DNA from: an uncultured Clostridia bacterium | Lineage (GTDB): Bacteria > Bacillota > Clostridia > TANB77 > CAG-508 | Length of the DNA: 58,601 nt | Reading direction: 5' to 3' | Assembly: GCA_944391785.1 (NCBI GenBank) | Contig: CALXUX010000084.1 | Location: 1 to 58,601, forward strand | Shown here: positions 1-58,601 of the stretch, piece by piece | Layout of the letters: every line of letters starts with the position of its first letter | How positions within the stretch are numbered: the first letter of the stretch is position 1 | Made by a program: the position numbers and the translations under genes | Notes under the pieces: model-generated | Databases searched by the model: none | Seen by the model: the letters and a program-made list of their open reading frames with translations, nothing else | What the model was told of the DNA's origin: nothing

Positions 1-94
1 ACGAATATTTTGTCAATATACCAAAACTATAGATTTTTAAACTAAACTATGATAAAATAGTAAAGCAAAATCTAATAAAAATGAGGTCTTAAAA

Positions 95-1949
95 ATGTTA
101 CAAGAAATAAATTCACCAGAAGATGTAAAAAAACTAACATTACAACAAAAAAAGCAATTAGCACAAGAAATAAGAGAATATATATTGCAAATAGTATCAG
201 AAAATGGAGGACACTTAGCATCAAACTTAGGAGTTGTAGAGCTTACAATAGCTTTGCACAGTGTATTTAATGTGCCAACAGATAAAATAGTGTGGGATGT
301 AGGACATCAAACATATGTGCATAAAATTATAACAGGAAGAAGAGAAGCTCTAAAAACAATAAGAAAATTAAATGGTTTAGCAGGTTTTCCAAAAACAAAT
401 GAATCAGAATCAGATTGTTTCAACACAGGGCACAGTAGTACATCTATTTCTGCAGCCTTAGGAATGGCAAGAGCAAGAGATCTAAAAAACGAAAAAAACA
501 ATGTAATTGCAGTAATAGGAGATGGAGCCCTAACAGGAGGAATGGCAATAGAAGCATTAAATGATGTAGGATATAGTAAAACTAATATGACAGTAATATT
601 AAACGATAACGAAATGAGCATATCACCTAATATTGGTGGACTAAATATGTTATTAAGCAAACTAAGAACCAAAAAACTATACACAAAATCAAATATATCA
701 GCCAAAAAAATAATTTTAAAAATACCAGGAATAGGAAAACCATTTGTAAAAGTTGTCCAAAGAATAAAAAGAAGTTTAAAACAATTAATAATACCAAAAA
801 TGTTTTTTGAAGATATAGGCTTTACATATTTAGGCCCAGTAGATGGTCATAACCTAGAAGAACTAGAAAACATTTTAAGTTTAAGTAAACAAGTACAAGG
901 ACCAATACTAATCCATGTATTAACTAAAAAAGGAAAAGGATATAAAATAGCAGAAACAAATCCAGATAAATACCATGCAACAGGACCATTTGATTTAGAA
1001 ACAGGAAAACCAAAAAAAGAAAAAGCAAAAGATTACTCAAAAGCATTTGGAGAAAAATTAGTAGAACTTGCAAGAAAAAACAAAAAAATCGTAGCAATAA
1101 CAGCATCAATGAAAGATGGAACAGGACTTACACAATTTCAAAAAGAATTTCCAGAAAGATTTTTTGATATAGGAATTGCAGAACAACATGCAATAGGAAT
1201 GGCAGCAGGAATGGCAAAAGAAGGAATGATACCAGTAGTTCCAATATACTCATCATTTTACCAAAGAGCATATGATCAAGTAATACACGATGTAGCAATT
1301 CAAAACTTACCAGTAATAATGTGTGTAGACAGAGCAGGAGTTGTCGGAGCAGATGGAGAAACACATCAAGGAACATTAGACTTGAGTTTCTTTAGGCTAG
1401 TACCAAACTTAAAAATACTAGCACCAAAAGATTTTAAAGAATTACAAGACATGCTAGAATATGCAGTAAATTTAAAAAGTCCAGTAGTAATTAGATACCC
1501 AAGAGGTCGGAGAAGAAAATTATAAACTCAAAAAGCACCAAAAAATAGAAACAGGAAAAAGCGAAATACTAAAACAAGGAAAAGATTTAACCATAATTGC
1601 AATAGGAAAAATGGTATCAAGAGCAATGCAAATTGCAGAAGAGTTAAAAGAAAAAATAGACATAGAAGTAATAAATGTAAGATTCTTAAAACCACTAGAC
1701 AAAAAACTAATTGCAAAATCAATAAACAAAACCAAAAACATAATCACAATAGAAGACGGAACAATACTAGGAGGACTTGCAACAACAATAGCAGAACTTA
1801 TAGTAGAACAAAAAATGCAAAATATAAATATAAAAAACTTTGCATATCCAGACGAATTTATAAAACATGGAACTGTTCAAGAAATAGAAAAATTATACGG
1901 TTTAGATACTCAAAATATAAAAAATGAAATAATAAAAATGGTAAAATAA
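95..1949 (+). CDS. dxs: 1-deoxy-D-xylulose-5-phosphate synthase. The reading frame is broken once and needs a +1 shift between 1507 and 1525. An in-frame CGG sits at 1508-1510.
   Basis: Track ORF 95-1525 carries Dxs/transketolase-type motifs (GHSSTSISAALGMA, IGDGALTGGMA, AEQHA) and ends ...VVIRYPRGRRRKL*. The +1 frame is open from 1488 and reads GEENYKLKKHQKIETGKSEILKQGKDLTIIAIGKMVSRA..., which is the Dxs C-terminal domain (track ORF 1611-1949). Confidence 0.85.
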
Positions 1950-1976
1950 AAAGCCTAAAAGAAAGGAAGAAAAAAC

Positions 1977-2783
1977 ATGCAAAAAGAACAAATATTATCA
2001 GACTACAAAAAACAAGAAGACAAGTTAATATTAGCACAAATACTAGACAAAATAGAACTTGCACAAAAAAGAGAAAAAATAGAAACAACAGACTTTCTTG
2101 ACATGTACAAAATATCCCTAGTAAAAAATTTCTTAAGAAAAATAGAATACACAACATATAAATTTTATGGAGGGTACCAAGAAGCAGAAAGAAATATCTT
2201 ACAAATATATACAAAACCTGAAATAACAGAAAAAAACTTGCAAGAAAACATCAAAGAAACACTAAAAATCATAAGAATAACCCTAAAACAAGAAGACAAA
2301 GGAAAATTCACCCACAGAAACTACCTAGGAGGAATAATAAAACTAGGAATAAAAAGAGAAAAAATAGGAGACATAATAGTATCAGAAGACGGAGCAGACA
2401 TAATAGTAAAAACAGAAATAGCCCAAAGCCTAAAAAATGACCTAAACTCTTTAACCAGATTTCAAAATGCACAAATAGAAATACTAGAAATAAACAAACT
2501 AAGAAAAATAGAAACAAAAGTAGAAACCATAAGCATAATAGTCCCATCACTAAGACTAGACAATATAGTCTCAGACTTAGCAAGAACCTCAAGAAGCAAA
2601 GCAAATGAAATAATATCACAAGAAAGAGTATTTATAAACGGTCAAAACGAAAAAAAACCATCAAAAAATGTAAAACTAAATGACATAATAACAATAAGAG
2701 GAAAAGGAAGATTCATAATAAAAGAATTTACTGGAACCACAAGAAGCGGAAGAACAGTAGTATTAATAGAAAAATATGTATAA
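1977..2783 (+). CDS. YlmH-like RNA-binding protein with a C-terminal S4 domain
   Basis: 268-aa ORF. The C-terminal segment LRLDNIVSDLARTSRSKANEIISQERVFINGQ...ITIRGKGRF looks like an S4 fold. An RBS-like GAAAGGAAG lies upstream. Confidence 0.6.
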   Translation: MQKEQILSDYKKQEDKLILAQILDKIELAQKREKIETTDFLDMYKISLVKNFLRKIEYTTYKFYGGYQEAERNILQIYTKPEITEKNLQENIKETLKIIRITLKQEDKGKFTHRNYLGGIIKLGIKREKIGDIIVSEDGADIIVKTEIAQSLKNDLNSLTRFQNAQIEILEINKLRKIETKVETISIIVPSLRLDNIVSDLARTSRSKANEIISQERVFINGQNEKKPSKNVKLNDIITIRGKGRFIIKEFTGTTRSGRTVVLIEKYV

Positions 2784-2785
2784 AA

Positions 2786-2840
2786 GGTCAATTTGGTCAG
2801 TTTGAAAAATGGTCAACTGTGACCTGGTCACAATTGACCA
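2786..2840. repeat. GGTCA/TGACC palindromic repeat, copy 1. Two extra direct GGTCA half-sites precede the 31-bp palindrome.
   Basis: aaaaGGTCAatttGGTCAgtttgaaaaaTGGTCAactgTGACCtGGTCAcaatTGACCA. The 31-bp core at 2810-2840 recurs at 23851, 24756 and 53773/53808. Confidence 0.85.
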
Positions 2841-2856
2841 AAGAAGGAGGATTTGT

Positions 2857-5800
2857 ATGCCAAATTGGACGGAGGAGCAGAAACAAGCAATTTATGAAAA
2901 AGGAAATAATATTTTAGTTGCAGCAGCTGCTGGGAGTGGTAAGACAGCGGTTTTAGTTGAGAGAATTATTAATAAGGTTATAAATGAGAAAGTGGATATT
3001 GATAAGTTATTGGTAGTTACTTTTACTAATGCAGCAGCAGCGGAAATGAGAGAGAGAGTTTTGAATGTGCTTTATGAAAGGCTAGAGGAAAGTCCGGATG
3101 ATGAGTGGCTTCAGAGGCAAATTACTCTTCTTAATGTTTCTAATATTTGCACAATTGATTCTTTTTGTTTGCAAATTGTAAGAAATCATTTTTATGAACT
3201 GGAAAATGTTTCTCCTAATTTCCGAATTGCAGATGTTCCGGAGATTGAGTTGTTAAAACAAGAAGTTCTAGATGAGATGTTTGAAAAGAAATATGAAGAA
3301 GAAAATGAAGATTTTTCTGATTTGATAAATACATATACAACTTATAGAGATGATACGCCATTAAAGGATTTGATTTTAAAGATATATAATTTTATAAGTT
3401 CAAATCCTTTTCCAGAAAAGTGGCTTAATGAAAAATTTGAAATGTTTAATTTAAAGGATAGTTTGGATGTTGATTTTACTAAAACTGTCTGGGGAAAGAT
3501 TATATTAGACGAGACTTTTGATGAGATAGCAGGCGATATAATTTTATTAAAAGATATAGAAAATACTCTTTCTTATGATTCGGATTTAGAAGATTATAAA
3601 ATGGCAATATCTTCTGATATAAATCAATTAGAAAATTTGAAAAAAAATTTGAATTCTTGGGATAATACATATGAAATTGTTCAAAATTTAAGCTTTATTA
3701 CTTGGCCTAGAAAAAAAATAGAAAGTGATATTAAAGAAGAAGCAAAAAAAGTTAGAGATCAAGTAAAAGAAAAGATAAAAAAACTAAAAAAATTGATAAT
3801 ATTAAATTCACATGATGCAAATGAAGAAATTTATAGTACTTATGATATATTAATAAAATTAAAAAATTTAATATTAGAATTTAATAATATTTTTACAAGT
3901 AAAAAAAGAGAAAAAAACATAGTAGATTTTTCAGATATTGAACATTTTGCATTGTCAATATTATTAAAAGAAGATGAAAATAAAAATATGCAAAAAACAG
4001 AAGTTGCAAAAAAATATTCAGAAAAATTTGAAGAAATTGCAATAGACGAATACCAAGACAGTAATTTAGTTCAAGAAAATATATTAAAAGCGGTTTCTAA
4101 AAAAAATAATATATTTATGGTAGGAGATGTTAAGCAAAGTATATACAAATTTAGACAAGCAATGCCAGATTTATTTTTAGAAAAATACGAAAATTATAAA
4201 AATATAAAAGAAAATAAGGAAGAAATAAAAAAAGGTAATAACCATAAAGAACCTAAAGAAAATACTAAAAATAGATTACCAAAAGGAACCAAAATACAAT
4301 TATTTAAAAACTTTAGAAGTAGAGAAAATGTTTTAAGTTTTACAAATTTAGTATTTCAAGACATAATGAGTAAAAAAATGGGAGAAGTTCAATATATTGA
4401 AAACGAATATTTAAACTATGGGGCAGATTACAAAGAAATAAACCAAGATTTAAAAACAGAAATAGATATAATAAATATACCAAAACGAACAGAAGAAACA
4501 GAAAACTATAATGAAATTAAGGAAGAAATAATAGAAGAGGAAAATACAGATTCAAATTCAGATACACTAGAATATGAAAACATAGAAGACATAGAGCTTG
4601 AAGCCAAATTTATAGCAACAAAAATAAAAGAATTGGTTGAAAAAAAATATAAGATTTATAATAGAAAAACTAAAGAATTTGAAAATATAAAATACAGAGA
4701 TATAGTAATTTTACTAAGGTCAACTAAAGAAAAAGCAAACATATATGAGCAAGCATTATTAAGCTTAAAAATACCAGTTTTTTCAGACAGTACAGAACAA
4801 TACTTAGACTCAATAGAAGTTCAAACAATAATAAATTTATTAAAAATAATAGACAACCCAATACAAGACATACCACTTGTTGCAGTTTTAAGATCAAATA
4901 TAGGTGGATTTACAGATGATGATTTAGTACAAATCAGATTAAGTGACAAAAATGATAGTTTTTATGAATGTTTAAAAAAAGCAAGAATTAATGTAAATAA
5001 AGATTTAAAAGAAAAAATAGATAAATTTTTTAATAATTTGCAAACCTGGCAACAAGAAAAAGAATACTTATCTTTAGCAGAATTAATATGGAAAATATAC
5101 ACAGATACAGGCTTTTATAATTTTGTAGGTCTTATGCCAAATGGAAACCTAAGGCAAGCAAACTTAAAAATGTTATTTGAAAGAGCAACAGATTATGAAG
5201 AAGCAAGTTTTAAAGGATTATATAATTTTATACAATTTATAGAAAAAATATCACTTACAAGTGGAGATATGGGGTCTGCAAAAATAATAGGTGAAAATGA
5301 TAATGTAGTGAGAATAATGAGTATCCATAAAAGTAAAGGACTAGAATTTCCTATAGTATTTCTTGCAAATTGTAATAAACAATTTAATATGCAAGAAATA
5401 AAAAAAGATTCAGTATTATTACACCAAAACTTAGGAATAGGAGCAAAATATATAGATTACAATCTACAAGTAAAATATGATACTCTAACAAGAGAAGCTG
5501 TAAAAAGACAAATTGAACTAGAAAACATAGCAGAAGAAATGAGAGTATTATATGTAGCATTAACAAGAGCAAAAGAAAAATTATTTATTACAGGAGTTGT
5601 TAAAAACTATGAAGATAAAAAAGAAAAACTCGAAAAGAAGGTATCAATATATGAAAAACAAGAAAATAAAATAAATCCTGTATTGGTAAGGGATAGTAAA
5701 TCATATTTTGAATGGTTAATGCTTGTATACTTATATGAAATGCAAAAAACAGATTTATTTACATTAAATGTAACAAATAAAGATAAATGTATAAAAATTG

Positions 5801-6636
5801 TAAAAAATGCAGAAGAAGAAAATAGTGAAGATAACAAAAATAGAATAAATCAAATAGAATTAAAAGAGCAAAAAGAAGAAACAAAAGAAATAAAAGAAAA
5901 TATAAGAAAAACTTTAGAATACAAATATCCATACTATGAGGCATCAAAAATAAAAACTAAAATGTCTGTTACAGAAATAAAAGAGCTAGAAAAAGTAGAA
6001 ATAGAAGTGCCAAAAAAAATGGAAATAAAAGAAAATGATGAGCAAGAAAATATTGAAAAACCAAAAGAAGAAAATCAAAAATTTGCAATTCCAAATTTCA
6101 TAAAAGGTAAACAAAAAATTTCAAGTGCAAGAAAAGGAACAGTAATGCATTTATGTATGCAAAAACTAGATAATAAAAAAGAATACAATATTGAAGAAAT
6201 TGAAAAATTAGTACAAAATTTAGTAAAACAAAATCTTATAACCGAAGAAGAAGGAAAAGTTGTAAACTTAAATAATATTTTAAAATTCACAAAATCAGTT
6301 ATAGGAAATGAATTAAAAAAAGCAAAAAGAATCTACAAAGAAAAACCTTTTTATATAAATATAAAATCAAAAGATATATTTAAAGAATATGAAAATATTG
6401 AAGAAGATATATTAGTACAAGGTATTATAGATTTATATTATATTACTGAAAATGATGAATTAGTACTTGTAGATTATAAAACAGATTTTGTAAAACAAGG
6501 AGAAGAAAGTTTGTTAGTTGCAAAATATTTAAAACAAATTCAAATATATAAAGAAGCATTAGAAAATGCTCTTAATAGGAAAGTAGATAGAACATATATT
6601 TATTCTGTATATTTGAATAAGGAAATTTTGGTTTGA
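2857..6636 (+). CDS. addA: ATP-dependent helicase/nuclease AddA (UvrD-like helicase plus C-terminal RecB-type nuclease)
   Basis: Begins MPNWTEEQKQAIY. Walker A is AAAGSGKTAVLVERI and the C-terminal nuclease motif is GIIDLYY...LVDYKTD. I chose the ATG at 2857 because it follows AGGAGG (2845-2850). The track start at 2809 lies inside the palindromic repeat. Confidence 0.9.
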   Translation: MPNWTEEQKQAIYEKGNNILVAAAAGSGKTAVLVERIINKVINEKVDIDKLLVVTFTNAAAAEMRERVLNVLYERLEESPDDEWLQRQITLLNVSNICTIDSFCLQIVRNHFYELENVSPNFRIADVPEIELLKQEVLDEMFEKKYEEENEDFSDLINTYTTYRDDTPLKDLILKIYNFISSNPFPEKWLNEKFEMFNLKDSLDVDFTKTVWGKIILDETFDEIAGDIILLKDIENTLSYDSDLEDYKMAISSDINQLENLKKNLNSWDNTYEIVQNLSFITWPRKKIESDIKEEAKKVRDQVKEKIKKLKKLIILNSHDANEEIYSTYDILIKLKNLILEFNNIFTSKKREKNIVDFSDIEHFALSILLKEDENKNMQKTEVAKKYSEKFEEIAIDEYQDSNLVQENILKAVSKKNNIFMVGDVKQSIYKFRQAMPDLFLEKYENYKNIKENKEEIKKGNNHKEPKENTKNRLPKGTKIQLFKNFRSRENVLSFTNLVFQDIMSKKMGEVQYIENEYLNYGADYKEINQDLKTEIDIINIPKRTEETENYNEIKEEIIEEENTDSNSDTLEYENIEDIELEAKFIATKIKELVEKKYKIYNRKTKEFENIKYRDIVILLRSTKEKANIYEQALLSLKIPVFSDSTEQYLDSIEVQTIINLLKIIDNPIQDIPLVAVLRSNIGGFTDDDLVQIRLSDKNDSFYECLKKARINVNKDLKEKIDKFFNNLQTWQQEKEYLSLAELIWKIYTDTGFYNFVGLMPNGNLRQANLKMLFERATDYEEASFKGLYNFIQFIEKISLTSGDMGSAKIIGENDNVVRIMSIHKSKGLEFPIVFLANCNKQFNMQEIKKDSVLLHQNLGIGAKYIDYNLQVKYDTLTREAVKRQIELENIAEEMRVLYVALTRAKEKLFITGVVKNYEDKKEKLEKKVSIYEKQENKINPVLVRDSKSYFEWLMLVYLYEMQKTDLFTLNVTNKDKCIKIVKNAEEENSEDNKNRINQIELKEQKEETKEIKENIRKTLEYKYPYYEASKIKTKMSVTEIKELEKVEIEVPKKMEIKENDEQENIEKPKEENQKFAIPNFIKGKQKISSARKGTVMHLCMQKLDNKKEYNIEEIEKLVQNLVKQNLITEEEGKVVNLNNILKFTKSVIGNELKKAKRIYKEKPFYINIKSKDIFKEYENIEEDILVQGIIDLYYITENDELVLVDYKTDFVKQGEESLLVAKYLKQIQIYKEALENALNRKVDRTYIYSVYLNKEILV

Positions 6637-6784
6637 AATTTAGTTTGAAATAAAAAAACTTAATTAAAACAATAAAAAATACCTGAATTTACAAAAATGT
6701 AAAGAATAATAAACTCCAAAAACAATAAAAATACTAAAAGTAGGCAAAAAAATTAATTAAAAAGTAAAAAATGGAGGTAAACAA

Positions 6785-7129
6785 ATGTTAAAACAAGAAA
6801 AACATCAAAAAACAAAAGAAACAGGAATCACACTAATGGTACTAGTTATAACAATAATAATTTTACTAATACTAGCAGGAAAAAGTGATAAAGCAATAAT
6901 AGGAACAATACCAACAAATGATAATGATACAGAAAAGATATTAAATATAAAAAATGTATATTATGATGAAACCAAATCAAATAGTATAGGAGCAACAGAA
7001 GAAGGAATAACAAAAATGCAAATACAAAACAATGAAAATTTTGTAAATGTATTAAACAATAATAGAATACAAAACGCAGAATGGTTAGAATGGAAATTAG
7101 GAGAAAAAGGATATCCAGTTTTTAAATAA
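6785..7129 (+). CDS. Small protein with a prepilin-type N-terminal hydrophobic segment (pseudopilin-like)
   Basis: MLKQEKHQKTKETGITLMVLVITIIILLILAG... The 5' region (GGAGGTAAACAAATGTTAAAA) and N-terminus are paralogous to the partial gene at 58352. Confidence 0.6.
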   Translation: MLKQEKHQKTKETGITLMVLVITIIILLILAGKSDKAIIGTIPTNDNDTEKILNIKNVYYDETKSNSIGATEEGITKMQIQNNENFVNVLNNNRIQNAEWLEWKLGEKGYPVFK

Positions 7130-7242
7130 AAATTCAAGTAAAAATAATAAAAATAGGCAATTTAATACATTCGAAAATCTTGCCATTTTTACACAAGTAT
7201 AGTAAAATAAAAAAGTAAATAAAAATAAGGAAGTGGTATAAA

Positions 7243-8919
7243 ATGAAAAAATTACCATATGGAATAAGTAATTATGAAGAGCTAGTAGAAGATGGGTACT
7301 ACTATGTTGATAAAACTCAATATATAGAAAAATTAGAAAATTTACCAGAAAAAAGAATATTATTTTTACGACCAAGAAAATTCGGAAAAACTCTATTTAC
7401 AAGCACACTAGAAAACTATTATGATATAAAAAAGGAAGATAAATTCGAAAAACTATATGGAAACACATATATAGGAAAAAATCCAACCAAACTAAAAAAC
7501 AGTTATAACATATTAAAATTTAACTTTTCAGGAATAGACACAGCAAATGAAGAAACAACAATAAAAGGATTTAAGGAAAAAGTTACAATTTCAATAGATA
7601 GCTTTGTGCAAAAATACAACCTAGATTTTTATGTAAATCCAGAACTAACAGCAGAAGGACTATTAAGCAGTTTAATAGAAGCATTTAAAATACAAAAATC
7701 AAATGAAAAAATTTATGTTATTATAGATGAATATGATCACTTTGCAAATGAATTATTAGGATTTAATACAAGTCAATTTAAAAACTTAGTATCAAAAAAT
7801 GGAAAAATAAGAAAATGGTATGAAATACTAAAAGAAGGAACAGAAAGTGTAATAGATAGAATATTCATAACAGGAGTTGCCCCAATAACACTAGATAGTT
7901 TAACATCAGGATTTAATATCAGTTCAGATAAAACACAAGACGAGAGATTTAATGAAATGATGGGATTTACAGAAGAAGAATTAAAAAAATTGATGAATAA
8001 CCAAAACATAGAAAATGAAAAACAAGAAGAACTATTACCAATAATGAAAGAAAATTATGATGGGTATAAATTTTCCTTATATGGAAAAGAAAAAATATAC
8101 AACTCAAACATGTGCTTATATTTCTTAAAAGATTATAAAAGTTTTGGAAGAATCCCAGACCAATTAATAGATGTAAACATAGCAAGTGATTATACAAAAC
8201 TTGGAAAAATGCTAAGCTTATGTAAAGGAGAAGAAAGAGAAAAAGTAATAGAAAAAACAGTATCAGGAGAAGGAATAGTAAGTGAAATAAGACAAAAATT
8301 CAACCCAGCAATGGAATTTACAGAAACAGACTTAATATCAATGTTATACTATTTAGGATATTTAACAATAGCAGGAGAAGAGGTCGGATACCCAAAGTTA
8401 GAAATACCAAATAATGTAATGAAAGAAATATACTCAGATTATTTCTTAAAAATATTAAAAGAAGAAATTAACATAGAAATAAGCGATAACTACACAGAAA
8501 TAGCAAGAGAAATAGCCCTAGAAGGAAAAATAGATAAAATAATAGAAATGCTATCAAAATACTTAAAAAATCTATCAAATAGAGACTATGTAAAATTTGA
8601 TGAAAAATATATAAAGCTAATCTTCTACTGTATAGCAATGAACCTAAAAATATTTAGATTAAAATCAGAAATGGAAATCCAAAGAAAATATCCAGATATA
8701 CTCTTAATCCCAAAAGACCAAACTAAAGGATATAAAGGAGTAATGATAGAATTCAAATACCTAAAAAAAGAAGAAGCAAAAAAATTAAAAGAAAAACAAA
8801 AAGAAGCTAAAAAACAAATAGAAGAATATGCAGAATTTGAAGAGATAAAAGAAATAAAAAATATATATAAATATACAGTAGTCGCAGTAAATGATGAGAT
8901 ATATGTAGAGAAAATATAA
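7243..8919 (+). CDS. AAA-ATPase-like protein with a C-terminal PD-(D/E)XK nuclease-like domain
   Basis: N-terminus is MKKLPYGISNYEELVEDGYYYVDKTQYIEKLE...FLRPRKFGKTLF. The C-terminus (RKYPDILLIP...GVMIEFKY) resembles the PD-(D/E)XK module usually fused to this ATPase family. Confidence 0.7.
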   Translation: MKKLPYGISNYEELVEDGYYYVDKTQYIEKLENLPEKRILFLRPRKFGKTLFTSTLENYYDIKKEDKFEKLYGNTYIGKNPTKLKNSYNILKFNFSGIDTANEETTIKGFKEKVTISIDSFVQKYNLDFYVNPELTAEGLLSSLIEAFKIQKSNEKIYVIIDEYDHFANELLGFNTSQFKNLVSKNGKIRKWYEILKEGTESVIDRIFITGVAPITLDSLTSGFNISSDKTQDERFNEMMGFTEEELKKLMNNQNIENEKQEELLPIMKENYDGYKFSLYGKEKIYNSNMCLYFLKDYKSFGRIPDQLIDVNIASDYTKLGKMLSLCKGEEREKVIEKTVSGEGIVSEIRQKFNPAMEFTETDLISMLYYLGYLTIAGEEVGYPKLEIPNNVMKEIYSDYFLKILKEEINIEISDNYTEIAREIALEGKIDKIIEMLSKYLKNLSNRDYVKFDEKYIKLIFYCIAMNLKIFRLKSEMEIQRKYPDILLIPKDQTKGYKGVMIEFKYLKKEEAKKLKEKQKEAKKQIEEYAEFEEIKEIKNIYKYTVVAVNDEIYVEKI

Positions 8920-8942
8920 TTAATAAATATATTTGATAATCA

Positions 8943-9050
8943 AGAATCACACAAATGGTACTAGTTATAACAATAATAATTTTACTAATCCAAGCAGGAA
9001 TAACAATATCAACATTAACAGGAGAAAAAGGTTATCCAGTTTTTAAATAA
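8943..9050 (+). pseudogene. Internally deleted remnant of a pseudopilin-like paralogue
   Basis: 8943-8999 nearly repeats 6825-6881, and 9021-9050 nearly repeats 7100-7129. The remaining reading frame is only MVLVITIIILLIQAGITISTLTGEKGYPVFK*, with no upstream start or RBS. Confidence 0.7.
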
Positions 9051-9060
9051 AATATTTATA

Positions 9061-9181
9061 ATAAATGAAAAATATATCAAAAATAAATGAAAAATATATC
9101 AAAAATATATCAAAAATATATCAAAAATATATCAAAAATATATCAAAAATATATCAAAAATATATCAAAAATATATCAAAA
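9061..9181. repeat. Tandem repeat: 2 x 22 bp followed by 7 x 11 bp (ATATATCAAAA)
   Basis: Read directly: ATAAATGAAAAATATATCAAAA twice, then ATATATCAAAA seven times without interruption. Lies upstream of pth. Confidence 0.95.
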
Positions 9182-9375
9182 AGCAATCTACCAAGTATAA
9201 CTATACTTTAAAATAGTAATGTATATACTTGGTATTTTGCTTTTTATATAAAATTTCTACATATAAATTTTAACATACACACAAAATAAACCTTTCCAAA
9301 ATGAAACTTTCCAAAACTCCTTGAAAAAACTTCAAAAACATTGTAAAATATATATGTTAAAGGAGAAGAAAGCAA

Positions 9376-9939
9376 ATGTATTTAATAGTAGGATTAGGAA
9401 ATCCAGAAAATCAATATAAAAATACAAGGCATAACATGGGGTTTGACGTAATAAACGAAATTGCCAAAAAATACAACATCACAATAGAAAAAGAAAAATA
9501 TAATGGGCTATATGAAACAGCACTAATAGAAGGAAAAAAAGTAATTCTATTAAAACCCCAAACATACATGAACTTAAGTGGAGAAGCAGTAAAAAAATAT
9601 ATGGAATTTTACAACATAACAACTCAAGAATTAATCATAATATATGATGACATGGACATACCAAAAGGTCAAATAAAACTTAGGAAAACAGGAGGACCAG
9701 GCTCACACAATGGAATGAAATCAATAATTGAAAACATCAAAACCAAAGACTTTCCAAGAATAAGAGTAGGAATAGGAAGGCCAATATATGAATTTGACAA
9801 AATAAACTATGTAATAGGCCAAATCCCAAAAGAAGAAAGACCAATATTAGACGAAGGAATAAAAAAAGCAACAGAAGCAGTAATTGAAATAATATCAAAA
9901 GGAATAGATAATGCAATGAATAAATTTAATATATCATAA
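9376..9939 (+). CDS. pth: Peptidyl-tRNA hydrolase
   Basis: MYLIVGLGNPENQYKNTRHNMGF..., 187 aa, RBS AAGGAG upstream. Confidence 0.92.
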   Translation: MYLIVGLGNPENQYKNTRHNMGFDVINEIAKKYNITIEKEKYNGLYETALIEGKKVILLKPQTYMNLSGEAVKKYMEFYNITTQELIIIYDDMDIPKGQIKLRKTGGPGSHNGMKSIIENIKTKDFPRIRVGIGRPIYEFDKINYVIGQIPKEERPILDEGIKKATEAVIEIISKGIDNAMNKFNIS

Positions 9940-9971
9940 AAAATAATACAAAAACTTTAAGGAGAGAGCAA

Positions 9972-11153
9972 ATGTTAGAAATAATAATAGATAAAAATAA
10001 AGAACAAGAAAAAATAGCACTACTAGAAAATGGAAACTTACTAGAATACTATGAAGAAAATGAAAAAACCAATAGATATGAAGGAAATATATATGTAGGA
10101 ATCGTAAAAGACATAATACCAGGAATGCAGTCGGCATTTATAGATATAGGAACTGAAAAAAATAGTTTTATACATGTAAAAGATATAGTCCCAAAAGTAG
10201 ACGAAAAAAAGCAAAAACAAACTATTAACCTAGATATAAGAAAACTTGTAAAAACAAACAAAAAAATGCTTGTTCAAATAAAAAAAGACAGTAATGATCA
10301 AAAAGGAGCAAGAGTATCTACACATATAAGTTTGCCAGGAAGATATATAGTATTTATGCCAGAAACTGATGTATTAACAATATCAAAAAAAATAGAATCA
10401 GTGCAAGAGCAAGAAAGATTAATAAATATTGTAAAACAAAACATACCAAAAGGAAATGGTGCAATCATAAGAACATCAGCAAAAGGAAAAAACACTGAAA
10501 TTATAGAAGAAATAAAATATTTAGAAAACAAATGGAAAAAAATAAAAGAAGAATACCAAAAATCAGAAAACAAAGGCAAAATATTATATAAGGCAGAAAA
10601 CATTGTTCAAAAAATGTTAATAGACCTAGCAGATAAAAAACTAGAAAGAATTATAACAAACAACGAAAAAGAATATAAAGAGCTCCAAGAATTCATAAAA
10701 GAAGAAATAAAAAATGCAGAAATAAAACTAGAATTAGAAAAAACAGAAGATTTAATGAAAAATTTTTTCATAGACAAACAATTAGAAAAAATGCAAAAAA
10801 GAAAAATATGGCTAAAATGTGGTGGATTTATAACAATAGATAAAACAGAAGCACTAACTGCAATAGATGTAAACACAGGAAAATACACAGGAAATAAAGA
10901 TATAGAACAAACTATATACACAGTAAACAAAGAAGCAACAATAGAAATTGCAAAACAATTAAGATTAAGAGACATTGGTGGAATAATTATAATTGACTAT
11001 ATAGACATGAAAAACGAAGAAAATAAAGCAAAAATACAATCTTTATTAGAAGAAGTATTAAAATTAGATAGAACCAAAACACAAATAGAAGGTTTTACAA
11101 AATTAGATTTAATGGAATTGACAAGAAAGCATATTTGTAGCCACAAAGATTAA
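9972..11153 (+). CDS. rng: Rne/Rng-family ribonuclease (RNase G-like)
   Basis: S1-like N-terminus (GNIYVGIVKDIIPGMQSAFIDIG) followed by an RNase E/G catalytic-type region (AIDVNTGKY..., IGGIIIIDYIDM). Confidence 0.8.
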   Translation: MLEIIIDKNKEQEKIALLENGNLLEYYEENEKTNRYEGNIYVGIVKDIIPGMQSAFIDIGTEKNSFIHVKDIVPKVDEKKQKQTINLDIRKLVKTNKKMLVQIKKDSNDQKGARVSTHISLPGRYIVFMPETDVLTISKKIESVQEQERLINIVKQNIPKGNGAIIRTSAKGKNTEIIEEIKYLENKWKKIKEEYQKSENKGKILYKAENIVQKMLIDLADKKLERIITNNEKEYKELQEFIKEEIKNAEIKLELEKTEDLMKNFFIDKQLEKMQKRKIWLKCGGFITIDKTEALTAIDVNTGKYTGNKDIEQTIYTVNKEATIEIAKQLRLRDIGGIIIIDYIDMKNEENKAKIQSLLEEVLKLDRTKTQIEGFTKLDLMELTRKHICSHKD

Positions 11154-11190
11154 AATCGTTAAAAAAAATAACATAGAAAATGAGGTAAAA

Positions 11191-12558
11191 ATGAAAGTAG
11201 GATTTGTAAAATTAGGATGTAGTAAAAATTTAATAGACACAGAAATTGCAATAGGGCAATTTAAAAAAAATAAATATGAAATAGTAAATGACCCAAAAAA
11301 AGCAGAAATAATAGTAATAAATACCTGTGGATTTATAGATACAGCCAAAGAAGAAGCAATAAATACAATACTAGAAATGGCAGAATATAAAAAGCAAAAA
11401 TGTAAATATTTAATTGTAATGGGGTGTCTAGTTCAAAGATATTATGAAGAATTAATAAAACTACTACCAGAAGTAGACTTATTTATAAAACTAGAAGACT
11501 ACGATAATTTTTGGAATATAATAGAAGATTTAATAAAAAGAAATAAAGTAGAAAAAACTGAAAAGAAACTATCAAATAGCCTGCTTGACATGTTACCACT
11601 TCCAATGCCAACATCAGAAGAATTTTTAGAAAGAGAAATAACAACAGGAAAAAATTATGCCTACCTAAAAATAGGAGAAGGATGTAGCAATAGATGCACA
11701 TACTGTGCAATTCCATATATAAGAGGACCATTTATAAGTAGAAAAATGGAAGAAATAATAAAAGAAGCCAAGATGCTTGCATCAAAAGGAATTAAAGAAA
11801 TAATAGTAATAGCACAAGATACCACAAAATACGGAATAGATATATATGGTAAAACAAAACTTGCCGAATTACTTGAAGAAATTAGCAAAATAGAAGGAAT
11901 AAAATGGATAAGATTTTTATACTCATATCCAGAAGGAATAACACCTGAATTAATACAAACAGTTGCAAACAACAAAAAAATTGTAAAATACTTTGATATA
12001 CCAATTCAACATATATCAGATGAAATTTTAAAAAAGATGAACAGAAGAACAAACAAAAAGCAAATAATAAATCTAATAAAAGAAATAAGAAAAGAAATCC
12101 CAGAAGTCACACTAAGAACAAGTTTAATAGTAGGCTTTCCAGGAGAAACTGTAGAAAAATTTGAAGAATTACAAGAATTTGTAAAACAAGCAAAATTTGA
12201 CAAACTAGGAGCATTTGAATACTCAAAAGAAGAAGGAACACCAGCTGCAAGATTACCTATGCAAATACACGGAAACACTAAAAAAGCAAGATATAAAAAA
12301 ATAATGCAAATTCAAAAAGAAATATCAAAACAAAACTTAGAAGGAAAATTAGGTAAAACATATGAAGTATTAATAGAAGAAAAATCATTTGATGGCAAAT
12401 TCTTAATAGGAAGAACAAGCCAAGATGCTCCAGAAATAGATGGATTAGTCTATATAGAAATAACAAAAGAAAATGAAGGAGAAAAATATTTAAACCAATT
12501 TGTAAAATGCAAAATTAAAAATGTAAGTGAATATGATTTAACTGGTGAAATAGTATAA
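11191..12558 (+). CDS. rimO: Ribosomal protein S12 methylthiotransferase RimO
   Basis: MKVGFVKLGCSKNLIDTE, radical-SAM motif GCSNRCTYCAIP, and a C-terminal TRAM-like domain. Confidence 0.85.
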   Translation: MKVGFVKLGCSKNLIDTEIAIGQFKKNKYEIVNDPKKAEIIVINTCGFIDTAKEEAINTILEMAEYKKQKCKYLIVMGCLVQRYYEELIKLLPEVDLFIKLEDYDNFWNIIEDLIKRNKVEKTEKKLSNSLLDMLPLPMPTSEEFLEREITTGKNYAYLKIGEGCSNRCTYCAIPYIRGPFISRKMEEIIKEAKMLASKGIKEIIVIAQDTTKYGIDIYGKTKLAELLEEISKIEGIKWIRFLYSYPEGITPELIQTVANNKKIVKYFDIPIQHISDEILKKMNRRTNKKQIINLIKEIRKEIPEVTLRTSLIVGFPGETVEKFEELQEFVKQAKFDKLGAFEYSKEEGTPAARLPMQIHGNTKKARYKKIMQIQKEISKQNLEGKLGKTYEVLIEEKSFDGKFLIGRTSQDAPEIDGLVYIEITKENEGEKYLNQFVKCKIKNVSEYDLTGEIV

Positions 12559-12620
12559 AAACATCAAAATAATTTAATAATACTATGAAATAACTGTATA
12601 ATAAAGGAAGGAGTAAAAAC

Positions 12621-13631
12621 ATGAAAAAAAGAATATTAACAGGCGATAGACCAACCGGAAAATTGCATATAGGTCACTATTTTGGATCAATAAAAAAAAG
12701 AGTAGAAATGCAAAATAGTGGAGAATATGAAATGTTTATTCTAATTGCAGATGTGCAAGCATTAACAGATAATTTTGATAATCCAGAAAAAGTTAGAAAA
12801 AATGTTAAAGAACTTTGTCTAGATTATTTAGCGTGTGGAATAGACCCAGAAAAAACAACAATTTACATACAATCAATGATACCAGAAACAGCAGAACTAA
12901 CAGTATATTATTCAAATTTAGTAACAATATCAAGACTTCAAAGAAACCCTACAGTAAAAACAGAAATAGCACAAAAAAAGCAAATTTTTGGTGAAAGTGT
13001 AACATATGGCTTTTTAGGTTATCCAGTAAGCCAAGCAGCAGATATAACTACATTTGAAGGAGAACTAGTTCCAGCAGGAGAAGACCAAGAACCATTAATT
13101 GAACAATGTAGAGAAATCGTAAGAAAATTCAATAGCATATATGGAAATGTTTTAAAAGAACCAAAAATAATTTTATCAGAAGGAAAAAGAATAAAAGGTT
13201 TAGACGGAAATGAAAAAATGGGAAAATCTCTAGGAAATGCAATCTATTTATCAGACACAGAAGAAGAAATAACAAAAAAAGTAATGGGAGCAGTAACAGA
13301 TCCAAATAGAATAACAAAAGATAGCAAAGGAAACCCAGACATTTGTATGGTAGCATATTATCATAAACTATTTACAAATCCAGAAGATGTAAATATAGTA
13401 TGCAGTGAATGTAGAGAAGGAAAAAGAGGCTGTGTTGCTTGTAAAAAACAGCTTGCTAAAAATATATGTGATTATTTAAAACCAATTAGAGAAAAAAGAA
13501 AATATTATGAAGAAAGACCAGAACTTGTTGAAAAAATATTAATAGAAGGCACAAAAAAAGCTAAATTAGTTGCAGAAGAAACAATGAAAAAAGTAAAAAA
13601 AGCAATGATGCTTGACTATTTTGAATTATAA
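12621..13631 (+). CDS. trpS: Tryptophan--tRNA ligase
   Basis: Class I signatures: HIGH-like LHIGHY and KMSKS-like KMGKS. 336 aa. Confidence 0.9.
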   Translation: MKKRILTGDRPTGKLHIGHYFGSIKKRVEMQNSGEYEMFILIADVQALTDNFDNPEKVRKNVKELCLDYLACGIDPEKTTIYIQSMIPETAELTVYYSNLVTISRLQRNPTVKTEIAQKKQIFGESVTYGFLGYPVSQAADITTFEGELVPAGEDQEPLIEQCREIVRKFNSIYGNVLKEPKIILSEGKRIKGLDGNEKMGKSLGNAIYLSDTEEEITKKVMGAVTDPNRITKDSKGNPDICMVAYYHKLFTNPEDVNIVCSECREGKRGCVACKKQLAKNICDYLKPIREKRKYYEERPELVEKILIEGTKKAKLVAEETMKKVKKAMMLDYFEL

Positions 13632-13755
13632 AAATATTTGACTATATTGAATAAAAAAATACTTAACTATCTGAATTATAAAAAATACTAACTATTTTGA
13701 ATTAAAAAAATATTGAATATTTTGAATTAATAATACTGACTATTTTAAATTATAG
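13608..13755. repeat. Six degenerate tandem copies (about 25 bp) echoing the 3' end of trpS
   Basis: The core TGACTATTTTGAATTA (the last trpS codons plus stop) recurs at 13613, 13639, 13664, 13689, 13714 and 13738 with a few substitutions. Confidence 0.85.
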
Positions 13756-13768
13756 AAAATAAAAATAA

Positions 13769-15067
<1,299 letters not shown>

Positions 15068-15080
15068 TATATTCAAATAA

Positions 15081-15268
15081 AAGGAATGTGAAAAAAATAC
15101 TAGGCCAGATTTTTTAGAAGAAATAAAGAAAGAAGGTATTGACATATGAAAAGATTTGAAGAAAGAAAACAAGATTTAATAAATGCTACCAATAGACTAA
15201 AAGAAGCACTAAATGAAAAAGAAAGCGAATTAATGATAGATGCAGTATTGCATAGATATGTGTATTAA
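15081..15268 (+). pseudogene. Remnant of an MNT/HEPN-type (HI0073/HI0074-like) toxin-antitoxin pair: a C-terminal scrap of the nucleotidyltransferase plus a 40-codon N-terminal stub of the HEPN partner
   Basis: The open frame 15081-15149 ends ...NTRPDFLEEIKKEGIDI* and has no start codon. It overlaps (ATGA) the ORF 15146-15268, MKRFEERKQDLINATNRLKEALNEKESELMIDAVLHRYVY*, which resembles the first helices of HI0074-family proteins but is far too short. Confidence 0.4.
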
Positions 15269-15289
15269 ATAAAACTTAGCAAAAAACCC

Positions 15290-15318
15290 TTGATATTTCA
15301 AACAAAATGTAGTACAAT
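15290..15318 (+). promoter_or_regulatory. Sigma-A-type promoter for rpsO
   Basis: TTGATA (15290-15295), 17-nt spacer, TACAAT (15313-15318). Confidence 0.55.
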
Positions 15319-15340
15319 ATTAATGTCAAAAAAGAAAAGA

Positions 15341-15394
15341 CCTTTTACTTAGCTTAAAAACAAAACACACACCAAATTTAAGCTCAGTTAAAGG
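15341..15394 (+). promoter_or_regulatory. Stem-loop in the rpsO 5' leader (candidate S15 autoregulatory structure)
   Basis: CCTTTTACTTAGCTTAAA (15341-15358) pairs with TTTAAGCTCAGTTAAAGG (15377-15394) at about 16 of 18 positions. It ends about 10 nt before the AGGAGG RBS. Confidence 0.4.
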
Positions 15395-15418
15395 AACAAA
15401 AAAATAGGAGGTGTAAAA

Positions 15419-15682
15419 ATGACAAAGGAAAGAAAACAAGAAATAATCAATCAATATAAAAGAGAAGAAAACGACACAGGTTCACCAGAAGTACAAATAG
15501 CTCTTTTAACAGAAAGAATAGGTGAACTAACAGAACACTTAAAAGTACACGTAAAAGACAATCACTCAAGACGTGGACTATTAAAAATGGTTGGTAAAAG
15601 AAGAAACTTATTAAATTACTTATCTAAAAAAGACATCCAAAGATATAGAGATATTGTCGAAAAATTAGGATTAAGAAAATAA
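15419..15682 (+). CDS. rpsO: 30S ribosomal protein S15
   Basis: 87 aa, ...[48 protein letters not shown]... Confidence 0.95.
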
Positions 15683-15687
15683 TTAAT

Positions 15688-15722
15688 AAAAAGCCTATGC
15701 TTTTATTTGGCATAGGCTTTTG
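15688..15722 (+). terminator. Rho-independent terminator after rpsO
   Basis: AAGCCTATGC (15691-15700) pairs with GCATAGGCTT (15710-15719), followed by T residues. Confidence 0.7.
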
Positions 15723-15852
15723 AATAAGTTTTTTAAAAATGCAAATTATAATAAAAACCATAGTAATAAAAATTACAAAAATGTTTCAAAATTAATTATA
15801 AAACTTTATAATTAAAAACAAGTATAGGACAAAAAATTAGGTAAGTAGCTTG

Positions 15853-15903
15853 TATTATATACTAAAAATACAACTAAAACCATAAAAAAATTAGTATATA
15901 ATA
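15853..15903 (+). promoter_or_regulatory. Perfect 13-bp inverted repeat in the pnp leader
   Basis: TATTATATACTAA (15853-15865) pairs with TTAGTATATAATA (15891-15903). The flanking bases extend the pairing partially. Confidence 0.4.
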
Positions 15904-16031
15904 GAGGTTACCATCTAATTTGTTCTAAACTAAAAACAAATAAAATTTCAAACTAGAAATTTTATTAACCTAATTGCAAAATAAAAGCAATTTATAAAAA
16001 ATCAAAAAGAACTAAAAATAGGAGGAATATT

Positions 16032-18149
16032 ATGTATAAAGTTTATGAAACAGAATTAGCTGGAAGAAAAATTTTATTCGAAACAGGAAAATTAGCAGGA
16101 CTTGCAAATGGAAGTGTATTAGTAAGATATGGAGACACATGTGTAATAGTAAATGTTACAGCATCAAAACAACCAAAAGAAGGAATAGACTTCTTTCCTT
16201 TATCAGTAGACTATGAAGAAAAGCTATATGCAGTAGGAAAAATACCAGGTTCATTCCAAAAAAGAGAAGGAAAACCATCAGACAAAGCAATACTAACCTC
16301 AAGAGCAATAGATAGACCCCTAAGACCACTATTTCCAAAAGACTTCAGAAATGATGTAGTAGTTGTTGCAACAGTATTATCAGTAGAACAAGATAACTCA
16401 CCAGAAATTGCAGCAATGATAGGAGCATCTTGTGCATTATCAATATCAGACATACCTTTTGGAGGACCTACAGCAGCAGTAAATGTAGGTTTAGTAGATG
16501 GAAAAATAATAATAAACCCAACAGAAGAAGAAAGAAAGAAAAGTGATTTAACACTAACTGTTGCAGGAACAGAAAAGAAAATAGCAATGATTGAAGCAGG
16601 AGCAAACGAAATACCAGAAGATATAATGCTAAAAGCAATAAAAGAAGGGCACAAAGAAATCAAAAAAATGTGTAAATTCATTTCAAAAATGCAAAAGGAA
16701 ATAGGAAAACCAAAATTTGAATATAAATCATTTGCAGTAGATGAAGAAATATACAAATTTATAGAAGAAAATTATGCAGAAGAAATGAAAGAAAAAGTTC
16801 AAGAAGTAGATAAAGAAAAAAGAGATGAAAATATCTCAGAATTAACTGATAAAATAGTTCAAAGCTATACTGAAAAATTTGGAGAAGAAATGGTAGATGA
16901 ACACAAACAAGATTTAGCAGAAGCAATATATAAACTGGAGAAAAAATGTGTAAGAGATATGATATTCTATGAACATAAAAGAGTAGATGGAAGAGCATTA
17001 GACGAAATAAGACCACTATCTTGCGAAGTAGGCTTGCTACCAAGAACACATGGAAGTGCTTTATTTACAAGAGGACAAACACAAGTACTATCTGTTGCAA
17101 CTTTAGGAATGATAAGTGAAGAACAAACTTTAGACGGAATAGACAAAGAAGAAAGCAAAAGATATATGCACCAATACAACTTCCCAAGCTATAGTGTAGG
17201 AGAAGCAAGACCATCAAGAGGACCAGGAAGAAGAGAAATAGGACATGGAGCATTAGCCGAAAAAGCATTAGTTCCAGTAATTCCATCAGAAGAAGAATTC
17301 CCATATGCAATAAGAGTAGTATCAGAAGTATTATCATCAAATGGTTCAACATCACAAGCAAGTATATGTGGAAGCACTTTAGCCTTAATGGATGCAGGTG
17401 TACCAATAAAAAGACCAGTAGCTGGAATATCTACAGGACTTGTAACAAGCCCAGAAAATGATAAAGAATATGTAATGCTTACAGATATTCAAGGTCTAGA
17501 AGACTTCTTTGGAGATATGGACTTTAAAGTAGGAGGAACAGAAAAAGGAATAACAGCAATACAAGTAGATATAAAAGTAGATGGGCTATCTTATGACATA
17601 ATAAAAGAAGCATTTGCAAGAACAAAAAAAGCAAGAAAACATATATTAGAAGATGTAATGTTACCAGTAATTTCAGAGCCAAGAAAAGATATATCAAAAT
17701 ATGCCCCTAAGATAGTAAATACTAAAATAAAAGTAGACAAAATAAAAGACGTAATAGGACCTGGTGGTAAAATGATAAATAAAATCATTGATGAAACAGG
17801 TGTAAAAATAGACATAGAAGAAGATGGACAAGTATTTATCTACTCATCTGATATAGAAAAAGCAACAGAAGCTTTAGAAATGATAGAAGATATAGTAAGA
17901 GATGTTGAAGTAGGTGGAATATACTATGGAGAAGTCTTAAGAATAATGCCATTTGGAGCATTTATAGATTTAGGTGTAGCAGGAAAAGAAGGATTACTTC
18001 ACATATCAAAAATATCAAAAGAAAGAATAAAACATGTAGAAGATGTACTTAAAGTTGGTGAGAAAGTTACAGTAAAAGTTACAGACATAGATGAACAAGG
18101 AAGAATTAACTTAAGTATGTTAGATTTAGCAGGAAATAAAGGAAATTAG
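16032..18149 (+). CDS. pnp: Polyribonucleotide nucleotidyltransferase (PNPase)
   Basis: 705 aa with two RNase PH-like halves, then KH (IKDVIGPGGKMINKI) and S1 (GGIYYGEVLRIMPFGAFIDL) domains. Confidence 0.95.
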   Translation: MYKVYETELAGRKILFETGKLAGLANGSVLVRYGDTCVIVNVTASKQPKEGIDFFPLSVDYEEKLYAVGKIPGSFQKREGKPSDKAILTSRAIDRPLRPLFPKDFRNDVVVVATVLSVEQDNSPEIAAMIGASCALSISDIPFGGPTAAVNVGLVDGKIIINPTEEERKKSDLTLTVAGTEKKIAMIEAGANEIPEDIMLKAIKEGHKEIKKMCKFISKMQKEIGKPKFEYKSFAVDEEIYKFIEENYAEEMKEKVQEVDKEKRDENISELTDKIVQSYTEKFGEEMVDEHKQDLAEAIYKLEKKCVRDMIFYEHKRVDGRALDEIRPLSCEVGLLPRTHGSALFTRGQTQVLSVATLGMISEEQTLDGIDKEESKRYMHQYNFPSYSVGEARPSRGPGRREIGHGALAEKALVPVIPSEEEFPYAIRVVSEVLSSNGSTSQASICGSTLALMDAGVPIKRPVAGISTGLVTSPENDKEYVMLTDIQGLEDFFGDMDFKVGGTEKGITAIQVDIKVDGLSYDIIKEAFARTKKARKHILEDVMLPVISEPRKDISKYAPKIVNTKIKVDKIKDVIGPGGKMINKIIDETGVKIDIEEDGQVFIYSSDIEKATEALEMIEDIVRDVEVGGIYYGEVLRIMPFGAFIDLGVAGKEGLLHISKISKERIKHVEDVLKVGEKVTVKVTDIDEQGRINLSMLDLAGNKGN

Positions 18150-18287
18150 AAAATAGAAAGCCATGGGAAAATTATAATAAAATTTTATTTCAATTTGTAT
18201 GCCATGGTTTTTTGTTTTAGCTTAAAAAAGAAATAAAGAAGGAATAAGAAAAAAAGCTAAAAAATAGAAATTGAAAGGAAGAGCAAA

Positions 18288-19310
18288 ATGAAAGTATCAG
18301 ATTTTGACTATAACTTACCAGAAGAACTAATTGCACAAATACCAATAGAAAAAAGAGATGAATCAAGACTTATGATATTAAATCGAGAAAAACAAACAAT
18401 AGAGCACAAAAAATTTGCTGATATAATAGATTATTTAAACCCAGGAGACTGTCTAGTAAGAAACAACACTAAAGTTATACCAGCAAGAATATATGGAAAA
18501 AAAGAAACAGGAGCAAATGTTGAATTTTTATTATTAAATAATATAGAAGGAGATATTTGGGAAAGTATAGTAAGACCAGGAAACAAATTACATGTAGGAA
18601 CAAAAGTTATATTTGGAGATGGACTATTAAATGCAGAAATTCTAGAAATAATGCCAGGAGGAACCAGAAAAGTAAAATTTGAATATAAAGGAATCTTTAA
18701 TGAAATACTAGACAAAATAGGACTAATGCCACTACCTCCATATATTCACGAAGAATTAAAAGACAAAGATAGATATCAAACAGTATACGCAAAATATGCC
18801 GGATCTGCTGCAGCACCTACAGCAGGGTTACATTTTACAGAAGAATTACTAAAAAAAATAGAAGAAAAAGGAATAAAAATTGCAAATGTAACTTTACATG
18901 TAGGAATTGGAACATTTAGACCAGTAAAAGAAGCTGAAGTAGAAAAACACGAAATGCATACAGAACATTTTTACATAAAAGCTGAAGATGCAAATAAAAT
19001 AAATGAAGCAAAGAAAAATGGAAAAAGAGTAATTGCAGTTGGTACAACGTCTTGTAGAGTACTTGAAACAATAGCAGATGAAAAAGGTTTCGTAAAAGAG
19101 CAAGAAGGAGATACAAAAATATTTATATATCCTGGATACAAATTTAAAATATTAGATGGATTAATAACAAACTTTCATCTTCCAAAATCAACTTTATTAA
19201 TGCTTGTATCAGCACTTGCAGGAAAAGAATATATATTGCGTGCATATAATGAAGCTGTTAAAGAAAAATATAGATTTTTTAGTTTTGGAGATGCGATGTT
19301 TATATATTGA
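18288..19310 (+). CDS. queA: S-adenosylmethionine:tRNA ribosyltransferase-isomerase
   Basis: [17 protein letters not shown]...GDAMFIY, 340 aa. Confidence 0.9.
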
Positions 19311-19403
19311 AAAATAAAATAAAAAGAATTATAATGTAAAACATATAACATATACTTGTAAAAAGATATATATGAATAAAAATAAAGTAGAAGGAGAAAA
19401 AAT

Positions 19404-20390
19404 ATGAAAACAATAGCAATAATAGGAAGTGGAAGTTGGGGAGTAGCATTAGGTGTGCACCTTGCAAATCTTGGAAACAAAGTAAAAATATGGTCATTTG
19501 ACCAAGAAGAAATGAGAATAATAAATGAAGAAAGAGCATGTAAATTTTTAAAAGGATTACATATACCAGATAATATATATTGTTCATTAGATTTTAAAGA
19601 AGTAATAGAAGATTCAGACTTTATAATACATGTAACACCATCAAAATTTACAAGAAATATATTTAAACAATATAAACAATATGTAGAAAACAGACCAGTA
19701 ATTATATGTTCTAAAGGATTTGAAAAAGAAACACTAAAAACACTAGACGAAGTAATAAAAGAAGAATTACCAGGCGCAAGAATTGGAGCATTATCAGGAC
19801 CAAGTCATGCAGAAGAAGTATCTATTGCAATTCCAACAGCATTAGTAATAGCATCTGAAGAGCAAGAAATAAAAGATATGGTTCAAGATACATTTATGAA
19901 TGAACACATGAGAATATATGCATCAGACGATATAAAAGGAGTTGAATTAGGAGGAGCACTTAAAAACATAATAGCATTCTGTGCTGGAGTTGCCTCAGGA
20001 ATAGGTCTTGGTGACAACACATTTGCAGCATTAGTTACAAGAGGATTAGTAGAAATTACAAACTTAGGAGTAGCATTAGGCGGAAAAAAAGACACATTTT
20101 ATGGCTTAAGTGGTTTAGGTGATTTAATAGTAACATGTCTTAGTGAACATAGTAGAAATAGAAGAGCAGGAAAACTAATAGGCCAAGGAAAAACTTTAGA
20201 AGAAGCTAGAAAAGAAATAGGAATGGTAATTGAAAGTGTAGATAACATTGATGTAGCATATGAACTTGGAAAAATACATAAAATAGAAATGCCTATTGTA
20301 GATACTGTTTATGATGTTATATATAATAAATTAGATCCAAAAGAAGCAGTAGATAGATTAATGACAAGAGAAAAGAAAACGGAATATTAA
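19404..20390 (+). CDS. gpsA: NAD(P)H-dependent glycerol-3-phosphate dehydrogenase
   Basis: Rossmann motif IAIIGSGSWG, then ...GALKNIIA... and GLGDLIVTC. Confidence 0.9.
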   Translation: MKTIAIIGSGSWGVALGVHLANLGNKVKIWSFDQEEMRIINEERACKFLKGLHIPDNIYCSLDFKEVIEDSDFIIHVTPSKFTRNIFKQYKQYVENRPVIICSKGFEKETLKTLDEVIKEELPGARIGALSGPSHAEEVSIAIPTALVIASEEQEIKDMVQDTFMNEHMRIYASDDIKGVELGGALKNIIAFCAGVASGIGLGDNTFAALVTRGLVEITNLGVALGGKKDTFYGLSGLGDLIVTCLSEHSRNRRAGKLIGQGKTLEEARKEIGMVIESVDNIDVAYELGKIHKIEMPIVDTVYDVIYNKLDPKEAVDRLMTREKKTEY

Positions 20391-20500
20391 AAAAAACATA
20401 AAATTTTATCAAAAATAAAAAAATATGAATAACAATAAACATAAAAAACAATAATATATAAAAAGGATAAAAATTTGTAATGTTGAAAGGAAGAGATTAA

Positions 20501-21238
20501 ATGGATTTTTTTGATAAATTAGGAAAAAAGGCCAGTGAAGCGTATAAAATAACAGCAGACAAAACAGGAAAAATAGCCAAAGAAGCAAAGCTAAGAATGA
20601 AAATAAGTGAAATAAAAACACAAATAAATGAAATATATGAAGAAATTGGAAAAAAGGTGTATGAAAATCATATAAGAGAAGAAAAGGTTGATCTTAATAA
20701 AAGTCTAGAAGAAGAATGTATGAGAATAGATGTATTAAGTGATGAAATCGAGGACAAATTAAAACAATGTCTTGAATTAAAAGACAAAAAACAATGTCCA
20801 AACTGCTATAAGGAAATAGATAAAAATATGAAATTTTGTCCAGAATGTGGAGCAAAACAAGAAGAAAATATCATAGTAAAAGAAGGAGAAGTAATAGATA
20901 GCAATATAGATATTAAAGAAGAAGAAAAAATAGATAGCGATAAAGATGTTAAAGAAGGCAAAAAAATAGATAGCGATACAGATGTTAAAGAAGGCGAAAA
21001 AATAGATAGCGATATAGATGTTAAAGAAGGCGAAAAAATAGATAGCGATAAAGATGTTAAAGAAGGCGAAATAAAAGATAACAAAACAGAAGTTAAAGTA
21101 GAAAATGAAAACAAAGAAAGTGAAGAAACAAAACAAGAGAATGGTTCTTTTAACTATGAAAGTAAAATAGCAGAAGAACAAAGTAATTTAGCAAAAACAG
21201 TAGAAATAGAATCTAATTCTCGGGATAAGTCAAGGTGA
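20501..21238 (+). CDS. Zinc-ribbon protein with 12-aa tandem repeats. An in-frame CGG at 21221-21223 lies 5 codons before the stop.
   Basis: Zn ribbon CPNCYKEIDKNMKFCPECG, repeats IDSD.DVKEGEK, and tail ...ESNSRDKSR*. The +1 frame from 21222 stays open to 21302. Confidence 0.7.
   Translation: MDFFDKLGKKASEAYKITADKTGKIAKEAKLRMKISEIKTQINEIYEEIGKKVYENHIREEKVDLNKSLEEECMRIDVLSDEIEDKLKQCLELKDKKQCPNCYKEIDKNMKFCPECGAKQEENIIVKEGEVIDSNIDIKEEEKIDSDKDVKEGKKIDSDTDVKEGEKIDSDIDVKEGEKIDSDKDVKEGEIKDNKTEVKVENENKESEETKQENGSFNYESKIAEEQSNLAKTVEIESNSRDKSR
20894..21073 (+). repeat. Five in-frame 36-bp tandem repeats inside the Zn-ribbon gene
   Basis: ATAGATAGCGATAAAGATGTTAAAGAAGGCGAAAAA-type units start at 20894, 20930, 20966, 21002 and 21038. 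Confidence 0.9.
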
Positions 21239-21332
21239 AGAAATATCAGAAGAAAAGATAAAAAACTTATATAGAGAAGAAGATAAATTTGAAAATAGTT
21301 AAAAATGTAATATTTTAATAATGGTGATAAAA

Positions 21333-21773
21333 ATGAAATTAGTAATACAAAGAGTAAAAAATGCAAAAGTAGAAGTAGAAGGCAAAATTGTAGGAAAAAT
21401 AGACAAAGGATTTCTTGTTTTAATTGGAATTACCCATGAAGATAATGAAGAAAAAGCGGAATTCCTTGCAAAAAAATTATGCAATTTAAGAGTTTTTGAA
21501 GATGAAAATCAAAAAATGAACTTAAATTTAAGACAAGTAGCAGGAAAATTATTAGTAGTATCTCAATTTACTTTATATGCAAACTGTAAAGATGGAAATA
21601 GACCATCATTTACAGATGCAGCACCTCCAGAAAAAGCAATAAAACTATATGAATATTTTTGCAAACAATGCAAAGAAAAATACGAAATAGAAACAGAAAA
21701 AGGAATTTTTGGAGCTGATATGCAAGTAACTTTGCAAAATGATGGACCAGTTACAATTATTTTAGAAAAATAA
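21333..21773 (+). CDS. dtd: D-aminoacyl-tRNA deacylase
   Basis: MKLVIQRVKNAKVEV...SQFTLYA...GRRPSF-like NRPSF. I prefer the start at 21333 because it matches the usual MKxVxQRV N-terminus. Confidence 0.9.
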   Translation: MKLVIQRVKNAKVEVEGKIVGKIDKGFLVLIGITHEDNEEKAEFLAKKLCNLRVFEDENQKMNLNLRQVAGKLLVVSQFTLYANCKDGNRPSFTDAAPPEKAIKLYEYFCKQCKEKYEIETEKGIFGADMQVTLQNDGPVTIILEK

Positions 21774-21799
21774 TTTTGGTAAGAATAAAAATATATTTT

Positions 21800-21870
21800 C
21801 GTTATGGTTCATAGCCTATAATAATCTTTAGGGCTTCTCTACAATTTTTATAACTGTAAATTGTAATATA
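21800..21870. repeat. Partial copy (right-end motif only) of the palindrome-element family
   Basis: ...CTTTAGGGCTTCTCTACAATTTTTATAACTGTAAATTGTAAT shares GGCTTCTCTACA with 44236-44247 and GCTTCTCTACA with 50921-50931. Confidence 0.5.
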
Positions 21871-21955
21871 TTTTCTTGTTGTGAATTAGAAAATTATAAT
21901 TTTATAAATAAAAAACATGTAAAAAGTAAAAATTATCTAAAAGATAATAATTAAA

Positions 21956-21999
21956 AATAACACCTATAAAATTATGTGAATTATTTTATAGGTGTTATT
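21956..21999. terminator. Bidirectional terminator hairpin between dtd and the convergent gene
   Basis: Perfect 17-bp arms AATAACACCTATAAAAT and ATTTTATAGGTGTTATT with a 10-nt loop and A/T runs on both sides. Confidence 0.75.
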
Positions 22000-22112
22000 C
22001 TAATAACTTTATATAAACAATTATAAACATAAAACAAATACAAAAATATAAATAAATATCATAAAAATTTTTAATCATAAAAATTTAAATAAAGATGCTA
22101 TTTAAAAAAATT

Positions 22113-22391
22113 CTAATAAGGATATCTCTCAAAAAGATATCTGATTAATAAATCAGCATTATTTTCAGTAATATTAATATAAACATCCTTATCCAAACTA
22201 ACTAACAAATTCAACTTAAAATCATCAGAATTATCAATATAAGTACCTATAATATCAGCTAATTCAATTGGATTATGATATTCTTTTTCCCAGGACAAAT
22301 TATTATCCAAATCCAAAGAAGTATTATAAAATTTACTCAAAAATTTATTTATTTCACCTTTTTTATTACTAAAAATACTCAAAGTAACCAT
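22113..22391 (-). CDS. Hypothetical small protein
   Basis: I chose the start at 22391 (MVTLSIFSNKKGEINKF...) because GGAG lies 6 nt upstream. The track N-terminal extension is low-complexity F/L/I sequence. Confidence 0.5.
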   Translation of the reverse strand: MVTLSIFSNKKGEINKFLSKFYNTSLDLDNNLSWEKEYHNPIELADIIGTYIDNSDDFKLNLLVSLDKDVYINITENNADLLIRYLFERYPY

Positions 22392-22540
22392 AAAAAACTC
22401 CATTTTAAATTCTATTTTTATTATAAAAAATTTTAAACAAAATATACATATAAAAAATAAAAAAAGGAAACAATAATAAAAAGAAATTAGAAACACTTAG
22501 AAAAATCTATAAAAAAATTAATTGAAATGGAGGAACTATT

Positions 22541-23476
22541 TTGAAAAAATCACTTAAAATTTTATTTTATGTAATTACTGTATTTATTGTAATATTAATA
22601 GGGTTTGGAATATATTATGCAGTTCATAGTACAAATAAAAATGACGAACAAATACAATCAAAAGTTATATCAGAAATAGAATATATAGACGAAAAATTAA
22701 TTTCTTTTTTTAATGATATGAATAATGTAGAATATGAAAACTATAAATTAGTAGTTCAAGAATTAGGAACAACAAACAATAGCAAAGAAGATCAAAAATT
22801 AAGCGAAAGTACTAATTTAGCAAACGGAGAATCACAGACCAAAGAAAGCTCTAATAATCAATCTCAAAATACAAGTCAAGGAAGTTTAGCCACAAACTCA
22901 GAAAGCAAAGAAGAAACAAAAAAGTATTCAATGGAAGAAGCAGGAATACTAGTAGATAGCAAAGATATAAACTGGGAAAAACTACAAACACAAGTAGAAA
23001 ATTTATATATATCTATACCAACAATAACACTAGACATATATAAAGTAACAAAAAATCAAGAAGAAATATTAAAATTCAACTCTCAATTTGACGAATTAAC
23101 TCAAGCCATGAAAACTGAAAACAAAGAAGAAACACTATCAAAACTAGTCAACCTATATGAAACAATGAACAATTTTGTAACACAAGTATCTAAAAGCGAT
23201 AACGAAAAAATAATATCCCAAACAAAGCTAAATATATTAAAAGCATATAGTAAACTAGACTCAAAAAATTGGCAAGAAATAGCAAATGACATACAAACAG
23301 CAACTAAAAACTTTGAAATATTACTAACAGATATAGAAGTAAGCGAGCAAAAGCAATACACAATAAACAAAGTATATATAATGTTAAACGAAATGCTAAG
23401 TGCAGTAGAAAAACAAGACCAAGATGTTTTTTTAATAAAATACAAAAATTTACTAGAAGATTTAAACAATATATGA
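22541..23476 (+). CDS. Hypothetical membrane-anchored protein (one N-terminal TM helix, S/N/Q-rich linker, helical C-terminal region)
   Basis: TTG start preceded by GGAGG (22529-22533). N-terminus is MKKSLKILFYVITVFIVILIGFGIYYAV. Confidence 0.6.
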   Translation: MKKSLKILFYVITVFIVILIGFGIYYAVHSTNKNDEQIQSKVISEIEYIDEKLISFFNDMNNVEYENYKLVVQELGTTNNSKEDQKLSESTNLANGESQTKESSNNQSQNTSQGSLATNSESKEETKKYSMEEAGILVDSKDINWEKLQTQVENLYISIPTITLDIYKVTKNQEEILKFNSQFDELTQAMKTENKEETLSKLVNLYETMNNFVTQVSKSDNEKIISQTKLNILKAYSKLDSKNWQEIANDIQTATKNFEILLTDIEVSEQKQYTINKVYIMLNEMLSAVEKQDQDVFLIKYKNLLEDLNNI

Positions 23477-23491
23477 TATAATAAAATCTAG

Positions 23492-23838
23492 AGTAAATTG
23501 AATAGTCGCTGGTAAATTCCGAAAGGAACTACGAGAGGAAAGTCCGGGCTCCATAGAGCAATGATGCTAGATAACGTCTAGTGGGGGAAACCCCAAGGAA
23601 AGTGCAACAGAAAATAACCGCCTAAAAAATTTAGGTAAGGGTGAAAAGGTGAGGTAAGAGCTTACCAGAGCTATGGTGACATAGCTTGTTTTGTGTAAAC
23701 CCCATCAGGAGCAACACCTTAAAAAGAAGATAAAGCCTGCTCGGCGCCTTCTTAACATGAGTGGCTTGAGGTATGTAGTGATACATATCCTAGATAAATG
23801 ACTATTTTAAAAGACAGAACCCGGCTTACAGATTTACT
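23492..23838 (+). ncRNA. rnpB: RNase P RNA (Firmicutes-type)
   Basis: GAGGAAAGTCCGGGCTCC, ACAGAAA, GGGTGAAAAGGTGAGGTAAGAGCTTACC and ACAGAACCCGGCTTA are present. The ends pair (GTAAATTG with CAGATTTAC). It forms a GC-rich island in AT-rich DNA. Confidence 0.92.
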
Positions 23839-24745
23839 TAAAATTTAAATTGGTCAATTGTGACCTGGTCACGATTGACCATTTTGGGTAATCAGTAATT
23901 GTTATTTTTTTACCGCCAACTGGATGAACAAATTCTACTCTATAACAATGTAGCATTTGAAAGCTACTAATAGGTGAGGCATCTCCATATAAAGTATCTC
24001 CAACTAAAGGATGATTTAAGTATGAAAAATGCACTCTTATTTGATGTGTTCTTCCTGTTTCTAGTACACATTCAACTAGGCTTGAACTTTCGAAATCCTT
24101 TAAGACTTTATAATGAGTTATTGCTGTTTTTCCTTTTTTAAAGTCAATACATCTTTCTATGATACTATTAGGTTTTCTTGCTATTGGTAAATTTATTGTA
24201 TCTGTTTTTTTCTCTAAGTTTCCATTTACTAGTGCTAAATAACGTTTTTCAAATTGTTTTGACTGCATTTCTTTTATTAAATATTCTTGAATGTATTCAC
24301 ATTTTGCAAAAATTACAATTCCTGATGTTCCAAAGTCTAGTCTATTTACTGGGCGGATTTTTTTATGTAAGCCAATTGTGTCAAAATAATATTTGATTCC
24401 ATTTGAAAGTGAATCTTCAAAGTGTAACATTGATGGATGTATTGCAATTCCAGCAGGTTTTGAAATGATTAATATCCAGTCATCTTCATAAAGAATTGAT
24501 AGTGGCATTTTTTTAGGAATTATGTTTGAATTGTCTTCTTGGTTTGAAAAATCGATGTTTATTTTATCATTTATATTTGGCTTTAGTTTTGTGTTTATAC
24601 TTGTGCCATTTATTTTTATTCGATTTTCTTTTATTAGTTTTTGTAGTAGTTTTGTTGAAATTTGTAGTTCGTTTTTTAAAATTTCATTGTATGAATTGAA
24701 AAATTCTTTAGTCACAGTATAATTAATTTCCATTTTTAAATTCAT
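23834..24745 (-). CDS. RluA-family pseudouridine synthase with an N-terminal S4-like domain. The start is uncertain. The last 15 or so codons are encoded by the palindromic repeat.
   Basis: Catalytic motif RPVNRLDFGTSGIVIFAK, then ...GRTHQIRVHF... The track ORF N-terminus MVNYDLVTINQ is repeat-derived, so an internal ATG (24745 or 24733) is more likely. Confidence 0.8.
   Translation of the reverse strand: MNLKMEINYTVTKEFFNSYNEILKNELQISTKLLQKLIKENRIKINGTSINTKLKPNINDKINIDFSNQEDNSNIIPKKMPLSILYEDDWILIISKPAGIAIHPSMLHFEDSLSNGIKYYFDTIGLHKKIRPVNRLDFGTSGIVIFAKCEYIQEYLIKEMQSKQFEKRYLALVNGNLEKKTDTINLPIARKPNSIIERCIDFKKGKTAITHYKVLKDFESSSLVECVLETGRTHQIRVHFSYLNHPLVGDTLYGDASPISSFQMLHCYRVEFVHPVGGKKITITDYPKWSIVTRSQLTNLNFK
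23851..23881. repeat. GGTCA/TGACC palindromic repeat, copy 2
   Basis: TGGTCAATTGTGACCTGGTCACGATTGACCA. Confidence 0.9.
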
Positions 24746-24755
24746 TCCTTCCTTT

Positions 24756-24786
24756 TGGTTAATCGTGACCAGGTCATAATTAACCA
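24756..24786. repeat. GGTCA/TGACC palindromic repeat, copy 3 (diverged)
   Basis: TGGTTAATCGTGACCAGGTCATAATTAACCA. Confidence 0.85.
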
Positions 24787-25369
24787 TTTATAAAAAAATA
24801 GCAAATAGTATTGCTAAAATATGACAATATATGGTAAAATATGACAAACATATATAAAAATAAAAGTCCTAGAAATTTAGAACTTTTATTATTCACCTAA
24901 GTGAAGCTAAATTGCTTTAGCATTAAAGGTTAAATCATATTTTAACTCATTGTGCTATTTTAGATAGTATCATAAACAAAAGGTTGTGTCAATATGAAAA
25001 AACACGATAAAATAGATAAGATTGTTTTTTAAAAAAGAATGACTGGTTGAAATATATAAGTATTCATTGTATAATAATGTAAATTTGTTGATTATAGAAC
25101 GAAATAATAAAGAACAATTTATAAATATGAAGAGATTTTCTTTATTGATGAGAATTTTTGTAATTTTATTATATGATTTTTATCTAAAATAATACAACGG
25201 AGTCATTAACTGAAAAAATCTTGCATGATTTGAGATTTTAGAATTTGTCCAGTTAGAAAAATTACTTTTGATGATATGAAAAACGTACCTATCGAATAGG
25301 TAAAGTAAAAGATCTTAAAATAAAAGGAGCTTTCTAGTATAATTAATTTTAATAAAAGGGGGAATAAAA

Positions 25370-26038
25370 ATGGAAACTAATTCAAATTCTAATAATAATC
25401 AAAAAAATATTAATAATACTTCTCAATCAACACTTAATTCTACAATTTCAAAGAAATCTTTCTGGAAAGATAAGAAAAATATAGCAATTATAATTTTATC
25501 TTTTTTACTTTTTTGTTTTATAATTGCTTATGCTAATTCAGATACCTATGATTACACTTCACAAATAGACGACTTAACTAATCAAATAAGTAGTTTAAAA
25601 TCAGAAAATGACGAACTTAATAATAAGATATCTGATAACCAATCACAAATTACTAACTTGCAAGATGCGAATAAACTTTTACAAGAAGAAAAAGCAACTT
25701 TAGAAGCAGAAAAACAAGAATTAACAACTAAAATAAATGAATTACAAAAAACATCTTCTACTAATAATTCTTCTCAAACTTCATCTAACAAAGTTTCTAC
25801 TGCTACTTCTCAAGACAAGCAAACACCTTCTTCTTCTGCATCATCATCTTCTTCAACACAACAAATATCATCTGGTTCTACAAGTACATCAAATAGTAAT
25901 TCACAAATGGTCTGGGTTGGAGAAACTGGAACTAAATACCATAATCAAGATTGCAGAACTTTAAAAGGAAAAGGTCATCAAATTACTTTACAACAAGCTT
26001 TATCAGAAGGTAGAGAACCTTGTAAAGTTTGTCATTAA
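25370..26038 (+). CDS. Hypothetical membrane-anchored coiled-coil protein with an S-rich linker and a C-terminal Cys motif
   Basis: RBS GGGGGA. TM segment IAIIILSFLLFCFIIAY, a heptad-like region, and C-terminus GTKYHNQDCRTLKGKGHQITLQQALSEGREPCKVCH. Confidence 0.6.
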   Translation: METNSNSNNNQKNINNTSQSTLNSTISKKSFWKDKKNIAIIILSFLLFCFIIAYANSDTYDYTSQIDDLTNQISSLKSENDELNNKISDNQSQITNLQDANKLLQEEKATLEAEKQELTTKINELQKTSSTNNSSQTSSNKVSTATSQDKQTPSSSASSSSSTQQISSGSTSTSNSNSQMVWVGETGTKYHNQDCRTLKGKGHQITLQQALSEGREPCKVCH

Positions 26039-26203
26039 AGGAGTATTAATATGTTTTAATATTTATGGGATTTATGAAAAAGATGTCTTTTCTGTCACTA
26101 ATTTAAACAAAAAATCATAGATAAAAAAGAAACAAAAATCAATATCTCAAAAAAATTAATAAAAACACACAAAATAATTCACAATCAGAAAGGAAACAAA
26201 AAA

Positions 26204-26875
26204 ATGCGAATCAGATACAAAAAATGGGCAAGACCCGAATTAGAAGCAAGTACATTTTACGTAAAAAACCCAGAAGAAATGAAAGGAAAATGGAAAGAAT
26301 TTTTCCAAAAACCAAAGAACCCTATCCACTTAGAACTAGGCTGTGGAAAAGGAACATTTATATCAAAATTAGCCTCTACAAATTTAAATATAAACTATAT
26401 AGCAATAGACCTAGTAGATGCAATGCTTGGCCTTGCCAAAAGAAATATAGAAGCAGAATACAAAGCAAAAAAACTAGACACCACAAATATAGCAATAACA
26501 AGATTTGACATAGAAAGAATATTATTAATATTGGAAAAACAAGATAACATCCAAAGAATATATATAAATTTCTGCAACCCATGGCCAAGAGGAAAACACA
26601 GAAAAAAAAGACTAACACACACAATTCAACTAGAAAAATACAAGCAATTTTTAAGTAATGAAGCAGAAATATATTTCAAAACAGACGATGACGATTTATT
26701 TAATTCAAGTTTAATATATTTCAAAGAAGCAGGATTTGAAATTATAAATAAAACCTATGATTTACATACTAATCCAATATTTGAAAACAATATAGAAACA
26801 GAACATGAAAAAATGTTTACAGATCAGGGCATAAAAATAAAAGCATTAATTGCAAAATTACCTAAAAATAATTAG
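26204..26875 (+). CDS. trmB: tRNA (guanine-N7)-methyltransferase
   Basis: MRIRYKKWARPELE...LELGCGKG...INFCNPWPRGKHRKKRL. Confidence 0.88.
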   Translation: MRIRYKKWARPELEASTFYVKNPEEMKGKWKEFFQKPKNPIHLELGCGKGTFISKLASTNLNINYIAIDLVDAMLGLAKRNIEAEYKAKKLDTTNIAITRFDIERILLILEKQDNIQRIYINFCNPWPRGKHRKKRLTHTIQLEKYKQFLSNEAEIYFKTDDDDLFNSSLIYFKEAGFEIINKTYDLHTNPIFENNIETEHEKMFTDQGIKIKALIAKLPKNN

Positions 26876-26963
26876 TATATAAAATAACAAATTTGTTGTA
26901 TTTTTTCAAAAAATTGGTATAATAATAAAAGAAAATACAAAAGTAAAAAGGAGGAAAAAATTT

Positions 26964-28109
26964 ATGTTAAAAAAAGTTGCAATTCTAGCCAATGGAGGAG
27001 ATGTTGCAGGATTTAATGCTGTTATAAGAGGAATTGTAAAAACGGCAGAAAACAATGGAGTAGAGTGTTATGGATTTATTGATGGATATAATGGATTATT
27101 AAAAAATGAATATGAAAGATTAAGTACAGCAGAAAACGGAAATGCAGAAGGAATTTTACCAAAAGGTGGTTCAATAATAGGATCATCCACAAATGCAAAT
27201 GTATTTAACTATAAAGTAGTAGATGAAAGAGGAAATGTAGAATATATGGATTTATCAGATGTATGTATAGACAACATAAAAAAAGATGGATTTGATTGTA
27301 TATTTACATTAGGTGGAGATGGAACACAAAAATCAGCAAGAGATTTTGCAGTAAAAGGAGTAAATGTAATAGGAGTGCCAAAAACTATAGACAATGATGT
27401 AGCATGTACAGAAATAACATTTGGATATAATACAGCAGTATCAGTTGCAATGGAAGCAATAGATAGACTTCACACAACAGGAGAAACACATCATAGAATA
27501 ATGGTATTAGAAGTAATGGGAAGATATGCAGGGTGGATAGCATTAGAATCTGCAATAGCAGGTGGAGCAGATGTTGCATTAATTCCAGAAATTCCATATG
27601 ACATAGAAAAAGTTGCAGGAAAGATAAAAAATAGACAAAAAAGAGGAAAAAATTTTAGCGTAGTAGTAGTGGCAGAAGGAGCAAAACCAATAAATGGAGA
27701 AATAACAGTTGAAAATACAAGAGATAATGGAAAGGGAGTAGACAACACTAAACTTGGAGGAGTCGGACCAAAAGTTGCAAAACAATTAGAAGAATTAACA
27801 GGGCTAGAAGCAAGAAATACAACACTTGGATATATGCAAAGAGGAGGAACACCAACAGCATTTGATAGAGTATTATCAACAAAATATGGAACAAAAGCAA
27901 TGCAACTTGCATTAGAAGGAAAATTTGGAACACTTGCAGTTATAAAAAATGGGAAATTAGATAGTGTCTCTTTAGAAGATGTAGTAGGAAAAAACAAAAA
28001 AATAGGAGCAGTATCAGGAAATACTGCAGAAAGTAATCAAAGAAAAGTAACAATGGATGATGATTTAGTAAAAACAGCAAGAAGTGTTGGAATAAATTTA
28101 GGAGATTAA
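26964..28109 (+). CDS. pfkA: 6-phosphofructokinase (PfkA family). The phosphoryl donor cannot be determined from the sequence.
   Basis: GGDVAGFNA, TLGGDGT, PKTIDNDV, MGRYAGW, GYMQRGG. Confidence 0.85.
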   Translation: MLKKVAILANGGDVAGFNAVIRGIVKTAENNGVECYGFIDGYNGLLKNEYERLSTAENGNAEGILPKGGSIIGSSTNANVFNYKVVDERGNVEYMDLSDVCIDNIKKDGFDCIFTLGGDGTQKSARDFAVKGVNVIGVPKTIDNDVACTEITFGYNTAVSVAMEAIDRLHTTGETHHRIMVLEVMGRYAGWIALESAIAGGADVALIPEIPYDIEKVAGKIKNRQKRGKNFSVVVVAEGAKPINGEITVENTRDNGKGVDNTKLGGVGPKVAKQLEELTGLEARNTTLGYMQRGGTPTAFDRVLSTKYGTKAMQLALEGKFGTLAVIKNGKLDSVSLEDVVGKNKKIGAVSGNTAESNQRKVTMDDDLVKTARSVGINLGD

Positions 28110-28202
28110 ATAATAAAAATTACAATTTAAGCAAACATTATTCACAAAACAGACACAAAACTAAAGTATTATATAAACAATCAAAACATCCCCTTTTATT
28201 TT

Positions 28203-28235
28203 ACTGATTAACTTAAGAAAAATAAGTTAATCAGT
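28203..28235. terminator. Bidirectional terminator hairpin between pfkA and tsaB-rimI
   Basis: ACTGATTAACTTA and TAAGTTAATCAGT arms (13 bp, perfect) with a 7-nt loop, followed by T residues. Confidence 0.75.
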
Positions 28236-28245
28236 TTTATTATAT

Positions 28246-29361
28246 TTATTTTTGCAATATTTTTTTCATTAAAATAGCATCATTTATATTATTATAATAT
28301 TTCTTACGTCTTCCAACTTCGGTAAAATCTAAATTTTTATACAAATTAATTGCAGCAAAATTATTTTCATTTACTTCTAAATTTATAGCATTAATATTAA
28401 AAGAAACACATAAATTTTCAATATCATGCATCAAAGCTTTAGCAATACCTTGTTTTCTAAAAGATTTTTTAACTGCAATATTCATAATATCAGCTTCATC
28501 TAGCACAATTTTTATACCAGCAAAACCAACAATTTCTCCATTAATCAAAGCAACTAGAAATTTTGAATTTTTAGACTTAACTTCGTTTATTAAATTTTGC
28601 AAGTTCCAAAAATTATCAAATTGATCAATATTTATTAAATTACAATCTTCTATTACCATAGGTCTTATAGAAATATTTTTACTTTCTAATTGTCTTTGTG
28701 CTTGAGGCTTTTTTAAATATAAAGGCAGAATATTATAATTTGACTTAGGATTAGAACAATATAAATTAAAACCAATTAATCCTAAGTTATAAATATCAAG
28801 CAAATTAAAATTACTAAATGTATATTTTTTAATATTATCAGAAACTATATTTTTAAAATTATCGTTTAAATCTCCAACAAATGTAATATTATCATCAGGA
28901 TAATTCTGGTTAATAAATTCTATACAATTTTCAAAACTATCAGAATTAGGTTCTTTTAATATAGTATAGATATTTCCCTCTAAATTATAAATTCCATAAT
29001 AACAATTATTATTTTTACAATCAATTACACTGCAAATAATTCCAGGAGATTTTACATTATAAGCAAGAGTTATTAAAGAATCGACCCCTATTGCAGGGAT
29101 ATTAAAACTATCCTCAAAAGCCTTAGCAGTTGCAATACCAATACGAATTCCTGTAAAAGAGCCAGGACCAATATCACATACCATTAGATTAATATTTTTT
29201 AAGCTTAAATCATTTTCAGATAACAATTTTTGGATAATAGGCATCAAATTTTGAGAATGTGTTAATCCATTATCTAATTCTATTTTATCTATTAAATTAT
29301 TATTTTCTAAAATAGCACAGCTACATAGCTTGCTAGAAGTATCAAAACATAGTATTTTCAA
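28246..29361 (-). CDS. Fusion protein: t6A-pathway TsaB (YeaZ) N-terminal domain plus RimI-type GNAT acetyltransferase C-terminal domain
   Basis: The N-terminus MKILCFDTSS...DIGPGSFTGIRIG is TsaB-like. Residues from about 230 onward (VALINGEIVGFAGI...RKQGIAKALM...NLEVNENNFAAINLYKNLDF) look like a GNAT fold. It is a single ORF of 371 aa. Confidence 0.8.
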   Translation of the reverse strand: MKILCFDTSSKLCSCAILENNNLIDKIELDNGLTHSQNLMPIIQKLLSENDLSLKNINLMVCDIGPGSFTGIRIGIATAKAFEDSFNIPAIGVDSLITLAYNVKSPGIICSVIDCKNNNCYYGIYNLEGNIYTILKEPNSDSFENCIEFINQNYPDDNITFVGDLNDNFKNIVSDNIKKYTFSNFNLLDIYNLGLIGFNLYCSNPKSNYNILPLYLKKPQAQRQLESKNISIRPMVIEDCNLINIDQFDNFWNLQNLINEVKSKNSKFLVALINGEIVGFAGIKIVLDEADIMNIAVKKSFRKQGIAKALMHDIENLCVSFNINAINLEVNENNFAAINLYKNLDFTEVGRRKKYYNNINDAILMKKILQK

Positions 29362-29377
29362 AATAAACCTCCATTAA

Positions 29378-29839
29378 TTAAACTAAACAATTAACTAAAT
29401 TTTCAAATCTTTTTCCAAAAGGTTCTAAATTCATAATTCTTCTATTTTCATTTAAATTATCTTTAATTATGCTAACTTTTAAATATTCAGAAGGTAAAGC
29501 ATCTTCTATTAATTCAGCCCATTCTATAATGCAAATTCCTTTATCAAAATACTCTTCACCGCCTATTTCATAAAACTCAGAAGAATCTGATAATCTATAT
29601 ACATCAAAATGATATATATTAATATTTTCATTTATATATTCATTAACAATAGTAAAAGTAGGGCTAGAAATTTCATTTTCAAGATTAAAGTATGATAAAA
29701 TGCCTTCAGTAAATTTGGTTTTTCCAGCACCTAATTCACCTGTTAAAGTTATAATATCACCTTTTCTTAAATATGATCCAAGTTTTTTTCCAAAATTTAA
29801 AGTTTCCTCTTCCGAATTTGAAAAAAATGTATAACTCAT
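29378..29839 (-). CDS. tsaE: t6A-pathway ATPase TsaE
   Basis: P-loop GELGAGKTKFTEG, ...SPTFTIVNEY..., 153 aa, immediately upstream of the tsaB-rimI fusion. Confidence 0.88.
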   Translation of the reverse strand: MSYTFFSNSEEETLNFGKKLGSYLRKGDIITLTGELGAGKTKFTEGILSYFNLENEISSPTFTIVNEYINENINIYHFDVYRLSDSSEFYEIGGEEYFDKGICIIEWAELIEDALPSEYLKVSIIKDNLNENRRIMNLEPFGKRFENLVNCLV

Positions 29840-30090
29840 AATAAAGCTCCTTAATAATTTAAAATTCTAAATTTAATAATATTGATTTTAACACAAAAAA
29901 CTTGGCAGGTCAATTACTAGAAGATTTTAATAAAATTTTACAATGTAGGTTTTAATAAAATTATGCAATATACAGTTAATTAAAAATTTAATAAAAATTA
30001 AACAAAGCTATTGCTAAAATCCAAAAACTGTAATATAATTGCAATAAAATTGTAATAAAAATGAAAAATGTATGAGAGGGAGAGAATAAA

Positions 30091-31095
30091 ATGTTTAAAT
30101 TTGGTTTTGGACAAGACGTAGGTATAGATTTAGGAACAGCAACAGTAATTGTATATGTCAAAGGAAAGGGAATTGTACTTAGAGAACCATCAGTAGTAGC
30201 AGTAGACAGTAACAGTGGAGATGTATTAGCAGTAGGAGGAGAAGCAAGAAGAATGCTTGGAAGAACACCAGGAAATATCATAGCAACAAGACCTTTAAGA
30301 GAAGGTGTAATATCAGACTATACAGTTACAGAAAAAATGATAAAATATTGCATAAACAAAGTATGTGGCAAATTTGTATTCTCCCCAAGAATAATGATAT
30401 GTATCCCATCACAAGTAAAAAAAAAAAAAAAAAAAGCAGTAATTGATGCTGCAATGCAAGCAGGAGCAAGAAAAGTATTTTTAATAGAAGAACCAATAGC
30501 AGCAGCAATAGGAGCAGGAATAGACATAGCAAAACCTTGTGGAAACATGGTAGTAGACATAGGTGGAGGAACAACAGACATTGCAGTAATATCACTTGGA
30601 GGATCAGTAGTAAACAGTTCACTTAAAGTCGCAGGAGACAAATTCGATGAAGCAATAGTAAAATATATAAAGAAAAAGCACAACATAGCAATAGGAGAAA
30701 GAACAGCAGAAGACTTAAAAGTAAACATAGGATGTGTATATCCAAAAATTCAAGATGTCGAAATGGACATAAGAGGAAGAGATTTACTTACAGGGTTACC
30801 AAAAACAATAACAATTCACTCATCAGAAATGCTAGAAGCACTAATAGAACCAGCAATGATGATAGTAGACGCAGTCCATGGAGTGCTAGAGAGAACACCA
30901 CCAGAACTTGCAGCAGACATAAGTGACAAAGGAATATACATGACAGGAGGAGGCTGTTTAATAGACGGTTTAGATAGACTATTACAAGAAAAAACAGGAA
31001 TAAATGTAATGATAGCACAAGACACAGTATCATGTGTAGCATTAGGAACAGGAAAAGCACTAGAAAATTTAGATGTATTAGAAGGTAAAAGATAA
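30091..31095 (+). CDS. mreB: Rod-shape protein MreB/Mbl, containing a 19-nt poly(A) tract that encodes KKKKKK
   Basis: GIDLGTATVIVYVKGKGIVLREPSVVA, ...EEPIAAAIGAG..., DIGGGTTD. The A run spans 30417-30435. Confidence 0.9.
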   Translation: MFKFGFGQDVGIDLGTATVIVYVKGKGIVLREPSVVAVDSNSGDVLAVGGEARRMLGRTPGNIIATRPLREGVISDYTVTEKMIKYCINKVCGKFVFSPRIMICIPSQVKKKKKKAVIDAAMQAGARKVFLIEEPIAAAIGAGIDIAKPCGNMVVDIGGGTTDIAVISLGGSVVNSSLKVAGDKFDEAIVKYIKKKHNIAIGERTAEDLKVNIGCVYPKIQDVEMDIRGRDLLTGLPKTITIHSSEMLEALIEPAMMIVDAVHGVLERTPPELAADISDKGIYMTGGGCLIDGLDRLLQEKTGINVMIAQDTVSCVALGTGKALENLDVLEGKR

Positions 31096-32394
31096 TGAAA
31101 AAAGTAGCATTTATAACACTTCGGTTGTAAAGTAAACCAATATGAAACAAATGCAATGGCACAAAAATTCTTAGAAAATGGATATGAAATAGTAGACCAT
31201 ACAAAAAAAGCAGACATATACATAATAAACACCTGTACTGTAACAAACATGTCAGACAGAAAATCAAGACAAAGTCTAAGAAAAGTAAAATCATTAAATC
31301 CTACTGCAGTAGTTATTGCAGTAGGATGTTATGTGCAAGTTGCAAAAAAGGAAATAGAACAAATTCCAGAAATAGATTTAAAGTTAGGTAATAACGAAAA
31401 AGTAGATATAGTTCAATATGTTGAAAAATACATAAAAGAAAACAAAAATCAAAATCAAATCCAAGATGTAATGCAAACAAAAGAATTTTCAGAATTTGGA
31501 GATATCATATATACAGAAAAAACAAGAGCAGTAATAAAAATACAAGACGGATGTGATAGGTTTTGCTCATATTGTATTATACCATATGCAAGAGGAAGAG
31601 TAAGAAGCAGAGAGCCAGAACATATAATATCAGAAATAGAAAAAATTGCACAAAAAGGAATAAAAGAAGTAGTATTAACAGGAATACATATAGCATCATA
31701 TGGTAAAGACTAAAAAACAAAAAAAGAATATAGACTTATAGACTTATTAGAACAAATAAACAAAATACAAGGAATTGAAAGAATAAGATTAGGATCAATA
31801 GAACCACTACTAATAACAGAAGAATTTATGCAAAGACTAATAAAACTAGAAAAAATCTGTCATCACTTTCATTTATCATTACAAAGTGGATGTAATGAAA
31901 CACTAAAAAGAATGAACAGAAGATACAATATAGAACAATTTGAGCAAATAGTAAAAAGCATAAGAAAATATTATGAAGATGCAATATTAACAACAGACAT
32001 AATAGTAGGTTTCCCAGGAGAAACAGAAGAAGAATTTAGTATAACATATGAATTTTTAAAAAGAATCAAATTTTATAAAATGCATATATTTAAATATTCA
32101 CCAAGAAAAGGAACCAAAGCTGCAATAATGCCAAATCAAATAGATGGAAAAATAAAAGAAGAAAGAAGCAAAAAGCTAATAGAATTATCAAACAAAAATC
32201 AAAAAGAATATAATAAAACATATATAGGAAAACAAGTAGAAGTATTATTTGAAGAAAAGGAACAAGAATTTTATAAAGGTCATACCAAAAATTATATAGA
32301 AATTAAATGCAAAACTAATCAAAATATTCAAAACAAAATAATTAGTGTGAAATGTAAAGAAGCAGAAACAGACTATATTATTGCAGAAATCTAA
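31095..32394 (+). pseudogene. mtaB: tRNA threonylcarbamoyladenosine methylthiotransferase MtaB, interrupted twice: a +1 break at in-frame CGG 31122-31124 and an in-frame TAA at 31711-31713
   Basis: ATG 31095 reads MKKVAFITL, then CGG TTG TAA. The +1 frame gives GCKVNQYETNAMAQKF... Radical-SAM motif is GCDRFCSYCIIP. After ...IASYGKD comes TAA, and the same frame continues KTKKEYRLIDLLEQINKIQGIERIRLGSIEP... to 32394. Confidence 0.85.
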
Positions 32395-32605
32395 AAATAA
32401 ACTTTAAGTAAACTAACGAAAAATACATATAAAAAAATGAACAATCACCTAAAAACCATAAAAAATGAAAGAGTATATAATGTAACAAAAGCGAAACAAA
32501 AATGTAATGAAAATGTAATACAAAAAAGTACAAAAAAACTTGATTATTTTCAATATTTATAGTATAAAATAGTAAAGGAAAATAATCACGAAGGAGGAAA
32601 AACAA

Positions 32606-32968
32606 ATGGCAGATTTAGGTGAAGAAAATAAAGTATCAGGTGTTTTTGGAGGAGTAGAATTTCAAGAAAATCAAAATAATAATCAACTAGAAAATAACAT
32701 AAATAATCAAGAAGAAAATCAAATCCAAAATGCTGGAACAATAAGAGATAAAAGTTTACCAGTAAAAAGAGGATTTTGGTCAAAATTCAAAGCATTCTGG
32801 CTACAAGAAATAGATTGGAACAAAGAAATAAAAGTTGAATTAACACCATATCAACAAAAAGTAGAAAATGAAATAAATGAATTTTTACATCAAGAAATAA
32901 CTTGGGAAAAAGTACACAATTTCTTATTCCAAGAAGTAAAATTTGGAAAAAAGAAAAATCAAGCATAA
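32606..32968 (+). CDS. Hypothetical protein
   Basis: RBS GAAGGAGG upstream. 120 aa with an N/Q/E-rich N-terminus. No motif recognised. Confidence 0.55.
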   Translation: MADLGEENKVSGVFGGVEFQENQNNNQLENNINNQEENQIQNAGTIRDKSLPVKRGFWSKFKAFWLQEIDWNKEIKVELTPYQQKVENEINEFLHQEITWEKVHNFLFQEVKFGKKKNQA

Positions 32969-33124
32969 AAAAGTATATAAGGAACCTAAATTATTAGACA
33001 AAAGTTTAATAGTTTAGGTTTTTTAAAATTTATTTTTATAATTATTAAAAAATACTTATAAGCATTAAAATATAATTATAAGCATGAAAATATGTCTATA
33101 AAAACGAAAGAAAGGAAAAAGCAT

Positions 33125-33403
33125 ATGGATTTTGAAATAAAAGAGAATGAAAATGAATTAATATTAATAAAAGAAAATAAGCAAATAGGATTCTTGAAGT
33201 ATGCAAAAGATAAAGAAAACGATTATGTAATACAATCAATAGTAATAGATCAAAACTACAGAGCGCAAGGATATGCAAAAAAACTATTTAATGAATTTAT
33301 AAATAAAGTAAAACAAGAAAACAAAAAAATTACACCAATTTGTACCTATGCACAAAAGCAGTTTGAAAGAGATACAGATATAAAAAATATGTTAAAAAAA
33401 TAA
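33125..33403 (+). CDS. Small GNAT-like acetyltransferase-fold protein (YjdJ-like)
   Basis: MDFEIKENENELILIKENKQIGFLKYAK...IVIDQNYRAQGYAKKLFNEFINKVKQENKKITPICTYAQ. I chose the ATG at 33125 because it follows GAAAGGAAAAAG. Confidence 0.55.
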   Translation: MDFEIKENENELILIKENKQIGFLKYAKDKENDYVIQSIVIDQNYRAQGYAKKLFNEFINKVKQENKKITPICTYAQKQFERDTDIKNMLKK

Positions 33404-33501
33404 TTAAAAAACAGTAACCAAAAAAACGAATCGACCATATCATATACTATACAAAGGAACAACAAGGAAACAAAAAAAGTTTTCGAAAGGAGGTCTAGAC
33501 T

Positions 33502-33618
33502 ATGCCAGAAAACAGAGGATGTGGAGGATTCGGATTTGGTGATGACTGCTGCTGGATAATAATCCTTATATTATTAATATGCTGCTGCTGTGGTGGAAAT
33601 AGAGGAGGATGTTGCTAA
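33502..33618 (+). CDS. 38-aa Cys/Gly-rich hydrophobic peptide (YjcZ-like sporulation peptide architecture)
   Basis: AAAGGAGG RBS 7 nt upstream. MPENRGCGGFGFGDDCCWIIILILLICCCCGGNRGGCC*. A terminator lies downstream. Confidence 0.6.
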   Translation: MPENRGCGGFGFGDDCCWIIILILLICCCCGGNRGGCC

Positions 33619-33694
33619 TCCAAATAAACCCTTTATGCAAAACATATTAAATTTAAACCAAAATAGGTATTAGAAAATTTAAAGTACCTAATTT

Positions 33695-33732
33695 AAAAGC
33701 GAAGAAAATACATTTGTATTGACTTCGCTTTT
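33695..33732. terminator. Bidirectional terminator hairpin
   Basis: AAAAGCGAAG pairs with CTTCGCTTTT. It sits between the convergent peptide gene and the acyl-CoA ligase gene. Confidence 0.65.
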
Positions 33733-33815
33733 AAAGTATATATAAATGTTTTTGTAAGAACATATTTATATAATAAAATGTCCAAATTAGAAAAGTGTAT
33801 AAAAACTATTCAAAA

Positions 33816-35675
33816 TTATTTTGAACTATTATTAAATTTTATATTATCACCATATCTTTTAATTTTTTGAGTTGTTGTCTTTTCAAATTCTTTATCACGA
33901 ATAATAAAATTTTTAATATGTTTATAATTAGGTAATTTGCTATTAACACTTGCAACTACACCGGCTATAATTTTTTTAATTTCTTCTTTAGTTGGAACCA
34001 CACCTTTTAGGTATTCAGAAATTGCTTCTAGATTAGGAAAGATTTGAGCATTGATATATGTTTCATCATCATTTGCTTTATGAATTCCTAAAACTAAAGA
34101 TTCAGAAATTAAAGGGCTATCATTTAAATAATATTCAACTTCTTCAGGGTAAATATTTTTACCATTTTTTGTTACAATAACACTTTTGCATCTACCTGTA
34201 ATATATAAATAACCATTAGAGTCAATATATCCTAAATCACCTGTGTGAAACCAACCATTTTTTAAGACTTTTTCAGTTTCACTTGGCATATTATAATACC
34301 CAAGCATAACATTAGGACCTTTAACTGAAATTTCTCCAATACCAGATTCATTTGGATTATCTATCTTAACTTCAACATTTGGTATAGGAAGACCTACACT
34401 ATCAGCTTTTTGAAAAAAGTCTGTATTACCTACAACCAAAGGAGAACATTCTGTCAGACCATATCCTTGTAAAACATTAAGATTTAATTTATTAAAATCT
34501 TCAATTATATTTGGATTCAAAGTTGCAGCACCAACAATAAAAACTCTTAATCTGCCTCCAAGACTATTTTTTACTTTAGATTTAATAACAGTTCTAATAA
34601 CAAAAGGTAATTTAGTGATATCAATAGAATTATTATTTGATTTACTCATATTTTTTAATTCTATGTTTTCTTTTGGCTTACTATTGGTTGTAATTTTAGA
34701 GTTTTGTTCTTGGCTAGAATTTTTTTCTTGCAAATATTTCTTAGGTAAAGATTTAGCAATACTTTTAAAAATATTTTTATGAACATTTTCAAGTAGTAAA
34801 GGTACACACAAAATAACTGAAGGATGATATTCATTCATATTTTTTAAAATATATTTAAGACCATCACAATAACAAATACTTGCACCACTATATATAGGAA
34901 GCAAAAATCCAATGGTACATTCATAAGTATGATGAAGTGGTAAAATAGAAAAGAATAAATCACTTCTTTTAACTTTTACAATTCCATAAATAGATAATAT
35001 ATTTGAACAGATATTTCTATGTGAAAGGCAAACACCTTTAGCATTACCTGTAGTTCCAGAAGTAAATAGAAGAATTCTCATTTCGTCTGGATCAACTTTA
35101 ATTTCCTCAAAAGAATTATCTCCATTTGAAAATAAAGAATAACCTTGATTTTTAAAATCATCAAAATTTTCAATATTTTGAAAGTAATTTTCCTTTTTAG
35201 AAATATTATCAAAACTTATAAATAAAATATTTTGGTTATTTAGAAGCTTTTTTGCTTGATAAATTTGTTCAAAATTTTTATCATCACCAAGAATACATTC
35301 ACTTTCAGAAATGTTTAAAAAATTTATAACATCTTCAGCATGAAGTTCTTTATCAATAGGTACAGCAATACCAACAATTGTGGCTGCTAAATAAGAAACA
35401 GCCCACTTATATGAATTTTTACCAATTACTGCAATTCTTTTTCCAAGAAAGCCATGATTTATTAATGAAGTTCCAAGTGATACAACATCATTCTTAAAGT
35501 CTTCATATGTTAACTTATAAATTTCATCATTTGAGTTTTTAAGCTTAAATGCAGTTCTAGCTTTATAAATTTTAGCACTACGATATAACATTTCTTTTAA
35601 GTTAGTTACTTCTTCACATTTGTGGTATTTAGTTTTTAACATTTCTGCTACAGTTAAATCTTTATTTTCTTTCAT
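33816..35675 (-). CDS. AMP-binding enzyme, long-chain fatty-acid--CoA ligase-like
   Basis: TSGTTGNAKGVCLSH and GYGLTE motifs, ...TGDLGYIDSNGYLYITGR... I prefer the ATG at 35675 (MKENKDL) because GGGGG lies 9 nt upstream. The protein carries a low-complexity insertion (SSQEQNSKITTNSKPKEN...). Confidence 0.8.
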   Translation of the reverse strand: MKENKDLTVAEMLKTKYHKCEEVTNLKEMLYRSAKIYKARTAFKLKNSNDEIYKLTYEDFKNDVVSLGTSLINHGFLGKRIAVIGKNSYKWAVSYLAATIVGIAVPIDKELHAEDVINFLNISESECILGDDKNFEQIYQAKKLLNNQNILFISFDNISKKENYFQNIENFDDFKNQGYSLFSNGDNSFEEIKVDPDEMRILLFTSGTTGNAKGVCLSHRNICSNILSIYGIVKVKRSDLFFSILPLHHTYECTIGFLLPIYSGASICYCDGLKYILKNMNEYHPSVILCVPLLLENVHKNIFKSIAKSLPKKYLQEKNSSQEQNSKITTNSKPKENIELKNMSKSNNNSIDITKLPFVIRTVIKSKVKNSLGGRLRVFIVGAATLNPNIIEDFNKLNLNVLQGYGLTECSPLVVGNTDFFQKADSVGLPIPNVEVKIDNPNESGIGEISVKGPNVMLGYYNMPSETEKVLKNGWFHTGDLGYIDSNGYLYITGRCKSVIVTKNGKNIYPEEVEYYLNDSPLISESLVLGIHKANDDETYINAQIFPNLEAISEYLKGVVPTKEEIKKIIAGVVASVNSKLPNYKHIKNFIIRDKEFEKTTTQKIKRYGDNIKFNNSSK

Positions 35676-35707
35676 ATCTATTTCCCCCAAATTTTAAAAG
35701 TAAATAT

Positions 35708-36541
35708 TTAATAATCATATTTATAAAAAATAAAATCAGTATCTTGAGTTGTAGTTATTTTTCCATCTAGAATAGAAGATGTCCCATCAGTATAAGGTAT
35801 GTCTAGGTATACATTTGTTTTAAATTTTTCATTATTATTGTTTTCAATATAAATGTCAAAAGATAAAGCACAAGAAATATCGTCAATATTAATTTGGCAT
35901 CTATTAAGAAGTGAACCATCATAGGTTATTGGTATTGATGTATCAGTAATAGTATAGTCTGTTTTTATGTTTTGATTAACTAAACTCAAACAAATAGGAT
36001 TTGCACAATTATTGTATAACACAGGAGTTGATAAATCAGCACTATCTTCAGAGGTAATTGTAAAATCCAAGTTTGAATCGATTTTATTTGTTTCTATAAA
36101 TTCACTATTTGCAAATTTGTTTAAATCTTTATAGTATAATGCGAATGAACCTATTTTTGGAGTAGTAGCAAATTTAATATTTTCTATTCGCAAGGATTTT
36201 AAAGTATTTTCCATTGTATATTCTTCAGAGTTATTATTTATAAAAATAGCAATATCAGTATAAGTGTAAAGATTTTCAATTGTAAAATTAGTTTGACTGC
36301 TTGTCTTATATTTTGAGTCAGCACTACTAAAATAAATAATATTATTGATGGAAAATATAGGATTTTTATTATTTTCTACAAAAGAAATATAATCTTCTGC
36401 CATCAAATTTGCACTTTTATTTATAGTAAAAAAATTGTAAATTAAAAGTATAAAAAAAATTATTAATACAATAGTAAAAATTAAAATAGCAATAAACTTA
36501 AAATTTATTTTCTTAAAGTTATTTTTTAGATTTTTATCCAT
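35708..36541 (-). CDS. Hypothetical protein with an N-terminal membrane anchor
   Basis: 277-aa ORF with TM segment FKFIAILIFTIVLIIFFILLIY. No recognised motif. Confidence 0.55.
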   Translation of the reverse strand: MDKNLKNNFKKINFKFIAILIFTIVLIIFFILLIYNFFTINKSANLMAEDYISFVENNKNPIFSINNIIYFSSADSKYKTSSQTNFTIENLYTYTDIAIFINNNSEEYTMENTLKSLRIENIKFATTPKIGSFALYYKDLNKFANSEFIETNKIDSNLDFTITSEDSADLSTPVLYNNCANPICLSLVNQNIKTDYTITDTSIPITYDGSLLNRCQINIDDISCALSFDIYIENNNNEKFKTNVYLDIPYTDGTSSILDGKITTTQDTDFIFYKYDY

Positions 36542-36730
36542 CTATAGTTTCCTTTCTTATTAGACATTATAATAATACATTTTATTATTAAAATCAAGTA
36601 ATTTATAGTTTAAACTTATATTACTTTCATACAAAAGTTATATTTTGATAATAATTTATAAATAAAAAAATTCCATATTTTAAAATTGACAAAAATAGAC
36701 ACAAAGTTTAAAATGTATATGGGTGATATT

Positions 36731-37984
36731 ATGAAATCGAAAGATAAAAATTATAAATCTAAATTAAAAATCACACTAAAAAATGTAATATATTTTCTTT
36801 TAGGTAGTATTATTTTATTCTATATAATTACATTTTATAACTTATATTTTGGAGTAAATAAATCATATGCAAAAGAAACAGCTATAGAACCACAAAAAAC
36901 TAAAATTAGTCAAGCAGAAAAAATTGATCTAGAACAAATAATTTTAGAAAATTCAAAACCTGGGCTTAAAGAAGAAATTTCAAATCAAGAAGAAACATTA
37001 GAATATATAACAACATATATATCAGATCCTGATATTCCAAAAGGAATATCATATGTAACAAAAGAAGGAAGAAGTGGAAAACAAATAGTTACTATAAAAA
37101 GAACTTACCAAGATGGAGAACTTTTGTCAGAAACTCAAGTTGCAAGTAAAATAACAAAAGCATCATTAAATAAAGAAATTGTTATCGGACAAGGCAAACA
37201 AACAAGTACAAAAACTGTTCAAAAAAAAGATAAAGTATATGTAACATCAGACATATTAGCAGTAATGGTAGAACCAAATGAAGAATCTAAAAAAATTGAG
37301 ACAATAGAAACTGGTGAAGAATTAATAGTAACAGATATACAAGGAAGTTGGTATCAAGTATCTTACAAAGGAAATAGAAGTGGATGGGTAAAGCAAGAAT
37401 GTACTACATATTTATCACCAGGATATAAAGAAGAATTAAATAATTCAAAAACAGAAAATGCAAGTCAAAATAGTAGTAGTAATGGAATAGCAAATTTAAG
37501 TTTTGATATGAACTTAAATAAGCCAAGTGGATTGACTTTAGATCAATTTCAAAAGGTATTAACAGATCAAAAAGATAAAAATCAAATATTTAAAAATAAT
37601 GCAGAATATTTTTATTATATAGAAAAACAATATAATATTAATGGATTGTTTGTTGCAGCAGTGGCAATTCATGAAAGTGGATGGGGAACTTCAAAAATAG
37701 CAAAAGAAAAATATAATTTGTTTGGATATGGAGCATATGATTCTAGTCCGTATAATAGTGCATATCATTTTACAGATTATTCAGAAAGTATAGATTTACT
37801 TTCAAGGGTTTTTGTTAAATATTATTTGAATCCAAAAGGAACTAATATTTATGGTGGAGAAAAGGCTACAGGGCAATATTATGTAAGTCCTACACTTACG
37901 GGAGTGAATAAATATTATGCGTCAGATAAAAATTGGGCTAGTTCGGTGTATAAGTGTATGCAGTATTTATATAATAAATTGTAA
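36731..37984 (+). CDS. Cell-wall hydrolase: G5-like and SH3-like domains plus a C-terminal N-acetylglucosaminidase domain
   Basis: The C-terminus LFVAAVAIHESGWGTSKIAKEKYNLFGYGAYD is typical of mannosyl-glycoprotein endo-beta-N-acetylglucosaminidase domains. The SH3-like segment is GSWYQVSYKGNRSGWV. The start is uncertain (track TTG 36686, ATGs at 36713 and 36731). Confidence 0.75.
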   Translation: MKSKDKNYKSKLKITLKNVIYFLLGSIILFYIITFYNLYFGVNKSYAKETAIEPQKTKISQAEKIDLEQIILENSKPGLKEEISNQEETLEYITTYISDPDIPKGISYVTKEGRSGKQIVTIKRTYQDGELLSETQVASKITKASLNKEIVIGQGKQTSTKTVQKKDKVYVTSDILAVMVEPNEESKKIETIETGEELIVTDIQGSWYQVSYKGNRSGWVKQECTTYLSPGYKEELNNSKTENASQNSSSNGIANLSFDMNLNKPSGLTLDQFQKVLTDQKDKNQIFKNNAEYFYYIEKQYNINGLFVAAVAIHESGWGTSKIAKEKYNLFGYGAYDSSPYNSAYHFTDYSESIDLLSRVFVKYYLNPKGTNIYGGEKATGQYYVSPTLTGVNKYYASDKNWASSVYKCMQYLYNKL

Positions 37985-37990
37985 ACGAAA

Positions 37991-38030
37991 GGTTAAAATT
38001 TGCGGCTTAAAATAAACCGTGAATTGTAAC
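37991..38030. repeat. Solo copy of the left-flank motif of the palindrome-element family
   Basis: GGTTAAAATTTGCGGCTTAAAATAAACCGTG compares with GTTATAATTTATGGCTTAAAATGGGTCGC (44013) and AATTTGCGGCTA/AATTTACGGCTAAAATGAACCGC (50671/50688). Confidence 0.5.
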
Positions 38031-38069
38031 ACAAAAGTGAAAAGAAAAGTAAAATTTTTGTAAATTTTC

Positions 38070-38098
38070 TTGCTATTTTTAAAAAGATATTGTATTAT
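38070..38098 (+). promoter_or_regulatory. Sigma-A-type promoter for the 38163-42226 operon
   Basis: TTGCTA (38070-38075), 17-nt spacer, TATTAT (38093-38098). Confidence 0.5.
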
Positions 38099-38162
38099 AT
38101 AAAGGTAAGAATTTATAAAGGTTATTTTGAAATAGAAAAAAGTAGAAAGGGGCTAAATTGCA

Positions 38163-38567
38163 ATGAAAAAAGCAGTAGTAATATTTGCTATTTTTATAGT
38201 GCTAATAGGTATTTTTGCACAATGTAGTGTTAAAGCTTCAGAAGATGTAATAGATGAAGAAACACAAAGTAAAATAATAGAAATTAAAGATAATCAAGCA
38301 AAGTCATTAGAAGATTATAAAGTAAAGTATGGAACAGATGCATATGGATTAGTTGCATACATATTAAATTTAGTAAGAATATATAGTATTCCATTTTGCT
38401 TCTTAGGAATAGCAATAGGGGCAATACACCAATATATTATAGGTATTAGAAAATTAGACACATTAGAAAAAGGAATGGGGCTTATAGTAACCTTTGTAAC
38501 AATATTAATAATATGCCAAGTTTTACCACTAGCATTTGCGGTTTTTGTAAAATTTGGAAGGGGGTAA
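38163..38567 (+). CDS. Small secreted or membrane protein (signal peptide plus two C-terminal TM helices)
   Basis: MKKAVVIFAIFIVLIGIFAQCSVKA, then two hydrophobic stretches. It stops 3 nt before the next gene. Confidence 0.6.
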   Translation: MKKAVVIFAIFIVLIGIFAQCSVKASEDVIDEETQSKIIEIKDNQAKSLEDYKVKYGTDAYGLVAYILNLVRIYSIPFCFLGIAIGAIHQYIIGIRKLDTLEKGMGLIVTFVTILIICQVLPLAFAVFVKFGRG

Positions 38568-38570
38568 CAA

Positions 38571-41111
38571 ATGAAAGTTTTATTTGCTGTAAGCAATGAA
38601 GAAATATCAGAATCAGTAGTAAAAAGATATCAAAGAGAATATAAAGAAATAATATCATACAAAAACGTATATTTCTTTAATGCAATTTTAAAAGAGATAC
38701 AAAAAGATAAATCATATGATAGAATAGTAATAAGTGAAGACTTAGAAGTATTTACACATACACAATATGACCAAATAGATAAATTTTTATTTGAAAAATT
38801 AGACAGCATAAGTGATGAAGCATCAAATGCAAAAGGTGATGATATTCCAATAATATTAATATGTTCAGACAGAAGAACAAAATCAGAACAAATTTTATCA
38901 AAACTATTTGGCATAGGAATCTATAATGCAATAATAGGAAATGACAGAAGTGTTGAAGAAGTATGTAATTTAATTAGAAAACCAAGATCTAAAAAAGAGG
39001 CAAAAATATATTATAAAATAGATACAGAAGAAGTAGGATATGAAAAAGAAGACAAAAATGAAGTAAGTGAAACAGAAATGCAAAATATCCTAGCACACTA
39101 CAAAAGACTTGGAAAAGATGAAGAAAAATATGTTCAAAGTTTTGATAGTATAGCAGCTCAATATAATGATACACAATTAAGAATAATTTGTAGATATTTA
39201 CCGTTAAATGTAAGAGCAGTTTTAGAAGAAAAATCAGAAAAATATCAAAAGCTTATGGCATTTAATAGTAAAGTATCAGAAACATTAAGAAAACCAAAAA
39301 AAGAGCAAAAAGATACAGAAGGGCATACAGAAAAATTGTTAAAACCAAAAATAAGAGAAATAAACATGTCAAAACCAGTAGTAATACCATCAGAAGTAAA
39401 TATGCAAGGAAACAAAAAACTATCAAAAAATAAACAAGGAAAGATAAATATAGAAACACAAGAAAGCACAATTAAAGAAAAAAATCAGGAAAATAAGATA
39501 AATGAAAAAAATGCACAAAATAAACTACAAACAGTAGAACCACAAAAAAATATAGAAATTCCAAAAGAGCAAATTGAAGAAAGTGTAAATGTATTAGATA
39601 CTTCAAGCAATGAAAACCAAGCAAGTGCAAAAATAGAAGAAAGTGTAAAACCTGTAAAAAGAGGAAGAGGAAGACCTAAGAAAAATCCAGAACCAATAGA
39701 AAACAAACCCAAAAGAGGAAGAGGAAGACCAAAAAAGGTAAGTATGCAAAATGAAGAAAATATAAGTCTACCAGGATTTGAAACAATAAAAGAAAATAAA
39801 GATACATCAGAAACTATTCTTCCGGGGGTTGAAGACGATATTTTAGAAAGTGTTACACCAGAAGCAAAAAGAGATACATACCAAAATGAAACAATATTAC
39901 CAGGTTTTGAAAATGAAGAAATATCTCAAGAAGAAAACATTTTACCAGGATTTGAAGAAGACTTCGAAAACTCCTCACAAAATTATAAAAAATATCAAGA
40001 TACACCATCAGATTACGAAGAAAATGAATCAAATATATTACCAGGATTCGAAGAAGACGAAGATGAAGATACAAGTGAAGAGTTAGAACAAGAAAAAAAT
40101 ACATCATCAACAGCAGAAAATGAAAACATAATGCCAGGACTTGAAAATAGTAGAAATATAGTAGAACCAAGTAGCAACCAAAATTATTATACATCTAGAG
40201 CACAAGAGTTATTAAAACCAAAAGTAAATGAAAATATAGATATAGCAAATTTAATAACATCAGACAAAAAAATAGTATGTTTTGTTGGAACAAGCAAGAA
40301 TGGAACATCATTTATAGTAAACAACATCGCACAAATATTATCAGCAAGAGGAATAGATACAGCAATATTAGATGCTACAAAAAATAGGAATTCATATTAT
40401 ATATACACAAAAAATGAAGAAGAATTAAGAAATATAGCATCAACAACATTAGAAAACTTAGTATATGGATCAGCAGAAGGAATAGATGCGGGAAAAAATT
40501 TAAAAGTATATACATCAATGCCAACAAATGATGATCCAATAAACAATTCTAGAGAAATATTGCAAACATTAATACAAAAGCATTCTTGTATACTAATAGA
40601 TTGTGACTTTACAACACCAGTAGATTATTTTAAACAAGCACAAGAAATATATCTAGTACAATCATTAGATGTACTTACAATACAACCATTAACAGCATTT
40701 TTAAGAGAATTAAAAGCACAAAATATACTAGAAGAAAGAAAAATAAAAATAGTATTAAACAAAGCAATAAAAGTAAAAGGAGTTAACGAAAGAGCAATAA
40801 TTGGCGGAATGGCATTTTACAATGACCCTTCAATGTCATTTATGACAGAATTATTTGATAGAAACATTGTAAAATATATATCAATACCATTTTCTGAAGA
40901 AGTATATAGTAGGTATTTATCTTCATTAGTCGAATGTGAGATATCACAAAAAGGATATCCAAAATACATAATGCAAGCGCTAAATGAATTAGCAAATATG
41001 GTATATCCAGTAGTTTCTGGAAAATCAACATATAAACCACCAACAGCAAAAAAAGTACCAACATTTACACAAAGTATGAACTCAACATTAGATCAAATGA
41101 GAAAATATTAA
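38571..41111 (+). CDS. Multidomain protein: N-terminal receiver-like (CpaE/TadZ-style) domain, long acidic/basic linker with two AT-hooks and six LPGFE repeats, C-terminal ParA/MinD-like domain with a degenerate P-loop
   Basis: N-terminus MKVLFAVSNEE...DRIVISEDL...ILICSD. AT-hooks KRGRGRPKK x2. Repeats SLPGFE, ILPGVE, ILPGFE x3, IMPGLE. C-terminus KKIVCFVGTSKNGTSFIVNNIAQILSARGIDTAILD...ILIDCDF. Confidence 0.6.
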   Translation: MKVLFAVSNEEISESVVKRYQREYKEIISYKNVYFFNAILKEIQKDKSYDRIVISEDLEVFTHTQYDQIDKFLFEKLDSISDEASNAKGDDIPIILICSDRRTKSEQILSKLFGIGIYNAIIGNDRSVEEVCNLIRKPRSKKEAKIYYKIDTEEVGYEKEDKNEVSETEMQNILAHYKRLGKDEEKYVQSFDSIAAQYNDTQLRIICRYLPLNVRAVLEEKSEKYQKLMAFNSKVSETLRKPKKEQKDTEGHTEKLLKPKIREINMSKPVVIPSEVNMQGNKKLSKNKQGKINIETQESTIKEKNQENKINEKNAQNKLQTVEPQKNIEIPKEQIEESVNVLDTSSNENQASAKIEESVKPVKRGRGRPKKNPEPIENKPKRGRGRPKKVSMQNEENISLPGFETIKENKDTSETILPGVEDDILESVTPEAKRDTYQNETILPGFENEEISQEENILPGFEEDFENSSQNYKKYQDTPSDYEENESNILPGFEEDEDEDTSEELEQEKNTSSTAENENIMPGLENSRNIVEPSSNQNYYTSRAQELLKPKVNENIDIANLITSDKKIVCFVGTSKNGTSFIVNNIAQILSARGIDTAILDATKNRNSYYIYTKNEEELRNIASTTLENLVYGSAEGIDAGKNLKVYTSMPTNDDPINNSREILQTLIQKHSCILIDCDFTTPVDYFKQAQEIYLVQSLDVLTIQPLTAFLRELKAQNILEERKIKIVLNKAIKVKGVNERAIIGGMAFYNDPSMSFMTELFDRNIVKYISIPFSEEVYSRYLSSLVECEISQKGYPKYIMQALNELANMVYPVVSGKSTYKPPTAKKVPTFTQSMNSTLDQMRKY

Positions 41112-41128
41112 TATAAGGGGGAAGACAG

Positions 41129-42226
41129 TTGTTAGTTGCAATAATTATAATACTAATTATAGTGGTAATAGGATTAATTATATATAATTTAAGAATTCAC
41201 AAAAAAATACAAACATTTAAAAACATTAACCAAAAAATCAACAATTTATCAATTGTGCAAGATTTCATGTCAACTATAGGAGAAACAACATCAGTAGATG
41301 ACAAAATAAAAAAAATAAATGATATACTAATAGAAAAATATGAAATAAAATATTCTACAATAGTAGTGTTTAATGGAGCAGAATACGAAATAAAAGCATC
41401 AAATGTAGACAAAAGACATTGGGATTCATTAAAAACTCTGCAAGATGTTGAATTATTTAAAGACAGTATAGCAACTGCAACTCCTAAATATGTAACAGTT
41501 AATAATGAAAGAGAGAGATTGCCATATCAAAAAATGGAATTTGGAAGAGCAAAATCAGCAATTTTCTTCCCTTTATATATTGACAATGTATACATAGGAT
41601 ATTGGATAATTGAAAGTGGAACACCACACGATTTTGATAATGTAGATACAACAGTACTAGAAGTTATAAAAGACAATATAGTATCAGTCTTAAAATCAGT
41701 AGTACACCAAAAAACATTAGAAACAATTGTAAGAAAAGATTTATTCTCAGGTTTATATTCAGAAGAATACTTATATGGGGAAGCAAGAAAAATAATAGAT
41801 CAATATACAACATCTACAGTATGTATGTTTAGAATAATAAACCTAGAAGAAATCAATCAAAAATATTCAAGAGAATTAGGCAATGAAGTAGTAACAAAAG
41901 TAAGTAACTATGTAAAAGAAAATATTTCATCAGAATATATATTTGTAAGATATATGGGACCAAAATTTGTAATAGTATTTTCAGGAATAGACACAGAAGG
42001 AGTAGCAGATTTCTTAAATGATCTAAAAGAAGGAATAGAAAAAACTGAAATAACATTAACAGATGAAAATGGAACCATTATAGATGAAAAGCAAAAAGTA
42101 AAACCAAAATTAAACTTTGCATTATCAACATATTATAAAGGAACAGGACTAGAAGAAGTGCTAAAAAAACTAGAAGAATATATAGATAATGCAGGAAACA
42201 AAGAAAGTGATATAACAAATATTTAA
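41129..42226 (+). CDS. Membrane-anchored protein with a GAF-like middle region and a degenerate GGDEF-like C-terminal domain
   Basis: TTG start after AAGGGGGA. TM helix at the N-terminus. The C-terminal [11 protein letters not shown]...[21 protein letters not shown]...[14 protein letters not shown] aligns with the D.LTGL...D.D.FK.IND..GH..GD...RYGGDEF pattern, with GGDEF replaced by MGPKF. Confidence 0.5.
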
Positions 42227-42246
42227 ATATCAAAGGAGGGAAAACC

Positions 42247-42498
42247 ATGAATTTTGATAAAACAATGAATTTCGAAGTTGAAAGAGCTGAAAATGTAAAA
42301 ACCAAAGAAATTTTAAAAGAAGTATACCAAGCTCTATCTGAAAAAGGTTATAACCCAATAAATCAAATAGTAGGATATATTTTATCTGGAGATCCAACAT
42401 ATATAACAAGTCATAATGACGCAAGAAACAAAATAAGAACAATAGAAAGAGACGAATTACTAGAAAAAATGGTAAAAAATTATATAGGTATAGAATAA
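42247..42498 (+). CDS. ireB: IreB-family regulatory phosphoprotein (UPF0297)
   Basis: ...[42 protein letters not shown]..., 83 aa, followed by ruvX as is usual in Firmicutes. Confidence 0.85.
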
Positions 42499-42950
42499 TG
42501 AGAACACTTGGAATAGATTATGGAGAAGCAAGAGTAGGTTTAGCAATAACAGATCCTTTAAACATAACAGTACAAGGACTAGAAACCATACAAAGACATA
42601 ATTCAGATAGAATAATATTAAAAAAAATAGACGAAATTCTTTTAAAATATGAAATAGACACAATAGTAATTGGAATGCCATACACTTTAAAAGGAGAAAA
42701 ATCACAAAGAACTGAAATAACAGAAAAATTTATGCACAAACTAAAATGCAAATATAATAAACTAAAAATAATTCCAATAGATGAAAGGCTAACAACAGTA
42801 GAAGCACACAAAACAATGAATTTATTAAATGTAGACAAAAAGAAAAAAAGAAATATAGTAGACACAATTGCTGCTGTATATATACTAGAAACATACGTAA
42901 ACTCAAAAAGAAACAATACAAACCAAATAAACCAATTAAACCAAAATTAA
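42498..42950 (+). CDS. ruvX: Putative pre-16S rRNA nuclease / Holliday-junction-resolvase-like YqgF
   Basis: [19 protein letters not shown]..., start overlaps the ireB stop. Confidence 0.88.
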   Translation: MRTLGIDYGEARVGLAITDPLNITVQGLETIQRHNSDRIILKKIDEILLKYEIDTIVIGMPYTLKGEKSQRTEITEKFMHKLKCKYNKLKIIPIDERLTTVEAHKTMNLLNVDKKKKRNIVDTIAAVYILETYVNSKRNNTNQINQLNQN

Positions 42951-43046
42951 AAGTATTAATATTAGAAAAAAGGATAAAATAAATAAAGAAAAATCACAAA
43001 AAAGACATTAAAATTAAAAAAATAAAAAATTTGAAAGGAGAAAATT

Positions 43047-43352
43047 ATGGACGAAAATTTTGAAGGAGAAGATTTAGACAATATAGTAATTTTAAATGAT
43101 GAAGAAGGAAATGAAGTAAAATTTGAATTTCTAGATGTAGTAGAACTAGATGACGAAGAATATGTAGTATTACTACCAGTAACAGATTCAGGCGAAGAAG
43201 AAGAAGGAGAAGTTGTAATACTAAAAATTGAAGATACAGACGATGATTCAGAAGAAGAATCATATGTAAGCGTTGAAGATGAAGACACATTAAATAGAGT
43301 ATTTGAAATATTCAAAGAAAGATTTAAAGACGATTTTGATTTTGTAGATTAG
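43047..43352 (+). CDS. DUF1292-family acidic protein
   Basis: ...ILNDEEGNEVKFEFLDVVELDDEEYVVLLP...VILKIED..., the usual third member of the ireB-ruvX cluster. Confidence 0.8.
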   Translation: MDENFEGEDLDNIVILNDEEGNEVKFEFLDVVELDDEEYVVLLPVTDSGEEEEGEVVILKIEDTDDDSEEESYVSVEDEDTLNRVFEIFKERFKDDFDFVD

Positions 43353-43429
43353 TTTGCCAAAGCTTGTAAACTAATGAGGTAAGGGCAGATTAAAAATCTG
43401 CTCAATTTTTATAGAAAAGGGGAATTCCA

Positions 43430-43909
43430 ATGAAAAAGTTTTCAACATATTTACTAGTAATGTTTATGATCCTATTTTGGATATTAAGAATAGTAATAAC
43501 ACTAATGGCACAACTAGGTCAAGACTTTATGGGAGTAGTTCCAATAGATATGACATTTGAAATAGTACTGTTATTTGCATTTTTACTTTGTGTAATATTA
43601 GTTGTAAAAAGAAAAATATTAGGAGCATTATTATACTTAGGCTTACACGCAATATATTTTGGGGGAGATATTACATCTAAAATACAAATGATGGTAAATG
43701 GAGAGACTCTTGGTATGGATCAAATGGGAGATTTATTATTTTCAATTATAGGGATAATATTACCACTTGCCGTTTTAGTAGATTTATTATTAGATAGAGG
43801 AAGAAAAGAACATCCGGTAGATAAAAAAACTGATTGGTTTTATAAAAATGAGCAATTTGATAGGAAGTTGGATGATAGGGCAGATAAGAATAATTATAGA
43901 ACATTGTGA
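43430..43909 (+). CDS. Hypothetical integral membrane protein (about 4 TM helices)
   Basis: 159-aa ORF with RBS GGGGA and hydrophobic helices throughout. Confidence 0.6.
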   Translation: MKKFSTYLLVMFMILFWILRIVITLMAQLGQDFMGVVPIDMTFEIVLLFAFLLCVILVVKRKILGALLYLGLHAIYFGGDITSKIQMMVNGETLGMDQMGDLLFSIIGIILPLAVLVDLLLDRGRKEHPVDKKTDWFYKNEQFDRKLDDRADKNNYRTL

Positions 43910-44012
43910 ACTTTGGGGACGTTCCTTAGAGTTCATGCTTTATGGGGGATTTTGAATTTTGGAAATGTTTATGATGTTTTTTTAGTTGGAGGAAATATTT
44001 GTGTCCGCCTGA

Positions 44013-44281
44013 GTTATAATTTATGGCTTAAAATGGGTCGCCCTCTAAGGCTTTATTTATATAAAATTTATTCCATTCCTCGGCTCAATACGTGATTTAG
44101 CCCTTCTAAATATAAAACAAACGAGCCTCTCGCTACATTCTTCGCGCTTCCTCATTTGTTTTATATTAAGAAGGGCTACAATCACTCCACTCGCATTCGT
44201 CATTGCATAAATTTTATATAAATAAAGCCTTAGAGGGCTTCTCTACATTTAAAAATTACGGCTATGAATAGTAATCCGCAC
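44013..44281. repeat. Palindrome element copy B: conserved left motif, 197-bp nested near-perfect palindrome (44041-44237), conserved right motif GCTTCTCTACA
   Basis: Outer arms 44041-44071 and 44207-44237 are perfectly complementary (31 bp). Inner arms 44098-44125 and 44151-44178 match at 26 of 28 positions. The internal loops and apex are C/T-rich on the + strand. Confidence 0.85.
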
Positions 44282-44444
44282 AAATAATTTACTATTTACT
44301 ATTTACTATTTGGGCTACTTTGTGCAAAATAAATATTCTTATTAAATTTTAGAATTTAATATTTTTTGGTTAAAGAAATTCCAATAATTAAGGTAAATGA
44401 TTTTTTTGTAGCCTAAAATTTGAAAAAAGGAAGTGATAATAATA

Positions 44445-45356
44445 ATGAATGAAGAACAAAATTTATCAAGATTAAATATAAATTGGTATCCAGGTCATAT
44501 GGCAAAAGCTAAAAGAGAAATATTGAATGACTTGAAATTAATAGATGTAGTAATAGAATTATTAGATGCAAGAATACCTTTATCTTCTCAAAATCCTGAT
44601 TTTAGGGAATTAATAAAAAATAAAAAACAAATAATAGTATTAAATAAATGTGATTTAGCAGATGAGAAAGAAAATTTGAAATGGGTAGATTATTTTAAAA
44701 AGAAAAACAAACTTGCTATTTTAACAGATGCAAATTCGGGAAAGGGAATAGAAAATTTAATAAAAGCTATAGAAGAACAAGCAGAGGAACAACAAATGAA
44801 TAGTGCTAAAAAAGGTAGAACGGGAAGAAAGATAAAAGCAATGATCTTAGGAATACCGAATGTAGGTAAGTCTTCTTTAATAAATAGAATTGCTAAAAAA
44901 GTTACAGTAAATGTAGGAAATAAACCTGGTGTAACAAGAAAAAATCAATGGATAAGAATAAATGAGAAAATAGAATTATTAGATACTCCGGGAGTTTTAT
45001 GGCCTAAATTTATAAATGAAGAAACGGCTTTAAATTTAGCATATACAGGAACTATAAAAGAAGAAATATTAGATAAACTTGAAATAGCATATAATTTAAC
45101 AAAATTTATGCTAACAAATTATATAGATATATTATGTAAAAGATATAAATTAGATAAAGAAGAAATTGTAAATATTATGCAAAACAAAGAAAATCCTGAA
45201 AATGAAAATATATACCAAATAATGTTAAAAATAGGGAAAAATAGAGGATGTATAATTTCAGGGGGTAACATTGATGAGGAAAAAACAGCCAGAATTATTT
45301 TGGATGAATTTAAAAATGGAGTTATAGGAAAAATAACTATTGAAAAAGTAAAATAA
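44445..45356 (+). CDS. rbgA: Ribosome biogenesis GTPase A (YlqF)
   Basis: NINWYPGHMAKAKREI, circularly permuted GTPase motifs (NKCDL ... GIPNVGKSSLINR ... DTPG). Confidence 0.9.
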   Translation: MNEEQNLSRLNINWYPGHMAKAKREILNDLKLIDVVIELLDARIPLSSQNPDFRELIKNKKQIIVLNKCDLADEKENLKWVDYFKKKNKLAILTDANSGKGIENLIKAIEEQAEEQQMNSAKKGRTGRKIKAMILGIPNVGKSSLINRIAKKVTVNVGNKPGVTRKNQWIRINEKIELLDTPGVLWPKFINEETALNLAYTGTIKEEILDKLEIAYNLTKFMLTNYIDILCKRYKLDKEEIVNIMQNKENPENENIYQIMLKIGKNRGCIISGGNIDEEKTARIILDEFKNGVIGKITIEKVK

Positions 45357-45376
45357 AAATTAAAGAAGGTAGAAAA

Positions 45377-45772
45377 ATGATAAAAAATGCAAAAACAGAA
45401 CAAGAAATAAAACTTATGAATCCATTAATTTGGGCATATATTGGAGATTGTATATATGAATTACATATTAGAGAAAAATTAGTTCAAGAGACAAATTTAA
45501 AACCACACGAATTGCACTTAAGAGCAATAAAAAAAGTTAAAGCCCAAGCACAAGCAAAAACTTTAGAAAAAATATATGAATATTTGACTGAAGAAGAAAA
45601 AGATATAGTAAGAAGAGGAAGAAATGCACAAAACCATCATTTACCAAAAAATGCAAGTGTAGAGGAATATATGTATTCGACTGCATTTGAATCTTTAATT
45701 GGATATTTATATTTAATAAAAAATGAAAAAAGACTAGAAGAAATACTAGACTTATGTGATACATTAGCTTAA
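45377..45772 (+). CDS. mrnC: Mini-ribonuclease 3
   Basis: ...NPLIWAYIGDCIYELHIREKL...RGRNA...STAFESLIGYLYL, 131 aa. Confidence 0.85.
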   Translation: MIKNAKTEQEIKLMNPLIWAYIGDCIYELHIREKLVQETNLKPHELHLRAIKKVKAQAQAKTLEKIYEYLTEEEKDIVRRGRNAQNHHLPKNASVEEYMYSTAFESLIGYLYLIKNEKRLEEILDLCDTLA

Positions 45773-45826
45773 AGGCAATCTTCCAAGTCTTTTTTAATTT
45801 AATATGTTTGAATTGAAAATAAAATA

Positions 45827-46255
45827 TTATAAATATTTTTTAAGCTTTTCTACTGTATGTTCTTGAAAAGCAACAAAATCAGTTAAAATATTTTTAATAT
45901 TATTTTCTACATCTGGATTATGATTTAAAAGTTTTACACCTTCAATAATTCCCATATTAGTACCTTGAAGCATCAATTCTGCAATTTTAGAATTGCTTTT
46001 GTCAGCTAAAGTATTAAGTTCAACTCCCATCCAACCCATAGCTTTTTGAATAGGATTTAATTGTTCAGGCACATCTGAAAATTTTGTAATTTCATCATTA
46101 ACACGATTTAATAAATCATCATATTCATTATATTGTGTAAGCAGAACTTCTTTAAATTCTTCATCTTTTAACATTTCGGTAATATTAGTTATAGAGTCCA
46201 TTCCCATCTGTAAACCTTTACCAACTTGATTTAAAACATATTTTGAATTTTCCAT
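45827..46255 (-). CDS. Hypothetical helical protein (possibly a four-helix bundle)
   Basis: 142-aa ORF with RBS AAAGGAGG upstream on the minus strand. No motif recognised with confidence. Confidence 0.55.
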   Translation of the reverse strand: MENSKYVLNQVGKGLQMGMDSITNITEMLKDEEFKEVLLTQYNEYDDLLNRVNDEITKFSDVPEQLNPIQKAMGWMGVELNTLADKSNSKIAELMLQGTNMGIIEGVKLLNHNPDVENNIKNILTDFVAFQEHTVEKLKKYL

Positions 46256-46433
46256 AAATGCCTCCTTTTTAAATTAAACAAAATCTTTTACAATTTAAGT
46301 AATAAGATTATTAATAAATATTATTTGCAAAAAAATTTGAATTATTAAAAATTTTAAAAAATAAAGTATAGGTTTACAATAGATATGTTACACTAAGATA
46401 AGAAATATTAAAAATTTTAAAAAATAAAATATC

Positions 46434-46462
46434 TTGACAAATAAATTTATTTAATAGATAAT
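46434..46462 (+). promoter_or_regulatory. Sigma-A-type promoter for the glucan phosphorylase gene
   Basis: TTGACA (46434-46439), 17-nt spacer, GATAAT (46457-46462). Confidence 0.6.
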
Positions 46463-46531
46463 ATACTTGTAATTTTTAAGAACGAAAAACAATAGGATAA
46501 ATTAAAAAAATACTAAGGAGGAATTATAAAA

Positions 46532-49099
46532 ATGTACGTATTTAATAGAATAATAGTCAATCCACAATTGCCAAAAAGAATAGCAAAACTAGGAACTATA
46601 GCAAATAATCTATGGTGGTCTTGGAACTCAGAATTTTTAAGATTATTCAAATCAATCGATCAGGATTTATGGGAAACTTGCGGAAAAAATCCTGTAAAAT
46701 TTCTAAAATTAGTTTCACAAGACAGGCTAGAGGCAGCGGCAAAAGATATAACATTTTTAAGAGAATATGATAGAGTAGTAGACAATTTTGAAAATTATAT
46801 GAACAGTAAAGTAACCTGGTTTTCAAGTGAATATCCAGAAAACAAAAAAGATTTAATAGCATATTTTTCAGCAGAATATGGTTTAGATGAAACTATGCCA
46901 ATATATTCAGGAGGTCTTGGGATTTTATCAGGAGACCACTTAAAATCAGCAAGCGATTTAGGAATACCATTAGTTGCGGTAGGGTTGCTATATAAAAATG
47001 GATATTTTCATCAAAAAATAAATGGAAATGGTATGCAAGAAACTGAGTATAAAGATATAGATTTATACGATTTACCAATAAATCCAGTAAAAGACGATAA
47101 AGGAGAAGACTTATATATATACATAAAATTTCCAAAAAGAAGAATATATCTTAAAGTATGGCAAGTAAATGTAGGAAGAGTAAAATTATATTTACTAGAC
47201 TCTGATATAGAAAAAAACAATCCAGAAGATAGAGATGTAACATTAAGACTTTATGGTGGAGACCAAGAAATGAGAATAAGGCAAGAAATAGTCCTTGGAA
47301 TGGGAGGAGTAAATCTTTTAACAAGAGCCTTAGGACTAAAGCCAACAGTATATCATATGAATGAAGGACATTCAGCGTTTTTGATATTAGAACTTATAAA
47401 AAATACTATAAAAGAGAAACAAGTATCATTTAATGTTGCAAAAGATATAGTAAGTTCCAAAACAGTATTTACAACACATACACCAGTACCAGCAGGAAAT
47501 GATATATTTCCAATATCTTTAGTAGAAAAATACTTCAAAGAATTTTGGCCAAGAATAAGTCTTACAAGAGAAGAATTTTTAAAAATGGGAATGAAACCAG
47601 CAAAAGACTTAGATACAGGCTTTAATATGGGAATATTAGCATTAAAAGTAGCAGGAAAGAAAAATGGTGTAAGTAAACTTCATGGAGCAGTATCAAGAGA
47701 ATTATTTAGTGAAGTATGGCCAGAAATTGCAGCAAATGAATCACCAATAGGACATGTAACAAATGGAATACATACTTGTTCATGGCTTGATCCAAATTTA
47801 AAAAAGCTATATAACAAATATTTAATTCCATATTGGCAAGATAATATAGAACAAGACTTTATATGGGAAAAAGTAAAAAATATACCAGACGAGAAATTGT
47901 GGCAAGTACACCAAGCAAGAAAAGAAAAACTGATTAGACTAATAAAAGAAAATACAACAGAAAGATTAAGAAGATCAGGATATAGTTATGAAGAAATAAA
48001 CTCAATAATATCAAAATTAAATGTAAATAATCTAATGATAGGTTTTGCAAGAAGATTTGCAACATATAAAAGAGCAACACTAATATTTAAAGATCTAGAA
48101 AGAATAACACAAATATTAAATAATAGTCAAAGACCAGTTCAACTAGTATTTGCAGGAAAAGCACATCCAGCAGATAAAGAAGGGCAAGATCTAATAAAAG
48201 CAATTCATGATATATCAATGATGCCACAATTTAAAGGTAAAATATTTTTACTAGAAAATTACAATATAGCAATGTCTAGATATTTAATAAGTGGTGTAGA
48301 TGTATGGCTAAACAACCCAAGAAGACCAATGGAAGCTTCAGGAACAAGTGGGCAAAAAGCATCTGTTAATGGAGTAATTAACTTTAGTGTGCTAGATGGT
48401 TGGTGGGCAGAAGGTTATAACCAAGAAAATGGTTGGACAATAGGTACAAATGCTGAATTCGATTCATATGATGCACAAGATATTGCAGATAGCCAAAGTA
48501 TGTATAGAACTTTAGAAGAGAAAATATTACCACTTTATTATGAAAAAGATAAAAATGGTTTATCAAAAAATTGGATTATGAAAATGAAAAATTCAATAAT
48601 TTCAACAGGAGGAAAATATAGTACATCAAGAATGCTTATAGACTATACAAATGATTACTATATGCCACTTATAAAATTAACTAAAAAATATTATGAAAAT
48701 GTAGATAATGTCGCAGAATTTAATAACTGGAAACAAGAATTATATGCAAATTGGAAAGATATAAAAATAACTCAAAAAAATAATCTAGATAATATAACAA
48801 TTGATGCAGGAAACAATATCGAAGTTACATGTGATGTAGAACTTCCTAATATTAATGTAGAAAATATAACAGCAGAGTGTTATTATGGCAAAATTTTAGA
48901 AAATGGAATAGTAGAAGATGTAAATATTACTCCTATGAAGCTTATAGAAGAAAATGAAGAAGAAAAAAAATATACATTTTCTGCAAAAATTGAGTTGAAA
49001 ACTGGTGGAAATTATGGATATACTTTTAGAGTAATGCCAAAACATGAAATGTTATTAGAACCTGCAAATTTAAATTTAGTAAAATGGATAACTAAATAG
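46532..49099 (+). CDS. glgP: Alpha-glucan phosphorylase (GT35, long bacterial form)
   Basis: 855 aa. GGLGILSGDHLKSASDLG, and the PLP-lysine region PMEASGTSGQKASVNG. Confidence 0.85.
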   Translation: MYVFNRIIVNPQLPKRIAKLGTIANNLWWSWNSEFLRLFKSIDQDLWETCGKNPVKFLKLVSQDRLEAAAKDITFLREYDRVVDNFENYMNSKVTWFSSEYPENKKDLIAYFSAEYGLDETMPIYSGGLGILSGDHLKSASDLGIPLVAVGLLYKNGYFHQKINGNGMQETEYKDIDLYDLPINPVKDDKGEDLYIYIKFPKRRIYLKVWQVNVGRVKLYLLDSDIEKNNPEDRDVTLRLYGGDQEMRIRQEIVLGMGGVNLLTRALGLKPTVYHMNEGHSAFLILELIKNTIKEKQVSFNVAKDIVSSKTVFTTHTPVPAGNDIFPISLVEKYFKEFWPRISLTREEFLKMGMKPAKDLDTGFNMGILALKVAGKKNGVSKLHGAVSRELFSEVWPEIAANESPIGHVTNGIHTCSWLDPNLKKLYNKYLIPYWQDNIEQDFIWEKVKNIPDEKLWQVHQARKEKLIRLIKENTTERLRRSGYSYEEINSIISKLNVNNLMIGFARRFATYKRATLIFKDLERITQILNNSQRPVQLVFAGKAHPADKEGQDLIKAIHDISMMPQFKGKIFLLENYNIAMSRYLISGVDVWLNNPRRPMEASGTSGQKASVNGVINFSVLDGWWAEGYNQENGWTIGTNAEFDSYDAQDIADSQSMYRTLEEKILPLYYEKDKNGLSKNWIMKMKNSIISTGGKYSTSRMLIDYTNDYYMPLIKLTKKYYENVDNVAEFNNWKQELYANWKDIKITQKNNLDNITIDAGNNIEVTCDVELPNINVENITAECYYGKILENGIVEDVNITPMKLIEENEEEKKYTFSAKIELKTGGNYGYTFRVMPKHEMLLEPANLNLVKWITK

Positions 49100-49160
49100 A
49101 ATTTATTTCATTTGCAAATAAATTTAAAAATTAAAACGTAAATTTTTCTATAAAAGAAGT

Positions 49161-49213
49161 TAAGATTAAAACTTTTTGTAAAATAAATTTATTTACAAAA
49201 AGTTTTAATCTTA
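49161..49213. terminator. Long bidirectional terminator hairpin
   Basis: TAAGATTAAAACTTTTTGTAAAATAAA pairs with TTTATTTACAAAAAGTTTTAATCTTA (one bulge). It lies between the convergent glgP and tmcAL genes. Confidence 0.75.
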
Positions 49214-49220
49214 GCTTAAG

Positions 49221-50450
49221 TTATTCTACTATTTTATGTGTAAAATCTAAATTACTCCAAGAATCTTCTTCATAACCTAGAGTATAGATATTGGTTGCAT
49301 AAATATCTTTTTTTAGTAAAATTTTATTATTTTTATTATTTGATATATCAATATATTTTTTAACAGATGTAATTATTTCAAGTTTTGGATTTGCTTTAGA
49401 AATTTCAGAAATTAAAAATTTTCCTTTATTGTTAAATCCCAAAACCCTAACATATGGAACTATTTTTTTTGAAATATCCATATCTTTTTTTGTAATATCC
49501 AAAAGACTGTATAACAGAATTCTTTGTAATCTAGTAGTTGTATATCTTTTACTTTTAACTATATTCAAAAACTCATTTATACTATTACAAGAATTAGCTG
49601 CATTTTTTATAGCATTTTCAAGGCCTTCAGATACATCAGGTAGATTTTGAATTTCTGATAATGACATTTTTCTTAAATTGTAAATTATTATTTTTTCAAA
49701 AGCTGAGATATCTGGAACAACATGTTTTGCTTTTAAATTATTAATTAAAATGCAAAAACTTTCATCAGGAAGTAATTTTCTAAGTATTGGCAGGTTATCA
49801 TTTTTTATTATATTTCTTATTGCAGTACTACTTGCAATATTTCCATCAATCTTATTACTATGATATTCAGATTCAAATCTTTCTATAGGGTATGGTGCAA
49901 TGTTACTATTATATTTTTTTAGAGCTTTAAGATATTCAATGCCTAGGATGTTATTTGGTGATAATAGTATATTAGTATATTTTCTAATATCATTTAAATA
50001 CATCATTAAAGCATTTTGCCTTGCTTTTGGAAAAGAAATTCCTTTTTTTAGTTCATGTTGAAGAATACTTTTATATTCTTTTGGTTCATTATAAAGAACA
50101 GATGCTATTTTATCTAATGCTTCAAAATCTTGGGTTTCGGTTCCAAATGAAAGGTAGTCTATAACTTTCATTGAGTTTAAAATTTTTACTGCACCGTCTG
50201 CAAAATTTTCAGCACTTGAAATTGCATAGACTAAAGGAAGTTCAATAACTAAATCAAACCCATTTTCTAAAGCCATTTTAGCTTTTGACCATTTATCTAT
50301 TATAGATGTATTACCACGTTGAGTAAAATTTCCACTTATAATTGCTACAGAATAATTTGAAAATGTATCTTTTTTTGCTTTTTGCAGATGATATAAGTGA
50401 CCATTATGAAAAGGGTTATATTCAGCAATAATGCCTAGAACTTTGCTCAT
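49221..50450 (-). CDS. tmcAL: tRNA(Met) cytidine acetate ligase (YlbM/UPF0348 nucleotidyltransferase)
   Basis: MSKVLGIIAEYNPFHNGHLYHLQKAK..., 409 aa. Confidence 0.85.
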   Translation of the reverse strand: MSKVLGIIAEYNPFHNGHLYHLQKAKKDTFSNYSVAIISGNFTQRGNTSIIDKWSKAKMALENGFDLVIELPLVYAISSAENFADGAVKILNSMKVIDYLSFGTETQDFEALDKIASVLYNEPKEYKSILQHELKKGISFPKARQNALMMYLNDIRKYTNILLSPNNILGIEYLKALKKYNSNIAPYPIERFESEYHSNKIDGNIASSTAIRNIIKNDNLPILRKLLPDESFCILINNLKAKHVVPDISAFEKIIIYNLRKMSLSEIQNLPDVSEGLENAIKNAANSCNSINEFLNIVKSKRYTTTRLQRILLYSLLDITKKDMDISKKIVPYVRVLGFNNKGKFLISEISKANPKLEIITSVKKYIDISNNKNNKILLKKDIYATNIYTLGYEEDSWSNLDFTHKIVE

Positions 50451-50670
50451 ATTTTGTGCCTCCTTGGAATTTTATATTTTTTGTTTGATAGGAAAAATCG
50501 ACTTTTATCTTGAGCTTCTTGTGTGGATTTTTTTGTATATAATAAGAAAAGTGTCCTTTAAAAAGAACTGAGTAAGTTTTGATTATGTAGCTTTGCTACT
50601 TTTTTTATGGAAATAGTATATCATAAAATATTGAATTTAGATAGTATTTTTATTTAAAATGATTGGTTAT

Positions 50671-50978
50671 AATTTGCGGCTAGTTACAATTTACGGCTAA
50701 AATGAACCGCGTCAAGTGGAGATTATATAAATAATTTTAAAATATAAATGGCTCCTTGCATAACATAAGAACTTCTAAGTAAAATTTTTGGCACCCTTTC
50801 TGCATAATTTTCTCGGGCGAAAATTTGCGAACTATTTCCAAAAATTTTACCTAAGAAGTTCTAATGTTATTCCAGTCACACATTTATATTTTAAAATTAT
50901 TTATATAATCTCCACTTGACGCTTCTCTACAAATTGGTATGAGTTGTGATTTGTAGCTATGGCTAAAATTAATCGCAC
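50671..50978. repeat. Palindrome element copy C: duplicated left motif, 214-bp nested near-perfect palindrome (50709-50922), GCTTCTCTACA, then a repeat of the left motif
   Basis: Outer arms 50709-50750 and 50881-50922 are perfectly complementary (42 bp). Inner arms 50760-50791 and 50838-50870 have one bulge and one mismatch. ACGGCTAAAATGAACCGC (50693) matches ATGGCTAAAATTAATCGC (50959) at 15 of 18 positions. Confidence 0.85.
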
Positions 50979-51070
50979 TAAGTGAAAGTAATATAAATAG
51001 CTGATTTTTAGTAAAATAATATATTATTTACTTGTTATTTTTATTCAATATTGATATAATAAACCAAATA

Positions 51071-51146
51071 ATGAAAGGAGAAAAAGATATTAATATAATA
51101 TCAAAAAAATGAAAGGAGAAAAAGATATTAATATAATATCAAGAAA
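51071..51146 (+). repeat. Two 38-bp tandem copies echoing the rnhA 5' end, each a 13-codon mini-ORF
   Basis: ATGAAAGGAGAAAAAGATATTAATATAATATCAA(A/G)AAA occurs twice. The ATGs at 51071, 51109 and 51147 are linked by ATGA stop/start overlaps. Confidence 0.9.
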
Positions 51147-51587
51147 ATGAAAATGGAAAAAATTATTATATATACAGATGGAGCATGTTCAGGAAACCCA
51201 GGTCCAGGAGGGTGGGGAGTAATTTTAATGTATAAAGAAAACAAAAAAGAAATATCTGGAGGAAAAAAAAATACTACAAATAACGAAATGGAACTTACTG
51301 CTGCACTTATGGGATTAAAACAACTTAAATATCCATGTGAAGTAGAATTATATAGTGACAGTGCCTATTTAGTAAACGGATTTGAAAAAGGCTGGATATA
51401 TAACTGGCAAAGAAATAACTGGAAAACAGCAAGCAAAGAGCCAGTAAAAAACAAAGAAATTTGGGAAGAAATTTATAAATTAACAAAACTTCACAAAGTA
51501 AAATTTATAAAAGTAAAAGGTCATAGTGATAATGAATATAATAATAGGTGTGACGAGTTAGCAAGGCTTGCAATTAATGAATTATAA
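51147..51587 (+). CDS. rnhA: Ribonuclease HI
   Basis: [22 protein letters not shown]...NNEMELTA...SDSAYL...[16 protein letters not shown]. Confidence 0.9.
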
Positions 51588-51715
51588 AATAAGGAAATTT
51601 AAAATTTATTTAAGTTTTTATTATGAAAAATATATTAATATTAATTTAATATTAAATTATTGACAAAAAAAATAAATATTTTTATAATGTAAAAAATACT
51701 CTAAGGAGGAATAAA

Positions 51716-52489
51716 ATGGAAACATTTGCAGATTATATATTAGGTGAAAAAGAGTTATCAGCAAAACTTGAGATAACATATTATTTAGCCAGAAAAAGAA
51801 AAATATTTTTTGACAAATCAATAGTATTCAAAACAGAGTTAGCAAGAATATTTTTAAATTACTTAGAAGCAGACCTAGACAAGAATTTAATTTTAACAGC
51901 TTGTCTTTTATGTAATTGCAAAAAAGTAGAATTAGCTCAAAACTTAGAAAAAATAAAATCATATGCAAAAGACGGAGCAGAATATTTATTTTCAATAGGC
52001 TTTGATAAAAGATTTTGCAAAATATGTGAAGAAGTTAATAGATATAGTAACAGTAATCCCAGAGAAAAAGAAAGTGATATATTAGAACTTGTAGACCAAT
52101 TCGGAGGAATGTTATTAGACAGGCCAGAAAGAATAGGAATGGATCCAGAAGAAGCACTAGTTTTACTACAATATAGAAATTTAAAAGACAAATTTAATAG
52201 ATATTTAGAATCATTTATTGAATTTATAAACGATTTACAAAAAATAAAATATCAAGATAAAGTAGAAGTAACTCCACTAAAAGAATTAGTAAATTTATAC
52301 AATCAATCAGAAGATGAAAAAAGATTTATAACAGCACTAGTTTATGAATTTCAGCCAAATATAGATGAATTATTAGAAAAAAAATTAGGCAAAAACTCAA
52401 ATGTTCTTGCAAGAGGTAATCCAAATAGAGCACTATTTAGCGAAGAAACCACAAGAAAAGTTATGAATAGATTAAACTTAGATGATTAA
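51716..52489 (+). CDS. Hypothetical protein
   Basis: 257-aa ORF with RBS AAGGAGG. No motif recognised with confidence. Confidence 0.55.
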   Translation: METFADYILGEKELSAKLEITYYLARKRKIFFDKSIVFKTELARIFLNYLEADLDKNLILTACLLCNCKKVELAQNLEKIKSYAKDGAEYLFSIGFDKRFCKICEEVNRYSNSNPREKESDILELVDQFGGMLLDRPERIGMDPEEALVLLQYRNLKDKFNRYLESFIEFINDLQKIKYQDKVEVTPLKELVNLYNQSEDEKRFITALVYEFQPNIDELLEKKLGKNSNVLARGNPNRALFSEETTRKVMNRLNLDD

Positions 52490-52548
52490 TAAAATATAAA
52501 CCTAGATGATTAATAAAATATAAACTTAGATGATTAATAAAGTATAAA
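52477..52548 (+). repeat. Three 24-bp tandem copies echoing the 3' end and stop codon of the preceding gene
   Basis: CTTAGATGATTAATAAAATATAAA, CCTAGATGATTAATAAAATATAAA and CTTAGATGATTAATAAAGTATAAA. Confidence 0.9.
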
Positions 52549-52581
52549 AACAAAATAAAAATCAAAGAGAGGAAGTAAAAA

Positions 52582-53769
52582 ATGTACGAAATATTTGCAG
52601 ATATGCATGTTCATATAGGAAGAGCAGAAAACGGAAAACCAGTAAAAATAACAGCAGCCAAAACACTAAATTTTGCAAACATAGCAAAAGAATGTGCAGA
52701 CAGAAAAGGAATACAAGTAGTAGGAATTATAGATTGTGCATCACCATATGTAATAGAAGACATAGAAAAATTTTTAAAAACAGGAGAAGCATATGAATTA
52801 AAAGATGGTGGAATAATATATAAAAACAAAGTATGTATATTATTAGGAAGTGAAGTAGAAACATCAGAAAAAGCACGAAATGGAAAAAAAGGAAGTGCAC
52901 ATAACTTGTGTTTTTTTCCATTTTTAAAAGACATAAAAGAATTTTCAAAAGAAATGAGTAAACACATAAAAAACATAACACTAAGTACCCAAAGATCAGA
53001 CCTATCAGGATATGACCTAATAGACATAGTAGAAAAATATAATGGAATACTAATACCAGCACACATATTTACACCATTCAAAAGTTACTATGGAAACTGC
53101 ACAGATAGAATAGAAAATATATTCAAAGAAAAATACAAAAAAATATTTGCAGTAGAACTAGGTCTAAGCTCAGACACTTACTTAGCAGACACAATAAAAG
53201 AACTAGAACCAAAAACATTTGTAACAAACTCAGATGCACACTCACTACCTAAAATTGCAAGAGAATACAATAAAATGTTAGTAAAAGATATATCATTCAA
53301 AGAAATAGTAAAAGCACTAAAAAACGAAGACGGAAGAAAAGTGCTATGCAACTACGGATTAGATCCTAAACTTGGCAAATACCACAGAACATACTGTGAC
53401 AACTGCAACACCGTAATAGAAACAAAAGAACCAGTAGAAAAATGCCCAAACTGTGGAAGCACAAATGTAACATTTGGAGTATTTGACAGAATAGAACTAA
53501 TAAAAGACAAAAAAGAACGCCAAAGCCCTGAAAACAGGCCACCATACATATATCAGATACCACTAGGATTTATCCCAGGAGTAGGAAACAAAACCATAGA
53601 AAAATTACTAAGCACATTTGAAACAGAAATGAACATAATACACAAACTATCAAAAGACGACATAGAAGCAGTAGCAGGCGAAAAAATCGCAGAAGCCATA
53701 GAAAACGCACGAACCGGAAAATGCCAAATCCACTCAGGAGGAGGAGGAAATTACGGCAAAATAGGTTAA
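52582..53769 (+). CDS. PHP-like metal-dependent nuclease with an internal Zn ribbon (Endonuclease Q-like)
   Basis: N-terminus FADMHVHIGRAENGKPVKITAAK. Zn ribbon CDNCNTVIETKEPVEKCPNCG. C-terminal helix-hairpin-helix-like segment IPGVGNKTIEKLL. Confidence 0.6.
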   Translation: MYEIFADMHVHIGRAENGKPVKITAAKTLNFANIAKECADRKGIQVVGIIDCASPYVIEDIEKFLKTGEAYELKDGGIIYKNKVCILLGSEVETSEKARNGKKGSAHNLCFFPFLKDIKEFSKEMSKHIKNITLSTQRSDLSGYDLIDIVEKYNGILIPAHIFTPFKSYYGNCTDRIENIFKEKYKKIFAVELGLSSDTYLADTIKELEPKTFVTNSDAHSLPKIAREYNKMLVKDISFKEIVKALKNEDGRKVLCNYGLDPKLGKYHRTYCDNCNTVIETKEPVEKCPNCGSTNVTFGVFDRIELIKDKKERQSPENRPPYIYQIPLGFIPGVGNKTIEKLLSTFETEMNIIHKLSKDDIEAVAGEKIAEAIENARTGKCQIHSGGGGNYGKIG

Positions 53770-53867
53770 CTATGGTCAATGATGACCAGGTCACGATTAA
53801 CAAAAAATGGTCAATGATGACCAGGTCACAATTAACCAAAAATGGTCAAGAGGTACCTGAATGACCA
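53764..53867. repeat. Tandem array (35-bp period) of three GGTCA/TGACC palindromic repeats, the last one degenerate
   Basis: TGGTCAATGATGACCAGGTCACGATTAAC (53773), TGGTCAATGATGACCAGGTCACAATTAACCA (53808) and TGGTCAAGAGGTACCTGAATGACCA (53843). Confidence 0.9.
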
Positions 53868-53948
53868 AAATTATAGTTCTAAAAAACTCCTTTTAAGAAT
53901 ACACATTATTTAGAAAGACAAACATTTAAGTTAAGGAGTTTTTTTAAT

Positions 53949-54593
53949 ATGCATAAGAATGGACGAATGAAGATAAAAGAAACAATTAAAGAGCACATAA
54001 TTAATAACAAAAAGGAATATATCATAGTTACTCTTATATTTATAATAGGTATTTTTATTGGAGTAATGTTTATTAATAATACCAAAGATGCAGAGTATGA
54101 TACTTTAAAAAATTATATTGTAGATTTTATGAATAAATTTGAAAGTATACGAAATTTGGACAATTTGCAATTGTTAAGAGAAAGTATTTTTAATAATATA
54201 ATACTTGCTTGTTTAATATGGTTTTTTGGAACGACTGTTATTGGAATTCCTGTTGTGTTTGGTATTGTTTTATATAGAGGATTTTGTCTTGGATATACAA
54301 TATCTAGTTTTATTAGTGTTTTAGGTATTTCTAAAGGATTAGGCTTTATTTTCTCTAGTTTATTTTTACAAAATATATTATTTATTCCAGCGATAATTGC
54401 AATTGCTGTAAGCGGATTTAAATTATATAAGTCAATTACTAAAGATAGGAGAAAAGATAATATAAAGTTAGAAATAGTAAGACATATAATTTTTTCATTA
54501 TTAATGTTAATAGTGTTATGCTTTTCATCAGTAATAGAAATATTCATATCAAATAATATACTAAAAAGTTTAATAAAATATTTTCTTATATAA
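53949..54593 (+). CDS. spoIIM: Stage II sporulation protein M
   Basis: 214 aa, polytopic membrane protein with an N-terminus and topology typical of SpoIIM. AAGGAG lies 10 nt upstream. xerD lies downstream. Confidence 0.7.
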   Translation: MHKNGRMKIKETIKEHIINNKKEYIIVTLIFIIGIFIGVMFINNTKDAEYDTLKNYIVDFMNKFESIRNLDNLQLLRESIFNNIILACLIWFFGTTVIGIPVVFGIVLYRGFCLGYTISSFISVLGISKGLGFIFSSLFLQNILFIPAIIAIAVSGFKLYKSITKDRRKDNIKLEIVRHIIFSLLMLIVLCFSSVIEIFISNNILKSLIKYFLI

Positions 54594-54690
54594 AATTTCA
54601 AAAAACTATTTACAATTTTAAGATAGTTTGATATAACATATACAGGTTATGTAAATATTATATTAATTTAATAGAGGTAGGGGAAAAATA

Positions 54691-55572
54691 ATGGAAAAAC
54701 AATTAAAACTTTTTTTTGCATTTCTAGAGGAAGAAAGAAAACTATCTAGTAATACATTGCAATCATACAAAAGAGACTTAAAACAATTCAGACAATTTCT
54801 AGAATATAAAGGAGTCCATTACAACAAAGTAGATGAAAATGTTATGAAAGAATACATAAAAGAACTAGAAGACGAAGGAAAAAAACCATCTACAATATCA
54901 AGATGTATAGCATCAATAAGATCATTTTACCAATACTCAATAAGAAAAGGAAAAGTAAAAAAAGACCCAACAGAAAATATACAATCTCCTAAAATAGAAA
55001 AAAGAGTACCAAGTGTATTAACATCTAAAGAAGTAGAATTATTATTAGAACAACCAAAAGATGTAGACCTAAAAGGAAAAAGAGATAAAGCAATGCTAGA
55101 ATTTGCATACGCAACAGGAATGAGAGTTACAGAAATCATATCACTAGATATAGACGATGTAAACTTAGAAGAAGGATATGTAACTTGCCACCATGCAGGA
55201 AAACAAAGAAACATACCACTTGGAAAAATGTGCATAAAAGCATTAAAAGAATATATAGAAGAAGCAAGAGGACTACTAATAAGATACGAAGACGAAAAAG
55301 CTTTATTTGTAAATATAAACGGAAGAAGACTTACAAGACAAGGATTTTGGAAAATTATAAAATACTATAAAGAACAAGCACATATTGCAAAAGACATAAC
55401 ACCACATGTATTAAGACATTCATTTGCAACACATCTTTTACAAAATGGAGCAGATATAAAAGCAATACAAGTAATGCTTGGACATTCAGATATATCTTCA
55501 ACACAAGTATATATGCAATTTCAAGATCAAGAAATAAAAAACGCATATAAAAAAGCTCATCCAAGAGCATAA
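54691..55572 (+). CDS. xerD: Tyrosine recombinase XerD
   Basis: FLEEERKLSSNTLQSYKRDL, ATGMRVTE, HVLRHSFATHLL, LGHSDISSTQVY. Confidence 0.85.
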   Translation: MEKQLKLFFAFLEEERKLSSNTLQSYKRDLKQFRQFLEYKGVHYNKVDENVMKEYIKELEDEGKKPSTISRCIASIRSFYQYSIRKGKVKKDPTENIQSPKIEKRVPSVLTSKEVELLLEQPKDVDLKGKRDKAMLEFAYATGMRVTEIISLDIDDVNLEEGYVTCHHAGKQRNIPLGKMCIKALKEYIEEARGLLIRYEDEKALFVNINGRRLTRQGFWKIIKYYKEQAHIAKDITPHVLRHSFATHLLQNGADIKAIQVMLGHSDISSTQVYMQFQDQEIKNAYKKAHPRA

Positions 55573-55723
55573 GATATAAAAGCAGAAAAAGAAGAGAATA
55601 TTATCTCTTTTTTTCTTGTTACTGTAAACCATAAAAAGGTAATAAAAGTACAAAAAATAAAATATGGAAAAAATATAAATTATTATTTTCCATCAAATAA
55701 GTATTGCGAAAGGAAAATAAACC

Positions 55724-56641
55724 ATGAAAAAAATAGTAACAATACTATTAGTTATAATATTATTTTTATTATTAACAACAATATCTATATTATCATATTA
55801 TCTAATAGTTACAATAGAAGCTACTATACCTAAAAATAATATAAGTGAATGTAATATAGAAGAAAAGACATTTCAAAATAGGAAAGTATTTGTAATGACA
55901 AAAAAAGCTGAGCAAAATGACAAAATAAACTCAAGGAATACTTTATCTAGCAGTAAATACATATTATATCTACATGGAGGCTCATATGTAGGTGAACCTG
56001 AAGAAGAACACTGGCAATTTTTACAAGACATAGTAGTAGATACATTAGCAACAGTAATTATGCCAGATTATCCATTAGCACCAAAATACACATATAAAGA
56101 TGTATTCCAAATGATACAACCTTTATATGAAGAAATAATAAAAAAAGTAAATCCAGAAAATATAATATTAATGGGAGATTCAGCAGGAGGAGGTATGGCA
56201 TTAGCCTTAGAACAGAAACTATCAGAAGAAAATGTAACATTGCCAGAAAAGCTAATTTTAATATCTCCATGGCTTGATGTAACAATGGAAAATAATAAAA
56301 TAGAAGAAGTTCAAAAAAAAGATGAAGATTTAAATAAAGACACTTTAAAGCTTGCAGGAAAGTTATATGCAGGAAATGACGGAATGGATAGTTATTTAGT
56401 AAATCCAATAAATGGACCATTAGAAAAATTAAAAAATGTAACAATTTACACAGGCACAAATGATATATTAAACCCAGATGTTCATATACTAATAGAAAAA
56501 GCAAAAGCCAAAAATGTCAACATAAACTTAAAAGAATATGAAGGAGCAGGGCATATATGGATTGTTAGAAAAGATAAAAATCCCTCAGAGCTTGCAAAAA
56601 AAGCTTATGAAGATTTATTAAAAACTATTGACAATACGTAA
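55724..56641 (+). CDS. Alpha/beta hydrolase (HGG-type esterase/lipase) with an N-terminal membrane anchor
   Basis: LHGGSYV oxyanion motif, nucleophile elbow GDSAGG, and C-terminal GAGHIW. Confidence 0.75.
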   Translation: MKKIVTILLVIILFLLLTTISILSYYLIVTIEATIPKNNISECNIEEKTFQNRKVFVMTKKAEQNDKINSRNTLSSSKYILYLHGGSYVGEPEEEHWQFLQDIVVDTLATVIMPDYPLAPKYTYKDVFQMIQPLYEEIIKKVNPENIILMGDSAGGGMALALEQKLSEENVTLPEKLILISPWLDVTMENNKIEEVQKKDEDLNKDTLKLAGKLYAGNDGMDSYLVNPINGPLEKLKNVTIYTGTNDILNPDVHILIEKAKAKNVNINLKEYEGAGHIWIVRKDKNPSELAKKAYEDLLKTIDNT

Positions 56642-56808
56642 AAAATAAGATATAATAATTTGCGTAGTTACAAGTAGAAGTAATCAGGCTTCTCACCTTA
56701 TCTTATGGAAAAAGGTAGAATAATAAATAAAATACTAAAAAAGTATATATTTATTGTGTTTGATTGACCTTGTAACAAGTGTCAATTTTTTTATGGAGGT
56801 GTTTTAAT

Positions 56809-57318
56809 ATAAAACAAGAATTACCAATCAATGAAAGAATAAGAGAAAAAGAAGTACAATTGATAGGAGTAAATGGAGAAAAAATAGGAGTAGTCTCTAC
56901 TAAAGAAGCATTAGAAATAGCTTTAAAAGAAAACTTAGACTTAGTACTAGTTGCACCAAATAGTACTCCACCAGTTTGCAAAATAATGAACTATGGAAAA
57001 TACAAATTTGAACAAGAAAAAAAAGAAAAAGAAGCAAAGAAAAAGCAAAAAGTACTAGAAGTAAAAGAATTAAGAGTAACTCCAAATATTGAAGAACACG
57101 ATTTTGGCTTCAAATCAAAAAATGCAAGAAAATTCCTAGAAGACGGAAATAAAGTAAAAATAACAGTAAGATTTAGAGGAAGAGAAGTAAACAACACAAA
57201 ACTTGGAGAAGCAGTACTAGATAAATTTATAGAAAATTTACAAGACATTTCAGTAGTTGAAAAAAAGCCAAAATTAGAAGGTAAAAATATGTTTATAATT
57301 TTAGCTAAAAAAGCATAA
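56809..57318 (+). CDS. infC: Translation initiation factor IF-3, probably starting at a non-AUG codon (ATA 56809)
   Basis: The conserved N-terminus IKQELPINERIREKEVQLIG begins at 56809, 9 nt after GGAGG (56795-56799). The track GTG start at 56779 lies upstream of that RBS. Confidence 0.85.
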   Translation: MKQELPINERIREKEVQLIGVNGEKIGVVSTKEALEIALKENLDLVLVAPNSTPPVCKIMNYGKYKFEQEKKEKEAKKKQKVLEVKELRVTPNIEEHDFGFKSKNARKFLEDGNKVKITVRFRGREVNNTKLGEAVLDKFIENLQDISVVEKKPKLEGKNMFIILAKKA

Positions 57319-57366
57319 AGCTTAAAAATAAAATAAAAGCAAAAAAACAAAAAGGAGGAAAAACTA

Positions 57367-57570
57367 ATGGCAAAACTAAAAACAAATAAAGCTGCTAGTA
57401 AAAGATATGCACTAACAGCAACAGGAAAAGTAAAAAGAACAAAATCAAACAGAAGACACTTACTTGCAAACAAAACAAGAAGACAAAAAAAATCAGGAAA
57501 AATTCAAAATGCTTATGCAGATAAAACATGTGAAAAAACAATCAAAAAATTACTACCATATGGTGGATAA
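57367..57570 (+). CDS. rpmI: 50S ribosomal protein L35
   Basis: MAKLKTNKAASKRYALTATGKVKR... Confidence 0.92.
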   Translation: MAKLKTNKAASKRYALTATGKVKRTKSNRRHLLANKTRRQKKSGKIQNAYADKTCEKTIKKLLPYGG

Positions 57571-57604
57571 TAGAACTTAAAATTAGATAAGGAAGGTGAA
57601 AATA

Positions 57605-57955
57605 ATGGCAAGAGTAAAAACAGCAAGAACAACAAGAGCAAGACACAAAAAAATATTAAAACAAGCAAAAGGATATTATGGAGCAAAACACTATAGATTT
57701 AGAAATGCAAACCAAGCAGTATTAAAATCATTATCATATGCATATGTAGGAAGAAAAGACAAGAAAAAAGACTTTAGAAAACTATGGATAGCAAGAATAA
57801 ATGCAGCAGCAAGAATGAATGGAATAACATATAGCAAAATGATAGCAGGTTTAAAGAAAGCAAATGTTACAATAAACAGAAAAATGCTTGCAGAAATGGC
57901 AGTAACAGATCCAAAAGCATTTACAGAAGTTGCTGAAATTGCTAAAAAAGCATAG
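57605..57955 (+). CDS. rplT: 50S ribosomal protein L20
   Basis: [26 protein letters not shown]... I prefer the ATG at 57605 (AAGGAAGG upstream) over the track GTG at 57596. Confidence 0.92.
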
Positions 57956-58351
57956 ATTTTAAATTTAATATTAAATAAAAAATAAAAAATAAAAAAGCTG
58001 TTCTTTTATTAAAAAGAGGCTTTTTTTGATGTTTATATGATAGAAGTATGTAATTAAGTATAAAAATTAATAAAAAACTCTAATTCTACCTATTATTGAT
58101 ACATTAATAAATTTATAAATTTCCATTTTATATTTTCTGCAAATTTTTTACAAAAAAATATTTTTACTATATTGACTTATCATATTATAAATGCTATATT
58201 ATTTTTATATTTTCCAATTCATTAATTTTTTATACTTAATTATAAAATAATTCTATAGTCATTAAAAATGATAAAAAAACATAGACAAAAATATTATAAT
58301 GTGATAATTTAATTAATGAAAGTAAATATGAAAAATAGGGGAGGTAAACAA

Positions 58352-58601
58352 ATGTTAAAAAAAGAAAAAAGTAAAAGTACGAAAGAGATAGGAATTACAT
58401 TAATAGCACTAGTCATTACAATAATAGTGTTATTAATATTAGCAGCAGTAAGTATAGCAACATTAACAGGAGAGAATGGAATATTAACAAGGGCAAATGA
58501 AGCAAAAACAGAAACAGAAGAGGCAAAAGAAGATGAATTAAGAAGATTAACAGCATTAGAAGCAGCAACGAATCTGGAAGATACAACATATACTGATAAA
58601 A
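58352..58601 (+). CDS. Pseudopilin-like protein with a prepilin-type N-terminal segment (3' partial, runs off the window)
   Basis: GGAGGTAAACAAATG, then MLKKEKSKSTKEIGITLIALVITIIVLLILAAVSIATLTGENGILTRANEAK... Confidence 0.7.
   Translation, partial: MLKKEKSKSTKEIGITLIALVITIIVLLILAAVSIATLTGENGILTRANEAKTETEEAKEDELRRLTALEAATNLEDTTYTDK

Follow-up and report, generated by a model that had tools for sequence, protein, structure and literature searches.

Upstream of rbgA, the stretch of 58,601 nucleotides analysed here (the window), from an uncultured Clostridia bacterium, contains a long nested palindrome. The first-pass annotation, made from the letters alone, had noted its anti-Shine-Dalgarno-like loops, had read it as young, selected, or maintained as an RNA gene or a mobile hairpin element, and had pointed to an assembly fold-back as a possible source of error. 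What kind of sequence is it, and where does it begin and end?

At positions 44040-44238 of the window, an outer stem of 32 perfectly matched bp leads through asymmetric internal loops to an inner stem of 28 bp, which is closed by an apex of 25 nt. By repeat search, the arms of the outer stem are 37 nt long and 95% matched (44040-44076 and 44202-44238); the perfect stretch within them, 44040-44071 with 44207-44238, is 32 bp long, so that the perfect stem first described stands, with a length of 32 and not 31 bp. The same search returned the inner stem as it had been described, with arms of 28 nt at 44098-44125 and 44151-44178, 93% matched (26/28) and separated by 25 nt. The strands of the internal loop, 44072-44097 and 44179-44206, are exactly as originally quoted. 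The palindrome, as had been noted, is richer in GC (0.367, and 0.422 in its core) than the window (0.265). When folded as RNA, the interval 44013-44311 has a minimum free energy of -101.9 kcal/mol on the + strand (z = -13.7) and of -107.9 kcal/mol on the - strand (z = -11.2), and none of 200 shuffles of it folded as stably as the real sequence.

In BLAST searches against the bacterium's own genome, similarity always starts at 44013 and stops at about 44275. The repeat unit, here called element B, is therefore 44013-44275, 263 bp long. The span originally proposed, 44013-44311, thus contains a genuine repeated unit but runs past its end; the 3.4 copies of ATTTACT that had been taken as part of it are present, at 44287-44311, but belong to another repeat, family Y. 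The only open reading frames overlapping element B are spurious ones of 48-60 aa. The element is built in layers: a short shell, made of inverted repeats and two conserved unpaired stretches, then a long outer stem, and then a core of about 170 bp (about 44053-44225), which has the asymmetric conserved loop motifs TTYCTCGGYT ... CATTCG, the inner stem and, at the apex, a small hairpin. The features of the locus, and one further element of the window that is discussed below, are as follows.

43908 to 43934, + strand: REP-type hairpin GAACTTTGGGGACGTTCCTTAGAGTTC, a separate repeat outside element B, just after the upstream gene
43985 to 44004, + strand: host repeat family Y, left part, from the family Y alignment after removal of element B and one duplication copy
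44005 to 44012, no strand: target-site duplication, left copy CCGCCTGA, decayed, matching the right copy CCGCACAA at 5/8 positions (other copies 6-8/8)
44013 to 44275, + strand: whole element B, a probable non-coding MITE copy (shell and nested hairpin), delimited by BLAST start and stop points shared with other copies
44013 to 44039, + strand: left shell, with the degenerate terminal inverted repeat GTTATAATTTATGG (consensus GTTACAATTCACGG, from the census of terminal inverted repeats) and the conserved unpaired CTTAAAAYRGGYC
44040 to 44071, + strand: left arm of the outer stem, perfect over 32 bp; roughly 14 nt at its base vary among copies, the distal 18 nt are conserved
44072 to 44097, + strand: internal loop, left strand, with the conserved core end motif TTCCTCGGCT; mean identity among copies 0.98
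44098 to 44178, + strand: inner hairpin, with stems 44098-44125 / 44151-44178 and apex 44126-44150, the latter with a small GC clamp and a variable tip
44179 to 44206, + strand: internal loop, right strand, with the conserved core end motif GCATTCGTCAT
44207 to 44238, + strand: outer stem, right arm, from the repeat search
44239 to 44275, + strand: right shell, with the conserved TWCTCTACATTT and the degenerate terminal inverted repeat CTATGAATAGTAAT (consensus CCGTGAATTGTAAC)
44276 to 44283, no strand: target-site duplication, right copy CCGCACAA
44284 to 44350, + strand: host repeat family Y, right part, with the run of 3.4 ATTTACT and ATTTGGGCTACTTTGTGCAAAATAAATAT
50683 to 50957, + strand: family A element, with the same shell and ends as element B and a 6/8 duplication

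The assembly to which the window belongs (G000: 1.53 Mb, 118 contigs, 27% GC) was surveyed by BLAST and by module searches, including blastn-short. The genome-wide census that had been proposed yields about 10 full or contig-broken copies of element B, together with deletion derivatives and half-copies; the element is small and non-coding, and is multicopy and dispersed over different contigs. Near-full copies lie on contigs C2, C86, C65, C118, C81 and C11; one copy runs off the end of C50 and resumes where C93 starts, and another opens contig C102. Partial copies of the right-hand side are found on C51, C76, C48 and C66. Among the short derivatives, those on C13 and C8 retain the shell and a simple palindrome, those on C12, C92 and C61 only a shell of 63-76 nt, and solo half-elements are numerous. 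These short forms look like the deletion products expected of an unstable long palindrome. Several contigs of the assembly break inside copies of the element. Some copies (C65, C11, C51 and locus L273) carry extra outer inverted arms, AAAGTTTCCNCATYTTTTTGTGCC ... GGCACAAAAARTGNGGAAACTTT, and on C65 the larger unit is bordered on both sides by TAATATAAA, as a fourth tier of nesting.

The conserved flanks seen in the first reading recur in other copies and are part of the element: its ends are terminal inverted repeats of 14 nt, GTTACAATTCACGG on the left and CCGTGAATTGTAAC on the right. When up to 2 mismatches are allowed, the former occurs 45 times in G000; the two ends of the window copy depart from the consensus at 3 and 4 positions. 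With no criterion but the inverted repeats to set the boundaries, the 8-bp flanks were compared in 11 elements that have such repeats at both ends. On average they are identical at 6.9 of 8 positions (a mean computed with the window copy scored one base off, its true end being 44275), compared to 2.24 for mismatched flank pairs, and just 0.9% of mismatched left/right pairs reach 6/8 or more. The duplication is perfect at five copies (C12, C13, C61, C86, and C50 with C93), 7/8 at three (C2, C34, C46) and 6/8 at two (C81:16052 and window 50683); in the window copy, where CCGCCTGA faces CCGCACAA, it is 5/8. With this reduced duplication, and with the mismatches in both of its inverted repeats, the window copy is an old one.

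The same shell and ends enclose an unrelated interior in a second family, A, found at 50683-50957 of the window and on at least 8 other contigs. Just upstream of this family A element, a solo end lies at 50666-50679, and a pair of ends forming a 39-bp miniature is located at 37992-38030.

The spacer that hosts the window copy, between the gene for a 159-aa membrane protein (stop at 43909) and rbgA (start at about 44445), is a mosaic of repeats: the REP-type hairpin at 43908-43934 is followed by element B, which lies inside the left arm of palindromic family Y. When element B and one copy of its duplication are removed, the window sequence aligns with family Y copies on seven other contigs, and both decayed duplication copies can be derived from CCGCCCCA of family Y. 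The window copy landed inside a family Y repeat, in the spacer upstream of rbgA; the ATTTACT run lies beside element B because the latter sits within that repeat. Family Y itself has arms ..ATATCCGCCCCAATAGTAAAT / ATTTACTATTGGGGCTACTCTGTGCAAAAATAGATATC, occurs at no fewer than 10 loci of the genome and is often bordered by GGGGACGTTCC hairpins. In another genome, G006, the ortholog of the window's upstream gene is followed by a hairpin related to the REP-type one, with the same loop and a different stem. A comparable nesting is seen on C86, where a copy of element B lies in the loop of a REP-type hairpin, with a perfect 8-bp duplication. Targeting of hairpin loops was considered as a general rule and discarded: it is seen for the C86, C11 and window copies, but the targets in genome G079 are simply AT-rich.

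Comparison with other genomes, which had been suggested as a check, revealed insertion polymorphism. The order of the 159-aa protein gene and rbgA is kept in genomes of the same genus, and in five of them the spacer measures 74-186 nt, as the stretches were extracted, and lacks the element, versus 535 nt here. An exact match to the core was found, in a public collection of species, in a sister MAG, uncultured Clostridia bacterium BRZ_HP__bin93. This MAG has an element of about 320 nt at a site where contig C92 of G000 shows about 57 unrelated nt, the flanks being otherwise nearly identical; the insertion on C81 is common to both genomes, at an orthologous site. The mobile-element alternative of the first reading is therefore supported: the copies are dispersed, end in inverted repeats and are bracketed by duplicated 8-bp targets, deletion derivatives exist, and orthologous sites differ in presence and absence of the element, with an empty rbgA spacer in relatives and both a shared and a presence/absence insertion in the sister MAG.

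Because it is a multicopy unit with terminal inverted repeats, 8-bp target duplications and presence/absence insertions, 44013-44275 very probably represents a non-autonomous DNA transposon (MITE), in a copy that is old and decayed. On insertion the element, with its 14-nt terminal inverted repeats, duplicates 8 bp of its target, a mark left by transposases of the DDE type that cut with a stagger of 8 bp. The enzyme, presumably of this type, must act in trans, since element B has no coding capacity.

The family was then sought in other genomes by means of two patterns. The shell pattern (inverted repeat plus loop) is found in 60 of 201 genomes of the same genus, while 79 of the 201 contain the paired end motifs of the core (TTYCTCGGYT-N85-125-CATTCG), a genome having at most 21 copies; the reversed-pattern controls were near 0 in both searches. 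Over the whole order, the pattern is concentrated in the bacterium's own genus (26 of 74 genomes) and also occurs in a few other genera of the same family, other families contributing three single matches in 125 genomes. Phage and plasmid collections gave no match. In viral contigs the element ends found no match, and all matches to the core pattern were chance ones, in unrelated DNA of high GC. The literature searched contains no description of repeats of this sort in TANB77. Many sequence subfamilies are present, having the unpaired end motifs in common and differing in stems, apex and outer arms. In G006, the core and outer stem lie between inverted REP hairpins, without the GTTAC shell. 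From G079, a genome 99% complete with more than 25 copies, 18 copies of a homologue of about 250 bp, with GTTACTAGATAATGG-like ends, were collected; 8-bp duplications in AT-rich targets accompany these 18 copies, and are also found at MITEs of genomes G016 and G126.

Conservation is distributed unevenly along the element. Among the seven full copies, mean pairwise identity is 0.71-0.73 at the base of the outer stem, 0.95 at its top, 0.98 in the left loop, 0.97 in the inner stems, 0.86 in the apex and 0.85 in the right loop. Conservation in MITEs is typically highest at the ends; in element B it is lowest in the shell (0.60-0.63) and highest in the core (0.95-0.98). Where the base of the outer stem varies, its arms are always perfectly complementary to each other. 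The contrast recurs at the orthologous site in two species, C81:5974-6235 of G000 and L271:6284-6541 of BRZ_HP__bin93: flanks and core are about 97% identical, while shell and outer-stem base are only about 55% identical (an estimate by eye from the alignment). Between these orthologs the stem base has been replaced on both arms, and one pair of the inner stem has changed on both sides. The simplest reading of a uniform core within a scrambled shell would be ectopic gene conversion between copies, joined to hairpin-templated correction within each copy. The perfect stems would in that case stay symmetrical at the DNA level, by hairpin or template-switch correction, and not through selection on an RNA.

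Could the element nevertheless be one of a family of small structured RNA genes, with pyrimidine-rich loops pairing to Shine-Dalgarno regions and flanks acting as parts of promoters and terminators? The strong fold is in keeping with this proposal, and so are the unpaired motifs, pyrimidine-rich on one strand and conserved across species despite varying stems. Rfam, however, has no match to the element: RNase P, at 23490-23844, is the sole match at gathering level in the window, and the permissive E-value mode adds only weak matches to plant-miRNA hairpins far below threshold, which were called spurious. No convincing promoter or terminator signal was seen at the element. The stems themselves were examined in 34 elements from 31 genomes, each aligned to itself. 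Over 2,922 Watson-Crick pairs, isolated mismatches amount to 7 GT, 7 AC and 48 transversions; mismatches of the G·U type are thus rare and as frequent as A·C, unlike in RNA helices. The stems show neither G·U tolerance nor strand asymmetry, and their arms behave like DNA copies of each other. In G079, moreover, 6 of the 17 copies that could be classified have their core and outer stem turned round with respect to the shell; shell and core therefore do not keep their asymmetric loops on one and the same strand. In an inverton, a single locus occurs in either orientation among the members of a population and an invertase lies close by; what is seen here is a core orientation that varies between G079 copies. 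Orientation relative to genes had seemed to favour an RNA, 11 of 12 elements between co-directional genes in G000 being co-oriented with their neighbours. The bias is weak in other genomes (13 co-oriented, 6 anti) and absent in G079, where 3 cores are co-oriented against 8 and the shells divide 5 to 5, and it was dropped as evidence. Taking also into account that related species lack the element at the rbgA locus, and that inverted repeats and target duplications are marks of DNA transposition, the RNA-gene and anti-Shine-Dalgarno proposal of the first-pass annotation found no support, and such a gene family is very unlikely. Still less can be said for an assembly fold-back artefact or a regulatory palindrome specific to rbgA, although the position upstream of that gene, and the MAG contigs that end inside copies, might suggest one or the other. 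Many copies with different flanks exist in several genomes, homologous copies occur in dozens of independent assemblies, the orthologous copy in another MAG among them, and the rbgA spacer of relatives is free of the element. The artefact feared at the outset is excluded by these copies, and the chance that either explanation applies is negligible.

A different account makes the conserved core (TTYCTCGGYT ... CATTCG with the inner hairpin) the functional or mobile entity itself: as folded single-stranded DNA, or RNA, it would be recognised by some protein through its asymmetric loops and would spread into, or be homogenised among, pre-existing MITE shells that are mere carriers. The excess of core over shell identity, within G000 and again between the two species, agrees with it, as do the end motifs conserved across subfamilies whose stems and outer arms are completely different, the G006 core without its GTTAC shell, and the finding of the core in more of the 201 genomes than the shell pattern that was tested. 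On the other hand, shell and core move jointly in G079 as a unit of about 250 bp with the 8-bp duplications at the shell ends, and the core/shell junction bears no duplication or other insertion scar. No candidate enzyme could be tied to the core, the RAYT-like gene of the genome having a different flanking repeat; orientation shows no reproducible strand bias, and ectopic gene conversion between long similar cores accounts more simply for the pattern of identity. We regard this account as improbable. A related speculation, to which we would give slightly more room while still doubting it, is that the core of about 170 bp is a selected, protein-recognised module of folded DNA (or RNA) using MITE shells as vehicles, in a family moved by a type of transposase not yet linked to 8-bp duplications in bacteria; such a type is proposed because the usual candidates with matching ends are absent.

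A MITE may have a parent, an autonomous insertion sequence with the same ends. None with B-like ends was found in G000 or G079, but one may have been missed, as MAGs often lose multicopy insertion sequences. The IS256-type, ISL3 (fragments) and DDE_Tnp_1 transposases of G000 were considered as movers and set aside, their ends differing from those of element B, and an IS1595-type transposase was detected neither in G000 nor in five high-copy genomes. A pair of terminal repeats 2.7 kb apart on C107 turned out to belong to two partial elements, unrelated to each other, with nothing but housekeeping genes between them, and the unpaired terminal-repeat matches examined in G079 are all truncated MITEs. 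In G016, a PD-(D/E)XK 'transposase' gene (PF12784; locus L044, G016:C13:31300-33600) was also rejected: it lies between two MITEs of 66-78 nt, each with its own 8-bp duplication. The two PD-(D/E)XK genes of G000 have no MITE ends alongside, and the arrangement in G016 is probably a coincidence.

The search for a RAYT-type transposase and a reverse transcriptase, proposed with the first reading, found both in G000, but as parts of other systems. Two reverse transcriptases of 336-348 aa (C72:346-1726 and C47:5406-6792) each follow an Avd-like four-helix protein (NF033474, 67 bits, cut-off 80), and because of these adjoining genes the cassettes look like diversity-generating retroelements. A RAYT-like Y1 gene of 224 aa is located at C112:13741-14415 (NF047646 at 74 bits, just below the 80-bit cut-off), and within C112:13600-14460 it stands between inverted hairpins, TTGCCA..GGGACGGAGC..TGGCAA, unrelated to element B. 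The genome is full of REP-like hairpins, with 119 GGGACG[GT][AT][GC]C hairpin motifs against 0 in the reversed control, and two types are recognised, GAACTTTA-GGGACGTTCC-TTAAAGTTC and the TTGCCA..TGGCAA type just mentioned. This gene with its hairpins, the abundance of such repeats and the B copy in the loop of one of them could be taken to mean that element B is a palindrome of REP/REPIN type, or derived from IS200/IS605, moved as single-stranded DNA by the RAYT-like Y1 transposase. The repeats beside that gene, however, are not those of element B. IS200/IS605-derived elements have no terminal inverted repeats or target duplication, and insert beside a fixed tetra- or pentanucleotide; element B has inverted repeats, and its 8-bp duplications vary in sequence. 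Transposition by HUH Y1 enzymes does not give rise to such features. Nor does element B follow the REP/REPIN-RAYT arrangement, in which the repeat flanks the RAYT gene and no target is duplicated. Such a mover is accordingly highly improbable.

Small palindromic repeats with these habits are known from other bacteria. The Correia repeat-enclosed elements (CREE/NEMIS) of Neisseria, of about 100-160 bp, are non-coding, multicopy and intergenic, with terminal inverted repeats, a TA duplication and a long hairpin; no cognate transposase is known for them. Element B resembles them in being small, non-coding, multicopy and intergenic, with terminal inverted repeats, a duplication of fixed length and a hairpin spanning the whole element. 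It differs in duplicating 8 bp and not TA, in its length of 263 bp, in its three nested tiers with asymmetric conserved loops and in having ends less conserved than the interior, and the sequences are unrelated. ERIC/IRU of enterobacteria, RUP of Streptococcus pneumoniae and Nezha of cyanobacteria are imperfect palindromes of 100-250 bp, dispersed between genes, variable among strains and sometimes nested. Element B, too, is a dispersed intergenic palindrome with presence/absence variation and nesting; several of those families have an identified or suspected parent insertion sequence sharing their ends, whereas the search of G000 and G079 yielded no parent for element B. REPINs lack terminal inverted repeats with a target duplication and go together with a RAYT gene that is bordered by that same repeat. 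Element B is likewise an intergenic hairpin repeat, sometimes nested with the REP-like repeats of the genome, but it does have inverted repeats and a duplication, and is not tied to a RAYT gene.

Element B is thus a real, non-coding, mobile palindromic repeat and a new MITE family of a familiar kind; its layered build and its missing transposase are unusual among such selfish DNA. For annotation, these long palindromes in genomes of uncultured gut Clostridia are to be read as mobile repeats, and not as RNA genes, switches or assembly errors, and copies of the element are places where MAG assemblies break. For the study of mobile DNA, two features stand out: a transposase with matching ends is not visible even in near-complete genomes with more than 25 copies, and the interior stays near-identical while the ends and the outer-stem base are scrambled, the other arm always compensating perfectly. 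The meeting of element B, REP/RAYT hairpins and family Y at one locus illustrates how densely nested palindromes fill the intergenic DNA of these 1.5-Mb genomes.

Follow-up and report, generated by a model that had tools for sequence, protein, structure and literature searches.

Element C, the long nested palindrome within positions 50671-50978 of the window (the whole stretch of 58,601 nucleotides that was analysed), is most likely a non-autonomous transposable element (MITE) built of nested layers. The host genome is a short-read MAG of an uncultured gut Clostridia bacterium (1.53 Mb, 27% GC, 118 contigs). On this reading, C, element B and the copies at 21801 and 37992 belong to one MITE family and are neither recombination sites nor RNA genes.

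The palindrome of C is real and far beyond chance. Its arms (50709-50750 and 50881-50922) are 42 nt each and 100% complementary, forming a perfect inverted repeat, and inside them lie a further, imperfect stem and a small apex hairpin, AATTTTC-TCGGGC-GAAAATT, as the first-pass annotation of this DNA had described. The fold has a z score of about −17: as RNA, positions 50700-50935 reach −99 kcal/mol, compared with −30 ± 4 kcal/mol for shuffled sequences (z = −17.5; 0 of 200 shuffles as good), and as single-stranded DNA, positions 50683-50957 reach −74 kcal/mol (z = −16.3). The sole ORF in C is a 43-aa TTG frame that is not conserved.

The ends of the element are 15-nt terminal inverted repeats, which lie outside the palindrome and give C a full extent of 275 bp (50683-50957; Table 1). 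The terminal repeat of the family is GTTACAATTYACGGC, both ends of B, C and the minimal forms being GTTACAATTYACRGC, and the pair can be written as GTTACAATTCAC...GTGAATTGTAAC. Aligned copies and a scan with the left motif show that every family copy opens with GTTACRATTYAYGGC and closes with its reverse complement. The flanks reported to be common to B and C were recovered as AATTTAYGGCTWAAAAT on the left and TTCTCTACA on the right, the latter containing GTAG on the opposite strand, and the partial copies suspected near 21800 and 37991 turned out to be minimal members of the family. The stems of B and C, described earlier as unrelated, are not wholly so: a TTATTTATATAAA-like tract occurs in both, and CGGCTCMWTRCR and CCARTCAC are common to the two inner loops. 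C consists of three layers: a shell with terminal repeats and an 8-bp duplication, a shell hairpin with a stem that varies from copy to copy, and a 162-nt inner module. The module is built on a 17-bp stem of its own; it also has covarying stems and two asymmetric internal loops that are conserved, and its apex hairpin is variable. Read from end to end, a shell runs from the first terminal repeat through a linker, the hairpin, TWCTCTACA and another linker to the second terminal repeat.

Table 1. Coordinates of element C, of its insertion site and of related elements in the window.
Feature	Position	Strand	Basis
Left-end remnant GTTATAATTTGCGGCTA of an older family member, split by C	50666-50682	+	Fits terminal-repeat consensus; resumes at 50958
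Target-site duplication of C (8 bp), left copy TGCGGCTA	50675-50682	.	6/8 vs 50958-50965
Left terminal inverted repeat GTTACAATTTACGGC	50683-50697	+	Motif also bounds B and minimal elements
Conserved 5′ linker TAAAATGAACC	50698-50708	+	Kept in alignment of copies
Shell hairpin, left arm GCGTCAAGTGGAGATTATATAAATAA	50709-50734	+	Own complement at 50897-50922
Inner module, 162 nt	50735-50896	+	92-97.5% identity among 7 copies; homologues genus-wide
Genus-wide core motif: GGCACCCTTTC, apex hairpin, GAACTATTTCC	50790-50839	+	Pattern search of genus genomes
Shell hairpin, right arm	50897-50922	+	Perfect complement of 50709-50734
Conserved 3′ linker TTCTCTACA	50923-50931	+	Kept in B, C, minimal forms and other species
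Right terminal inverted repeat GTTGTGATTTGTAGC, degenerate	50943-50957	-	10/15 vs left repeat; 12/15 vs family consensus
Target-site duplication of C (8 bp), right copy TATGGCTA	50958-50965	.	6/8 vs left copy
Continuation of the older element: linker, left hairpin arm, decayed right arm	50958-51036	+	76% to left end of C over 42 nt
Element B	44013-44275	+	Shell family as C; inner module related but different
Minimal member, shell only	21801-21867	+	Perfect 8-bp duplication ATATTTTC on both sides
Minimal 39-bp member, two terminal repeats only	37992-38030	+	Terminal-repeat match

The family is small, non-coding and multi-copy, as is typical of MITEs. BLAST searches of the host genome recovered about 13 copies of C (full or contig-truncated, 85-97% identity) and about 12 copies of B; because many copies sit at contig ends, the true copy number is uncertain. 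The copies of C occur one at a time in ordinary intergenic regions, on at least 12 different contigs. Some shells are without long cargo (37992-38030, 21801-21867, C12:47186 and C61:1137), and others hold only a short hairpin and no inner module (C81:16052, C114:31175 and C13:11066).

Family members are also bounded by target-site duplications, and these are 8 bp long. Among 13 elements of the genome in which each terminal repeat is at most 2 mismatches from the consensus, the 8-mers immediately outside the two ends match at a mean of 6.3 of 8 positions. Shuffled pairing of the same 8-mers gives 2.74 ± 0.46, and none of 5,000 shuffles reaches the observed mean. Five pairs are perfect (AACATAAT, AATTTAAA, TCCAGAAT, ATATTTTC and GGAACGTC). 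The C copy itself has two weak points, a right terminal repeat that matches at 10/15 positions and a duplication that matches at 6/8. A duplication of fixed length, here 8 bp, together with terminal inverted repeats is the footprint of DDE-type transposition.

The surroundings of C show that its target was the left end of an older element of its own family. When C and one 8-mer are removed in silico, the remaining sequence reads GGTTATAATT[TGCGGCTA]AAATTAATCGCACTAAGTGAAAGTAATATAAATAGC, which is the left end of another family member; the implied empty site is ...GGTTATAATTTGCGGCTA joined directly to AAATTAATCGC..., with a single 8-mer. The continuation to the right of C resembles what we call type-2 shells. 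This insertion explains the doubled AATTTGCGGCTA...AATTTACGGCTA on the left of C and the "direct repeat" ATGGCTAAAATTAATCGC on its right. The first-pass annotation had noticed a direct copy of the left motif on the right side, and this copy exists (TATGGCTAAAATTAATCGC, 16/19 matching positions). However, it is not a flanking repeat that belongs to C, being made up instead of the 8-bp duplication and the continuation of the interrupted older member. The same insertion accounts for the apparent promoter TTGCGG-18-TAAAAT, which is a peculiarity of this junction and is absent from the other copies.

C lies between two divergent genes, an HIGH_NTase1-family gene (49221-50450, - strand) and rnhA (from 51147), both identified with Pfam. 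Synteny of this gene pair extends to 76 related species; the spacer between the two genes is 74-304 bp long in them (mostly 80-150 bp), compared with 696 bp in the host genome. None of the syntenic loci in the 76 species carries C or B, and the insertion is thus specific to the lineage. All orthologous loci of the C region come from uncultured gut Clostridia MAGs. Over the whole region, C included, the host genome agrees at 99.5% identity with an independent contig of its species. None of the other same-species contigs shows an empty site: one carries C, one ends inside repeats and one is probably chimeric. In the last of these, an ENA scaffold (ERZ28614211 scaffold_112215; L136), the left flank of another C copy (as at C61:42017) is joined through the element to the right flank of the window copy; probably the assembly was misjoined at the repeat, the alternative being that two copies truly recombined. 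In relatives the promoter region is about 100 bp long, and C makes it roughly five times longer, so that it may affect the expression of rnhA and of its divergent neighbor.

Two other features of this region were observed. Upstream of the rnhA start, at 51066-51168, a 38-nt unit (AATGAAAGGAGAAAAAGATATTAATATAATATCA) with a ribosome-binding site and an ATG occurs twice in tandem, and the real rnhA start is a third, diverged copy of the unit, so that the rnhA leader is duplicated. Between the convergent genes for glycogen phosphorylase and HIGH_NTase1, positions 49121-49253 form an imperfect palindrome with 62-nt arms (73% complementary), which is probably a bidirectional terminator region.

The footprint suggests that the shell would have been inserted by a DDE-type transposase (cut-and-paste or replicative) supplied in trans and making 8-bp staggered cuts. 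An autonomous insertion sequence with the same terminal repeats was found neither in the host genome nor in five relatives (G001, G014, G035, G174 and G197) nor at about 160 public loci, an absence limited by the fragmentation of these assemblies. A search of relatives and public contigs for terminal-repeat pairs at the size of an insertion sequence yielded two candidates, both carrying ordinary genes. Three insertion sequence families were rejected as parents: ISL3 is present at contig ends but its ends (GGTTCTTTGTCAAG...) differ, IS1595 is absent from the genome, and IS256 occurs in one contig with ends that do not match.

Could C instead be moved by a transposase of another class? We considered a REP/REPIN-type element that a HUH transposase of the Y1 class (RAYT or IS200-like) would mobilize in single-stranded form by recognizing the hairpin and a nearby GTAG tag, and regard this as very improbable. 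A RAYT-like Y1 protein is indeed encoded in the genome (it scores 74 bits against NCBIfam REP_Tyr_transpos, below the cut-off of 80, and matches Pfam Y1_Tnp); its gene (C112:13741-14415; L001 1465-2139) adjoins a spoVT/abrB-like gene. Conserved unpaired loops with covarying stems would fit recognition by structure. Two conserved motifs near the stem, CTCTACA on its 3′ side (which reads GTAG on the opposite strand) and CCGYC on its 5′ side, recall tagged REPs; REPs tagged with GTAG and CGTC have been described (PMC3733652). A REP tag adjoins a palindrome of 20-40 bp directly; in the C family CTCTACA is 4 nt away from the stem, and the palindromes exceed 200 bp. However, the RAYT gene is bracketed by inverted copies of the REP TTGCCAMAAGGGACGGAGC..TGGCAA, and this gene and each of its 20 homologues in relatives lie between inverted GGGAC-type REPs (e.g., TTGCCAAAAGGGACGGAGCAAAATGGCAA), with no C-type element flanking any of them. 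RAYT and the core are also not distributed together: the element occurs without RAYT in G027 (100% complete) and in G035, and many RAYT-positive genomes are without the element. In addition, C-family hairpins are 5 to 10 times longer than REPs. Finally, Y1 transposases, which act on IS200/IS605 and REP hairpins, make no target-site duplication, whereas the C family has duplications of 8 bp. The GGGAC REPs and RAYT form a classical REPIN-RAYT system that is separate from the C family, and RAYT as the mobilizer of C is rejected on its flanks and distribution. The REP core, GGGACGGAGC, has 93 hits in the host genome, often in tandem arrays and in head-to-head doublets that end contigs.

The first-pass annotation had likened C to recombination or transposition substrates, since its ends are conserved while its palindromic core varies. 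The general idea of a mobile substrate survives, but the candidates named for it (attC-like sites, a retron, IS200/IS605 and REP hairpins) do not. An attC site is rejected because such sites lie in cassette arrays next to an intI integrase, whereas copies of C are scattered, without arrays, on at least 12 contigs. A retron msr/msd is rejected because no reverse transcriptase gene is adjacent (the neighbors of C are glycogen phosphorylase, HIGH_NTase1, RNase H and SpoIIM-type genes) and because the element is multi-copy with duplications. An IS200/IS605-derived PATE would have no terminal repeats and would insert 3′ of a fixed tetra- or pentanucleotide, whereas the C family has terminal repeats and variable 8-bp duplications.

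Other repeats in these genomes were recorded alongside. A second REP family, TGAACTTTAGGGACGTTCCTTAAAGTTCA, occurs in the window (43907-43945) and in many contigs (e.g., C13:13666, C21:827 and C94:2713), and a RAYT homologue in the relative G031 (L118) is flanked by exactly this REP. Two members of the MITE family sit inserted at the centers of REPs of this second family (C86, with the duplication GGAACGTC, and C61:42017). At C81:20019-20135 of the host genome (L002 1480-1700), an IS200-type TnpA gene is truncated to its first ~40 residues, and hairpins typical of an IS200 right end come after it; this stretch ends in ...ATGAGTTGTAAC, resembling the right terminal repeat of the MITE family. 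The conserved cores of all three repeat families contain CGG (CACGGCT, AACGGCTCC and GGGACGGAGC).

Within the MITE family, the layers differ in how far they have diverged. Seven complete copies of the inner module are 92-97.5% identical to each other, compared with 49-94% for the shell halves and only 54-75% between C-type and type-2 shells. Despite this divergence between copies, every shell hairpin is perfectly complementary within itself, and the inner module sits each time at its exact apex. Because the modules are uniform and the shells diverged, we infer that the module spread among shells that had already diverged.

The inner module also has homologues in other species of the genus, where they are multi-copy, 65-77% identical and able to form the same long hairpin fold. 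Their unpaired stretches are conserved (GGCTCCTTNCAT or TTCGGYTCAATAC, GGCACCCTTTC, CGAACATTTTCC and TTCCARTCACA) and their stems are variable. Of 338 genomes of the genus, 83 contain the pattern GGCACCCTTTC-N10-40-GAACWNTTTCC, with 1-42 copies that lie in either orientation, and its distribution is patchy; the reversed control pattern has 0 hits in the same 338 genomes. Public matches listed for the core are all from uncultured gut Clostridia or "Clostridium sp. CAG" assemblies, and a HiFi-assembled relative (OZ006978) has no copy. The apex hairpin of 11-33 nt is not a multiple of 3 in length and therefore not coding; with the frame shifts in the right motif, this rejects a small ORF or type I toxin at the apex. 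A sigma-54-like TGGCAC-N5-TTGC at the apex was also discarded, since it is not conserved in other species.

The stems of the inner module change in a compensatory manner. In an alignment of 36 copies, 17 of the 24 pairs in two inner stems show compensatory changes and 92% of cells are paired, with all shuffle and slide controls lower. Wobble pairs are not favored (about 9 G-U compared with 17 A-C cells of 863, neither strand being enriched). The compensatory changes with few G-U pairs fit Watson-Crick copying better than RNA wobble tolerance; they speak for strict complementarity held in DNA and against a structured RNA.

These data bear on a further alternative, which the first-pass annotation had raised as an sRNA gene: that C encodes, in multiple copies, a structured non-coding RNA (an sRNA or long hairpin RNA), with selection on the RNA making its stems covary. 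The RNA fold of C is very stable, and conserved internal loops with compensatory stem changes across species are what such a gene would be expected to show. Yet G-U is not enriched over A-C on either strand, and no Rfam family matches even at E ≤ 10, the searches at gathering scores and at E ≤ 10 returning only chance hits to miRNA models far below gathering scores. A conserved promoter and terminator are absent as well: the proposed promoter is the copy-specific junction described above, promoter-like sites in 50450-51150 are in no excess over shuffles (5 compared with 5.8 ± 2.7), and no terminator was found 3′ of the hairpin. The sRNA reading of C is thus unsupported. The distribution of the core (just 83 of 338 congeners, 0-42 copies, both orientations), the terminal repeats and duplications that bound the element, and arm sequences that vary from locus to locus also speak against an RNA gene, which we consider very unlikely; RNA-level selection does not explain the near-perfect arms. 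That the palindrome is an assembly artefact, a false product of a hairpin walk in a de Bruijn graph, is conceivable for a short-read MAG of 118 contigs with many copies at contig ends, but is exceedingly improbable, because the palindromes are internal to long contigs and run into unique, different genes on both sides, their arms contain occasional mismatches, the architecture recurs in SPAdes, MEGAHIT and IDBA MAGs and in older CAG scaffolds, and the independent same-species contig agrees over the whole region.

In addition to divergence between shells, the arms around the core vary from locus to locus in other genomes. In some of them, each core copy has near-perfect, locus-specific arms of up to 125-170 bp. 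The public MAG ABMPRH_46_2 (G092) has about 42 core copies, and at every copy examined the arms are different (30-125 nt, 0-3 mismatches). Two of these arms were tested with BLAST and have no other occurrence in the genome than their mutual mirror image. In 392 kb of this MAG there are 33 long inverted repeats, at least 21 of which hold the exact core motif centrally and about 6 more of which have a core-sized spacer. The palindromes occupy tandem, convergent and divergent spacers, and several span from stop codon to stop codon; 5 of 17 scored spacers, including 4 of 5 convergent ones, are filled to within 30 nt of both flanking genes. At one convergent gene pair, the spacer is 33-116 bp in seven relatives that have no such palindrome there, compared with 323 bp in ABMPRH_46_2 and 415 bp in G001, where a different core variant lies inside three mirrored REP units. 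Across 72 copies from about 30 public MAGs, the whole palindrome measures 178-472 bp (median 218), and 40 arms have no similar arm in the set.

At one locus of ABMPRH_46_2 (G092:C40; L157 2428-2973), a Mini-III RNase-like gene has no stop before the element. Its frame enters the arm for ~145 nt and crosses a GGGAC REP containing CGG, adding ~45 residues to the predicted protein.

Because long unique palindromes that are unoccupied are rare, pre-existing targets are an unlikely source of the arms. We infer that the arms were made or extended after insertion, one arm being copied onto the other. In published work, template switching during replication makes the arms of inverted repeats uniform, lengthens them and can flip the spacer between them (PMC8604942, PMC13100816, PMC8794818). 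In the host genome, neither the 13 copies of C nor the roughly 8 full-length copies of B include a flipped core. We tentatively raise a bolder possibility, to which we give less than even credence: the core of ~125-160 nt may be a separate mobile unit that settles at hairpin tips and copies its flanks in mirror image, which would yield locus-specific palindromes that grow up to 380-470 bp until they meet the neighboring genes. If so, the core would be a selfish element that "palindromizes" intergenic DNA. Loss of SbcCD could bear on how such palindromes are tolerated: neither SbcC (PF13558) nor SbcD (TIGR00619) was found in the 98%-complete host genome. However, a divergent SbcD-like gene, below the family cut-off, is present in 32 of 36 congeners, and no correlation was seen.

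We propose that C arose in steps. The shell, inserted as outlined above, landed in the short region of divergent promoters between HIGH_NTase1 and rnhA, where it split an older family member at its left end. The inner module would have spread later, at the apex of the shell hairpin, among shells already diverged. The near-perfect arms would be kept complementary at the level of DNA, likely by replication template switching between arms. As an object, C is of an ordinary kind and is now well resolved, and the interesting residue is the behavior of the arms across the family. The repeats of this family break MAG assemblies of a large uncultured gut lineage and can lead to chimeric contigs. They are also a natural system in which to study the origin of long perfect palindromes in bacteria, the upkeep of their perfection and their tolerance by the cell.

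We found no paper on this repeat family in the literature; general reviews on bacterial MITEs are available (PMC3184786, PMC10969869). Correia elements (CREE/NEMIS) of Neisseria, ERIC/IRU of enterobacteria and bcr1 of the Bacillus cereus group are likewise small, gene-less, multi-copy and intergenic, and share with the C family terminal inverted repeats, target-site duplications and long hairpins. For several of these elements, too, we know of no parent transposase. They differ from the C family in the duplication, which is 8 bp in the C family compared with TA in Correia and TTTAT in bcr1. Unlike them, the C family is layered, its inner module spreading separately from the shell and the shell hairpin; its middle is conserved across the genus, and its arms vary between copies yet stay perfectly complementary.

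REP/REPIN elements, reportedly linked to RAYT transposases by Bertels and Rainey, resemble the C family in being hairpin-forming intergenic repeats with compensatory evolution of the arms and a tag-like motif with GTAG near the stem. In contrast to them, the C family has terminal repeats and 8-bp duplications and flanks no RAYT gene, and its members are about 215-275 bp long, compared with 20-40 bp for REPs and about 100 bp for REPINs. Homogenization by template switching, as known from quasipalindromes, fits the perfect Watson-Crick arms, the two-sided changes and the outward growth (PMC8794818, PMC8604942, PMC13100816). Template switching has been described for short inverted repeats and RNA hairpins, whereas the arms on which it would act here are 40-170 bp long and surround a conserved mobile core.
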